Positions 1 through 64,000 of a stretch of DNA of 64,000 nucleotides are shown piece by piece. The stretch is from Octopus vulgaris (taxonomy: Eukaryota): contig OX597816.1 in assembly GCA_951406725.2 (NCBI GenBank), positions 62,186,001 to 62,250,000 on the forward strand, in the 5' to 3' direction. The translations under genes and the position numbers were made by a program. Within the stretch, counting starts at the first letter, position 1. Each line of letters starts with the position of its first letter. The notes under the pieces are model-generated. The model ran no database searches and was not told where the DNA came from. It saw only the letters and a program-made list of their open reading frames with translations.

Positions 1-42
<42 letters not shown>

Positions 43-862
43 GTAGAGAGAGAAAGAGAGGGAGAGAGAGAGAAAGAAATAGTAATAGTAATAGGAGCTG
101 AGTACATGATTTTTCACTGGTATATCTTTTGGTTGATCGACGTAAGACAGACGAAAGAAAAAAGTCGATCTTCGCAGTATATTGAACCCAAAAGATAAAG
201 TGCCGTCACTTAATTCTCAAAAAGATTTTTTTATTTTTTTATTTTTTTATTTTTTTTGCAATCGACCAGCCTTCAATATCTTTGTATCTCATTAATATCT
301 ATGACTAGGGTCTGCTTCAAACGCCAAGAAACAACATCAAACTCAATGAAAAATACCGGTTGCACTTTCCATCTCAGTGCTCTGTTAACCGTTATAAATT
401 CTAGCACATTAAAATTATTGGTTTGTCATAGAAAATACAAAGATTCTTACAAGCAGAGGCAGCTGTACAACCGTAAACTAAATATATGGATCAGAAATCA
501 AACGAATGATTTTTTTTTTTTTCTTTTTCAATACGAATTTATCGAACGTTCAGCTTTTATTTTTTTTATATTTAGTATTATTATTTTATTATTGTTGATG
601 TTATTATTATTATTATTGTTAGTATTGTTGCTGTTGTTGTTGTTGTTGTAAAGCCTCTCTTTTGATTTATTGATTTCTGTAGGTCAAATTTCCGCTCTCG
701 GCCTCATAAAATATTCTATTTGAGAACGACATAGCTATGGTATTGAAATATAAAATTTCATGTATGCATATGTGTTCCTTACACACACACACTTGCGTGT
801 ATATATATATATATACATACATACACACACACATTCATACCCACACACACACACACACACAT

Positions 863-915
<53 letters not shown>

Positions 916-1744
916 AATTTGCGTGTTTGTGTGCTTGCGCATGTGTCTGTACGAACGCATATATGCATGAAGTATCTATGTATGTGTGTAAATGAATGTG
1001 TGTGTGTATGTGTGCGTATTTCGAAAGACTTTCGTCATGGCATTCACACATTCGGTGCTTTCGGTTTAATACACAAAATTTTATGGCGTAGTTCCTTGAA
1101 TCTTCGTGACTTTTAAATATATTAGTTCCATCGTCGTCGTCGCTGTTGTCATTATCATCATCGTTATTGCTGTTACTTTTGTTAAGTACCTCCCACCCGT
1201 GTTAGCTCGCAGGGAACAGACGCCAGATGAAAACTGTAACAGCCGTAAGTACCCTGATTTTTACTTAATGTGTTTTATATGTTATATAGTTTCCAAAAGA
1301 AAGTGTGATGTGTGAGACATTTGGTTGCTCTTGCCAGTTAATTGAATGCATATGTACCCAGTTATTCACGGAATCGAAATTAGCTTGATCTATATCTCGG
1401 ACGCCAAGAATGGCGTAATGTTAAACAGTGAGGCAAGATACAACGAGAAATCTATTTCGAGGCTTCATAATATTGCGTCCAGATAAAATCATGTGAAGAC
1501 CAAAGGTAAGAAACACAATAGTAATAGAGTCAGTGTATATATGCTAAACTCATTTGAGGTATTAAGCTCATAATTGTCAGGTCATAGGTTCGATTTTTGG
1601 AGCAGGGAACGCAAGAAATTCCACTTTACAAAATGCTTTATGTAATACAGAAAGCATCGAACATTTGTATATAACTGAAAGTTATTCAAAACAGGCACAT
1701 GCACACACATATATATGGATTATCAATATGATATATTTAATATA

Positions 1745-1823
<79 letters not shown>

Positions 1824-1839
1824 ATGTATTTTTAAAAAC

Positions 1840-2250
1840 TGCAATCTTGCTGTACTCCGCCCAGTAAGGACATCAGAGATAGTCAAAGTGAAATTGTTCC
1901 GGAAGTGAAAGGGAGAAATAAATATCGGCACTACAAATGTCTTTTGCTTGTGCGATCTATATGCTCACCAGCAAAGAACTTTTCACTCCATATGTATATT
2001 TACCTCTAGTTGGACGAGTTAAGTCATTCCGGCGGTGGAAGAGTGTGTGCCTCTGAGGAGCGCAAATGACCGCGAAATATCGATATGTGTCATTCTCACT
2101 TCCGAAATGATTTCGTTTGCCCTGGCTTTGATGTAAACTGAGTTTTTAAACACAATAAGTTTTTAAAGAAATCTGCTTGGACGAAGTACTGCAGCATCAA
2201 TCACACAGTATGTCATTGAGAATATTATGTCATACTGATAATATTTAAGC
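1840..2250 (+). mobile_element. Non-coding element carrying a degenerate type I hammerhead ribozyme
   Basis: CTGAGGA 2053-2059, stem II GCG/CGC, GAAA 2074-2077, palindromic stem III ATATCGATAT. N17=G and stem I is mismatched, so probably inactive. Lies between (TA)n-rich tracts; boundaries approximate. Confidence 0.55.
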
Positions 2251-2352
2251 TGTATGTATTTGCACACACATTAAAACATACATACGTATACACATGTATG
2301 TATGTATGTATGTATATATTTATGTATGTATTTATGTGTATATATATGTGTG

Positions 2353-2388
<36 letters not shown>

Positions 2389-2958
2389 GTATCCATGTAC
2401 GCACGTATATATATGTATATATGTATATATGTATGCATATATATATGTAGATACGTACATATACGTTTCTATATATATATATATATAGGGTGTTTCGGTG
2501 CTATGATCATCCTGGTTATATTATTTTGGTGTAATACAGCGAAGACAGCATTGTAAAGGGAATCGTTATGATACAACTCTTAATAAAGCTCCTCTACCTT
2601 TTAAATTACTGTAGCGTTTTCAGAAGCATTGTGAGAGGTTTATCATTAAAATTGATTCCGAGAGTATACACCCCATATATTTTAACCATTTTAAAAAATT
2701 CAAACACTACATATCTAAAACTGCATCATTCAATGCAGCTCTATTTATTTGTTTTCGTAAATCTGTTTGATTTCGAGGGAGTTTCTCTATTATTTTATGT
2801 AGGTTCTGCGGCGACTAATTCTGAAAACCATTCCCTATTACGAAGAGCCAATGGAAGGGTTGCACAAGGATGTACGCTCAATAGGCGACGGGATAACATG
2901 CATGTATGTGTATGTGCGTATGCGTGCCCGTGTGCATCTCTATCTGTCTGTCAGTCTG

Positions 2959-2990
<32 letters not shown>

Positions 2991-3010
2991 CTCTCTCTCC
3001 CTCTCCCTCC

Positions 3011-3103
<93 letters not shown>

Positions 3104-3152
3104 CAGCCCAGTGTGGCTGATAAAGAGACATGTCTATATCTATATATATGTT

Positions 3153-3189
<37 letters not shown>

Positions 3190-3192
<3 letters not shown>

Positions 3193-3360
3193 GTTGCAAT
3201 TTAGAAAAACACAAAAGACGAAGACAGGTGTGTAAACCAGAAACAGGTGTATTAGTTTAACGCTCGGGAAGGTGAGAATGTCTTTTATATTTCGAGCCTA
3301 CGCTCTTCAGCAGAAAGGAACACGAGAGAATAAACAGGGCAGTCAATCATGGCGATGGTC
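3190..3360 (-). mobile_element. Short repeat family H2 with variant hammerhead (3282-3317)
   Basis: Minus strand CTTT-CTGCTGAA-GAGC gtag GCTC-GAAA-TAT-A-AAAG. Homologous to 42047-42245, 56449-56640 and 62430-62550; 3' end abuts (TA)n. Confidence 0.7.
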
Positions 3361-3391
3361 GGGCAGAGTTAGTCAGACAGGAGAGCTTATC

Positions 3392-3492
3392 CTTTTATTT
3401 GTTTCAGTCATTTGACTGCGGCCATGCTAGAGCATCACCTGTCAAGCAATGGTGGGGGACAGACGCACAGTCATACTCACACACAACACACA

Positions 3493-3541
<49 letters not shown>

Positions 3542-3697
3542 GACAGGCTTCTTTCTGTTTCCGTCAACCGAATCCACTCACAAGGCTTTGGTCGCCCCCA
3601 GCCTATAGTAAAAGACACTCGACGAATGTTCCACGCAGTGGGACTGAACCAGTAACCATGTGGTTGGTAAGCAATATACTTACCACACAGCCACTCC

Positions 3698-3700
<3 letters not shown>
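3392..3700 (-). mobile_element. tRNA-derived SINE family B (internally deleted) with internal (TA)n
   Basis: Head (minus) GGAGTGGCTGTGTGGTAAG...GGTTCAGTCCCAC with A/B-box-like motifs; tail CAGCATGGCCGCAGTCAAATGACTGAAAC. Matches 15340-15780. Confidence 0.85.
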
Positions 3701-3792
<92 letters not shown>

Positions 3793-4453
3793 TATCTATA
3801 TCTTATAAATAGAACTACATGCGTACAGACACACAAAAATATATATATGTGTGTGTGTGTGAGCTTGCGCGTGCGTATGCGTGTGTGTGCGTGCGTGAGT
3901 GCATGTGTTCGAGTGGGTCTGTATGAACTATCATGCATGATATCATTTTAAGTAATTAAGCGTTCGCATATATCTATATACACGCACATACAAATATGTG
4001 TATACATGAGTACATAGCTAAATACATTCATGCATATATACAGAAATATATATCTACATGTTTGTGTGTATGTGTGTGTGTGTGTCTGTATGTGTGTGTG
4101 TGTGTATGTGCGTGTTTGTGTGTATGTATACATATACATATGTTGAGACATACTTGTATACAGCAACGAAAGCATTATGCATGACACTTCATAAGGAAGT
4201 CAATATCAGTGATGGGATACGTAGGTGAAGGATATCGTATCATGCATAGTGGAGCAGAAGTTTTTTTCTTAATATTTAGATATCTACAATACTAAACAGA
4301 AAACAAGTTGTGCACTGAAAGACATCAAAAGCGTGAACTTTCCTAACAACCTCTTATGTTCTATTATTAATAGAAAATACCTACATACATAGATGTTCAC
4401 TATATATGCATGTATACACATACACACATAAATATATGCATATATGTAAACTT

Positions 4454-4506
<53 letters not shown>

Positions 4507-4760
4507 GTACATGTATATATATATATATATGTAAATGTATATGTCTCTCTCTCTCTCTATATATATATATATGTGTGTGTGAGTGTGTATGTACATGCAC
4601 ACATTTATACATTTATATAGTGAATTCCTTTTGAAGAGCGAGTAACTAGTCAGTCTTGACACCTAAAATGATGCCTTGAAAATAAAAAGAACTAACGAAC
4701 TGAACGAAACGATTCTAAAAAGTGAGATTGGTGAAGACAGAGAAAGACCGAAGAGAGAGA

Positions 4761-4798
<38 letters not shown>

Positions 4799-6016
4799 TG
4801 AGAGAGCACGATATAGTTGGAAGGAGATAAGTAAGAAGAAAACAAAACAAAACATATTACACAAGAATGTGAAACTCATAAACAATAATAAAACAAAAAA
4901 CAACACGCCTATACTATTTATTTAAGATAGTAATCTCTCTGAGAGTTGTTATGTGTATAAAATTTTCTTTCATCTTCGCTACGTTTCGATGTACATCCGG
5001 AAGTCTTTCTTTAAAATACAAACATTGCACCTGATAATAATTTCAAGCAGATTTTTATCATTTACTCACCATTCTTTTATTCCTTTCTCTTTTCCCCCTC
5101 TCTCTTTCTCTGTCTCTCTCTGTCTCTCTCTCTCTGTCTGTTTCTCTCTCTCTTTTCTCCATCTCGCGCTCTCCTAAACTCACTTCCTCCAGCCTAGACA
5201 TTTTGTTCCAACCCTCTCTTAATCTCTATTTCTCGAAGCACCAAGCACAGTCTCTTGATTCCGCTACCATCAAGTATTTTTTCCTCTTCAGTGCCTTTTT
5301 CTCTCTCTTCTCCCTCTTTATGCGCGCGCGCGCGTATGTGTGTCTGTCTGTGTATTAGCATATGTGTATGCGTATGTATCCGTCATTCCTGTATCAAACC
5401 AGACACACTCCTATACTCTCTCGATCTCTCTTTCTTTCTCTTACACATTTCCCCAGAATGTCACTTCTATCTTGCTCTCTCTCTTTTCCTCTCTCCCACA
5501 TCCATCCATCCTCTCTCTCTCTCCCTTTCTCTACACTGTTATTCCCCAGAATGTTAGATATCTCTCTTACTCTTTCTCTTTTCCCCTCTCCCTCTCCCCT
5601 ATCTCTCTCTTTCTCTCACACAGAGTCTTTCACCAATATCTCCTAGGACTCTCTCTCTTTCCCACGCTATCTGACTTCTGTTATATTTCTTTTTCATTCA
5701 CCCGCTCCAAACCCCGAACCCCACATACTTATTTTATCTTTGTTCTCTTTCAAATACATTGCCGTGTGTTTACGGGTATCTATACCCGTAGTAAATATGC
5801 GTATGGATGTATACTTGTGAAAGAATTAGTGAGCTTACAAATGATTCTGTACGTTTGCGTGCGTTTAAATATAAATATATTTAAACATGATTTCTTTTAT
5901 GTGAGCCGACATGTAAATATGTACGCATATGGTACATGATTTTATGTAAATGTGTTGCGGGTGTATATAGAATTATATGTATGCACGCACACAAGCACCC
6001 ACAAACAAACACACAA

Positions 6017-6051
<35 letters not shown>

Positions 6052-6207
6052 TATACATATATATAATCTCCCACACCTACATCCGCAAACACACGTGTAT
6101 ACATATATAGACGTACACACACACACACACACACACATACACATGTATAAATAAACATAAACAGATACATTCACTTACATACTCATATTACAATTGGGAA
6201 ATAAATA

Positions 6208-6211
6208 AATA

Positions 6212-6249
<38 letters not shown>

Positions 6250-6265
6250 CAATAATAATAATAAC

Positions 6266-6321
<56 letters not shown>

Positions 6322-6336
6322 TGATGATGATGATGA
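6208..6336. repeat. (AAT)n/(GAT)n microsatellite; a second (AAC)/(AAT)n tract lies at ~6712-6820
   Basis: Direct inspection. Confidence 0.95.
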
Positions 6337-6750
6337 TAAAGCCACATAAAAACAGGCGTGAAAGGAAAAAATACCGAGAGGCAAAACTTTGTGTGTTTGT
6401 GTGTTTGTGTGCGTGTGTGTGTGTGAGTGTGTGTGTATGCGTGTGTATAGCGGGAGAAAGTAAGAGAGAGCAAAGAAGAGAGAAGAAGAGAGAAAGAGAG
6501 AGAGAGGAAGTAATAGGGAAGAAGAAAGTAGGAGAGAGAAAATTTATTGATACATGTATAGAAGTATACATATGTATAAGTATATACATCCATATGTATA
6601 TAAGAATTCCCCTTGCACGTTGCATTATATATATATATATTTATATATATATATATATTTATATATATAAAAGATTCTTTTTCCAATATCAGTAATAAAA
6701 AATAAATTAATAACAGCAACAAAACAACAACAACAACAACAACAATAATA

Positions 6751-6807
<57 letters not shown>

Positions 6808-7703
6808 TCATAATAATAATCCATACGAGAGGTAATATTTTACTGTTTCTTTGCTATATTTGTGTACTGACTTTATTGTTCAAATGTATTTTGTTTGTTT
6901 TCTTTTTTAATTCTAGCTGTTACTTTTTTTATAGTGTTGTATTTTTCTTCTCTTACGAGTGCTTTTGTGTTATTATTGACTAAGGGCAAACCTAATGGCT
7001 TAAAAATAAAAGAAATAACAAATTTAGGAGCGAATTTATTGCATTTTATATTTATAAATATTTTTTTCTTGTGTTTTGACGTTTCGATTCTATGTTAATC
7101 TTTATATTTTACTGTACCTATGCCTATGCCGTCCTGTAGAGGTGTGTGTGTGTTCGTGTGTGTTTATCTACAATTATATATACATATATACATATATATA
7201 AAAAAATATATATATATATATGTGAGTGTGTGTGTGTGTGTGTGTGTTTATCTATGTGTAACTGCGTATGTCTAGCGTGTTGACCTTTTGCTTACCTCCG
7301 CATCAAATGGTATAAAATTAGAAATTGGAAAGAAACAAAGACAAAAAACAATGGCAACTTCTACAGCGCTTCTCTTCCCCCAAAACTATTTCAAGAACTG
7401 TTGGTAAATATTAAATTCCAAGGTATTTATTAGATATCTATTGGTTTTTAGGGTCACATAAAAAGATATTAAAAAACAGTAACTGATTTTCGAAAAGTAA
7501 TCGAGCTTCCATAACTGGATGTCAGAGAAATATTTGACTTGTTTATTAAACAAGAATTGTTAACGTGACCTGATCTGTTACTGCTCACCGACAATATTGA
7601 AACGTTTTGAGATGTAACACGACTACGCTAGCACATAAGACGCATAGATACCTAATATATTAATTAAAGGTCCTTTAATATATTAATTAAAAGTACTTCT
7701 CAG

Positions 7704-7998
7704 AAAGGCGGCAAGCTGGCAGAAAAGGCGGCAAGCTGGCAGAGAAGGCGGCAAGCTGGCAGAGAAGGCGGCAAGCTGGCAGAAACGTTAGCACGCCGGG
7801 CGAAATGCGTAGCTGTATTTCGTCTGCCGTTACGTTCTGAGTTCAAATTCTGCCGAGGTTGACTTTGCCTTTCATCCTTTCGGGGTCGATAAATTAAGTA
7901 CAAGTTATGCACTGGGGTCGATGTAATCGACATAATCCGTTTGTCTGTCCTTGTTTGTCCTCTCTGTGTTTAGCCCCTTGTGAGTGGTAAAGAAATAG
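7704..7998 (+). mobile_element. tRNA-derived SINE family A, full length, 5' head repeated four times
   Basis: GGCGGCAAGCTGGCAGAA head, B box GAGTTCAAATTC, core GCCTTTCATCCTTTCGGGGTCGATAAATTAAGTAC (resembles the Meta/MESC SINE domain, from memory). TSD GTACTTCTCAG at 7693-7703 and 7999-8009. Confidence 0.9.
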
Positions 7999-8111
7999 GT
8001 ACTTCTCAGTCACAGGCGAAAACATGTGACTGTAATCCATAAATGAGTAAACACACATACACAGAAAATACCCACTCACGTACGCACACAGACACAGACA
8101 CACACATATTT

Positions 8112-8330
8112 ATAGGTTTCAAATTCTGGAATAAGGCCAGCACTTTAGTGGGAGCAGGTAAAACGATTACATTGATCCCAGTACACAACTGGTACATATG
8201 TTATTGACCCAGAAATGGTGAAATGCAAATTCGTCCTCGACGGTATTTGAACTCAGAACGTAAAGACGTACGACATGCCAGTTACCATTTTGCCTGGCGT
8301 TCTAACAATTCTGCCAGCACTCTACCTTAA
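8112..8330 (-). mobile_element. SINE family A, diverged subfamily
   Basis: Reverse-complement match to family A (ATTTGAACTCAGAACGTAAAGAC...TTCTGCCAGC). Confidence 0.8.
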
Positions 8331-8659
8331 CAAGAAGCACAGACACACGCGCGCGCACGCTTCTTGTCTGACCCACACGTATTTGCAACTCAGATGTAGT
8401 TTTAATTCTGTCAGAATAATAACCATTTTATTATGAGGAGCTAAACGAGTTGAGGCGCCTCTACTGGAACAATAATGAAAAGGAAAACAAAAGTTACATT
8501 CACATATAAAGGTTACAATCCCTCACTCAGACGTACGATGATATAATCCACCGACGATCACTCTCATCGTATCCCTGTTGCTCTTTTGTGCTTATAGACT
8601 TTGTCACGCGGTACAAATATGCTACATGTATTTATGCATGCATACATACATGCATACAT

Positions 8660-9115
8660 ACGCCTTACTTCCCTGGGCATGGATACATTGAAACTCCGAC
8701 GTCTGGCAGCTGACTTGGCAGACACCCATAAAATTATTAACCATCTTACTAACAATAACTCTGAGCACCTTTTCAAACACCATCTCTCTAACACCTGTGG
8801 ATATGCTTACAAAGTCAGAAAATAGCACAGCTCCCATGACTTTCGGAAACATTTTTTCGTGATAAGAGTTGCTGAAGCATGGAACAAACTGCCGGCATCA
8901 GTTGTTAGTTGTCGGAGCACTGCATCCTTCAAAACTGCCATGCTTTCTGAGATTCGCCAACACTACACATGATTTTTTCCCTTCCATGCACACGCAAGCA
9001 TGTATCTGACTCATACACTGTTCGCTTCCCAGACATTTGTACATTACTGCATATGCTCTATTCCTGAGCACTGTATACAATAATTTCATCATTATTATTA
9101 TCATTATCATTATTT
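8660..9115 (+). mobile_element. CR1-group LINE 3' fragment (ORF2 C-terminus, 3'UTR, (ATT)n tail)
   Basis: Translates RLTSLGMDTLKLRRLAADL...FRKHFFVIRVAEAWNKLPASVV, the LxxRR..DL / FF..RV...WNxLP motif of CR1 ORF2; one in-frame stop. Confidence 0.85.
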
Positions 9116-9184
9116 ACAAGTATGTATATGGGTATCTGCACTGATACACACTCCGACAAAAGAGCTCGAAGCTTTAAAAAGAAA

Positions 9185-9285
9185 TAGGTACTGGGGTAGA
9201 TTAGTTTGACTAAAATTCATCAAGGCGGTACCCCAGCATGGCCGCAATCTAATGACTGAATCAAATAAACGATAAAAGATAAGTA
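9185..9285 (+). mobile_element. SINE family B 3' tail
   Basis: GGCGGTACCCCAGCATGGCCGCAATCTAATGACTGAATC. Confidence 0.75.
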
Positions 9286-10964
9286 GTCATAAGTTTGATG
9301 TTTCCGGTCATGTTTGATCCCTGCATATCATGATCTAATACATAATCTCTAGAATTTAGAATGATTTGAATGTATACAGTTCCTCCGTGAAGCGTATTCA
9401 CTGGTCAGCTACGTGAAATAACGACCGGAAAATCTTTCAAATATACCTTCTATATGAAGAACATTTAGTTAAGTACACGCTGACATATTTAATGTAGGGA
9501 GCCATAAGTTACTTTCAATGAAATTACCTTTGTCAGGGATATATGGGGGAACTTCTTTAACGTTAATGAGAATTCTTATTAAGGAAACAAAAGAGAGAAT
9601 TCTGAATCTCAATCTGATTACAAATCAAAATGGTCATGTAGTAAAGAATTGCTTTGATGTTTTTTTACGTTTTTCTTTCTGTTTGCTTAATCAGGAAAAA
9701 ATTGTCATACAAAGCATTATTTTCTCAAATCAGTCCATGTTCTATTAGTACATGTTATATTACGTTTCACTGAGGGTGCATCAAAAAACCGAAATACATC
9801 CACCTATGCAATGTTCTGTTTCGCATAAACAAAGCATTTATTCCTGCTCTTTAACGATTATGCCAGCACGCTGCCTTACTCACTGCGGTAGTGTCGGCGG
9901 CAACTGCTGTGGTTTTTGCAGTAGCAGAGGAGGTGGTGAAGAAGGTGGCGGCGGTGTGATTTCCATTGGTAGTTGCGGTGAGTGTTCTGGAGAACGTGTC
10001 AGCGGTGGCCACAATGCAGTGACAATTGGAGTGGTGATTATGTTAATGGAATTATAACATAGCCTTCTCGAAGTAAATGCTTTTGGCAGTAAGCAGAATT
10101 ATTTCTTCCAATTTTCTGTATGGTTTTCACACTTTTCTATTAAAAGAAGCATGTCCTTTTTCTTCTGCTGACTTGTATAGTGAAGCAGTTCTTGCAGTCT
10201 TCTTGGAAAATATTCAACAGATTTCTTCATCTATTCTTTATGCATTGTAACAAAATGTCGCAGAAATTTGACCGGCTTCATACATTCATTAAGTAATACT
10301 TCATACTTTCATTAAATACATACAGGTGGCCTTTGAGCCACCTGTATATACATCTAAACTATGTATACTCATCACAGTTTACAAATGTTGTTTTGAATCT
10401 TGAGCCAGTATTTTTTTCATTTAACATGCTGTATTTGATACTGTATTTATTCCACTTTTATTTTTGTTGTTTGTATGTCTTCAGATTTTAACCGGCGAAC
10501 CATAATTGCCAGGGCATTATATGGTCAGTTGTACAAATAATATTTGTTCTGATGTTGTTAAAATTATTATGAAGAGAATAAGAAAGATGCATGTATCGTA
10601 GATTTTAATCAAATACGTTGTGTTCTAAAGCATTCCTTAAATTAATGCCGGTCAAAAAACGATATACTGCGTTCACACCTGCTCCTTTACATTAATATTG
10701 CTAATCGTTAGTTTAGGTTGAGAATGCGCATGACAAAATAATATATATCTTATTTACAATATACAGAATTCATAGTTTGGACTGGATTGGATTGGATTGC
10801 CTGTGTTCAGTCCACTGTAGGACGTGGGCTTCAACATTTTCTCTCCATCAACCAATTCCTGTTGTGTTGGCTTGAGTGTTGGTTTGATGAGCCTACTCTA
10901 CCACACTGGCTCGACATGGTTTAGTAGAGGGGTGCACTTTATACTCATACCCAGGAGTAGTTAA

Positions 10965-11122
10965 CTCGATTAAATCGACCCAGTACCCAACTGGTACTTA
11001 TTTTATCGACCCCGAAACGCAAACTCGACCTTGGAGGAATTTAAACTCAGAACGTAAAGACAGATGAAATACCGCTAAGCATTTCGTCTGGCATGCTGAC
11101 GGTTTTACCAGCTCACCGCCTT
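10965..11122 (-). mobile_element. SINE family A, diverged
   Basis: CTGGTACTTATTTTATCGACCCCGAAA...CCAGCTCACCGCC. Confidence 0.8.
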
Positions 11123-12219
11123 TATTCAGAGTAAGAGTTTCAAATCTTATATCAATATTTTTGCTCATACGATTTGATTATTAGAGTTCAGAAATCAAAA
11201 TCATAAGCAGTCACTGTGTATTCAGAACGCCTTTATCGTGTGATAGAACGTTGTGGAAGTTGACCTTGTAATAATTTATACAAAATTACGGACATACTGT
11301 TTTTTCAACAAACGTACAGGGAGTAATTGTACATATTACATTACTTACACTTGCAATTTTGAATTCTGTTCTCGCTAATTAATATGGGAACCACTGAATT
11401 CTTGAAGTTAGTGACAAGATAGTATTACTGTTGTTAAACCCCCAGATGAACTCTGATCGAGGATATCTATAATGAAAGCCATTTCACTATTGACCCTTTT
11501 GTGTTTATGTATATCCGAGATTAACTTTAAGACTGCATGATATGATTTGGAGGAGGTGTGGCTGATATTTCTAGCATGTCGAGCGTTCACCTACAGGTCA
11601 CCATTTTGGAATTGCTTTCAATGATAAAACCTCTTCTACTCTGAGTAAAGAGAAGTTGTCCTTAAACATATTTCTACCATGTCAAACCCAAATTATTATA
11701 TACCATAGCCAAGGAACGGTGTATTGAAAGAATCGTCAGGCAATTTATTTAGCATTAGTTCTGATTCTTTACAATGTGAGTTCAATTCCTACTACAGCCA
11801 ATATTGTCATTCAACTGTCTAGTCTAGCACTAGGGTCGAAGGTATCAACTAATCCTTGACCCAAAATTGGAGGCCTTTTGCCTATATTACAAACAATTAC
11901 ATACCATGGGCTTCATTGCTCGACATGCCCTTCATTATTTAAGATGAGGTTGCGAATAATTTCTTGCACATTTAGTTACTATACAGAAACCCATTCGTTG
12001 GAATTTGACTTCCTTCCCTCATTGCCGCTTCTGGTGGCAACAAAATGATTACTGTCTGAAAGAGCTATATTTACAAGTTAGTGTTAGCAAAAAACAAGCA
12101 TCGGTCGATTCACATATATCTTTGCTTTATCGCGAAAAGATTTATTATTTTCGTCATATTTTGATTACCTTCTGACTGGATGTGTTTAATTTGTTATTTA
12201 TGGCTGTTAGTATCTTAAG

Positions 12220-12268
<49 letters not shown>

Positions 12269-12551
12269 CACTATTATATCATATATTTAGAATGATGAAA
12301 TTTATCTTGTATTCAGTATGTTCACTAGTAAGAATGATAAAGGGGTTGCTGTACAAAATTTTATTGGCTAAATATCGATTGAAATATATTAACAAATTCT
12401 ATTAATAACACTGAATGTCTTCGTGACATTGCTCTTGCTGATATTTATACGTTGAACATATTAAATACTTACTAACGCGATATATTCAGTTCAACACCAC
12501 TGAATAGGTCTTGGTAGATGTTTATCCTACGTATCTGTATATATAAAAGGC

Positions 12552-12601
<50 letters not shown>

Positions 12602-13008
12602 TACGTACGTGAATGTTATTTATTCACGTCCACATGTCGCTCCAATTTTAGGAGGACATTCGTCATGATCTTAGCTGCATTTTCGTCAACTTATTATTCA
12701 CAGAGGCACCAGCGAATAGCAGTAAAAATATTTTTTCAGCCAAAACTTTTAACAATTTTCAAGTCGGAGAAATTACCATTGTTTGCAAACACGAGTTAAG
12801 TCCCCTTCGAGCGACGAGTAAGTTTTTGTTAAGACTTTGGTTGTTGTTTCTTTCCATCGAGGAAAAAAGTGTTTTGTTGATATACGGGCAACACTGACGC
12901 ACACACACAAACATGTATGCGTTCAAAAAACATGTATGCAATAGGTGTACGTACGTATGTGTGTGTTGCCCATATATACATACATACACACATACATACA
13001 TACATACA

Positions 13009-13081
<73 letters not shown>

Positions 13082-13086
<5 letters not shown>

Positions 13087-14040
13087 ATAATGAGGGAGAT
13101 AAATTAATATTAATTTTAATATCAATTTAAAACCAGTAGTCCAGCATACAAAAATCTGAGAAATCAGAGAAAATTCTAATATATGTGTATATTGGCAGGG
13201 CTTACTGCTAGGGAGTCGGCCGTATGCTAGAAATAGACCATCAACGATCAAACTACAAGGAAATTCTCTAGAGGAAAAATACAGCGAACACCAGAACTAA
13301 CTTTGTATTTTTCGTCTAGAGAATTTCCTTGTAGTTTGATCGTTGATGGTCTATTTCTAGCATACGGCCGACTCCCTAGCAGTCTTGCCCTGCCAATATA
13401 CACATATATTAGAATTTTCTCTGATTTCTCAGATTTTTGTATGCTGGACTACTGGTTTTAAATTGATATTAAAATTAATATTAATTTATCTCCCTCATTA
13501 TTAAATATTGAAATAAATACGTTCTCTAGTACAAAGCACCGACCGCAGTGAATTATTTACTGCAGCCCTTCGCCTCAGAAATTTATTAGCGCGCCAGAAC
13601 CAAGACATTTGAAATTTTATCACTGGTGTAATCGGTAAAGCTACACACGTGTCTGTACTGGCACGAAAGCTGGGGTTAGCTTTTCAGTTTACATCAAAAT
13701 GAACGGATGCACTGAAGAAGCACGGACATTTGAATTACGTAAATAATTCTTTTGTTAAGGCTGAAACCGAGGTATGCATTTAATTCTGTTTTTAATATAA
13801 ATTTGCATATGTCATGCCCGCCAAAGTTGGTTCTGGTGTTCGCTGTATTTTTCCTCTAGAGAATTTCCTTGTAGTTTGATCGTTGATGGTCTATTTCTAG
13901 CATACGGCCGACTCCCTAGCAGTAAGCCCTGCCAATATACACATATATTAGAATTTTCTCTGATTTCTCAGATTTTTGTATGCTGGACTACTGGTTTTAA
14001 ATTGATATTAAAATTAATATTAATTTATCTCCCTCATTAT

Positions 14041-14045
<5 letters not shown>
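13082..14045 (+). mobile_element. Hammerhead-bearing non-autonomous Penelope-like/retrozyme element with pseudo-LTR and inverted copy
   Basis: 13082-13303 is the reverse complement of 13823-14045. 13304-13506 is a direct repeat of 13844-14045 (period 540). Both outer ends abut (TA)n. No ORF. Confidence 0.85.
13707..13779 (+). ncRNA. Type I hammerhead ribozyme
   Basis: Stem I ATGCA(13707-11)/TGCAT(13775-79); CTGAAGA 13712-18; stem II AGC/GCT extended by a GAATTA/TAATTC hairpin; GAAA 13763-66; stem III ACC-GA-GGT; cleavage triplet GUA (after 13774). Confidence 0.8.
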
Positions 14046-14080
<35 letters not shown>

Positions 14081-14084
<4 letters not shown>

Positions 14085-14204
14085 ACTTTCAACGGATTTC
14101 GCCCAAATTTGACGTAGGTGTTGCTTAGTTTGGTTTGAAATAATGAACTGGATTAGCTTAATAATCCTAACTTAATCCCGGGCAAAGCCGGGTTATACTG
14201 CTAG
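14081..14204 (+). mobile_element. Non-autonomous Helitron 3' end
   Basis: Hairpin CCCGG-gcaaag-CCGGG (14177-14192) followed 8 nt later by CTAG|T (14201-14205), the canonical Helitron 3' terminus. Confidence 0.7.
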
Positions 14205-14479
14205 TCAAAGATATTATCACGTCCTTCTTTCTGATCTTCACCGTATTTTCTCTTTGTCTTTCTTCTTCGAATATCTTGATAGGGGGAATTAAATAAGTTA
14301 TACTCGAATTGCTGTCGGTTTATTCATAGATGATTTCATATGGATATTCACTTCTTAATTATGTTTATTCTTTTCGCTTTGTCTGCTATAACATTTGATG
14401 CCTTCTATATATTTTTGTGTAGTGTACTTGTCTATTATTTGACCAGTATCTTTTTAGGAGTCTAACTTTTCCTGCCCCA

Positions 14480-14745
14480 CGTTTCTATCACTGTGTTAGC
14501 TTGTTCTTTTTAACTGAGAGGCATGCATAGAATATGGCCGGGCATCTGACAAGTTGTGGCGATGAATGCCGTAAGTTACTCATCCTGGCCCTTTCTATAA
14601 CTTATTTTTTTTTGTTATGGTCGCGCCAATAACTTTGTATATTGATCTTACGACAATCTCATTGGAAGGCATCAGCAGTGCTATAAAATCTTCAGGTGTT
14701 TTTTCGCGACCCATTCGGATAATTTGCCGTCGGTATGAAGACTAA
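14480..14745 (-). pseudogene. Possible decayed LINE ORF1/gag zinc-knuckle remnant
   Basis: With frameshifts the minus strand gives approximately (C)HNCQMPGHI...C (CCHC-like); heavily degraded. Confidence 0.3.
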
Positions 14746-14746
14746 T

Positions 14747-14992
14747 GTGGAGACGCGTGGCTTAGTGATTAGGGTGTCAGAATCATGATCGTAAGATTAT
14801 TGTTTCGATTCCTGGACCGGGCGACGCGTTGTGCTCTTGAGCAAAACACTTCATTTCACGTTGCTCCAGTTCAATCAGCTGGCAAAAATGAGTAACGCTG
14901 CGATGGACTGACGTCCCATCCAGCTGGGGAACACATACGCCATTGAAACCAGGAAACCGGGACCATGACCCTGGCTAGGCTTTAAAAGGGCG
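14747..14992 (+). mobile_element. tRNA-derived SINE family C
   Basis: A box TGGCTTAGTGA, B box GTTTCGATTCC, body GCGATGGACTGACGTCCCATCCAG. Related to 27157-27468 and 33905-34075. Confidence 0.8.
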
Positions 14993-15334
14993 TATTTATT
15001 ATTTTTATTTTTATGAAGACTAATATATGACAGCGGAATTTGGTGCCATTCCGTTTAATTAAACCGCCTTCCCATCTTTCTATAGCCCCTTCCGACTCTC
15101 TTGGACACCTGTCGGCAAATTCACGGGCCCTTCTATTATCTGGGCTGACATTCCCGACCCAACGCACTTTGTGCCTTTATGTCGTTTACTCTGAGCTGCT
15201 TTCGAATTACCTCATTTTGGATATAACAGTGGTGGACACCCATAGCAGAGCTCCAATGAAAAACAACGCTGGAAATATTTAATCTCAGCAGATAACTAGA
15301 TAAAATGAATTCCAAATATATGCTTCATCTACTC

Positions 15335-15780
15335 TTTTACTCTTTTAATCTTTTACATGTTCCCTCATTTGTCTGCGGTCATGCTGGAGCACCGCCTTTA
15401 GTCGAGCAAATCGACCCCAGATCTTATTCTTTGTGAGCCTAGTACTTATTCTATCGGTCTCTTTTGCTGGACCGCTAAGTTACGGGGACGTAAACACACC
15501 AGCATCGCTTGTCAAGCGATGTTGGGGGAACAAACAGAGAGACGAGCATACACACACACACACACACATACACACACACACACACATATATATATATAAA
15601 TAATAATATATATATATATATATATACGACGGGCTTCTTTCAGTTTCCGTCTACCAAATCCACTCACAAGGCTTTGGTCGGCTCGAAGCTATAGTAGAAG
15701 ACACTTGCCGAAGGTGCCACGCAGTGGGAACCATGTGATTGGTAAGTAAGCTACTTACAACACAGCCACTCTTGCGCCTA
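15335..15780 (-). mobile_element. SINE family B, near full length, internal (CA)n(TA)n
   Basis: tRNA-like head at the right end (TAGGCGCAAGAGTGGCTGTGT on minus), CORE-like GGCAAGTGTCTT, microsatellite, then tail ending CAGCATGACCGCAGACAAATG. Confidence 0.9.
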
Positions 15781-16701
15781 TATGTACATCAGTCTCAGTT
15801 CTTGGAACGAATTATCGGGCCAACTCGGCGGAGAGATGCTCTACATTTCCACAATCATTTGCAGGTTTATGAACAGCTCAAAGAGTAATCTGAAACCTTC
15901 TTTTCCTATCGAAGGAAAATATGACATACGGAATACTTAGATATATTTTCGCTGAGAACAAACTTCTCACAGCAACCTAACTCATACAAACTTTGCATAA
16001 CACGTTAGAATGGATAATTTAACTGGACATAAACGCTTCTCCGAGATCGAATGACACCCCAACTCTAGTCATGAACCACAACAAAGCCAGCGTTGTTTAT
16101 ACCTGCCCGAGGTCACTCACTTAAAACAATTTACACGTTGTATGTCTAGAAGAAATGTTAAAAGAAGCAAAAATCATATCGAATAATAAACGGTGGCCGC
16201 TGGATATATTTAAATATGTAGAGATTAACCAAATGTAAGATATAAGAAGCAACCCAGGTGGATCAACGGCGCCCATTTACAGGAAAAATCAGGTAGGGGG
16301 TGAATTTACTGAAGGATTTACGCAAAATACATCTCAATTATTTTGTCTTTAGAAGATGAAATATGTCACAAAAATATTTAAAGTAACCTAAAATTCATTT
16401 ATTCTTCACAACAGCCCAGCGCCGATAACTTTGTATTTATTCTGATCAGGTATCCGTGGGCGCAACTCGGTCATTGATATTGACCGTTTTAAGCTAAAGT
16501 TACGGTTTTAGAATCTGCTCGAGTTATCTCTCTTCTGTATTTCCTCCGAAGAGAACAAGAAACGCGTTTTGTATGCCCCAAGGAGATATACTGGGCAAAT
16601 ATGATGTTTTTACATCATTTACCATTAGCAAGAATTTTTCTCTCATGCAGTTGCAGTAAATTTGCCTTTAGAATTTGATATGTCACAAATATATTTTAAC
16701 T

Positions 16702-16814
16702 AACAGGCGTAGGTAGTGGCTGTGTGGTAGGTAGCTTCCTTGCCAACCACATGGTTCCAGGTTCAGTCCCACTGCTTGACATCTTGGGCAAGTGTCTTCT
16801 ACTATAGCCTCGGG

Positions 16815-16816
<2 letters not shown>
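16702..16816 (+). mobile_element. SINE family B head, truncated at (TA)n
   Basis: AGGCGTAGGTAGTGGCTGTGTGGTAGG...GGTTCAGTCCCACTG...TTGGGCAAGTGTCTTCTACTATAGCC. Confidence 0.85.
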
Positions 16817-16881
<65 letters not shown>

Positions 16882-17545
16882 TAAGAAAGTTGGTTTGTGA
16901 AAGCACGTGGTTGAATATATAGAAAATAGTAAAAAGTGAAAAAACTACAGAAGGCTTAAAGGTTAAAATATATATATATTTGCGTCAATATGTCTGAAGA
17001 ATATTAAAAAAAATTTTTTCCTTACAATGACATAATTTAGAAGAAAGACTGGTTTCGCGTTTAGCTTTTCAAATTTCTTACGACGTTATGTTTATGTTGA
17101 ATAGAGTTATCGTTATGTTTATGTTCTAAAGAGTTCTAAATAAGGGGAGGTAATGAGTGATTTCTTCCGGTGTAAGGGAGATAATCGCTTAAAATTTTTT
17201 TCCTTTCCCTTGGTGTGAATTTCTCTGTATCAGTATGTTGGCATGGTTAAGTCTGGGCTTGTACTTTTCAATGAAGAATGTTTCCTTGTTTAGTCCAAAC
17301 CTGCTAGAAGGATCAGAATTCCTCTTTAAAGAGGGACGGAAATTCAAGATCAAATCTAACTTTACTTGTGCCTCTGAAAACATAATTTATGTCATAAAAT
17401 GCTCGGGCTGCCACCCCAAGACTACGTGGGATCCACGGGACTATCACTCAGACGTAGATGCACCCTGCATCGACAACAGATTGCATTCCCAGAATACAGA
17501 ATGATACCTTTTAGTGAGCACATTGAGAAATGCGCAAAGCAACTA
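16882..17545. mobile_element. Penelope-like (Neptune-type) GIY-YIG endonuclease fragment with internal inversion
   Basis: Plus ~17292-17545: FTCASENIIYVIKCSGC..DYVGSTGLSLRRRCTLHRQQI..SEHIEKC (frameshifted). Minus ~17295-17189: LNKETFFIEKYKPRLN, the GIY-YIG C-terminus, followed by a 3'UTR running into (TA)n. Confidence 0.85.
17041..17079 (-). ncRNA. Variant minimal type I hammerhead in the Penelope 3'UTR
   Basis: Minus: AAGAAA-t-TTGAAAA-GC taaac GC-GAAA-CCAGT-C-TTTCTT. U3-A8 replaces C3-G8; GUC triplet. Confidence 0.6.
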
Positions 17546-17630
17546 CTGGGGTCGATTTGCTCAACTAACGGCGGGGCTCCAGCATGGCCACAGTAAAATG
17601 ATTGAAACAAGTAAAAGATTAAAAGAGTAA
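17545..17630 (+). mobile_element. SINE family B 3' tail
   Basis: CTGGGGTCGATTTGCTC...CTCCAGCATGGCCACAGTAAAATGATTGAAACAAGTAAAAGA. Confidence 0.8.
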
Positions 17631-17773
17631 TCTAAAATTCGTTTATCTCAATATGATTTAACCATTATCGTTTACTTATTCCAGCCACTGGATTGCAACC
17701 ATGCTGGGATGCTCACTTCATGCGCGTGTATTTGTGTATTATGTGTTTGCGAGCGTCGTGTTATACTCTAAAC

Positions 17774-17999
17774 TAGTGTTTCCCAACCAATTTTTATCTA
17801 TGAAATTTTATGGCCATTTGATATATGAAAAAAAACCTTATTATATTAAATATTATTAAGAATTGTATAAAAAAATAGTTAAAGTGTTACAATATTCTGT
17901 GTATTCTAGAAGTAAAACCAATTTATTGCAGATAAATTTTAACAAGTAAATCTTATTTCGACCACCAAAGGCCACACGGACCCTGGTTGAGCATCACTG
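17774..17999. mobile_element. hAT (Charlie-like) MITE
   Basis: Imperfect TIRs TAGTGTTTCCCAACC / GGTTGAGCATCACTG; 8-bp TSD-like CTCTAAAC / CACTAAAT. Confidence 0.65.
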
Positions 18000-18603
18000 C
18001 ACTAAATAATCCAATATCTATGTCTGGAGCGCTATCTTTAGGATAGCATGTTATCAGTAGGATAGAAACGAGACACGCACATACACACACATATATTTTC
18101 ATATATACATATTCATAAATACACACACATAATTATGAATATATATGTATATATATATGCGTACAAATACACACACAGACACACACATATGCAGGTCCAC
18201 GTATACTTAAACTTGGATACATACAGGAAAGTATATGTACCATGTACTTACATGGGTCTCAATTGCTGGTGAATATCGGATAAAGCCATTTCCTTCCAGT
18301 GTCGTGAATAATCGAAGAATAATAAACTCGCTTTCAATAGGACAAAATAAGATTAAATATAAATAGCCAAACACCTGTCTCTGAATGATTTACACAATTA
18401 AATACACGCTATGCATTGCAATTCATTAATTTATAACTGACTCTGTCTGCAAATGTGCTATAACTGGAAACTTAGGTGGAAAATAATTATATAAATTTAC
18501 AAGTAGCAACATATCTTGCATACTCACACAGTTACATATACAAGTATTTGCAGACATCACACACACATTCATAAGTATGCATATATGTACTGAAACACAC
18601 ACA

Positions 18604-18682
<79 letters not shown>

Positions 18683-18721
18683 GTATATATAAATATTTGT
18701 ATGCATGTATATATATGTGTG

Positions 18722-18767
<46 letters not shown>

Positions 18768-18775
18768 GGCATGTA

Positions 18776-18822
18776 GATTGATAGATAGATTGATAGATAG
18801 GTAGGTAGATAGATAGACAGCC

Positions 18823-18900
<78 letters not shown>

Positions 18901-18930
18901 GTAGATAGATAGAAAGATAGATAGACAGGC

Positions 18931-18980
<50 letters not shown>

Positions 18981-19037
18981 ATACATACAGAGGTGATAGA
19001 TAGATAGGTAGATAGATAGAATGAGAGATAGACAGGC

Positions 19038-19105
<68 letters not shown>
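18776..19105. repeat. (GATA)n microsatellite with higher-order duplication of variant units
   Basis: Direct inspection; the variant block GGTAGATAGATAGAA..GATAGACAGGCA occurs twice. Confidence 0.95.
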
Positions 19106-19260
19106 GGTAATCAGAGACACACGGACATATGTAATGAAAGTCTACTTCATTTGAGCCAGGTATTTATCACTGATTGCACAACACTTCACTGGGCAATCGA
19201 TGATATCTCTTCCTGTCTGAGCATTTGTACACGCGTCTACATGCATATATGTATATATGT

Positions 19261-19351
<91 letters not shown>

Positions 19352-19694
19352 TATATGTGCGTGTGTTTGTGGGCGTGCGCGCGCAAGTGTGTGTGTTTGT
19401 GTATGTATATATACAAATATATAAATATTTAGATATATATCCTCGTCAAACATGTTACTGTAATTATGTGTATTGCGGCACGAACTTGTTGCAATTTCTG
19501 CCAGTCATGTAAAAATACGTAGAAATACGTTGGTACACACAAACACACACAAACACACACACACTCGCATACACACAAACAAGTACGCACACAAGCTACA
19601 CACACATACACGCACCTACAAACACACACGCGCGCGCACACAAACAGACGCATACAAAAACAAACAAACACACATACATACACATATATACATA

Positions 19695-20520
19695 GGCGTT
19701 GGTCTCAACCCAGAACCGACAGTACATACAGGACCGATTCTGGAGGGCAACGAAACCAGCTAAGCAGACCATATGGAGTCACCACTGACGTATTCGTGCA
19801 AGGACAGTTCGCCGCCGGCTGAGATCTTTCAATCTGTCTTCTGGACCTACGGTTAGGGGCCCCATCCTCACTGAGTGTCATCGACGGGCACGTCTGCTGT
19901 GGGCTCAAAAACGTCAGAACTGGTGATATTAGCAGGGGAGGACTGTTGTCTTCTCTGAATAAAGTCGATAATAAATTTCTGTGGCAGATGGCAGAGCTAG
20001 GGTCTAGAGAAGCGGTGACTGCATGCCGATGGCTGTGTGGTAGACAGACACTCATAGGGAGAACAGAGCATCATGGTATGGGCGGGATTGCACTCAACCA
20101 GAAACTTGGACCATTGATCTTCCAAACTATCGGCCAAGGCCTGGGCAATGGAGTAACCGCTGTTCGCTACATCGACCAAGTTTTGAGACCTCACATTGTG
20201 CAATACTTTGCCCGTCATCGGAATCGCGTGTTCCAACACGACAACACTCGAGCCCATACTGCCAGGTTGACAACAGACTTCCTGCAACAGCACAACATCC
20301 AGACACTGCCATGGCCTGCTCTAAGTCCGGACTTCAATACCACAGTCCGAGGTTGACGACTGCGGCACAATTCACTGCATGTTTTAACAGACGGTGGGAT
20401 GCTATCCCCATGGCCTTCCTCAATTGTTTTGTGCATTCAATGTACTTACGATGCCCGGCGGTAATCAACGCTAACGGTAGTCACACGAGATATTGATTTC
20501 ATCTCTTTGGATTCATTCAT
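19695..20520 (+). pseudogene. Decayed Tc1-family transposase
   Basis: Frameshifted translation RTVRRRLR..GPILTECHRRARLLWAQ..VVFSE*SR..SIMVWGGI..VFQHDNTRAH..LPWPALSPDFN..VINANGSHTRY*. Confidence 0.9.
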
Positions 20521-20607
20521 TCATACATATATTCCCACGCAGGAAAATATATAGGAAAATTCGTTTTGAGGTTCGAAAATGTCCCAGAATCTAAAAAACA
20601 TTAAGCC

Positions 20608-20655
<48 letters not shown>

Positions 20656-20970
20656 TCAGAAACAAAAAATGTCGAAGTTAGTCTGGTTTGTGAATAAATC
20701 TATTTAAAAACGACTTATGAATGTCTGTAAGCCCTAAACGTTTATGACATTAAATTAAATACATATATATGGTTAATATCTATGTATATATACATGTGTA
20801 TATGTATATATACACACACACACTCACAAACACACACACACACACGCAAACACATACACACACACACATATATGCATTTATATGCATATGTATATGCATA
20901 TATATATGTACATGTACATATGCATCTATATATATATATATATGTATGTATGTATATATATATATATGTA

Positions 20971-21085
20971 TTGGCCTGCTCACTTAGCATGCGGGGTAGC
21001 GTCATTTGAAAGCTAAAACAATGCGAAGCGCATTGTGACCAGCGATATGTAGCAAAATCTGATAGCCTGGTCGGTCACAGTGATA
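20971..21085 (+). mobile_element. Short GC-rich structured insert in (TA)n, probable 3' end of a retroelement
   Basis: Hairpin CAATGCG-aag-CGCATTG and GTGACC...GGTCAC pairing; flanked by (TA)n. Confidence 0.4.
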
Positions 21086-21126
21086 GATATATATATTTAT
21101 ATATACATTCATATATATATATATAT

Positions 21127-21175
<49 letters not shown>

Positions 21176-22109
21176 TATCTCTATCTCTATATATACATAT
21201 ATATGTATATGTGTATCTGTCTATCCATCCACTGATTTCTATATAAGTACATATATCTGCATGTGTGTATGCGTGTATGTGTTTGTACTTATATGTATAT
21301 ATGATTTTTAACACATACAACACGGCACCTAAGCATGCAGACAGACGGAACCAGGGAAGTAATATATTCTATATTTGTTTTATTATTCTGAGCTCATGTC
21401 GTTGAATAAAATCGAATCTTGTTCAGAATTGTCGCATGTCTTATACTTTCTCCGTTTGGAATAATTCATTTTGAACTTTATCCGTTATGAACAATCGTGA
21501 CCAGTATGAGAAAAGACTAGAAATATGCGAACAAACTATTAGCTTTATTTATCTTTCTTTGACCTTTACAATCTTCGGTTATTCAACCTACGTTATATGT
21601 ATGGTTATTATTTTTGGTTTTTTGTTGTTATATTCTTACATAACAATGCTTATCCTTACATTACATAGAAATAATTCCAACGACAAGTCGTTTAACACTT
21701 GAGTTATCAATAACTTGAAGAATGAATGAATTATGTTACGCTGACGTGTCTAGGGTACTTCATTTAGAACATGAAAAAAAAAGATAGATAAAAAAGACGA
21801 ATTCTTGCAGTATATATCCGACATTATGTAAAAATGTCTACGGGATGCCTATTTTGTAGTATTTGTTAGAGCATTAAACAGTTGCAGAACTGTTATTTAA
21901 ATGTCAAGCTGCAGAGCTGCATAAGTTGCAAAATTTCTTATTGTAAAGCTGACAAAGGTACACGGTAATGATGCAACAGTGGGTTAGAAGATGAAGATGA
22001 CACTACTGCAAAGTTACAGACACACAGTCACAGACACACAGACACACACACACAGCTAAGCACACACGCACACACACACACAAAATGTATATACACATAT
22101 AGATATATC

Positions 22110-22155
<46 letters not shown>

Positions 22156-22223
22156 TACATATTTATATATATACATATATATACATATTTATACATATAT
22201 ATACATATATATATATATACACA

Positions 22224-25200
22224 AGGTCTGGTGAGATAGTCGAGATGCTTGAACGGAGATGTGTGGATATATGTTGCATGCAAGAAATAAGGTGGAGAGG
22301 AGGATCAGCTAGGTTCCTCACAGGCAAGGAACGCAGGTACAAGATTTTCTGGGCAGGTAACACTGACGGGGTTGGTGGCGTGGGTATACTTATCGCTGAG
22401 AAATGGGTAGATAAAGTAATTGAGGTAATCAGAGTAAGTGACAGAATACTTAAGATTAGATTAGTGCTTCGTCATAGTTTAGCAACCATTATATCAGCCT
22501 ATGCTCCTCAGTCGGGGCTACCCGATGGACAGAAAGACCGATTCTATGACACTCTACTGCAGACTACCTCATTGACGAACGACAGAGACCTTATCTTTGT
22601 GGCTGGTGACTTCAATGGTCACGTTGGACGACATGCTGGGGGCTTCCATGGCGTACATGGAGGCTATGGCTATGGCTCCCGCAACGAGGAGGGAACCAGG
22701 CTGCTGGAGTTCTGCGATGCAAATAATCTTATGATTTGCAACACTAACTTCAGGAAACCTACCAGCCACCTAGTCACTTACCAATCGGGCCAACATACCA
22801 GCCAAATTGACTACATCCTTACAAGGCAAAGGGAGAGATGGCTGCTTATAAATGCCAAAACCTTCCCAGGTGAAGAATGTACCCCACAACATAGACTGGT
22901 AGTTAGTGACTTTAGGATCAGGACTAGGAGGACAACCAGAAGACGACAAATATGGAGAAGAAGGATCTGGAAGCTTAAAGATCCTGCAAATGGACAGAGA
23001 TTTAGGGACATATTACTTGAAGCCTCTGACGAAGTAGAAGGGGATAGAGCATCACAGGGGGTAGAAGACAGCTGGACGTTTCTAAGGGACAACCTGCTGA
23101 GAGCCACTGACCAGATCTGTGGCTGGTGCAAAGTCCCCTCTCGACCTAGAATAACGTGGTGGTGGAACAATATTGTAGACAGGGCTATTAGAGAAAAGAG
23201 ACAGGCTTGGAAGGTCTGGAAAAATGGGGGTAGCAGGGAATTGTATCAGACTGCCAAAAGAGAAGCTAGGAGACAGGTTTATTTAGCCAGAGGGGAAGCA
23301 GATAAGAAAAAATTTGCCAATGTTCTGCGCCGTGAGGACCAAAGACTGGAGGTGTTTCGTGTTGCAAGACAGTGTGTGAGAGAGAATCGTGATGTGGTAG
23401 GAGAGAAGTGTGTTCGCATGGAAGATGGTTCACTTGCGCTAAATGAGGATGCAAAGAGAGAGGTTTGGAGATGCCACTATGAAAGGTTGTTGAATGAAGA
23501 AAATGAATGGGATAAAGAGAGTCTGCCGAATGTTGACCCAACAGAGGGACCAGCTATCCGAGTTGATAGTTCTGTGGTAGCTAAGGCAATAAGAAGCATG
23601 AAGACAGGGAAAGCCCCAGGCCCATCAGGAATCACTGCAGAGATGCTCAAAATGTCTGGTAGTGTTGGCTATAGCCTAGTCACCCATATAGTTAATCAGG
23701 TGATACACAAAGGGGTCATACCCAATGACTGGTGTAGCAGTATAATAGTCAACTGCTACAAAGGTAAAGGTGATGCCCTAGATACAAATAACTACAGAGG
23801 TATCAAGCTGTTGGACCAGGTGATGAAGGTTACGGAGAGGGTCATAGCCCAACTAATTAGAGAGAGAGTTAGTTTAGATGAGATGCAGTTTGGGTTTGTG
23901 CCAGGGAAAAGTACTACTGATGCTATATTCCTGGTAAGGCAGCTGCAGGAGAAATACCTAGCCAAAGATAAGCCCCTGTACCTGGCTTTTGTTGACATGG
24001 AGAAAGCCTTCGACAGGGTCCCCCGATCCCTTATCTGGTGGGCAATGAGAAAACTAGGGATAGATGAATGGTTAGTGAGAGCTGTGCGGGCCATGTATAG
24101 GGACGCCGCTAGTAGGGTGAGGGTTGGAAATGAGTACAGTGAAGAATTCCGGGTAGAGGTAGGGGTCCACCAAGGCTCAGTACTCAGCCCCCTCCTATTT
24201 ATCATAGTCCTCCAGGCAATAACGGAGGAATTCAAGACAGGATGCCCTTGGGAGCTCCTCTATGCTGATGACCTTGCTCTAATTGCTGAGTCGCTATCAG
24301 AACTGGAGGAGAAGTTTCAGGTGTGGAAACAAGGATTAGAATCGAAGGGCCTCAGAGTCAATCTAGCTAAAACCAAAGTCGTAATCAGTAGGAAGGTTGA
24401 CAAATCACAAACACCTTCAGGTAGATGGCCCTGCTCGATCTGTAGAAAAGGTGTAGGTAGAAACTCTATAAGATGCACCAAGTGTAAGCTATGGACACAT
24501 AAGAGATGCAGCAATGTCAAAGGAAGGCTAACTAGGAAGATGGTTTTTGTATGTGGCAGATGCTCAGGAACAATAAACACTGAAAATGCTCTGAGACCAA
24601 CTTCTGTCACTTTCCAGGGAGAAAAACTAGAAATAGTTGATAGTTTCCGTTACCTAGGTGACCAAGTCAGCAGCGGGGGCGGGTGTGCTGAAAGTGTAAC
24701 TGCTAGAGTAAGAATAGCTTGGGCAAAGTTCAGAGAGCTCTTACCTCTGCTGGTGACAAAAGGCCTCTCGCACAGAGTGAAAGGCAGACTGTATGATGCG
24801 TGTGTACGAACAGCCATGCTACATGGCAGTGAAACATGGGCCGTGACTGCTGAGGATATGCGTAAGCTCGCTAGAAATGAAGCCAGTATGCTCCGATGGA
24901 TGTGTAATGCCAGTACTCACACTCGGCAGAGTGTAAGTACCTTGAGAGAAAAGCTGGACCTAAGAAGCATCAGTTGTGGTGTGCAAGAGAGACGTTTGCG
25001 CTGGTATGGTCATGTGGCGAGAATGGATGAAGATAGTTGTGTGAAAAAGTGCCACACCCTAGCGGTTGAGGGAACCTGTGGAAGAGGCAGACCCAGGAAA
25101 ACCTGGGACGAGGTGGTGAAGCACGACCTTCGAACTTTAGGTCTCACTGAGGAAATGACTAGAGACCGAGACCTCTGGAAGTGTGCTGTGCACGAGAAGA

Positions 25201-25817
25201 CCCGGCAGGACAAGTGAGTCCACAACCCGTGGCCTTCTACATGGGAGGGAGCCAGCCTACGTATGCATACCTTCCCTTCTTGGGACACAAAACTCTACTT
25301 GTGAAGACGTGTTGAGGCAAGTGAGGATCAGAATCGAAATCGATCAATGGAAATTGCGGATGTGCTACCAGTGCCGGTGGCATGTCGAAACTCTGCTTGT
25401 GAAGACCCATTGAGGCAAGTGAGGATCAGAATCGAAATCGATCAATGGAAATTGCAGATGTGTTACCAGTGCCGGTGGCATGTAAGAGAACTTTCCGTTT
25501 CGCGACCGTTGCCAGCACCGCCCCGTTTCGTGTCCGTTGCCAGCCTCGCCTGGCCCTCGTGCCGGTGGCACATAAAAAGCACCATTCGTTCGTGGCCGTT
25601 TGCCAGCTCTGTCTGGCACCAGTGCGGGTGGCACGTAAAAAGCACCCACTACACTCACGGAGTGGTTGGCGTTAGGAAGGGCATCCAGCCGTAGAAACAC
25701 TGCCAGATTTGACTGGGCCTGATGAAGCCTTCTGGCTTCACAGACCCCAGCAGAACCGTCCAACCCATGCTAGCATGGAAAACGGACGCTAAATGATGAT
25801 GATGATGATGATGATGA
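22224..25817 (+). mobile_element. RTE-clade LINE, slightly 5'-truncated, inserted in TA-rich microsatellite
   Basis: Single long ORF, ~580-bp 3'UTR, (GAT)n tail at ~25793-25817; sharp GC contrast with the flanks. Confidence 0.95.
22245..25217 (+). CDS. LINE ORF: AP-like endonuclease + reverse transcriptase with PHD-like insertion (990 aa)
   Basis: EN motifs [28 protein letters not shown]; RT motifs [42 protein letters not shown]; C-terminal [17 protein letters not shown]. The frame is open to 22224 but lacks the first EN motif. Confidence 0.95.
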
Positions 25818-25979
25818 TATACATATATATATACATATAAACATTTTTAAGGATTTTAAGGATATATATATATATATGCATTTATATATATATATGTGTA
25901 TATATATATATATGTATTTATATATATATGTGTGTATTTATATGTATATATATATATGTATTTATATGTATATATGTAT

Positions 25980-26029
<50 letters not shown>

Positions 26030-26132
26030 TGTGTGTGTATATATATATATGTATGTATATATATATGTATATATATATATATATATATATTGTGTGTGTA
26101 TATATATATATGTATGTATATATATATATATG

Positions 26133-26169
<37 letters not shown>

Positions 26170-26687
26170 TTATATATATGTATGTATATATATAAATATA
26201 TATGTTACTTATAGTGAGATATTTCAGGTTTGTATGTGTTTTACAAGAGTCTTCACGTACCGTTCGCTAAATCTATTTAGATGAAAATCGGATTCTTTTA
26301 TTGAAGTTTTACTGTCAGGAGAAGCGAAATATCAGTTTAGCATAATTTTACTCTTCTTCCTTTCTTCTTAATTTTGTTGTTGCATAATCTCAGTTGTACA
26401 ACGGAAATCTTGTGCAAAAGATTTCAGCCGAAAAACGTTCTATCTGTGACCGGTCCATTTTATTCAACATAATGTGTCCGAGATAATTTTTGTCATGCTG
26501 CCGGTCTTTAAATGTATTACAGAGCGATTTAAGATAGAAATAGCAGTTATTTCAAGTTTACTAACAAGTGGTCAGTTATTCCCTTGTAGCTATGTCTTGT
26601 GCACAATTTTCAGCAATCAGTTAAAACGCAATATGTATATAATTTTCCGTTACTTTAATTTTTTTTACTAATGTAGAACTTGCATAG

Positions 26688-27140
26688 GATGGTAAATTGG
26701 CAGAAGCATGGCTGTTGGAAAAAAAAACCCCGAAAACGAAAACCAAAACTTCCAACATTTATTCCGACTCTTTACATTCTGCGTTCCAATCCCGCTTATG
26801 TGAAAGGTGTCTTTCGTGTTTTCAGACTCGATAAATTAAAGTACCACTGTACCGGTGAAACACTGAGTCGATTAATCAGCCAACCCACTTTCATTAAAAT
26901 TGCTGGTTTTCTGCCAAGGTTTCGAAACTTAGGTACAACGTTGTAGTCATTATATGGACGGTTGACTGGTGGTATTGTTAGAACGTCGATCTAAATGTTT
27001 TGCAATATTTATATGGGCTTCTACGTTACCGGTTCATATCCTGTCGAGATAACTGGCTTACAGGATTTCAGTTCTGGGTTAAATGGTATCGACTAAGTCG
27101 GCCTTCCAAAATTTACTGGCATTGCGCCTAAATTACAAAT
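26688..27140 (+). mobile_element. Two old SINE family A-like copies
   Basis: Degenerate heads and GTCTTTCGT..CTCGATAAATTAAAGTACCA core. Confidence 0.55.
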
Positions 27141-27156
27141 CGTTATTATTGTGACT

Positions 27157-27468
27157 GTGGAAGCACATGGCCTAGTGGTTAGAGCAGCGGACTCGTGGTC
27201 GAGGGATCGCGGGTTCGAATCTCAGACCGGGCGATGTGTGTGTGTTTATAAACGAAACACCTAAGCTCCACGTGGCTCCGGCAAAAGGTAATGGCGAACT
27301 TATGCTGACTCTTTCGCCACAACTTTCTCTCACTCTTTTCTCCTGCATCTTACAGATCACCTGCGACGGACCGGCGTCCTGTCTTGGTGGGGAACCTATA
27401 CGCAAAGGAAGCTGGGAAACCGGTCCTTATGAGCCAGGTCTGGCTCGAGAAGGAACAAACAACAATTA
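27157..27468 (+). mobile_element. tRNA-derived SINE family C variant
   Basis: TGGCCTAGTGGTTAGAGC (A box), GGTTCGAATCTC (B box), CTGCGACGGACCGGCGTCC body, (AAC)-type tail. Confidence 0.85.
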
Positions 27469-27469
27469 T

Positions 27470-27745
27470 TGTGAGGTTATGAGTTCGATTCCCTCATCGG
27501 GCAATGTGTTGTGTTCTTAAGCAAGACACTTCAGTTTACTCAGCTGTAGAAATGATTTGCTACGTCACTGGTGCCAAGCTGTATCAGCATCTGCCTTTCT
27601 CTTGGATAACATTGACGTGGATAGGGTAGGCATGGCCAACTGATGGTCTTCCATAAACGACATTTGCCAGACTTTTGCGTAGTAGGGGACCTTTCTCGGT
27701 GCAAGTCCATGGTCATTCCTAACCGAAGGGTGTCTTTATGTTATA
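27470..27745 (+). mobile_element. Further SINE fragment (B box plus body)
   Basis: GAGTTCGATTCC...GTGTTCTTAAGCAAGACACTT, sharing the post-head block of family C. Confidence 0.6.
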
Positions 27746-28739
27746 GTTACAATTTTTGTTCTATAAACTCAGGTTACTCTAATCCAACAGCCTTAAGATG
27801 TAAGGTATTTCAGCCATCTTCATGAAATCACTTTGTGTACCTAAAACTAAATTTTCTACACCTAGACATTTATTAACAGAGAAAAATATCTCTCCTCCTT
27901 TATTCCGGACAAGTTATTAGCTTACAATTATTTCTATTGATATAAGTTTAGACACTACTAAGCTGTTCTATCATTCTTGCATAACAGTGCAAGAAGGGAC
28001 AAAATGTTTAATTCATTAATAATGCTCTACACAGCGGTAATCGCTAAATTACTAGCGTCACTAAACGAAAAAAAGAATATATATTATTTGTTTCCTTTCT
28101 CCAAGAGGCAATATCCAGTTTATTAACATGTGCTTGAATTAGCTATTCAGTATAACACCTTCAAACTGAGTTACCTAAATTCTTACCAGCAAACCATTAC
28201 ATTTATTTCCATTCGTGTCATTTTAGAGATACAGAAATTTCTACAATCGGCTCTGTTTTCAAATCATTTTCTACAAGTGGAAGTTCATTCATTGACTAAA
28301 GTTAGAATGGGAAGTCTATCCTTTTCTGATGAGGTCTAAGAAAATTGAAATACATCCAGAACTGTCAGACAATGAAGTTTATACATGGTCCTCTCTCAGC
28401 ATGAAAATGAAATGTTCTCTGAGATTGTTTATTTCTTTATATCTCCCCTTTATTTAAGATTTTTTTTTTAACATTTACGTTTAGCCTTTTGTTATTTCTA
28501 TAATTAAGAGGAAGGTGGAAAATTGACAGGATTGCTAGAGCGAATGATGGAGTGTCTACTTTGTGGGAATTTCCCCATCTATGTGTGAGCTAAGTTTAAA
28601 TCTCATTGATGCCAACTTTGCTTTTCGTCTATTCAGGGTCAATGGAAATGTATCGATCCAGAACTGTGGATTGCTGTAAGAGTTATGTATGCTGCGACAA
28701 TTTGCCTGCTGACATCAACAACTGCGACGACACTGGTTC

Positions 28740-28970
28740 CCACAGTACCAATCTTGTTCAAGTCGGCAATTTCTTCTTTAAACTTTGGTCAGATGTCTAA
28801 AGAAGACTTGCAAGCATGGATAATTGCTAGTGTACCTCAAAAGCCTCGCCGAAGTTTCAGCATACGTGTGCAGATGTATGGTTAATTCCGGCGACGGATA
28901 TCCTACAACGTTACATTTCGATCGATGAGAAGCGTTCTGTATGCATCGTTGAATACATCATTGCCTATTT
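28740..28970 (-). pseudogene. Decayed Helitron PIF1-like helicase fragment
   Basis: Minus strand AMMY..DAY..L*DIRRRN*P..GTLAIIHAC-KSS..I*PKF resembles the DIR..N.PFGG / GT.A..I.AC.KSS.LW block of PIF1-type helicases. Confidence 0.45.
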
Positions 28971-30762
28971 TAATTGACTAAGTTCATTGGATTACACAAG
29001 AAAATTAATAGTCTGAACATATTTGAAAATGAACGCAGGTAATTAATGTGTGAAGTAGGTGGCACGGATGAGAGTACTGTACTATTACGAAAATGCAGAC
29101 ATCTCGTAGCATATATTTAAGTTATAATAGTAAATGTCAGGTGGACAAGAAAGATACCTGGAAAATTGAAGACGAGACTGGAGGAAGCGGTGTAAGTCGT
29201 TAATTTTATAAAACCTAACCAGTTTAATTCTCGAATAAATCCATTTTACCGTTTCTTTTAATATTTAACATTTATCGTACTTGTCCAACATCTAAATTGT
29301 TAATGCAGTTCTATATTTAAGAGATTAGGAATTATGCACATTATTTACATTTGACGGATATTTGTTCATACAAATTATTCCCAGGTAAATGCCCATGTTG
29401 TCACAAAAGTATTTTAGGAATAGAGCTGGTAGTGGTACGTTTTGTTATTATTTCTAGCTGATTGCCTGACAGCGTAAATGGCCTTTATTTTTGACTTGTT
29501 GCGATAGATGATATGGTTAATCTAAATGTTTCGATTATTATCATCTTATACTTGATAGTAGTTTATTCAATATATATCTGAAAAATATGTAAGTTACGTT
29601 AAAATAATTAATGAAGTGAACAAAAACAAAAGAATAACATTAACTGAACTTGATTACAAAAAAAAAAAAAAATCCAACGACTAAACTAACTTTAGAACAA
29701 GTACGATAGATAAGTGTTAACATGTTACGTGCTTTTATTTTCTTTTGGCTCATTAGCATTTTTTTCTGAACTAATCTTGGAAGAACCATCATATAATTTT
29801 ACGAGATTGTTCACTGGTTGAACAACGTAATTATTTAAAGAAGGAACCCAGGGAGGCAATCCACGTTTGTTTTAACAGGTTTAATGGAAGCTGTATTAAA
29901 ATTCTATGATCAGGTCATCATAATCTAGAAATACGTCCAGTGTTGTCCCTTGCCTCGCCATACCTCCTGAAATAATTAGAAAAATATTAGTCATTGACTA
30001 ATATATTTTCTCTCACTGCTTAATTATTTCTAATTATTTATTAAATATATTGACTATTTAATCTAACTATGTTAATTTAACTATGGTATTTTATGTGTAC
30101 GGCATTCGTGAATAATAGATTACCTGAAATTGAACGCTGCAAATGAGAATGCTGAAAAAGAATGAGACGCTAGAGCAGTTAATATAGAAAGCTAGAGGTA
30201 AGGTTGTTCCATGCGTTAGCGTATCAACAGAAAACTGCATGCGATGGTGATGCTTGCACATACATGTTACAGTAAAGGCGGTTTACAGCTCCATATATCG
30301 AACTGGAGAATGTAGGAGAGTAATAAAGGAACAGATGAAAAATGGATAAAAACTTGAAGGGATGATATTAACAGTCGACAGGTTGTTTATCTTTAAAATC
30401 TAGCAACCGAAGAAACTGTCATTATCAATATACAGAATGTCCTTTTTAAACGATACATGTATATGTTATTCTTAGTCTGTAGATCTCGTCAGGTGTCCTC
30501 AAACCTTGGTCATAAATTCGATGAACGCTAACTATTCGTCAAATATCTGAAGGAAATTATGTTCATGCTGGATCCTTTGAGGAGCCTGCATATCCCAATC
30601 CTTGACACACAGCTTCGGTTGCCGAATGCTCACGTTAATGAAGGGTTGGGGAGTCTAGTTAGCAATCAGCATGCGCGTTACTTTTCTCGCCTCATCTTGA
30701 AGTGCTGAGTTTCACTTTAGTATCTTTTGTATCCCCCCAACAGCGAGATCATTAAAGCAAAG

Positions 30763-30807
<45 letters not shown>

Positions 30808-30817
30808 ATATATATAT

Positions 30818-31228
30818 ACGAGCAAAGCGCGCCCCGTCCAGTGGACAGTGCTGAGTTGTCAAATATTTAAATCAAATTTTCTCAAAACAACTTGTCCGAC
30901 CGTCCCGTAGGCCTCCCCTTTGAGAAACACTGATTTAACCTAAATTTGAGACACCAGCAAAAGAAGAATTAAAGACAGACTTTTTTCTATTCCAAAGAAA
31001 AACGTTTTTATTCACACAAATATGCAACCGAAGAGTTTAAAGTACTTACGCGTACAAATGCATGTTCCCATGCCTTTATCGATTGCATTCTCACCTGGAA
31101 TCGATTTTTGTAATTTTTTGAAGACTTATACACGTCCTGATATCGTCGGTATCTACATATCAAATTTGAGAGGAATCGGGTGGAGGGTGCCCGAGATCCG
31201 AGAAGAGACACACAGACACAACGGATTT

Positions 31229-31240
<12 letters not shown>
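30818..31240 (-). mobile_element. Non-autonomous Helitron-like element
   Basis: Minus begins TATTATATAAAATCC..GTGTCTGTGTGTC..CCGATTCCTCTCAAATTTG (cf. 14093-14111) and ends with hairpin CTGTCC-act-GGACGG then CTCG|T. Confidence 0.5.
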
Positions 31241-31320
<80 letters not shown>

Positions 31321-32284
31321 GATTTTGGCTGTTGTAGATAGATTTGGACAATGTCTACGCAGGCGGAAATAAGTGTCCACAACTGTCCTCTCATCTCCAG
31401 ACAACAAGCCTGTCTTTGCATCATTGGTATATCAACATTTGGACTATTCTAATTTGCTTAAATCATCATCGGAGACAGTTTTAATAGCACAAGAACTTTT
31501 GCCACATCAATTCAACTCTCTACTCGACGTCACCTATTTTCCGCTCATTTCTTAAAATACATTTATCCTGATCACACCTTCATTCCAACATTTTCTTATC
31601 TTATGCCATTAATCTGATTAATATAATTTAATATAGCAGTATGTTTTTTTTCTGGAAGCCGCTTAATATAAGCACGACTAATTTTTCAGCTCGTTATTGT
31701 CATCATAGTAAGTGCAAAAACTCATTATTAGCTTAACAGTATCCATGTATTATTACTGAAAGTGCTTCATGCTAAATGATCGGTGTAAGCGGTAACCGAT
31801 ATAAAACAATATAGGGACAACTTTGAGTGTGGGGCTAATAATTTCCAAGCGCAATTTTGTGCTAACATAACACCATTGGACGGTATTATGGCTATGAGTC
31901 TAAAACATAATTTCGGGTTGACCAAAATTTGTGAAAGAACTATAGGTGAACGGAAATAGTGCGAATGGTATGTATACATACATACATGGGGAACTGGGAT
32001 ATGTAACACGCTGCCTAAATACAAATCTTGAGAATTAGGTTTCTCAAAACGAGAAAGAAGAAAGCTGATCCGAAGACTAAAGATCCAATCCATCACTGGA
32101 ATCGTGAAAGTCTGTAAAACTTTCCTGAAGTTTATCATTTAAATATATATATGAGCATGTCTAGATATGCAACTGTAATGCATGAGAATACATAAATAAA
32201 GCCAAACATACAAATCTACACACATACTTACATAGATACATACATACATGCATACATAGATACATACAATACATAGATACATAC

Positions 32285-32635
32285 ATTATTATGGCTGCCC
32301 CCTCATTATCGAGTATGGCCATTGCACGAAGCTTAATTGTTACTGGTGCTGTGATCGAATGTGACTTTTTAGCCCAGCTAAAGATCTACAATGTCTTGTA
32401 CAGAATTGGCAACTAATACCTTTACCGGTAATAGTCGGCTGTAGTTGTAACTGGGCTTCATGTATCTTTGCATGTCGTTTAAGTCCTCCTGCCGAATTAC
32501 ACTCTCTTCCACATGCCTGACAGATATGATTAGTATGGTGTGTTATACCACCACCAGTGGCTAGGTTGTCACTCATTTGTCTCGCTTTATGACTACGAAG
32601 ATGACTCTTGAGTCCAGCTTTACTGAGGCAGGGTC

Positions 32636-32638
<3 letters not shown>
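32285..32638 (-). mobile_element. RTE (BovB-like) LINE 3' fragment encoding tandem C2H2 fingers
   Basis: RPCLSKAGLKSHLRSH / CQACGRECNSAGGLKRHAKIH / CQFCTRHCRSLAGLKSHIRSQH*, then short 3' end ATGGCCATACTCGATAATGAGGGGGCAGCC(ATA)n. Inserted in (ATAC)n. Confidence 0.75.
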
Positions 32639-32666
<28 letters not shown>

Positions 32667-32832
32667 CATACATACATACATACATACAAATAAATATACC
32701 TTGTTGATGTTGAAATTCCAATGAAGGACCTTTGGATCTAGGCTAGAAACAGGCTCTTTCTCTATTGGCAAGAAATCTCGAAATAAAACTGAACAATCAC
32801 ATACATACATATTTACACGCACATACAATAAG

Positions 32833-32990
32833 CATGAGGGACTGTATAGTAAGACGCTTGCTTCCCAAGCACATCGTTCCGAGTTCAATTCCAGTGCGTG
32901 GCGTCTTGGGTAAGTGTCTTCTCCTATGGCCTCAGACCGACCAGAGCCTTGTGAGTTTGTTTGGAAGACGGAAACTGAAAGAAGCCCATA
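32833..32990 (+). mobile_element. SINE family B head
   Basis: GAGTTCAATTCCAGTGCGTGGCGTCTTGGGTAAGTGTCTTCT...GACGGAAACTGAAAGAAGCCC. Confidence 0.8.
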
Positions 32991-33904
32991 GTAATAATAA
33001 TTAACAAGCCAGGGACGGAATTTTTCTTGTTTCCTGGTACCTTAATTGTAGAACATTTTTTTTTCAGTATCATATGAGTAAGAAAAAAAAAAAGTATCAT
33101 AAGATCTGAGACCTGACTTGAATGCTGTAATAATGCAAACTCCGCAACGGACGCCTTGTAATCAGATGGGGGCTTTAAAACGGATGATGGATTAAGAGTA
33201 CCTCCCAAGAAGGCGGAAAACTAAGATCTTACAAAGTTTCCATTTACCAAATATTTGTGACAAGGATTAGGAAGATTCGAGGCTATGGTAGCAGATCCAT
33301 GTAGTGAGATTGAATTCGAAACCAAGTAATTGTGGAGCGAGATTCTTAAACCTTGGCTGAAATACGGGAAACTAGTGAAAAGGTAAAAGAAATAGAGCAG
33401 TTGAAGGCTTTCATTAAATTCTATTTAATGGTTTCTCTTTCCTGTAATTTTTGCTGACAAGGAATAACTCATTTTATTAAAATAGAATTCAAAGATTTTA
33501 CAAATATTTTTGTTTTCTTCTTTTAAAGTAGAATTCTGATAACAATGTTTTTTGTTAAAGGTATTCAGTGATTACATTGTTACCTTGAAGATAACAAAGT
33601 TGATGCTGGCCCCGAGCCTAGAGCATTGGACTAAATCTATTACAGTATTAAGTTACTTCACTTCAATTCTGAATCCTTGTCTTTGCGGATTTGGTTTTTC
33701 CTTTCTTAGCCTAGAGCTCATTGAAATAAAACTAACCATCAAAAATGTGAATAGTCTAAAGACATTATCATTATTCAGAATAATATATTTCAGTTACGGT
33801 GGAAAAACTACAGCCGAATATCAACTATGTATATCTCCAACGTGAATAAATCTAACCACACAGATCTAATAATGCATTGGTATGTGTACGGTAAACGATA
33901 AATG

Positions 33905-34073
33905 TCGCCCTTTTCAAGCCTAACCAGGCTCGTGGGTCCGGTTTCCCGGTTTCTGTGGCGTATGTGTCCCCCATCAGCTTGACGGGACGCCAGTCCATCG
34001 CAGCGTTACTCAAGAAACAGGAAGAAAGACTGAGAGAAAGTGGTGGCGAAAGAGTACAACAGGAGTCGCCACC
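33905..34073 (-). mobile_element. SINE family C 3' part
   Basis: Reverse complement of GAGTAACGCTGCGATGGACTGGCGTCCCGTC...GAAACCGGGAAACCGG. Confidence 0.8.
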
Positions 34074-34490
34074 ACTTTTATGTGTCCAAGCATATGTGCT
34101 GCTTCTTTTAGTTTTCGTATTTTCCAGTCTATTATTTCTCTGTCTATTATTTTAACTTCATCCCACAGGGGGAGGTGGTCTCCATTTTCCCATACATGAC
34201 CAGCTATACTCGATTTATCAATATTTCCTCGTGTCACAGATTTGCGATGTTCCTGTATCCTTATTTTGAAGGAGCGGCATATTTCGCCTTTGTATAACCC
34301 ACTACTGCTGCATGGGCTGGAGCACACGCAGTGTTTGGTCATATTCTCTTCTATTCGTGATTTTACTCGGAGATATTTGCAAAGTGTTGTATTACTCTTG
34401 AATACTGTCCTGATATCATATGGGCCGCATGTCTTCTGCATCTTTTCGGAGAGGCGTTTCATATAGTGTAGACAGACTGTGGAAAGTTAA
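34074..34490 (-). pseudogene. Penelope-like (Poseidon-type) GIY-YIG endonuclease fragment
   Basis: LSEKMQKTCGPYDIRTVF..CVCSSPCS..LYKGE.CRSFKIRIQEH..KSSIAGHVW..H.PLWDEVKIIDRE..RKLKEA. Confidence 0.85.
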
Positions 34491-37439
34491 ATTTAGAGTA
34501 ACCTGAAGCAATTCACGATAAACTGTTCTGACCAAAAACATGATGAAACATAACATATTTAGATTCATGTTTCGTGAGCAGGTTGTCCAGTACTTTGTCC
34601 ATTCGGTCAGTTAGTCACGATGATTCTGTTGTTGTTATCGTTGCTATATAACCTCAGGCCAGCTCAAATTACGAAGCAAACTTATGATGAAGGCCATTCT
34701 AATTGAGACAATCGTGTATTTTATTTCAGATGTAGAAAATCTAAATCTTCATTATGTAATACATCGTCTGTTGTTTTTCCGAGACAGCACTGTACGATTT
34801 GTTGGGGATTTCAATGCTTGCTTTAGGAGATCTAGCGATCAATAAGATACTGCCTAATTTACAGGTTGCCTCTTTAATAGTTAGTTAACCTTGACTTTAG
34901 TTAATCTTCAATTTTTTCGGAGAGAAACGTTTTGTAATAATTGAAGTAATGACAGTAATTATATCATCATCACATTTACCTTTAATGCGTAGCCATTAAA
35001 GTGGCTACGAATAAACTATGTTCTTTAAGCAGGAAGCCGTGAAATATTATACTTAAAAAGAAGAGTCTAATGAATGCCTAATAGTTACTTTATCTAATAA
35101 AATATATTATTCTTCCTTTATATTTCTATTAAGTTCTATAGGTATAACAATCAGAAACGTGACGATCGTACTTATTGAACAATTTAAATATCACTTGAAT
35201 ATACTTCTCTCTCTCTCTCTCTCTCTCGTCTTCTTCTCTCTCTTTCTCTCCCTCTCTCTGTCTCCCTCCTGTTACTTTGTTACTTTTAGCTGTCTACAAT
35301 CAATGAGTGAGAACAGCTTCCAGCAATTCCCTGAAATATAAAATGAAGTCATAAAATGAGACATTTGAAGGAGGCACTAAAGAACACTAAATGAACAATA
35401 AATAAAAAATAATAAAGGCGAATGTGTTCCAGCAAGGTCAACCCTCGCAACATTGGGAAGCGATTAAAGATATATTTTAGTGTTTGGTATATTCCAAAAC
35501 AGGAAGTGCAGTTTTCAATGATATTTTTGCTGGGCCTTCAAGTTTTAAGCCTGCTTGAGTTATGAAAGAGAGACTTCACCAGGAGAAACTACAGGTACTC
35601 AAGAACTAGCTCCACGGAGCTTCCACATTGTCACAGTTTTCTCATTCTCACTCAAAATTGTCAACGATGGGCTTGGAAACGTGATTGCGAAGCGAGTGTT
35701 TAAGCACGCAACTCTCTCTGCGCACATAGTAAGATAAAGACCTGTGTCGAAGACCATACCTTCGATGACGGCCATATCTGCAAGGATGGAAATGCTTGAG
35801 CTATTCATTCACTTATTGACTCAGGCCGTATTGAAGATTTACAGAAATCTATAAGTTGGATCTCAAGAATATTTCCTATTTCACAGATCCAAAGATTCCT
35901 ATCTAGGTCTCCGACAACAAAGCATATCGAAGGAATATTTTGCACGTATGACCATGAGAAATTATGAGCAAGTGTACCAGCAGTTGAAGCTAAGTTTTGT
36001 GCCTGACAATCTAACACGTGTATTTAGCCGTTGCCTTTATAAGCGTTCTGTTTTTTTTTCTTTTCTTGATGACAGAAAAATGTAGACAAAAAACAAATTC
36101 TTCAAGAGACAAACAATGCAATCACTTAATTGGATTGTCGTTCATGAAACTAAATTATTGTGCAAGTTTTGTTTACCGATTCTTTCTAATTTCTCTCCAC
36201 TTTATTGAGTCTTGTAGCCAAACTGACTGGAAAATTCTGGATATTTTTTGAATTATATACAATTCTGTAATCGCATGAACAGGATAATGGCTCTAATGGA
36301 CTAAAATGGTTGCATATCAAAGAGACAACTTCTGATATTATTCTTATTTTCTTTGCCCTTATTTTTGTTTTCTTATTTTATATTTATTGTTGTTGTTGCA
36401 TCTCTTGTGTTTTTTATAAAATTTTTCTTTGTTTCAGCCATTAAATCTCAGGAGAATCTAGCATTAAAATATTTAGTAAATGGTAATGTTTTTGTTTGGT
36501 TGGTGGAGGAATGGCGAGGCTGTATGTTCTTTTAATTCGCTTATTTTCCATAACTGAAAACTGAAGAGCTTATTTCTTCGTATTTTTGTATTACAATTCA
36601 TTAGGTATTACTATTATTATTATTAGTAGTAGCAGTATTATTATTTGTAGTAGTAGTAGTAGTAGTAGTAGTAGTAATAATAATACTAATAATAATAATC
36701 TTATCATCTTTATTATTATTGTTGCTATTAATATTGTTATATGCGTATGTACTTTGCACGCACACGCGTGTATCTTTTATGTAACAGATACTGTCTCTGT
36801 GTACATACCTACGTATAAAAATATATGGAAGTACATGTATATTATATATACACACTTGTATACACAAACACATTGATACTATTAGACAAATTACATAAAC
36901 ACACATTTATGTGATTTTTTGTACATGTAAATATATACATATGTGTGTGTGTGTGTGTGTGTGTGTGTCTGTATGCTGTGTGTGCGTATGATATATGTGG
37001 AGAGAATGTCTGCATGAATGAAAATAAAATGTAAAACCATGTTATGCGTCGTCGATGGTGATTGTTGAAACCAAAATATATAAAGATTGACGTGGATATG
37101 ACGAATCAAATGTACAAGTTCATTTTACGAAATTTCAGTTAAAAAATTTATATTATGATGCTAAATATATTTACTGTTGATATCTGTACATGGAAAAAAT
37201 AAAACAAAACAAAAAACATGGTAAAATTATTCTATTACATCATCGTAAGTACTGCCAAAAATATTTTTACTGTCTCAGAAAGCTTACGTTTGTGGAGTTT
37301 TTAGAGCACAATATTGAACAAAAGTTGTTACACTATCTATTTACTGCTCATAGAAACTGAGTTCAGATCAGAGACAGTCAATCTGGATTTTCCTCGGGGG
37401 ATCAATGATATAAGCACTTGTAATATGATAAAGGAGTTG

Positions 37440-37655
37440 AAGGCGATAAGCTGACAGAATCTTTAGCGCCTCGGACAAAAATCTTTTGCGGTATGGCTTC
37501 TGGTGTTTTCCATTCTGAGTTCAAATTCCATGGAGGTCAACTTCGATTTTCATTCTTTCAGAATCGATAAAATAAATTATCGGCCAAGTAGTGGAATCGA
37601 TGTAATCGACTTTTCTTCCAACTATAAAAATTACTGGCTTTGGGCCAAAATTTGA
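37440..37655 (+). mobile_element. SINE family A, diverged
   Basis: AGGCGATAAGCTGACAGAATC..TTCTGAGTTCAAATTCC..GAATCGATAAAATAAA. Confidence 0.8.
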
Positions 37656-37711
37656 TGATAGGGAAGGTTAATCAATTCAATTACATCTTAACTTGTTTAT
37701 TTCAATTTCAG

Positions 37712-37761
37712 ATCTAATCGATCCTTTACAGTTACGGCCATTTCCATGGTGTCCATAAGGA
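37712..37761 (+). other. Candidate 50-nt host exon
   Basis: CTTAAC..TTTATTTCAATTTCAG acceptor and GGA|GTAAGT donor; contains TCCATGG. No protein similarity recognised. Confidence 0.3.
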
Positions 37762-38086
37762 GTAAGTTATTGACCGATTTGTGCCTCCGTCCTGTGGCTC
37801 TTTCTATGATGCACTGTGGCTGCAAAGAGAATCGCTTCAAGGCTACCATATTAGTAATTGTGAAATGTGATCCGTGGAGTGCTACCTTCTTTTGTGTAGA
37901 TCTTCATGGAAGTAATAGCTGTTATTTATATAAGCAGAGTTGCTTACAAGTTCGAAACATGTAGTCAAAGCAGAGAAAGAGTGAGAGCGAAGTAGAGTAA
38001 GAGACGGTAGGGTAGAAAAAGAAAGGAAGAGAGAGGTAGAAAGAAGTTGTAAATGTGTAAAAAACATAAATATGTGCATGCGTATT

Positions 38087-38126
<40 letters not shown>

Positions 38127-38139
38127 CATACCTATGCAG

Positions 38140-38182
<43 letters not shown>

Positions 38183-38606
38183 AATCGTGGATGGTTTAAT
38201 ATTAGAGCACCGACTACTGCGGTGTCCACCTTAAGGGGCCCTCTTATATAAACACATGGTGCAAATAGCAAACACACATATAGAAGTAGACGAGAACAGT
38301 CTGACATTGGTGCCAGAACCACCTGATCATCTGATTTCAAGGTACGGCATTCCCTCGGTGGCGGGCGTCCAGTTGCCGTATACCAGCCAGTTCTCGCCGC
38401 TGTCAGTATATAGAACAACCGTGTATTTTCACTCACTGATGTCGCACATACACAAAGGATCCTCTAGTTATTGTTATTCCGTTGCTCATTTCGAATCATT
38501 ATGCTACACTAGAGAGTGCATCCTGATGAACAGTGAAAAGAACGTTTCTAGTGGTTTCGATCCCCATTCAGAGCTTGCAAAAAGTCCTGTTTCTAACCAC
38601 TGAGCC
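38183..38606 (-). mobile_element. Single-copy tRNA-headed element ending in (TA)n
   Basis: Minus head GGCTCAGTGGTTAGA (A box) ... GGATCGAAACC (B box); GC-richer body. Confidence 0.55.
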
Positions 38607-39029
38607 TAATTTCACAGTGAGGCTGAATACATATGGCTATGAGTTCAAATACATATATCATCACTGGAGGTATCATTAATTATCTTTATGAACGATAACA
38701 GAAGAAATAGAAATTCATTTGTATTTCAAATTTTGGTACTATACGGCAAATATCTTTTCGGTAATTAAAGACGTGCCCCAGCATGGCCACAGCTTGTGAG
38801 CTGAAACTAGGTAAAAAAAAAATAAATAAAATAAAAATACATGCTGTTTAAAGAGGGAGAGCTGACTGCATCGATGAAAGTGCTCAACTTGTATATCATA
38901 ATTTATAGGTTGCAAAAAGACAAAATTCAAAGTCGGCTCTTAGAACGTAAATAGTCGGAAGAGATGCGGACTAGAATTTTGTCTGGTGTGCTAAGGATTT
39001 TAGTAGCTTGCCACTTTTTGTAGTGCAAA

Positions 39030-40130
39030 TATTGATTTCAAATTTTGACACAGAACGAGGAAGTTCGGGGATGAGGCATGTCGATTACATCGACCTCTGT
39101 GTTCAAATGGTACGCATTTCGTCGCGCTCGAGAGGACGAAGGGCAAATCAACCTCTGCAGAATTTGAACTGATAACATTAAAGACGGACGAAATGCCTCT
39201 ATGCATTTCTACCAGCGTGCTAATGATTCTGCAAATTCGCCGCCTTAAAGGTAAAGTTTAGCTCGGCGGAATTTGAAACTAGAACGAAAAAACCAACAAT
39301 ATGATTAAGGAGTATTTTGTCCGGCGTGCTAACAATTCTTCTTTCTTTATTGCCCATAAAGGGCTAAACATAGAGGGGACAAACAAACACAGACAAGGGA
39401 ATTAAGTCGATTTCATCAACCCCAGTGCGCAACTGGTACTTAATTTATCAACTCTGAAAGGATGACAGGCAAAGTCGACCTCGGCGGAATTTGAACACAG
39501 AACTTAAAGACAGACAAAATACCTATTTCTTTATTACCCAGAAGGGACTAAACACAGAGAGGACAAACAAGGACAGACAAACGGATTAAGTCGATTATAT
39601 CGACCCCAGTACGTAACTGCTACTTATTTAATCGACCCCGAAAGGATGAAAGGCAAAGTAGACCTCGGCGGAATTTGAACTCAGAACGCAAAGACAGACG
39701 AAATACCTATTTCTATTTCTTTACTACCCACAAGGGACCAAACACAGAGGGGACAAACAAGGACAGATAAACGGATTAAGTCGATTATATCGACCCAAGT
39801 GTGTAACTGGTACTTATTTAATCGACTCCGAAAGGATGAGAGGCAAAGTCGACTTCGGCGGAATTTGAACTCAGAACGTATCGGCAGACGAAATACATAT
39901 TTCTTTACTACCCACAAGGGGCTAAACACTGAAGGGACAAACAAGGACAGACAAACCGATTAAGTCGATTACATCGACCCCGGTTCGTAACTGGTACTTA
40001 ATTTATCGATACCCGAAAGGAAGAAAGGAAAAGTCGACCACGGCGGAATTTGAACTCAGAACATAACGGCAGAAGAAATACGGCTACGCATTCCGCCCGG
40101 CGTGCTAACGTTTCTGCCAGCTCGCCGCCT
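39030..40130 (-). mobile_element. Cluster of SINE family A copies including a 4-unit head-to-tail array (39345-40130)
   Basis: Unit spacing 184, 190 and 185 bp (CGGCGGAATTTG anchor); only the rightmost unit has the 5' head. Confidence 0.9.
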
Positions 40131-40964
40131 CATCATGACATTCATCTAAGTATTGAACAAATAAATGGCTACAATTGTGCTTTTACATAATATGTACCTA
40201 GGTGTAAGAGCTCAATCCAACTATGAAACCATTGGCCTTAATGAATGCCACATAACACTTCTTCTTCCACAAAACCAAACGTAATCAACCACACCGTACG
40301 TCCAATAGTATCTACTTATTTGAACTCTTACCGTCATTACAGATGTCTTAAAACTTGTTGCCTTCGTACCACTTAAGGCCTAAACTGTTTACCGTGTAAT
40401 GACCTTAAGTTTATATAGACTTTGCACAAACGAATTTGGATTTACGTCTTAAACATGAAAATCAAATTTATATTGATAATGGAATATGAAATTTTGACGT
40501 TCGTGTTTTTCCTTAAGACATTAACAATAACTGAAGTAGTTCTATCCAATGATAGTGGCAGACACGCTGAAAGAAAATTTTATACGTTGCTAAATCATAA
40601 AGCTATTCTTCCTCCTTCAAAACTGTATCGGGCAGTGAACTTTTCATAAATTTTCCGTGAGCTTGTAATATATAAAGCTAATAATGATTTGTAACATAGA
40701 CGCAGGCATAGTCGTACAGTTAAAATGCTCGGTTGGCATATATAATTGTATAATTACATCTGACTTCGAAACGAATGTTTCCGAGTTCGATTTGACAGCA
40801 GGAATCTTTGCGAAAGTCACCTCCACAATAAACTCGGATTGATCAATATGTTGTGAGTAGCATTTTGTAGAAGTGAAGTCTGTAGAAGATCGTTGCATAG
40901 CACACATACAGGGTTGACTAAACATCACGTACTAAAACATTTGACATTTAATTTACATTATGCT

Positions 40965-41117
40965 CTTTTACTTGTTTCAGTCATTTGACTGCGGCCATGC
41001 TGGAGCACCGCCTTTAATCGAACAAATCGACCCCAGGACTTATTCTTTGTAAGTTTAGTAGTTATTCTATCGGTTGCTTTTGCCGAACCGCTAAGTTACG
41101 GGGACGTAAACACACCA
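40965..41117 (-). mobile_element. SINE family B 3' half
   Basis: TTGTTTCAGTCATTTGACTGCGGCCATGCTGGAGCACCGCC...GGGGACGTAAACACACCA. Confidence 0.9.
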
Positions 41118-41310
41118 CTGATGAATTGCGGGCATTTACCTAAGATGTAACAATGAAACCGGGTTTGTGATTAATCTTTATATTTTGTATCTTTTCATTT
41201 GTCATGCACGCTTACGTTCTGGCGTTTGCTGAAATTTCCTGAGAACAATCTTTTCTTAGTGGTCTACCTCTAGCATAATGGATGTCCACTTAGTGCTCAT
41301 CCCTCTTATA
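41113..41310 (+). mobile_element. Hammerhead element related to the 13-kb element (ribozyme 41113-41169)
   Basis: CTGATGA 41118-24, ATTG/CAAT stem II, GAAA 41155-58, ACC-G-GGT, U17. Stem I is disrupted by the SINE junction. Downstream TGTCATGC..GTTCTGG..GGTCTA..TCTAGCATA as at 13810-13905. Confidence 0.7.
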
Positions 41311-41391
41311 TGTATGTATATATATGTATATATATATATATATATATATTTAGTTATATAGCAATCTATCTACATATCTGCCTACAATCGC

Positions 41392-41555
41392 ATGACAACC
41401 GATGCTGGTGTGTTTATTTCCCCTTAACTTAGCGGTTCGGCAAAAGAGAACGATTGAATAAGTACCAGGCTTACAAAGAATAAGATCTGGGATCGATTTG
41501 TTCGACTAAAGGTAGTACTTCAGCATGGCCGTAGTGAAAACACTGAAACAAGTAA
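41392..41555 (+). mobile_element. SINE family B 3' half
   Basis: GACAACCGATGCTGGTGTG...CAGCATGGCCGTAGTGAAAACACTGAAACAAG. Confidence 0.85.
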
Positions 41556-42046
41556 AAAAACAACAACATACGTACATATGTATATATATGCATGTGTGTG
41601 TATATATGTATGGGTGATGGTATGTGTAATTGTGTATGTATATCTATGTATAAGTATGTTTGTGACCATACTAGTAAGCAGAACTGCTAGCAGGCACCTT
41701 TGTCATTTACAGGCCTTCATAGAACAAAAATGGCCACATCAAAAACTCCATTTCTTTATTATTGATCTGCTTAATTCTGATTTGCTATCCCATTATTTTT
41801 TCTGTGTGTATGTATTTATAAATGAATATATGTGAATGAATACATGTATATGATTGTTTACGTTTCTGCGTGTATTCATGTGTAAGGTCCCATTTTTTAT
41901 GTGTGTGTACGTGTTTATGTGTGTATATGTACGTGTGTGTATATGTACGTGTGTGTATATGTACGTGTGTGTACGTCTCTCTCTTTCTCTCTATCTTTAT
42001 GTATGGATATATGTATATGTGTCTGTGAGTGCGTATTAGTGTCGCT

Positions 42047-42245
42047 TAACACTACACAGTTTTTCTCTCTCCGTTTTTTTTTATTTCCTTTCCATCTTTC
42101 CTCTTATTCCTTTCTGTCGAAGAGCTTAGATTCGAAACCTAAAAGACTTTTCCATTTTTTTTCGAGCTTTGAACTAATACACTTGTTTGTTGCTCCTACA
42201 TCTGTCTACGGTTTTTTTGCCTATAAATTTGAACTTTGTACGTAT
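42047..42245 (+). mobile_element. Family H2 repeat with variant hammerhead (42110-42145)
   Basis: CTTT-CTGTCGAA-GAGC ttag ATTC-GAAA-CCT-A-AAAG. Confidence 0.65.
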
Positions 42246-42468
42246 ATATGTGTGTATGTTTGTAATTAAGCACTCCCTGGTTGAACAGTGAATAACTAAC
42301 TCTAAAATATCAGTTTGAAAAATGTTTTTTAAACGAGAGACTCTCATCAGAGTCTCCTTTTGTAAACTTCTAAACGTCTAATTACTAAAGTGGAAAAATA
42401 ATGAGAAAATCTATTTCTATGTATTTTTTCAAATATGTAATACTGTACCAATAATTCTCTATTGCTTA

Positions 42469-42524
<56 letters not shown>

Positions 42525-42528
<4 letters not shown>

Positions 42529-42856
42529 TGCAGCGTGGGAGGTGTTTATAAGCCATTTGCAGCGTGAAAGGTGTTTATAAGCCATTTAAGAAATACACAA
42601 AAACCGTTAGATTCACTTCAACATTTAAATTTAATTTGTCAAAATATTTTCGTCACTTTGAGACCTTTGTCAGTAAACATGTCGCGGTCTCAAAGCGACG
42701 AAAATATTTTGACAAATTAAATTTAAATGTTGAAGTGAATCTAACGGTTTTTGTGTGTTTCTTAAATGGCTAATAAACACCTTCCACGCTGCAATTGTTT
42801 TCGTTCTAGCACACGATCTCAGATAAGGTCACTTGCTATGCAAGTACATCTCTGTA

Positions 42857-42858
<2 letters not shown>
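42525..42858 (+). mobile_element. Foldback element (109-bp inverted arms) between (TA)n tracts with hammerhead-like fold
   Basis: 42557-42665 is inverted relative to 42686-42794; 29-bp tandem duplication at the left end; hammerhead-like topology at 42666-42716. Confidence 0.75.
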
Positions 42859-42910
<52 letters not shown>

Positions 42911-43340
42911 ACAGGCAAAATCACAATGAGAGACAACACACTCACACACACACACACACACTTTCACACCCGCAGATATATATAGTATCGAGAAAATTCG
43001 AGCGTATGAGTGATAATATTTTTACTTTAAGTCGGAAAAAGTATTGAAGTAGATGTAGAGGACTAAAAATTTTGCAGATGTGTCCCCACCTCTTTAGATT
43101 CTAAATGCTTCTTGAAGAAAATTCTTGATAGAATATCGTATATTTATTTCTTGTTAAGTAATGTATGGTGAATGATTAGTGCGGTCAGTTTGAGGCACTT
43201 GTATATCATAAATATATATTTCGAAATAAAAAAAAAATCTATTTCCTTCGATGTATTTCGAAACATAGCTGAACTAACATTTACTTATTCAGAAATATGT
43301 GCTCATCTAGAACAAGGGTAGACATATGGGCAGATAAATA

Positions 43341-43728
43341 GTCCTTTCTACGTTAGGCACAAGGTCTGACATTTTTGGGGAGGGGACCAGTCGATTACAT
43401 TGACTCCAGTGAACAACTGGTACTTAATTTATCGACCACGAAAGGATGAAAGGCAAAGTTGACTCTGGCGGTATTTGAACTCAGAATGTGATGATAGACG
43501 AAATACCCTCAAGGTGCTAAACACAGAGAGGACAAACAAGGATAGACAAACGGTTTAAGTCGATTATATCAACCCCAGTGCGTAACTGGTACTTATTTAA
43601 TCGACCCCGAAAGGATGAAAAGCAAAGTCGACCTCGGCGGAATTTGAACTCAGAACGTAACGGCAGACGAAATACGGCTACGCATTTTGCCCGGCGTGCT
43701 AACTTTTCTGCCAGCTCGCCGCCTTTAC
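43341..43728 (-). mobile_element. Composite SINE family A dimer
   Basis: Two units with different tails inside direct repeats GGCAGATAAATA (43329-40, 43729-40). Confidence 0.85.
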
Positions 43729-45159
43729 GGCAGATAAATAATGCGTTGTATTTAGGGAAAGGGAGAAATCTTTTCGGACTGAAAAATAAAAAATCAATGC
43801 GCATGAACGGCTGGAAACAGAACACTCGCGGACTCTTGATAGCCAGAACACTCTCTATCCAACACTAATGATGTTTAAGATGCTTTATCAAGAAATCTCT
43901 CTTGCCAAAAATATACAAAATATAATTTATCGTCTTCGCTCTCTACATAAATCACTGTACTTGATCTGGATCAGACATGCACATGAAAGAGTACTCTGAG
44001 GGTAAGATGGAATTTGATGTTTAACCACCTCACCGACATGCTGCCCAGTACTCCCCTCGTCTTTCCTCGTGTTTACCCTATATTTCTATATAGTTTAAAT
44101 ACTAGGAACCATTCCAATTTTAAACTTCAACCTCTGTTTCTCTTGTTCTTTTCTAGGTTTAATTAATTAAAAATATCATCATGCACGTACACGCATTTTT
44201 CCAGTGTATCCTCGTATTTCACAAGCAATGCATCCTGTGGATAAAAAAATAGTACTGAGGCAAAAATAAAATACATATAAAAGCTAAAACAACGTAACAA
44301 TGTTTTTTCATAAAATTTAAACATTCTATAAAGCCTCCCGTTTAATTCATAAGGAAATCACATTTTGGTCGTTACTATATCGTTACTAGCTTCCTCGGAT
44401 TCGAATATCTTACTAGCAGAAAATTATTCATTTATGAATTGTTATTTTTATTTCTAATGGGAATTTTATTGATTTTAGTTTATTAATTAAGCCTTTGGTT
44501 TTAGATTATTTTTTTAGGCAGTCAAAATGTCTTCGTGATTTAAAATAGCTCATGCGGTGAGTTGATAACTGCATAATATAATCACGTGTAAGAATATGTG
44601 TACAGACAGCGCTCAGAAATATGGAAAATAAATATTTCCAGTGTAATATGTATAAGTTCCCTCGAAGATATCCACCTTCAAGTGTACGGGAAATATGATT
44701 AGTCTCAAGGCGTAATTACAATTGGCTCCGTTCAGAGAATGTCTACCGCATCTAATAAATACACTAGGGCCACAAATCAAGTGAAGAAAGAACGGGTGTT
44801 TTTGCTGCAGCCATACGTCTAGCAGCACCATGTCATTATCCAGTTTTCTTTTCTGGAGTCATTCTGTCCTCATTAGATGATTTAACGCCCATATATATTA
44901 TAGGTCTGAACGGCTTAAAATATTTAATTTGTTGAGTTAATATAATTAAGTAAAGGGCCGAATGTCCGCTGAGAAAATATGCAGTCTTAGTTCCAAAACT
45001 CGGTTTAGTAAGACTACTAAATAATTTCAAAATAAAGCTAATTTCATTAAAATTAAAATCAATAGATCTTAATGGCTTCTATTCATCGTCTGTTCTTACA
45101 AATTTTTACATAATTCAAGTATAATCGGAGGCGTCTAGCAACGTCATTTTCGTTCCAGT

Positions 45160-45720
45160 AGTGGCCGCTCCATTATCTCAGTCATCATCAACTCAAGTAG
45201 TCAACGAAAATGACCCTAGATTTGCTTCTATTACTCAGTCAAATCAACCGATGAATTTCAATTTTCCCAGTCGGACATTTGGCAACCAGAAACAATGTTT
45301 TCAATTAATTTGGTTCAATGCTTTTTATTTCATTCATTATAACCAAACATCCGATAACATAGTTTTTTGTTGTTTTTATTCCTGCGTAGTATTGCAAAAA
45401 ATCAAGACTATAGTATGTTACATGTAAAGTAAAAGCGGTTTTAATAGAACAATTTTTTAATCGGAAAAAGAAAGTACCAATGCGTCGAGAAATAGCAACT
45501 TTCTTAAGTTTCCTGGCCTGATATTGAATCGGAAGTGTTGATTCGTAAATGCGGTAACGTTAGAGAATTGTTGAAGAACAGTACCAGAAAACATAAGCAA
45601 ACAAATTATAACTGCCTAATAAAAATTGATGAGTATTTGCGCTTCCTTTGCTGGCAAAGAAAATCTGTGCAAGGAAATGTTGAAGACTCATCTAGTTGGA
45701 TACCTTTGTACAAATGAGAC
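45160..45720 (+). pseudogene. Decayed hAT transposase N-terminus (TTF-type zinc finger / ZMYM1-like)
   Basis: QPMNFNFPSRTFGNQKQCFQLIWFNAFYFIHYNQTSDNIVFC, then LIKIDEYLRFLCWQRKSVQG. Confidence 0.7.
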
Positions 45721-47321
45721 GGAAAGATGGTTTTGATTCTCTGGTTTTGGTCAAAGAAGTAAATATAGCGAAGTAGCTTATATAAGCAATAAAGTACGTT
45801 GTAGGATGCTCAGATTCTCAAAGCTCATGAACATATGCAACATCGCTTAGAGAATTTATCAGGAACAACCATAGCGCAATTTATTCCTTTATTGTTTCTC
45901 AGTATTCATTGTCTTAGTAAAGACTGTCCAGATTAAAGACTCTACGATGTTGGAGTTAGTCGGCATTTAATCAAACCATAATTATCCCTCATCAGTCAAC
46001 AGAATATTGAGAGTTATTAATTTCCTTGTTTTTTTCGTGAGGAGAATCAAAACTTTCATTTTCTTAGAAAAATCATGATTCACATATCTTTGTCAACCAA
46101 TAACATAGTGGTGATGCCATACATTTCAGAGAGTCACTAGCATATATTCAAATCGGGTTGTATCGATTCGTCTTCCCGTGATCTGCATCAGACAATTTTT
46201 CTTCCTGTCTGACAGCTCTAAAAAATAAAGCATTTCATAAGCACCCCTCAAATTATACAGTGTGGTCCCTGTTTAGTTACAACTATAGAGTGAGTGTTGT
46301 TTTTCTATAGTCGCATTTCTTTGGTCAAGCAGTTAATCTGACGTCATATTCCATTTTCCATCACATTCGATAAATGTATATATTTTAGGTGCAGCTTTGG
46401 AGCTTTCTATTCGTTCCCCTCTCAATTAAATAGCCTTTTTCCCAGTCTTTCATATTCTATTAATTCTATTAATAAATTTTCTTTATTGTTATAATGCTTC
46501 CACGATCTCAACTAAGACCCAATTACTCCGGTTTGCATAAATAATTTTTCATTCAATCTCAGTATGTAGAATTGTATACAAGTTGCGTTTTTCTATGTCT
46601 ACTTTTATTATTATTAGTGTTTTACTTGGTGGAGTAGTCACAGCCTACTTTCGATTATTGCTAGTGTATAAACCAATGCATCTGACAAAGCCAGTTTATG
46701 ATGTCACTGACACATTTCCAGCAATAAAAATATTGTTAGCCAGAGATACATCGACAATATTTTCAGTCATCGCTGATATCCTTTGATAACCGATTGAAAG
46801 TATGTCTATAGAGATGTAGAAAATTAGTTTTTTACAAAACCAGGATCGTGCGGAAGGAACAAAAAAAATCTGGAATGGTATGGCTAACCTTTAGGAAAAA
46901 TTTCAACTAATGGCTTTAGTGAGACTCTGCGAAGCAAATTCAGATCTGTGTGTCAAAACAATTACAATGAAAGATATTATCTGATACGATTAGCAGAAGT
47001 AAGGAGATTGTTACTTGAGTTAAGCATTTATGAAAAAGAGAGAATTTCCATGGTGAGTTGAAAAATAATCTCCCAAAACATGAATTAGTTTAAAAGAAAA
47101 TGAGTGACTGCTAACACCTAAAGTTTGAGTGCAACTAAATAGGCCGCATACACTGCTTGCTCTTAACGATTTTTAAATAAATATTAAGCCATATATGACT
47201 GCTGCTGAGGGTATGTACAGTCACAGCTGAATGCTGCTTTTTGGACATTATTATTCTATACTAGATTCAAATGAAGTTTTTCATTTGTTCTTTGGGTTGA
47301 AGCTCTGCCAGCTCATTTTCT

Positions 47322-47738
47322 TATTTCTTTACTACCCACAAGGGCTACACACAGAGGGGACAAACAAGGACAGATAAACGGATTCAGTCGATTATATCGA
47401 CCCAAGTGTTTAACTGGTACTTATTTAATCGACCTCGAAAGGATGAAAGGCAAAGTCGACCTCAGCGGAATTTGAACTCAGAACGTAGTGGCAGACGAAA
47501 TACCTATTTCTTTACTACCCACAAGGGGCTAAACACAGAGAAGACAAACAAGGACAGACAAACGGATTAAGTCGATTATATCGACCCCAGTGCGTAACTA
47601 GTACTTAATTTATCGACCCCGAAAGGATAAAAGGCATAGCCGACCTCGGCGGAATTTGAACGCAGAACGTAACGGCAGACGAAATACGGCTACGCATTTC
47701 GCCCGGCGTGCTAACGTTTCTGCCAGCTCCCCGCCTTA
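47322..47738 (-). mobile_element. SINE family A head-to-tail dimer
   Basis: 184-bp period; 18-bp TSD TCTGCCAGCTCATTTTCT (47304-21, 47742-59). Confidence 0.9.
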
Positions 47739-49267
47739 TTTTCTGCCAGCTCATTTTCTGTCATACAGACAGTGTATAAAAGTTAAGTACAAACATTTAA
47801 AATGTCTTGGAAAGATAGTCAGTGGGTGGCTGAAGTTGACAACGAAATTTTGGAAAATGTGGAATAGGGATTTATTTGATACAATCTATAATTATATGCA
47901 AGAGTCATGAATACAACATTTTCTCTCAGAGCATATATTATGACAAAGTAAATATCCATCGGAAAAAGGTAATCTTTGAGGGACAGACATTGCAATCAAC
48001 AGCCGTTATAGGTACTTGCATTTTGAAGCCGTAGACAAACATTCTCTTAACATTTTCATCGAGCAGGTTATGAAGTATATTCTAAACTGGAGACAATGCT
48101 TGTAAAAAGTGCTCACCAACAGGAACGCGTCATTCGAAGTCATTTTTATAAAGAGAAGATATACATTGTTATTTGGTTGACATTGCCGCTAATGAATGAG
48201 AAAAGAAGAAACTTACATGTGGCGGACTTCTAGTCTCCGCCATTCACACTCACTCACAACGCTTCATTCCATCCAAAGTGCTGTGTAATACGGCTGAATT
48301 GAAGAAAGCTTCTTATCGACACGGACACATCTGACCCTAATAAACGGAAGGCTTCGCATTGAGCCCGAACTCATAACTTATGTAAACTTGACATGAACGT
48401 TAATAATTATACCAAGGCAATATTTATGCAAACTCTTATATCTACCTGGTCACTGACGCATGATGTGTTGTATTAGTCTGAAAAAGTACAATGCTATTAG
48501 ATACAAATCATATCAGACATTTAGATATTTGATTAATAATTCAACTCAAATTTAAATAATAGATTTATTCTAATTATCGAAGAACTTAAGATAAATACAA
48601 ACTTTTAATTTCATAATTAAAATATTCTATTTACTCTTTATCTATTTATTATATAGCATCAATTGTTTAGTTTTTATTGCCATTTAGGTTATATCATGCA
48701 ATTCGTTAACAATAGCGTCGTTTAATAATGCATAACTGTGAGCACATAGTACTGTGTCACAAATATGCAGCGAATGAGTATGTAGTTCAGTTTTCCTACA
48801 ATTTCACTGATGTTATTAAAGTAATGTCCAAATACACAGAGACAAAACAAAAAAGATATATGTATGTGCTATGAATGCAAAATTCGGCGAAAAAATGTTA
48901 AGGGACCAATCTTTTATAAATTTACCAATGTAAATGGCAAATGTCTCTTAGACTTCCAAACGTAAAATGACCTGATAAATCTGATTATACAATACACAAA
49001 CAGAATAGGTAGGCTGTGGATGTTTACGTCCCGAAATAACAGTGATGCATAACTTGATCACAACATAATAAAAATGAAAATTGAATAACACTCCTATGAG
49101 CTACGAATCCTACTGTTAATTCTTACCATCAATTGGGACAGGAATATTCAAGCAAAGTTTGAGAGTAAATAAGGATTTACGTAAATGTAGACTGGAAAGA
49201 AAGTACAGACACAGTTGCAAAATATTTTAGATGATATCAAAAATGTCAATTCTTTTAACAATACAAT

Positions 49268-49721
49268 ACTTAAACTCTTCTCCCTGGAGCGAAGGCGGGT
49301 AAGTTATGCAGTGATATACATCTGGAAAATCCTGGAGTTTCTTGTCCCGAATTTTGGCATTGAAAGTTACCCCGACAGCAGAAAGATCCCAACATCACCA
49401 TGAAAATACAGGACCAGATACTGCAACAGCTTGGGTTTCAGGGGACCACAGCTCTTCAATATCCTTCCTAAATGTCTGAGAGATCTGCATGGTGTGGATG
49501 TGGATTTCTTTAAAACTAAACTGGATCTCTTCTTGTCAGGGGTTCCAGATGAACCTACCTTTCGGCAGGAAACACAGATGCGGGCAGCGGCGTCGAACTC
49601 CCTTGTTGACCAAGTGCCACGTATCAGAGGTCGTTTCACATACTAGTGTAGTTCATTCAACGGTGGTGCCCCAGCATGGCCGCAGCTTTCGAGCTGAAAC
49701 ATTTTTTAAGGATTTTAAGGA
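49268..49721 (+). mobile_element. CR1/L2-group LINE 3' fragment, internally deleted
   Basis: LKLFSLERRR..YAVIYIWKILE..GPQLFNILPKCLRDL..FKTKLDLFLSGVPDEP..NSL; 3' stem-loop and (TTTTAAGGA)2 tail. Confidence 0.85.
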
Positions 49722-50744
49722 ATACCATCATATTGAAGTAGAAGCAAATATTTCAAAAGGAGAAAGGAAACAACAAAACACACCCTATGGGAAATCGCGA
49801 AGGTAAGTACGAAAAGCGGGACTGTAAACAGGTAAAATAAAGAACATGTAAAATAAGTAAACTCTTGAGAATTAATAAAGCGGTGTTGCAAAATGCAAGA
49901 CAATAACACGATGAAATCGTAACACAAATACTTGATTCTAATTTTCATGATAGAATATGTAATTCAAATTGCTTGAGAAAACCAACAACTTTCACATATG
50001 AGAAACAGAAGGAAGAAATAAGGCCAAAATGTAAACATCCGTGAGAACCGAATTTAAAATGTCTACACGGACAGTCACCAAACATAGACCAAGCTATCCT
50101 TAATGTTGTGAAATAAAAAAAAACATCCTTACCTGTAGTTACAAACGACTTGACTAAAGACCTAAAGAACTGTATTATCAGGTCCTTTTCAAGTTGCAAA
50201 ACAAGACTTGACAATATATTAATGAAGATATGGAAATCATGAATACTCTTAAATCATGTACTTGAAAAGTGTAACAAACCTTGCTCCTGGGAGCAACATT
50301 CACCGAATACCATATATGGAAATGTATTATTAGCAGAAACCATCGAAAAATGGAGAGCTATGTTTCTGGGGCACTGTTAATAAACAAAAGTTGTCAACAA
50401 TTGTGTAATAATCGGTGCATGGTAATACACGTGGAGGGCGTTTTACTGAAGGTCGAACGTTTTACTGAAGGTCACATTTCAGTGTATCGTGAGTCTACTT
50501 GACATGACAACGACTACATCTACTGATTTATGCGACACGGTCTTATAGGAAATGACGTATATTAGTGGCTGTCGAAACCGAAACGTTGTGTGCGGCCAAG
50601 TCAATCCATGACCAACGAGATTTAAAACGTTATTCCGAAAAGTTAGGAATACTCTATGATACACTTGAGTATTGCGTATCAATGAGTTAAATTATGCGAA
50701 ATTGTTTGAACATAAATGCTTGGCAAATTATATATATTTAGCAG

Positions 50745-50972
50745 GGCGGCGAGCTGGCAGGAACGTTAGCACGCCGGGCGAAATGCGTAGCCGTATTTCG
50801 TCTGCCGTTATGTTCTGAGTTCAAATTCAGTTCAGGACGAGTTTGCCTTTCAACCTTTCGGGGTCGATAAATTATGTACCAGTTACGCACTGGGGTCGAT
50901 GTAATCGACTTAATCCGTTTGCCTGTCCTTGTTTGTCCCCTCTATGTTTGGCCCCTCGGGGGTAGTAAAGAA

Positions 50973-50973
<1 letters not shown>
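50745..50973 (+). mobile_element. SINE family A, full length
   Basis: Consensus match; flanking repeat ATATATATTTAGCAGGGCG at ~50730 and ~51005. Confidence 0.9.
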
Positions 50974-51015
<42 letters not shown>

Positions 51016-51188
51016 GCAGGGCGAAACACAGATACAAGCACGCCTACACATATATGTATAAGTGTATGTTTGTATGTATCATGTATGCATGTGTATATGT
51101 ATGTATATCTGTGTGTATGTATGCATGTATGTATGCATGTCTGTGTGTATGTATGTATGCATTCATGTATAAGCACACGTGCACACAC

Positions 51189-51368
51189 GGCTCGTATAGT
51201 GAATGGGGAAAGCTTGGTCTGCAATGTTTGCAGTCGTGTATGCTTGTCAAGAGCAGGGCTCATTAGCCACCAACGGAGCCGCAAATGCAAAATATAAGTT
51301 AGTCCTAGAGCGCGCAATGTTCCTGAAGGTCGGCAATGGTCTTCCTCGGTCACGAGTGGACGGCCATC
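51189..51368 (+). mobile_element. 5'-truncated RTE LINE (C2H2 finger + 3' end) with 72-bp TSD
   Basis: LVCNVCSRVCLSRAGLISHQR*, tail ATGGTCTTCCTCGGTCACGAGTGGACGGCCATCAT; direct repeats at 51117-51188 and 51369-51440. Confidence 0.85.
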
Positions 51369-52184
51369 ATGTATGCATGTATGTATGCATGTCTGTGTGT
51401 ATGTATGTATGCATTCATGTATAAGCACACGTGCACACACAGTGGTGTGCCACTATATCTCCGTCTACCAAATTCTGATAAGAATTCCTTAGTCAGCTGG
51501 ATGCACTGCAAATGACTCTTGCCCATTAAGCCGTGCAATGCAATGCAATCCTGATAATAGTTCAATGCAGAACGTGTTAACCATAGAGGGATGCGTACAT
51601 GTATATTTCTACAGTTCATTGAACTTTGGGTTTAAGAGACTTACAGCAAAATCATCATGAGCTCTGCAGTATGGAAACTTGCAGCAAAGTTGAAATGCTA
51701 AATGCACCCACTTGAATGTTAAGTATTTCAAGCATCAAAATTTTACTGTAATAAAATTGTTATTCTTTTCGCCAGAAGTTTTGCCCTTTCCTATGTATGC
51801 GTGTGCGTGTTCGTGTGCTCAAATTATGTATTACACATTGAAGAAAGTACAGCCCCCAAGACATTTTTTAGGGTGTCCGGGAGTCACGGAAAGAAGAGAG
51901 AAATTTAAACTTTGTTCGGAGGATAAGATAAGATATTAATGTTCTTTTTTGCTTGAAAATAATTTCTTTCTTCCCCCATTAGTTTATATAGATTCAAATA
52001 TCAATGACAAAATACCGAATGCTTGCAAGAAAGTAGACTCTGCTAATGCTCTAATGAACTCATGCGAAATGTAGGGATGCTAGACCGGATAAATCTATCA
52101 GCAAAGTTCTGAGGTTGTCCCTTAGACTACTTTTTATACACTTTACATTTATCAAATTTCATACACACAACTGTGGTCAATAAA

Positions 52185-52418
52185 AAGGCGGCGAGCTAGC
52201 AGAAACGTTAGCACGCCGGGCGAAATGCGTCGCCGCATTTCGTCTGCCGTTACGTTCTGAGTTCAAATTCCGCCGAGGATGACTTTGCCTTTCATCCTTT
52301 CGGGGTCGATAAATTAAGTACCAGTTACGCACTGGGGTCGATGTAATCGACTTAATCCGTCTGTCTGTCCTTGTTTGTCCCCTCTGTGTTTAGCCCCTTG
52401 TGGGTAGTAAAGAAATAA
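52185..52418 (+). mobile_element. SINE family A, full length
   Basis: Near-identical to 7760-7998. Confidence 0.92.
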
Positions 52419-53321
52419 GAAAGCTGCTGCAGAAGACCTTAATCTAAGGTGCTGCGCAGTGGGATCGTACCTGATACCATGGAGTTGCGTAGTGAACATG
52501 TTAATCACGTGGCCAGACATGTGTGTGTGTTTTTATGTAATGAGCAAATGATAAATAGGTTTTTAATTTCACTCATGAATGCATGAGTGTGATAATAAAT
52601 TGCTTGGCCTTTTGTGGTCAGAGCATTCCATCAACAGTTATCCGGTTTACTAACTTCAAAGGAGCACTACATGGTGTTTAAAGCTACGTCCTTTGATGAA
52701 AATCTCTATGAAAACTATTTGTAGTCTGTCTTCATAACATTCTCATATAAATGTGTGCGGCTAGAAAGCTTAGATTTTGGTTGTTATAGTTGTTGGCTTT
52801 ATTCAGATATGCTGCATATACATACATAAATACATTCAAACATACATACATACATATATGTGTGTGCGTGTATGTGTATACACATGTATATACATATGCT
52901 CTGTATGCATGTTTCTTAATAAGAGATTACGTTAATCATGTAATCTTATTAACAACATTATTAATTTACCCATAGAGCATAGAATTCCTGGTGGAAAAGA
53001 GGTTTAGCATCAAAATGAGCAATGTTATCAGTAAGTAACATGGTACTTTTTATCGAAAAAGAAAAACCATCCCCGACTGAATATGCGCGGGTAGATTTGT
53101 ATTGATTGTACCCAAGCAATTTCGTGCTTTTAGATAGTTTTCTTAAGACAAACCCAGTCTGCTGCACAATTGTTTTCGTACTCTTAAACTATATCATTAA
53201 AATTTATAACGCTCTCACGATTATATTTCATAAGTATACACAACCTAATATTTAGATTGTCAATTTATTTCCTGGTCTAACATTCTACAATGTTGTTATA
53301 TCGGAACTTGGGCATTACAGT

Positions 53322-53535
53322 TAGAAATGTTAGCACGTCGGGCGAAATGCTTATTTCGTCTGCCGTTACGTTCCGAGTTCAAATTCCGCCGAAGTCGACT
53401 TTGCCTTTCATCCTTTCGGGGTCGATAAATTAAGTACCAGTCATGCACTGGGGTCGATGTAATTGACTTAATCCTGTTGTCTGCTCTTGTTTGTCCCCTC
53501 TATATTTAGCCCCTTGTGGGCAATAAAGAGATAAG
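53322..53535 (+). mobile_element. SINE family A
   Basis: Consensus match, slightly 5'-eroded. Confidence 0.88.
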
Positions 53536-54583
53536 AAGGTACTTCTAATAACGATGTGTTATACTACTAGTAATAACGACGTCTAAGAAGGTAAGAAACT
53601 TTCGGAGTTGTTTCCCTTGCAGGTTCAGTCAAAGAATAACATAAGCTTACATATACTGCTGTTTTGTATTCCCTGCATTTATGCAATTCTGACTAAATCT
53701 TGCGTTGAAAATTAAAATAATTAAGCCCATTCTTGTATATCTTTTATACCTTCGACAAGATCAAATACAGCGGGCTTTTATGAGTCAAATAAATATTACT
53801 ATGCATTGAAACTAGCAAATGTAGTTACTAATGAAACGAAAACGTTTCGGTCACACACGCATACATATACACTTACTCGCATACTTACAGCCTACAGATA
53901 TGCGAACGTACGCACGCATAATTACCTATACCAGCAAGTCTTTGGCTCTCACAATAAACGAAGCTGAATAAAGGAATATCTAACCGAGTATTCATTAACT
54001 CTGCCAAAAACATTCATACATGCAAAGTTCAATAGAAGCCAAAATGATTCGGAAATAGACATGGTTTATCTATAGTTCCTCTTGCTATTTCTCTTTATCT
54101 GTACCAAACTTATTAACTTCCATCGATATACCACATTCACATGTTCAAATAAAAATCTCGACTTCAAAAGAAAAAGGATGTCATTTCACTCCAAGAAAAC
54201 ATTCAACCGAACCATCAGAAATCCTGTTGTGGACGAATAATCAATTAACAGGCATGATCTACGTTTAAGGATCAGACCATGATTCAAAAGATTGTTTGTT
54301 TTTGCTTATCGTATATGATTATATGTATGGACATATGGGTATCAATGTGTCTATGTGTGTGTGTTTTTGTTTCTGTACACATTGTGTATAATATGCATAA
54401 ATATACATGTATGTGTATAAATGCACATACATATGTGCATATGTACTAATACATATGTGTGTGCGAGTACGCGAGTATGTTCGTATTTTCATACATAGAG
54501 CACACACATGTACACAAATAGTTTATATATGTATATATAGATATATGCATGAATATGTCTATGTATGTATGTATGTATGTATG

Positions 54584-54624
<41 letters not shown>

Positions 54625-56142
54625 TATACTCATTTCCATCGTTCTGTATCTATCTGCTTCTGTTAGCTTTTTAGCTATGTATGTATATGTACATATATGT
54701 ATATGTTTATGCACACATTCATACCTATCTTCGTCAACTACCTACATAGTTGCATATGCATATACATAATATATACGTTAGAATATACATCAATACAAAT
54801 ATGCATTTATATTTCATAAGAACATGATGCTTCATTTGTATAAATACATGTTTACCTTTTGAGATCTATGGGTTTTTGTAACTATGTTGCTGTCTGTGAA
54901 CATACATTTACATTAATATGTGAGATACGAGTCTAAGCTTTTGTGTATATGAGCGTGTGTCTAAATGTATGAAAGACCGAGGGAACGGGAGGAGAAAGAG
55001 AAAGAGATAGACAGATAGAGATAGATAGACACCGAAAGGGAGTGATAGGGAGAGAGGAAGATGGAAAGATAGAGACAGGGATAGTGTGTGTTTCTTTTCA
55101 AACGTACACCTTTTATTGATTGAAATATCAAAAGAAAATTATTGCATGACAAGTTACCATCAACAAACTTCATCAATGCACACTGCCATAGATATTTCTC
55201 ATTCATGTCATTTATGCAAAGATGTCGCCTTTGTACTAAACCAACTCGCCAGATGAAGTGGTAATATCTGAGAGTTATCGAACACCTGATCATAGGATAA
55301 GACTGGCTTTCTATGAAGTGAGGTCTTGATGTATTTACGCACCGTATGATTATCGAATAATACCTCTTTATTGCTTTATTCATCATACAAAATCTATTAA
55401 TGGGGAAACTGTGAGTAATTATGGAAATGGAATTGCTTTGTGATATTTGTATATATTTCAGTGTTTTTGTTTCTTTGTTTTTGTAGATAATCTCATTACT
55501 ATGAATAATTGAAGAGCTTATCCATTTTATATTATCAATAACATCTCTTTGTATTTATAACTACATTCATTATTATATAACTATATAGTATAGTGTGCAG
55601 CTAAGGGTTAGAAGTAAGCTGTCGGCAAACCCATTGCACACAACAACAATCGGCGACCTATATCCGCGCCTTAGATTCCGCGAATGTATTTCGATTCCAG
55701 GCTGTTGCGATATTTAGGTAACAATAGAAAACATGAATATCAAATTACATTGATACGGCTCCTTAACAAATCTGAACTCGTTGGTTTCAGAGAAATGAAA
55801 TTTATAAATAAAATACAATTTCAATTTAACAGGTATCGCTATGTGGTTAAGGATGTTATAGGCACTGGTATGACTTTGTGTTTAAGAAGCTTGCTTTGCA
55901 ACCACAAGGTTTCGGGTTCAATATCACTGCACAACAATTTAGGTAAGTAATTTCTATTGTAGTTCCAAGCCAACCAATGCCGACCGTTTCATTTTTTGAT
56001 GTCCTGTACCCATATATGCATGTATATATACATATATATGTAGGTATGTACATATATGTATATATGCATATGTTTATATATTATTTATATTTTATGTATA
56101 TTACTATATGATCGAACGCCACGCATTCTTTTCCAATTAAGT

Positions 56143-56181
<39 letters not shown>

Positions 56182-56204
56182 TTTATTTAAAAGCAGTCTT
56201 CTTT

Positions 56205-56257
56205 AACAAAACTGTCCGACGAACGGGAACGTGAAACTCCGAGTAACAGCTTTTGTT
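56205..56257 (+). ncRNA. Type I hammerhead (C at position 4) in a 172-bp insert between (TA)n tracts (56181-56352)
   Basis: AACAAAA-CTGT / ACAG-c-TTTTGTT stem I; CCGACGA 56216-22; AC-gggaac-GT; GAAA; ACTC-C-GAGT; GUA cleavage after 56245. Confidence 0.7.
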
Positions 56258-56351
56258 ATGTTGCAGCTTGCTTTTAAACAAAGTGTATTACTATACCTCT
56301 GGTATTTGAGTACTTTTTTTCCACCTTGTTTCACATTTATGTGTTTACTCC

Positions 56352-56399
<48 letters not shown>

Positions 56400-56448
56400 C
56401 ACACACACACACACACACACTCACACATTTATATATATATATATATAT

Positions 56449-56640
56449 AGGCGGAGAATTCACAAAAAACAAAGCAAAAGACGAAGACAAGTGGTGTAGA
56501 CAACAAACAGATGTATTCGTTTAACTCTCGGAAAGTGAAAAAGTCTTTAACGTTTCGAGCCTACGCTCTTCCACAGAAAGGAACACAGAAAAAAAAAAAA
56601 CAAGAAGAGAAAATAAAGAATCTGTGGTGGCTAGCGAAAA
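56449..56640 (-). mobile_element. Family H2 repeat with variant hammerhead (56545-56580)
   Basis: Minus CTTT-CTGTGGAA-GAGC gtag GCTC-GAAA-CGT-T-AAAG; palindromic ACGT stem III. Confidence 0.72.
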
Positions 56641-56872
56641 GGCAGAAAGTAAAAAAAAAATTAGAAAGAACAAACTTTTAAGAAGAGTTCAAAAGGTTCA
56701 AAAGCTTCGAACGTCGTGGTGTATTGGACCGATTTCTCATCAACGGAAGAGCCAGTGTAATCCATGGGCAGGAGAGGTGCAGCTGAAGTGTACGAGAGTA
56801 GAAAGTCCAGGTAGAGAATCCAAGTAGAATAGAGCAGTGTAGAAGGTGTAAAAGTTCACACTCATATATATG

Positions 56873-56940
<68 letters not shown>

Positions 56941-56945
<5 letters not shown>

Positions 56946-57575
56946 ATAAGGGTAAATAATTTCTATAATGGTCTTTAAAAAAAGACCACAATTATTTACT
57001 GGTAGAATTCGGTATGTAAATATAGCCGATTACCGGCAGGAACTTCTGTAAAGTTCAGTATATATATTGTATATAAGAAAAAGGGACAGGCAACAGGTTG
57101 CTTGACCGCATACCGAAAAAAGTAGAAATAGCAGTCAAAAATGCTTATTTCTAATTTCCACAAATGGGGCTCCAGGCACGACAAACCCTGTAATTCACAT
57201 ATGCAAAACAGAAGGAATAGATATTCGAAAACGAAGTCTGGTGGTTATCTGTGAACATCATGTTTCTGGATTATAAACATATTGAATATATATTTCATAT
57301 ATACTTTTGATATATATTTCATATATATTGCATATATATTTCACATCCTTCTTCAGCACAGCTTTCCATTGAAATAGATTTATCATAGATTTATCAAATG
57401 CTACGTACCTCAAACCTTCTGACCATGCGACATCAAAATATTTGAAGAAAGCGAGCAAAGGTTAAACCTACATAGACGTTTGAATTCATAAATCTTCCCT
57501 CCGAAATTTTGCCATGTGCACTACAAAAATAGTTCCATAGGAGTAGGAACTATTGGGTTGTCGTAAGGGAGTGAA
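56941..57575 (-). mobile_element. Hammerhead element between (TA)n tracts (ribozyme 57249-57361)
   Basis: Minus CTGTG-CTGAAGA-aGGAT...ATCCa-GAAA-CAT g ATGT-T-CACAG. Its 3' end CCCTTATTATTA(TA)n resembles CCCTCATTATTAAA(TA)n of the 13-kb element. Confidence 0.75.
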
Positions 57576-57594
57576 TATATATATATACACACAC

Positions 57595-57643
<49 letters not shown>

Positions 57644-57666
57644 TGTATACATATATACATACATAC

Positions 57667-57710
<44 letters not shown>

Positions 57711-58771
57711 ATATAAACACTAACACAACATATATGAGTGCGTGTGTCATAGTTAAATAAGATTCAGGTAATAAAAAAAACTTGTAGTACGCCATGCAAA
57801 ACTCATCTACAATTATTGGCTGCCTGATGTCATCATACAAAGTGAATACCCTTGCTGCTGGATATACATTAGGAATTCTAAAGTATGAATGTATTAATGT
57901 ACAAGTCCTCAGAAATTCCGGCTTCGTGTCTTGCCTGCTGGAAGACCACTTCGTGTGAGACACTCCTCGGCTTTTGTCAGACCACATCTCTTAGAGAAGG
58001 TCACTCTGATATAAACCCATATATGTAGGGAATGGGATTAGACATTTAGAGTACCTTTGGCACGGGCTTAAGATGATAGCGCTTCCGCATTCCTGAGTAT
58101 GCAAACCGAATCAGGACTGGAATTCTTCTTCTGGCTTGCCTCTGGATTATGTCCATTGGGTGAAGAGGGACTGTGAGCTGCTGTACAAGGCGTTTTGCAC
58201 CTCAGATTTTAGTTAGCACAACCGCCGGCAATGGTGCTTTCTGATGTTCGATCGTGTAAGAGGGGGTATGGAAGCTACGGGCGGAAATCCGTTTGAAGCC
58301 GACTACGGTAGTAATAACTTCATGTAAAGGCATTACTGATATTTTGTATGATAAAGGTTCAGTGATGATTTTCTGCGGTCATGTGTGGACAACCATCTTG
58401 CATGTATATCTCTATTATTTGTTAATTATTATATATCTTCCACTGAGGAGCGAGTCGGTTTCCAACAAATGTAGTTAATACAGACTAATTCACATTTGGG
58501 ACTGGAGATAAGTCTTCCATAATTTTACTGTTCCGCTCACACATTGCACTTAAGCAAATACATATATGTGACTGTATATATACATATGTGTGTGTGTGTA
58601 TGATTATGTATATATATATATCTATATGCCTGTATATATATGTGTGTGTGTGTGTCTATATATGTTTATGTATATATATATATCTATATACCTGTATGTA
58701 TATATATATATATACACATATTTTTTTCTCTAGTTTCAGCTCAGAGCTGCGGCCATGCTGATACACCGCCG

Positions 58772-59576
<805 letters not shown>

Positions 59577-59944
59577 GTCTGTATATATATATATGTTTAT
59601 ATATATATATACATACATACATATATACATATATGTATGTATATCTACACATACATATACACGCATATTTGAAAATTCATGCATATGTATATATAAGACA
59701 ACACACACGCGTATATTACTAAAAATAAATTCACATTGTTTGAATAGAATATATATTCTGTAATTTGATTGAAGGACTGTAATGTGTAAGTGATACACAT
59801 ATTTTTAACAAAAAATTTAGGCAACGTATCATGTATAGTGTATATCTCTATTGAGTTATAAAACACTTTATGTTAGGTGGTACCTTTCAGAATCTTATGA
59901 ACACATACTTTAAGCAAATGTATGGATACATAATTTCATTCATT

Positions 59945-60511
<567 letters not shown>

Positions 60512-60512
<1 letters not shown>

Positions 60513-60705
60513 ACATAGAGTGCGGTCAATAAATTACACGAGAGTAAAAATATCACTGACATCTTATTTTAACAGATAATGTTTTACCAAAATTACATGA
60601 AAAAATATATTGAAATACTAAAGTGGAAGATTATTCAATAAAATCACCATTGGCTTTAACCACAGACTCCAGACGACATCGGCATCTCCTGCAACACTTC
60701 TGGAC
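60512..60705 (-). mobile_element. 3' end of a Tc1/mariner-superfamily transposon
   Basis: Minus QKCCRRCRCRLESVVKANGDFIE*, a typical transposase C-terminus, then TIR-like CATAGAGTGCGGTCAATAAATT. Confidence 0.65.
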
Positions 60706-61077
60706 TTAGATTAAAATTTGGATCTTGCACTTGAAAAATAATACTCCTAATGCCGGGATGTCTTAAAGCGGGTCCTCGTAAAGTGAAGTATTACTGTATA
60801 CCCTTTTGGTCTTGTCAGTCTTTTGATTCGACTCCGAGTACAAACAATCTTCAGGTAAGATATGACATAATTTGCTTGAATATCTCGTGCACCAACATGT
60901 TAACTCGGCGCAACAAAGACTGCATCGACTAAAATAAAATATATGATTAATCACTACTATGGTATTGCATTAAGTAATATCTTTTTCCCAACAGGTAACA
61001 CTAAATGGAAATGTAAGAGAGAGAGAGAAAGAGGGAGAGAGAGAGCGCGTTTATAAAGATATAAATATATGCGTGTA

Positions 61078-61221
<144 letters not shown>

Positions 61222-61295
61222 TTATCAATCGATTTACACATAAACAATATAGAATAGACAGACAAAAAAAAAGACAAATGGACTTGAAGACAGGC

Positions 61296-61331
<36 letters not shown>

Positions 61332-61559
61332 CATTTTATTTCGTCTTTAACGGCTATTAAACCAGTGAAGCCTAAACGATAATCTCACCTTATATCAATA
61401 CAAGTTGCGATTATATTTTAAAATTTGAGATTCAGTAAGCTATTAAAGGAGAAATTTTAAGTCCCAATCTTACGTCAAATCATTATTATCAATAATATTT
61501 CGCTACTAAACCGTCAGGAAATGTTTATTTTTTGTTTTTCTATAAGTAAAATAAATACG

Positions 61560-61614
<55 letters not shown>

Positions 61615-61689
61615 ACAGGAAGCCGTATTATATTTCGTGCATGCGCATTGTTTCTTTTTGATTTTGTCGACCACACAGTATAGGAGGGT

Positions 61690-62195
61690 AAGTTGGGCAC
61701 CCTCTTTGAGAAAAACAGCACCATGACGCAATTCTCCCTGTCAGAAATTTGGAAACGACATGCTGTACTGCCTGGCATACGCACCGGAATCTCCGATAGG
61801 AACATCTCAGAGTGTTTGTGTGTAGATCTTAGGACAGTGCAGACGATTCGGAAAGAGTTGGATGAGTTTAATGGTGATTACAAAGGTGGAGTGTTTACTA
61901 ATGATGGTGATGTTATGCCTCCGTTCAACTTCCCACACAGCCTCAGTCTCAACATGGAGGCCTACATCATGTGTATGGAGGAGATAGTGCTGGTTCAAGA
62001 GGGTGGCTGCAGGAAGACCCTATGTCTGGCAACAGGTCTTTGCACCATGCCACAAAAGCAGGAGAACCCAGTCATGGTTGTCAGACAATGTCTGCGACCA
62101 CATCTGGCCACCTAACTCCCCAGACTCTAAACCTCTTGATTATTATGTATGAAGCGCAGTTGAGCGAGATCCCAATAAATCTCCTTGTAACACAT
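61690..62195 (+). pseudogene. Internally deleted mariner/maT-like transposase
   Basis: HTH-like ISECLCVDLRTVQTIRKEL fused to GDVMPPF.F..RPYVWQQ..APCHKSRRTQSWL..WPPNSPD.KPLDYYV. Confidence 0.8.
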
Positions 62196-62216
62196 TAATT
62201 GCATTAATTTTATCTA

Positions 62217-62282
62217 CTCACTGAAGAAGTACGAATGGCAAATTAATTTATTTGCACATTGATACAGAAACTCGAGTCTGAG
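62217..62282 (+). ncRNA. Type I hammerhead ribozyme with long stem II
   Basis: CTCA/TGAG stem I; CTGAAGA 62221-27; aGTA..AATG-GCAAAT/ATTTGC-CATT..TACa; GAAA 62267-70; palindromic ACTCGAGT; GUC cleavage after 62278. Confidence 0.8.
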
Positions 62283-62429
62283 CGTAACTACAAAAATATT
62301 TATATTTTCATTCTCTTTGAAATTGCTCTTATTCGTGGTTTGGGCTTTAAATGCCCTTTCTAGCATGTAAGGTGTCCTGTTAAATGTCACCTCTTTTGTG
62401 TATAAATACGTAAATTGTTTGTACATTAT

Positions 62430-62550
62430 TGAAATTTATAGAAAAACAAAAGAGGAAGATAGTTGTATGAAACAAGCAAGTGTATTAGTTTGACGATCGA
62501 GAAGAATGGAAGTCTTCTACTTTTCGAGCCTACTCTCTTCCACATTCCGT
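62430..62550 (-). mobile_element. Degenerate family H2 copy
   Basis: GTGTATTAGTTTGACG..AGTCTT..TTTCGAGCCTACTCTCTTCCACA. Confidence 0.65.
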
Positions 62551-62910
62551 ATTCAGTTTCGTTGTGTTCAATTTCAGCCGAGGTGGACTTTGCCTTTTAT
62601 GCTTTCGAGGGTCGATAATATACGAACCAGCTGAATACTGAAGTCGATATAAAGTATATCAATCACACACACGCACACATACATGTGTACGTGTGTGTGT
62701 GTGTGTTTTATTTCCCACCACCACCGCTTGACAACTGGTGTTTGTATGTTTACGTTTTCCAAGCTTGCAGTTCGGTACAAGAGACCGATAGAATATGTAT
62801 CAGGTTTCTCATAAATGTGAGTACTTGAAGTCTCATGCGTTCGACAAAAATTCTTCAAGGTGATGCCCCAGCATGGCCGCAGTCTAATGACTGAAACAAG
62901 GAAAGGATAC
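62545..62910 (+). mobile_element. SINE A fragment followed by SINE B 3' half
   Basis: GCCGAGGTGGACTTTGCCTTT.. then CCGCTTGACAACTGGTG...GCCCCAGCATGGCCGCAGTCTAATGACTGAAAC. Confidence 0.8.
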
Positions 62911-63383
62911 ATCCATGTTAAACCTTGTACTGCAATTTCTTTTACGAGTTTTCTTTTTCTTCTAGTCAAACGTTTCTGTTATAAACGTGAACAGCGATAA
63001 TCAATTATTAACAGCCAATACTATAATCATTTATCTTTATAACTAATGCCGCTTGATTGTTGTGGTAATATTTGTGTTAGCGTCTCATATTTGGCATCAT
63101 GTTTAGAAATTCTTCTCATTTTTCCTTTCATGAATTACTACTATACAGAGAGAAAACCACTTTTTTTATGAGTCTCACCTATTTAAACAAGAAGTGATCT
63201 GTCATTTTTTTAAATTCCAAGCTTACTTCAATTACAAAAAATTGGGATATTCTTCTCAATGCCGTTCTAAAATCTCTACAGACACTTTGTTCTATGAAAT
63301 ATCATTTCTCTTCCATCGCAGTTTAATCTGATGTTCCCCCCCGTGCACAGTTTACAATACTTCCTAAGTAGTATAGCACCCGA

Positions 63384-63418
<35 letters not shown>

Positions 63419-63804
63419 GCAGGAAACAAAAGCATTGGTTCGCTGGAAGCCTATAACGAATGACTCAAATGTTTACCTGTTGCCAAGTAAAACAAATATA
63501 TAAAATATTTAAATAAAAAGGATTTTATATCATTTGGCATTTCAAGTATCAGATTAACGATTAAGCAGTTGAACAAATATTTTCACCCATAATTACAATG
63601 GCTAGAGTTGCTGCTTTTGCAATTAATCCTTGTACTGTTCTGTTATTCTATCTTTTCATAGCACCTGTTGCTTCTGTCCGTTTTTTATTCTTTATATTTT
63701 CGCGTCAATGTTGCTGTGCTTACAATTCTGGTTGTAGTTGCTACTCTAAATTTGGGTTTTTAATATTGCAATTATACTGGTGTTAACTAATTTATTATTT
63801 CATT

Positions 63805-64000
63805 CTTTTATTCTTTTATTTGTTTCAGTCATTTGATTGCAGCCATGCTGGAGCACTGCTTTTAATCGAGCAAATCGACCCCGGAACTTATTCCTTGTAA
63901 GCCTAGTACTTATTCTATCGGTCTCTCTTGCCGAACAGCTAAGTGACAGGGAGGTAAATACTCACCAACATCGGTTGGCAAGCGATGTTGGGTGGACAAA
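63805..64000 (-). mobile_element. SINE family B 3' half, runs off the window
   Basis: Matches 40965-41117 and 15345-15535. Confidence 0.9.

Follow-up and report, generated by a model that had tools for sequence, protein, structure and literature searches.

The insert at positions 13082-14045 of a 64,000-nt stretch of Octopus vulgaris DNA (the window, to which all coordinates refer) raises the question of how a small ribozyme-bearing unit came to lie there as one full, one partial and one inverted copy, and which RNA served as the template. We consider it probable that the insert is a young, non-coding hammerhead unit of about 540 nt, which was inserted in trans by (TA)n-targeting PLE enzymes and was copied from a template with two slightly different units. 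In other respects it is a dead repeat copy of the ordinary kind, and nothing points to a host function.

Sequence comparison bears out the layout of the original prediction, in which an inverted arm, a partial copy and a full hammerhead unit follow each other between two (TA)n tracts. The left target tract (13039-13081), which prolongs a (CATA)n run from about 12971, is followed by an inverted, 5'-truncated copy on the minus strand (13082-13305), which comprises the final 224 nt of the unit, has the letters AA at the allelic site discussed below, and shows one mismatch in 224 nt to 13822-14045, at unit position 13829. This arm meets a partial direct copy (13304-13506, plus strand, 203 nt) at a head-to-head inversion joint, where the two overlap by 2 nt (TG, 13304-13305). 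The partial copy is pseudo-LTR-like and ends before the ribozyme, 69 nt short of the predicted cut position. It is 98% identical to 13844-14045, with G for C at 13313 and CTT for AA at 13384-86, and lacks 22 nt of the adjoining arm (equivalent to 13822-13843). Across a head-to-tail unit junction (13506-13507, plus strand), which recurs in public runs, it continues into a full non-coding unit (13507-14045, plus strand, 539 nt, 36.5% GC) that borders the right (TA)n tract (14046-14080). The repeat had been described as a 540-bp unit in 1.4 copies; the direct tandem stands, while its length is corrected to 539 nt and 1.38 units, the offset of the direct copies being 540 ahead of a 1-nt insertion and 539 past it. 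No second copy of the unit was found within the 64-kb window.

All three pieces end at CCCTCATTATTAAATAT, from which the outer two enter (TA)n and the inner one continues into TGAAAT. Both outer ends are the same element position and the inner end has no TA run, as was claimed before, and the optional PLE tail of 30-40 nt is absent. This fixed 3' end, the putative start of reverse transcription (14044-14047, plus strand), lies 271 nt downstream of the predicted cut and has ATAT (4 nt) in common with the target. Several hallmarks of PLE insertions are found together at the locus: a partial tandem ahead of the full unit, an adjoining inverted 5'-truncated copy that creates terminal inverted repeats, a type I hammerhead that has a weak, self-complementary helix III and precedes the genomic 3' end, and a fixed 3' end in a microsatellite target.

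The surrounding sequence is likely a non-autonomous Helitron-like element (12534-14204, plus strand) with an A^TC start, a CCCGG...CCGGG hairpin 8 nt before a CTAG^T end, and runs of (GT)n and (CATA)n/(TA)n inside it, its end features being as defined in PMC3789558. The element, of which the window holds one copy, measures about 700 bp without the insert, which likely landed in an internal microsatellite of this putative small Helitron. Elsewhere in the window, decayed transposase fragments are seen at 19823-20496 (plus strand, weak DDE_3 match) and 61684-62115 (plus strand, no match). An open frame of 1081 codons with endonuclease and RT domains and a PHD-like insert (21972-25217, plus strand) is a seemingly intact LINE ORF, which we take to be RTE-like, and a frame at 32340-33041 (minus strand) that ends in two C2H2 zinc-finger-like motifs, with Pfam matches below cut-off, is probably a LINE C-terminal remnant. 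Head-to-tail arrays of a 184-bp SINE-like unit, presumably the octopus SINE core, occupy 39342-40081 (4 copies) and 47322-47687 (2 copies; 85-89% alike). The segment 58775-59659, in which nearly pure A (about 560 nt) alternates with (AT)n, looks like a sequencing or assembly artefact.

The type I hammerhead motif of the full unit (13705-13781, plus strand) contains CTGAAGA, GAAA and GTA, with a predicted cut after 13774. Its pattern occurs once in 64 kb, with both strands scanned, and in none of 3000 dinucleotide shuffles of the unit. The core is complete; to call the motif canonical, as the original prediction did, is too strong for a helix II region of 44 nt and a helix III of 2-3 bp without an Rfam match. 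Helix III surrounds a self-complementary ACCGAGGU octamer of the dimer type, with a calculated self-duplex energy of -6.6 kcal/mol. Rfam returned no hammerhead match at the gathering score; at E ≤ 10 there were 14 matches, all below their own cut-offs and none to a hammerhead, mostly microRNA models placed on the long hairpin or on microsatellite. Dimer-dependent helix III hammerheads are the type described for animal PLEs, and cleave poorly alone (PMC4209133).

Folded as a circle, the unit is predicted to reach -127.9 kcal/mol (z = -2.8), stabler than 60 of 60 shuffles, in a structure that hides the ribozyme core and places the two truncation points on either side of the 3' strand of a strong helix (13592-13601 paired with 13829-13838). 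Family variants do not spare this predicted fold significantly, as 13 of 40 break pairs against 16.0 expected (P = 0.17), and none of the same 40 (listed of 86 variant rows) hits the ribozyme core or helix III. The proposal that the arms form a near-perfect hairpin of about 200 bp also holds (-337.8 kcal/mol), the long stem being interrupted by one G.G mismatch and a 2 × 3 internal loop. Were the locus transcribed, the arm and the partial copy would give this hairpin, which the original prediction put forward as a candidate ADAR/siRNA substrate.

The unit is non-coding: its longest sense ORF spans 80 codons, Pfam gave no match at E ≤ 10, and there is no RT or GIY-YIG ORF. We rejected the 80-codon ORF (13801-14040) as a gene, its frame being broken by family indels and without a Pfam match, and we likewise rejected the insert as an autonomous PLE, which would have an ORF with RT and a GIY-YIG endonuclease. 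The unit has the retrozyme hallmark of a non-coding, low-GC sequence (36.5%, below 45%) with one type I hammerhead motif per unit. Retrozyme activity is judged by at least two consecutive ribozyme-bearing units at a locus; the window holds one motif, the locus is not classed as an active retrozyme, and this copy alone could release no unit-length RNA or circle.

To place the insert in a family, we turned to public sequencing runs, of which 20 of 24 listed (10 studies) contain part of the unit, with a best word share of 0.51; none of the 24 listed is on record as an RNA run containing it. Four of these runs, from two organism codes, were aligned to 13507-14045 at 85% likeness: X1 and X2, probable DNA runs, and X13 and X19, probable RNA runs (the RNA label is a guess). 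The alignments comprise 995, 836, 62 and 9 contigs, respectively, and cover 30 of 30 bins in every run, at depths that do not give copy number. The head-to-tail joint from 14041 to 13507 is present in all four runs, where it has one T more than the window, in keeping with the predicted fixed unit of about 540 nt. In addition, eight X1 contigs exit at 14041 into TAAATATATA, a TA run, so that further copies share both the end position and the target, as expected for a fixed 3' end. In record 17 of X19 (573 nt), a 30-nt overlap between the two ends makes a closed loop of 543 nt, which differs from the window by 29 substitutions and 3 gaps (about 94% identity). This contig fits a circular RNA and a tandem multimer equally well, and together with the joint in four of four runs it is consistent with arrays or circles; no array with two ribozymes in a row was seen directly in the four aligned runs. 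The joint and the closed contig also uphold the claim that the predicted cut at 13774 lies mid-unit, the insert being circularly permuted relative to it. On the shared junction, the closed contig, the fixed end and the non-coding content, we conclude from sequence comparison that the unit is a fixed, multi-copy, retrozyme-like one and not a one-off join.

The same alignments gave several side observations. Loose ends in X1, X13 and X19 reveal divergent family members with different hairpin sequences at 13903-13934, which suggests subfamilies that possibly keep a stem there. Splice-like donor/acceptor pairs occur in the unit at 13772-13859, where the donor overlaps the predicted ribozyme cut, and at 13922-13971, where the CTT allele abolishes the donor (GTAAG); neither skip is listed in the two probable RNA runs, in contigs that lose rare forms. 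One X13 contig has a 64-nt skip (13656-13721), which is not interpretable. A>G changes affect 9 and 6 positions in the two probable RNA runs, compared with 6 in each DNA run, figures that do not gauge editing at the locus, as the hairpin lies outside the aligned region.

The template question turns on one allelic site. The letters CTT at 13384-86 are present in the partial copy only, the full copy and the inverted arm having AA. CTT recurs elsewhere in the family: X1 has it in 2-3 contigs and 3 loose ends, X2 in 3-4 contigs and X19 in record 17. At site 13924, most of the aligned depth in X1 and X2 has A. The depth at 13924 (33,000 in X1) is far under that of neighbouring bins, and DNA versus RNA allele frequencies were therefore left unused. 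The contigs indicate that CTT and AA are standing family alleles. One circle read repeatedly should give direct copies that are identical save for new errors, yet these differ in CTT versus AA, and it is improbable that a fresh change of three letters would reproduce an allele of the family; CTT therefore points to a second template. The two direct copies thus likely came from two template units, either in an uncleaved multimer of a mixed array or through a switch between RNAs, an argument made from one site at one locus (n = 1). Gene conversion after insertion is a possible other source of CTT, which stands here on an otherwise window-type background. As originally formulated, a circle of about 540 nt read more than once round is not supported, the direct copies carrying different family alleles. 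The second priming event on the opposite strand, invoked for the inverted arm, fares better: the arm has AA and 22 nt that are absent from the adjoining copy, and hence did not arise by a snap-back of its neighbour, biological or technical; a full template would fit this event.

From these observations we infer the following enzymes, template and order of steps. A master array of at least two units would be transcribed head to tail, and a PLE endonuclease would nick (TA)n, with reverse transcription beginning at an internal RNA site, the fixed AAAUAU that lies 271 nt past the ribozyme cut. The first cDNA would traverse a whole unit through the uncut ribozyme site, pass the family junction and halt 203 nt into a second, different unit (1.38 units), its template being an uncleaved multimer or changing by a homologous switch to another RNA. 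A nick in the opposite strand would then serve as primer for the second cDNA, begun at the same position of an AA-type template and halted after 224 nt, and the two truncated cDNA ends would join over 2 nt. A lizard PLE behaves comparably in vitro, with an internal start downstream of the hammerhead, extension on both strands and uncleaved RNA as the dominant template (PMC11167929). Its start site is not homologous to the target (PMC11167929), and therefore the ATAT match seen here need not be causal. Circles may be produced from master arrays, as in other animal retrozymes, and would be unnecessary for explaining this locus.

The main competing explanation keeps the circle, self-cleaved, ligated, primed at AAAUAU and read 1.4 times, and explains CTT by subsequent gene conversion or by a change from one circle to another. 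We regard this as unlikely, even though cleaved PLE RNA is proposed to circularise and to template more-than-unit copies (Cervera and de la Pena 2014, PMC4209133) and circular retrozyme RNAs have been shown in coral, mussel and axolotl (Cervera and de la Pena 2020, PMC7229834). The fixed unit does show a permutation with respect to the predicted cut, and a probable RNA run supplies the closed contig of 543 nt, yet a tandem multimer also yields a closed contig. The predicted circular fold, with its advantage over every shuffle, would sequester the ribozyme core; on the other hand, the helix III is of the dimer type, found in motifs that are poor at cleaving alone (PMC4209133), and cleavage is dispensable in vitro for the lizard PLE (PMC11167929). 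Against a single circle there are also the differences themselves, 2 sites in 203 nt between the direct copies (one of them a standing allele) versus 1 of 224 between the arm and the full copy.

Two further explanations do away with a separate small unit or with the insertion structure altogether. That the three pieces stem from an ordinary autonomous PLE, as 5'-truncated ends (pseudo-LTRs) which template jumps brought together at this locus, seems to us improbable. The layout is identical to that of truncated PLE insertions (PMC8557442), but the junction is not specific to this locus, being present in all four runs and under two organism codes, and in one contig the whole unit closes on itself. 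In its favour, summed depth is generally greater over the 3' part in both DNA runs, and a GIY-YIG-like remnant lies elsewhere in the window; however, past the junction, non-coding sequence leads to the ribozyme within about 200 nt, and among 24 listed of 174 loose ends none falls in 13507-13740, where an exit to an ORF would be expected. We give very little credence to the duplication and inversion being an assembly or read artefact, or a DNA-level rearrangement of one copy. Long palindromes between microsatellites are hard to assemble, as stated for PLEs (PMC8557442), and no strand-change joint is listed in the four aligned runs, none of which is from the same individual. A fold-back would nevertheless mirror the adjoining copy, whereas the arm mirrors the allele of the distal copy and includes 22 nt that its neighbour lacks; nor would a false duplication bring in a different, genuine family allele, and the junction is present in independent runs.

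Copying of a small hammerhead unit by PLE enzymes in trans from two template units is thus the reading that we prefer, and it places the locus as a retrozyme-like, non-autonomous unit inserted in PLE fashion, both the structure and the proposed mechanism being already in print. The link between retrozymes and PLEs has so far consisted, in the literature available to us, of shared ribozymes, co-occurrence and pseudo-LTR similarity. The present unit, retrozyme-like but with a PLE signature (inverted arm, partial tandem, fixed internal start and TA target), lends structural support to this link. Comparing the alleles of the partial and full copies of each insertion offers a cheap, sequence-only test of circular versus linear templates, in which the present case (n = 1) leans towards a linear or multi-template origin. 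More tentatively, and with rather less confidence than in the preferred reading, the unit could belong to a cephalopod retrozyme family that accumulates as circular RNA of about 540 nt and spreads with a TA-targeting PLE, its partial tandems recording a circle versus an uncleaved linear template. If this were true, partial tandems would provide a genome-scale test of the 2014 circle model for Penelope/retrozyme transposition.

Regarding a partner, no autonomous PLE similar to the unit was found by motif search or by eye in File S1 of Craig et al. (PMC8557442). A frame of 158 codons at 34010-34486 (minus strand) resembles a remnant of a Penelope-type GIY-YIG endonuclease, with an Atlas feature score of 0.96 to eukaryotic clusters with 12-15% GIY-YIG members; it has no convincing Pfam or PDB match and no DNA similarity to the unit. 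File S1 contains Naiad_Obim, Naiad_Ovul and Naiad_Omin and lists a (TA)n preference, as here, for Obim and Ovul. Their ends are unlike the unit by eye, save that a short CCCTCATT..AAA word stands close to the 5' start of both Obim and Ovul, and Naiads lack canonical hammerheads. The octopus Naiads are thus unsupported as the autonomous partner, their consensus ends differing by eye and the motif search being negative: seven of eight short window motifs are absent from the available supplement of PMC8557442, in which line breaks can mask matches, and the eighth occurs once in an unrelated GC-rich sequence. Pattern scans gave 0 and then 1 unrelated match in metagenomes (L002), and 1 unrelated match (L001) and then 0 in viral contigs. 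No paper on the family in cephalopods was among the literature matches listed. A 2026 repeat annotation of Octopus vulgaris reports 31 recently active PLE families and leaves ribozymes unmentioned in its main text (PMC13282606). Its repeat library, Repbase or Dfam may already contain the family.

Among known systems, PLE insertions generally have a partial tandem with an adjoining inverted 5'-truncated copy and a microsatellite bias, which is (TA)n for Naiads (Craig et al. 2021, PMC8557442) and also for two Hydra-sheet entries of the same supplement. The locus resembles EN+ PLE insertions in its pseudo-LTR tandem, its inverted 5'-truncated copy with a short overlap (PMC8557442, PMC3846280), its 3' end downstream of the ribozyme and its microsatellite target with no discernible duplication. 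Unlike these, it has no RT/GIY-YIG ORF and no 30-40-nt tail, and its partial copy ends before the ribozyme. Inverted pseudo-LTRs and mobilisation in trans were described by Arkhipova et al. in 2013 (PMC3846280), with a self-priming model from which the locus differs: here the arm does not mirror the adjoining copy as self-priming would have it. Non-autonomous PLEs with known partners exist in Chlamydomonas (PMC8557442, PMC9977147). Of these Chlamys elements, MRC1 and Chlamys-N4 are, like the unit, short and non-autonomous, with pseudo-LTRs, head-to-tail copies and microsatellite targets; unlike it, they are algal, target (C)n or (CA)n, generally have no hammerhead and have known autonomous partners.

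Compared with animal retrozymes, for which circular RNA has been shown, the locus is known from sequence alone, and with one ribozyme motif it is a monomer-type copy by the retrozyme criterion; the unit nevertheless appears to work like a derivative of a non-LTR retrozyme, at a locus that falls short of two ribozymes. The inverted arm, the fixed end and the (TA)n target are features that we did not find described in the available parts of the retrozyme papers (PMC7229834; Li et al. 2026). The unit, at 539-543 nt, is longer than the invertebrate retrozymes of 170-400 nt (PMC7229834) and within the 51-972 bp of Li et al., who consider such retrozymes to be non-autonomous PLE derivatives (bioRxiv 10.64898/2026.07.22.740005). 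Metazoan non-LTR retrozymes are, like the unit, non-coding, low in GC, arranged head to tail and multi-copy, with a type I hammerhead, and have been proposed to be non-autonomous derivatives of PLEs that move by way of circular RNA.
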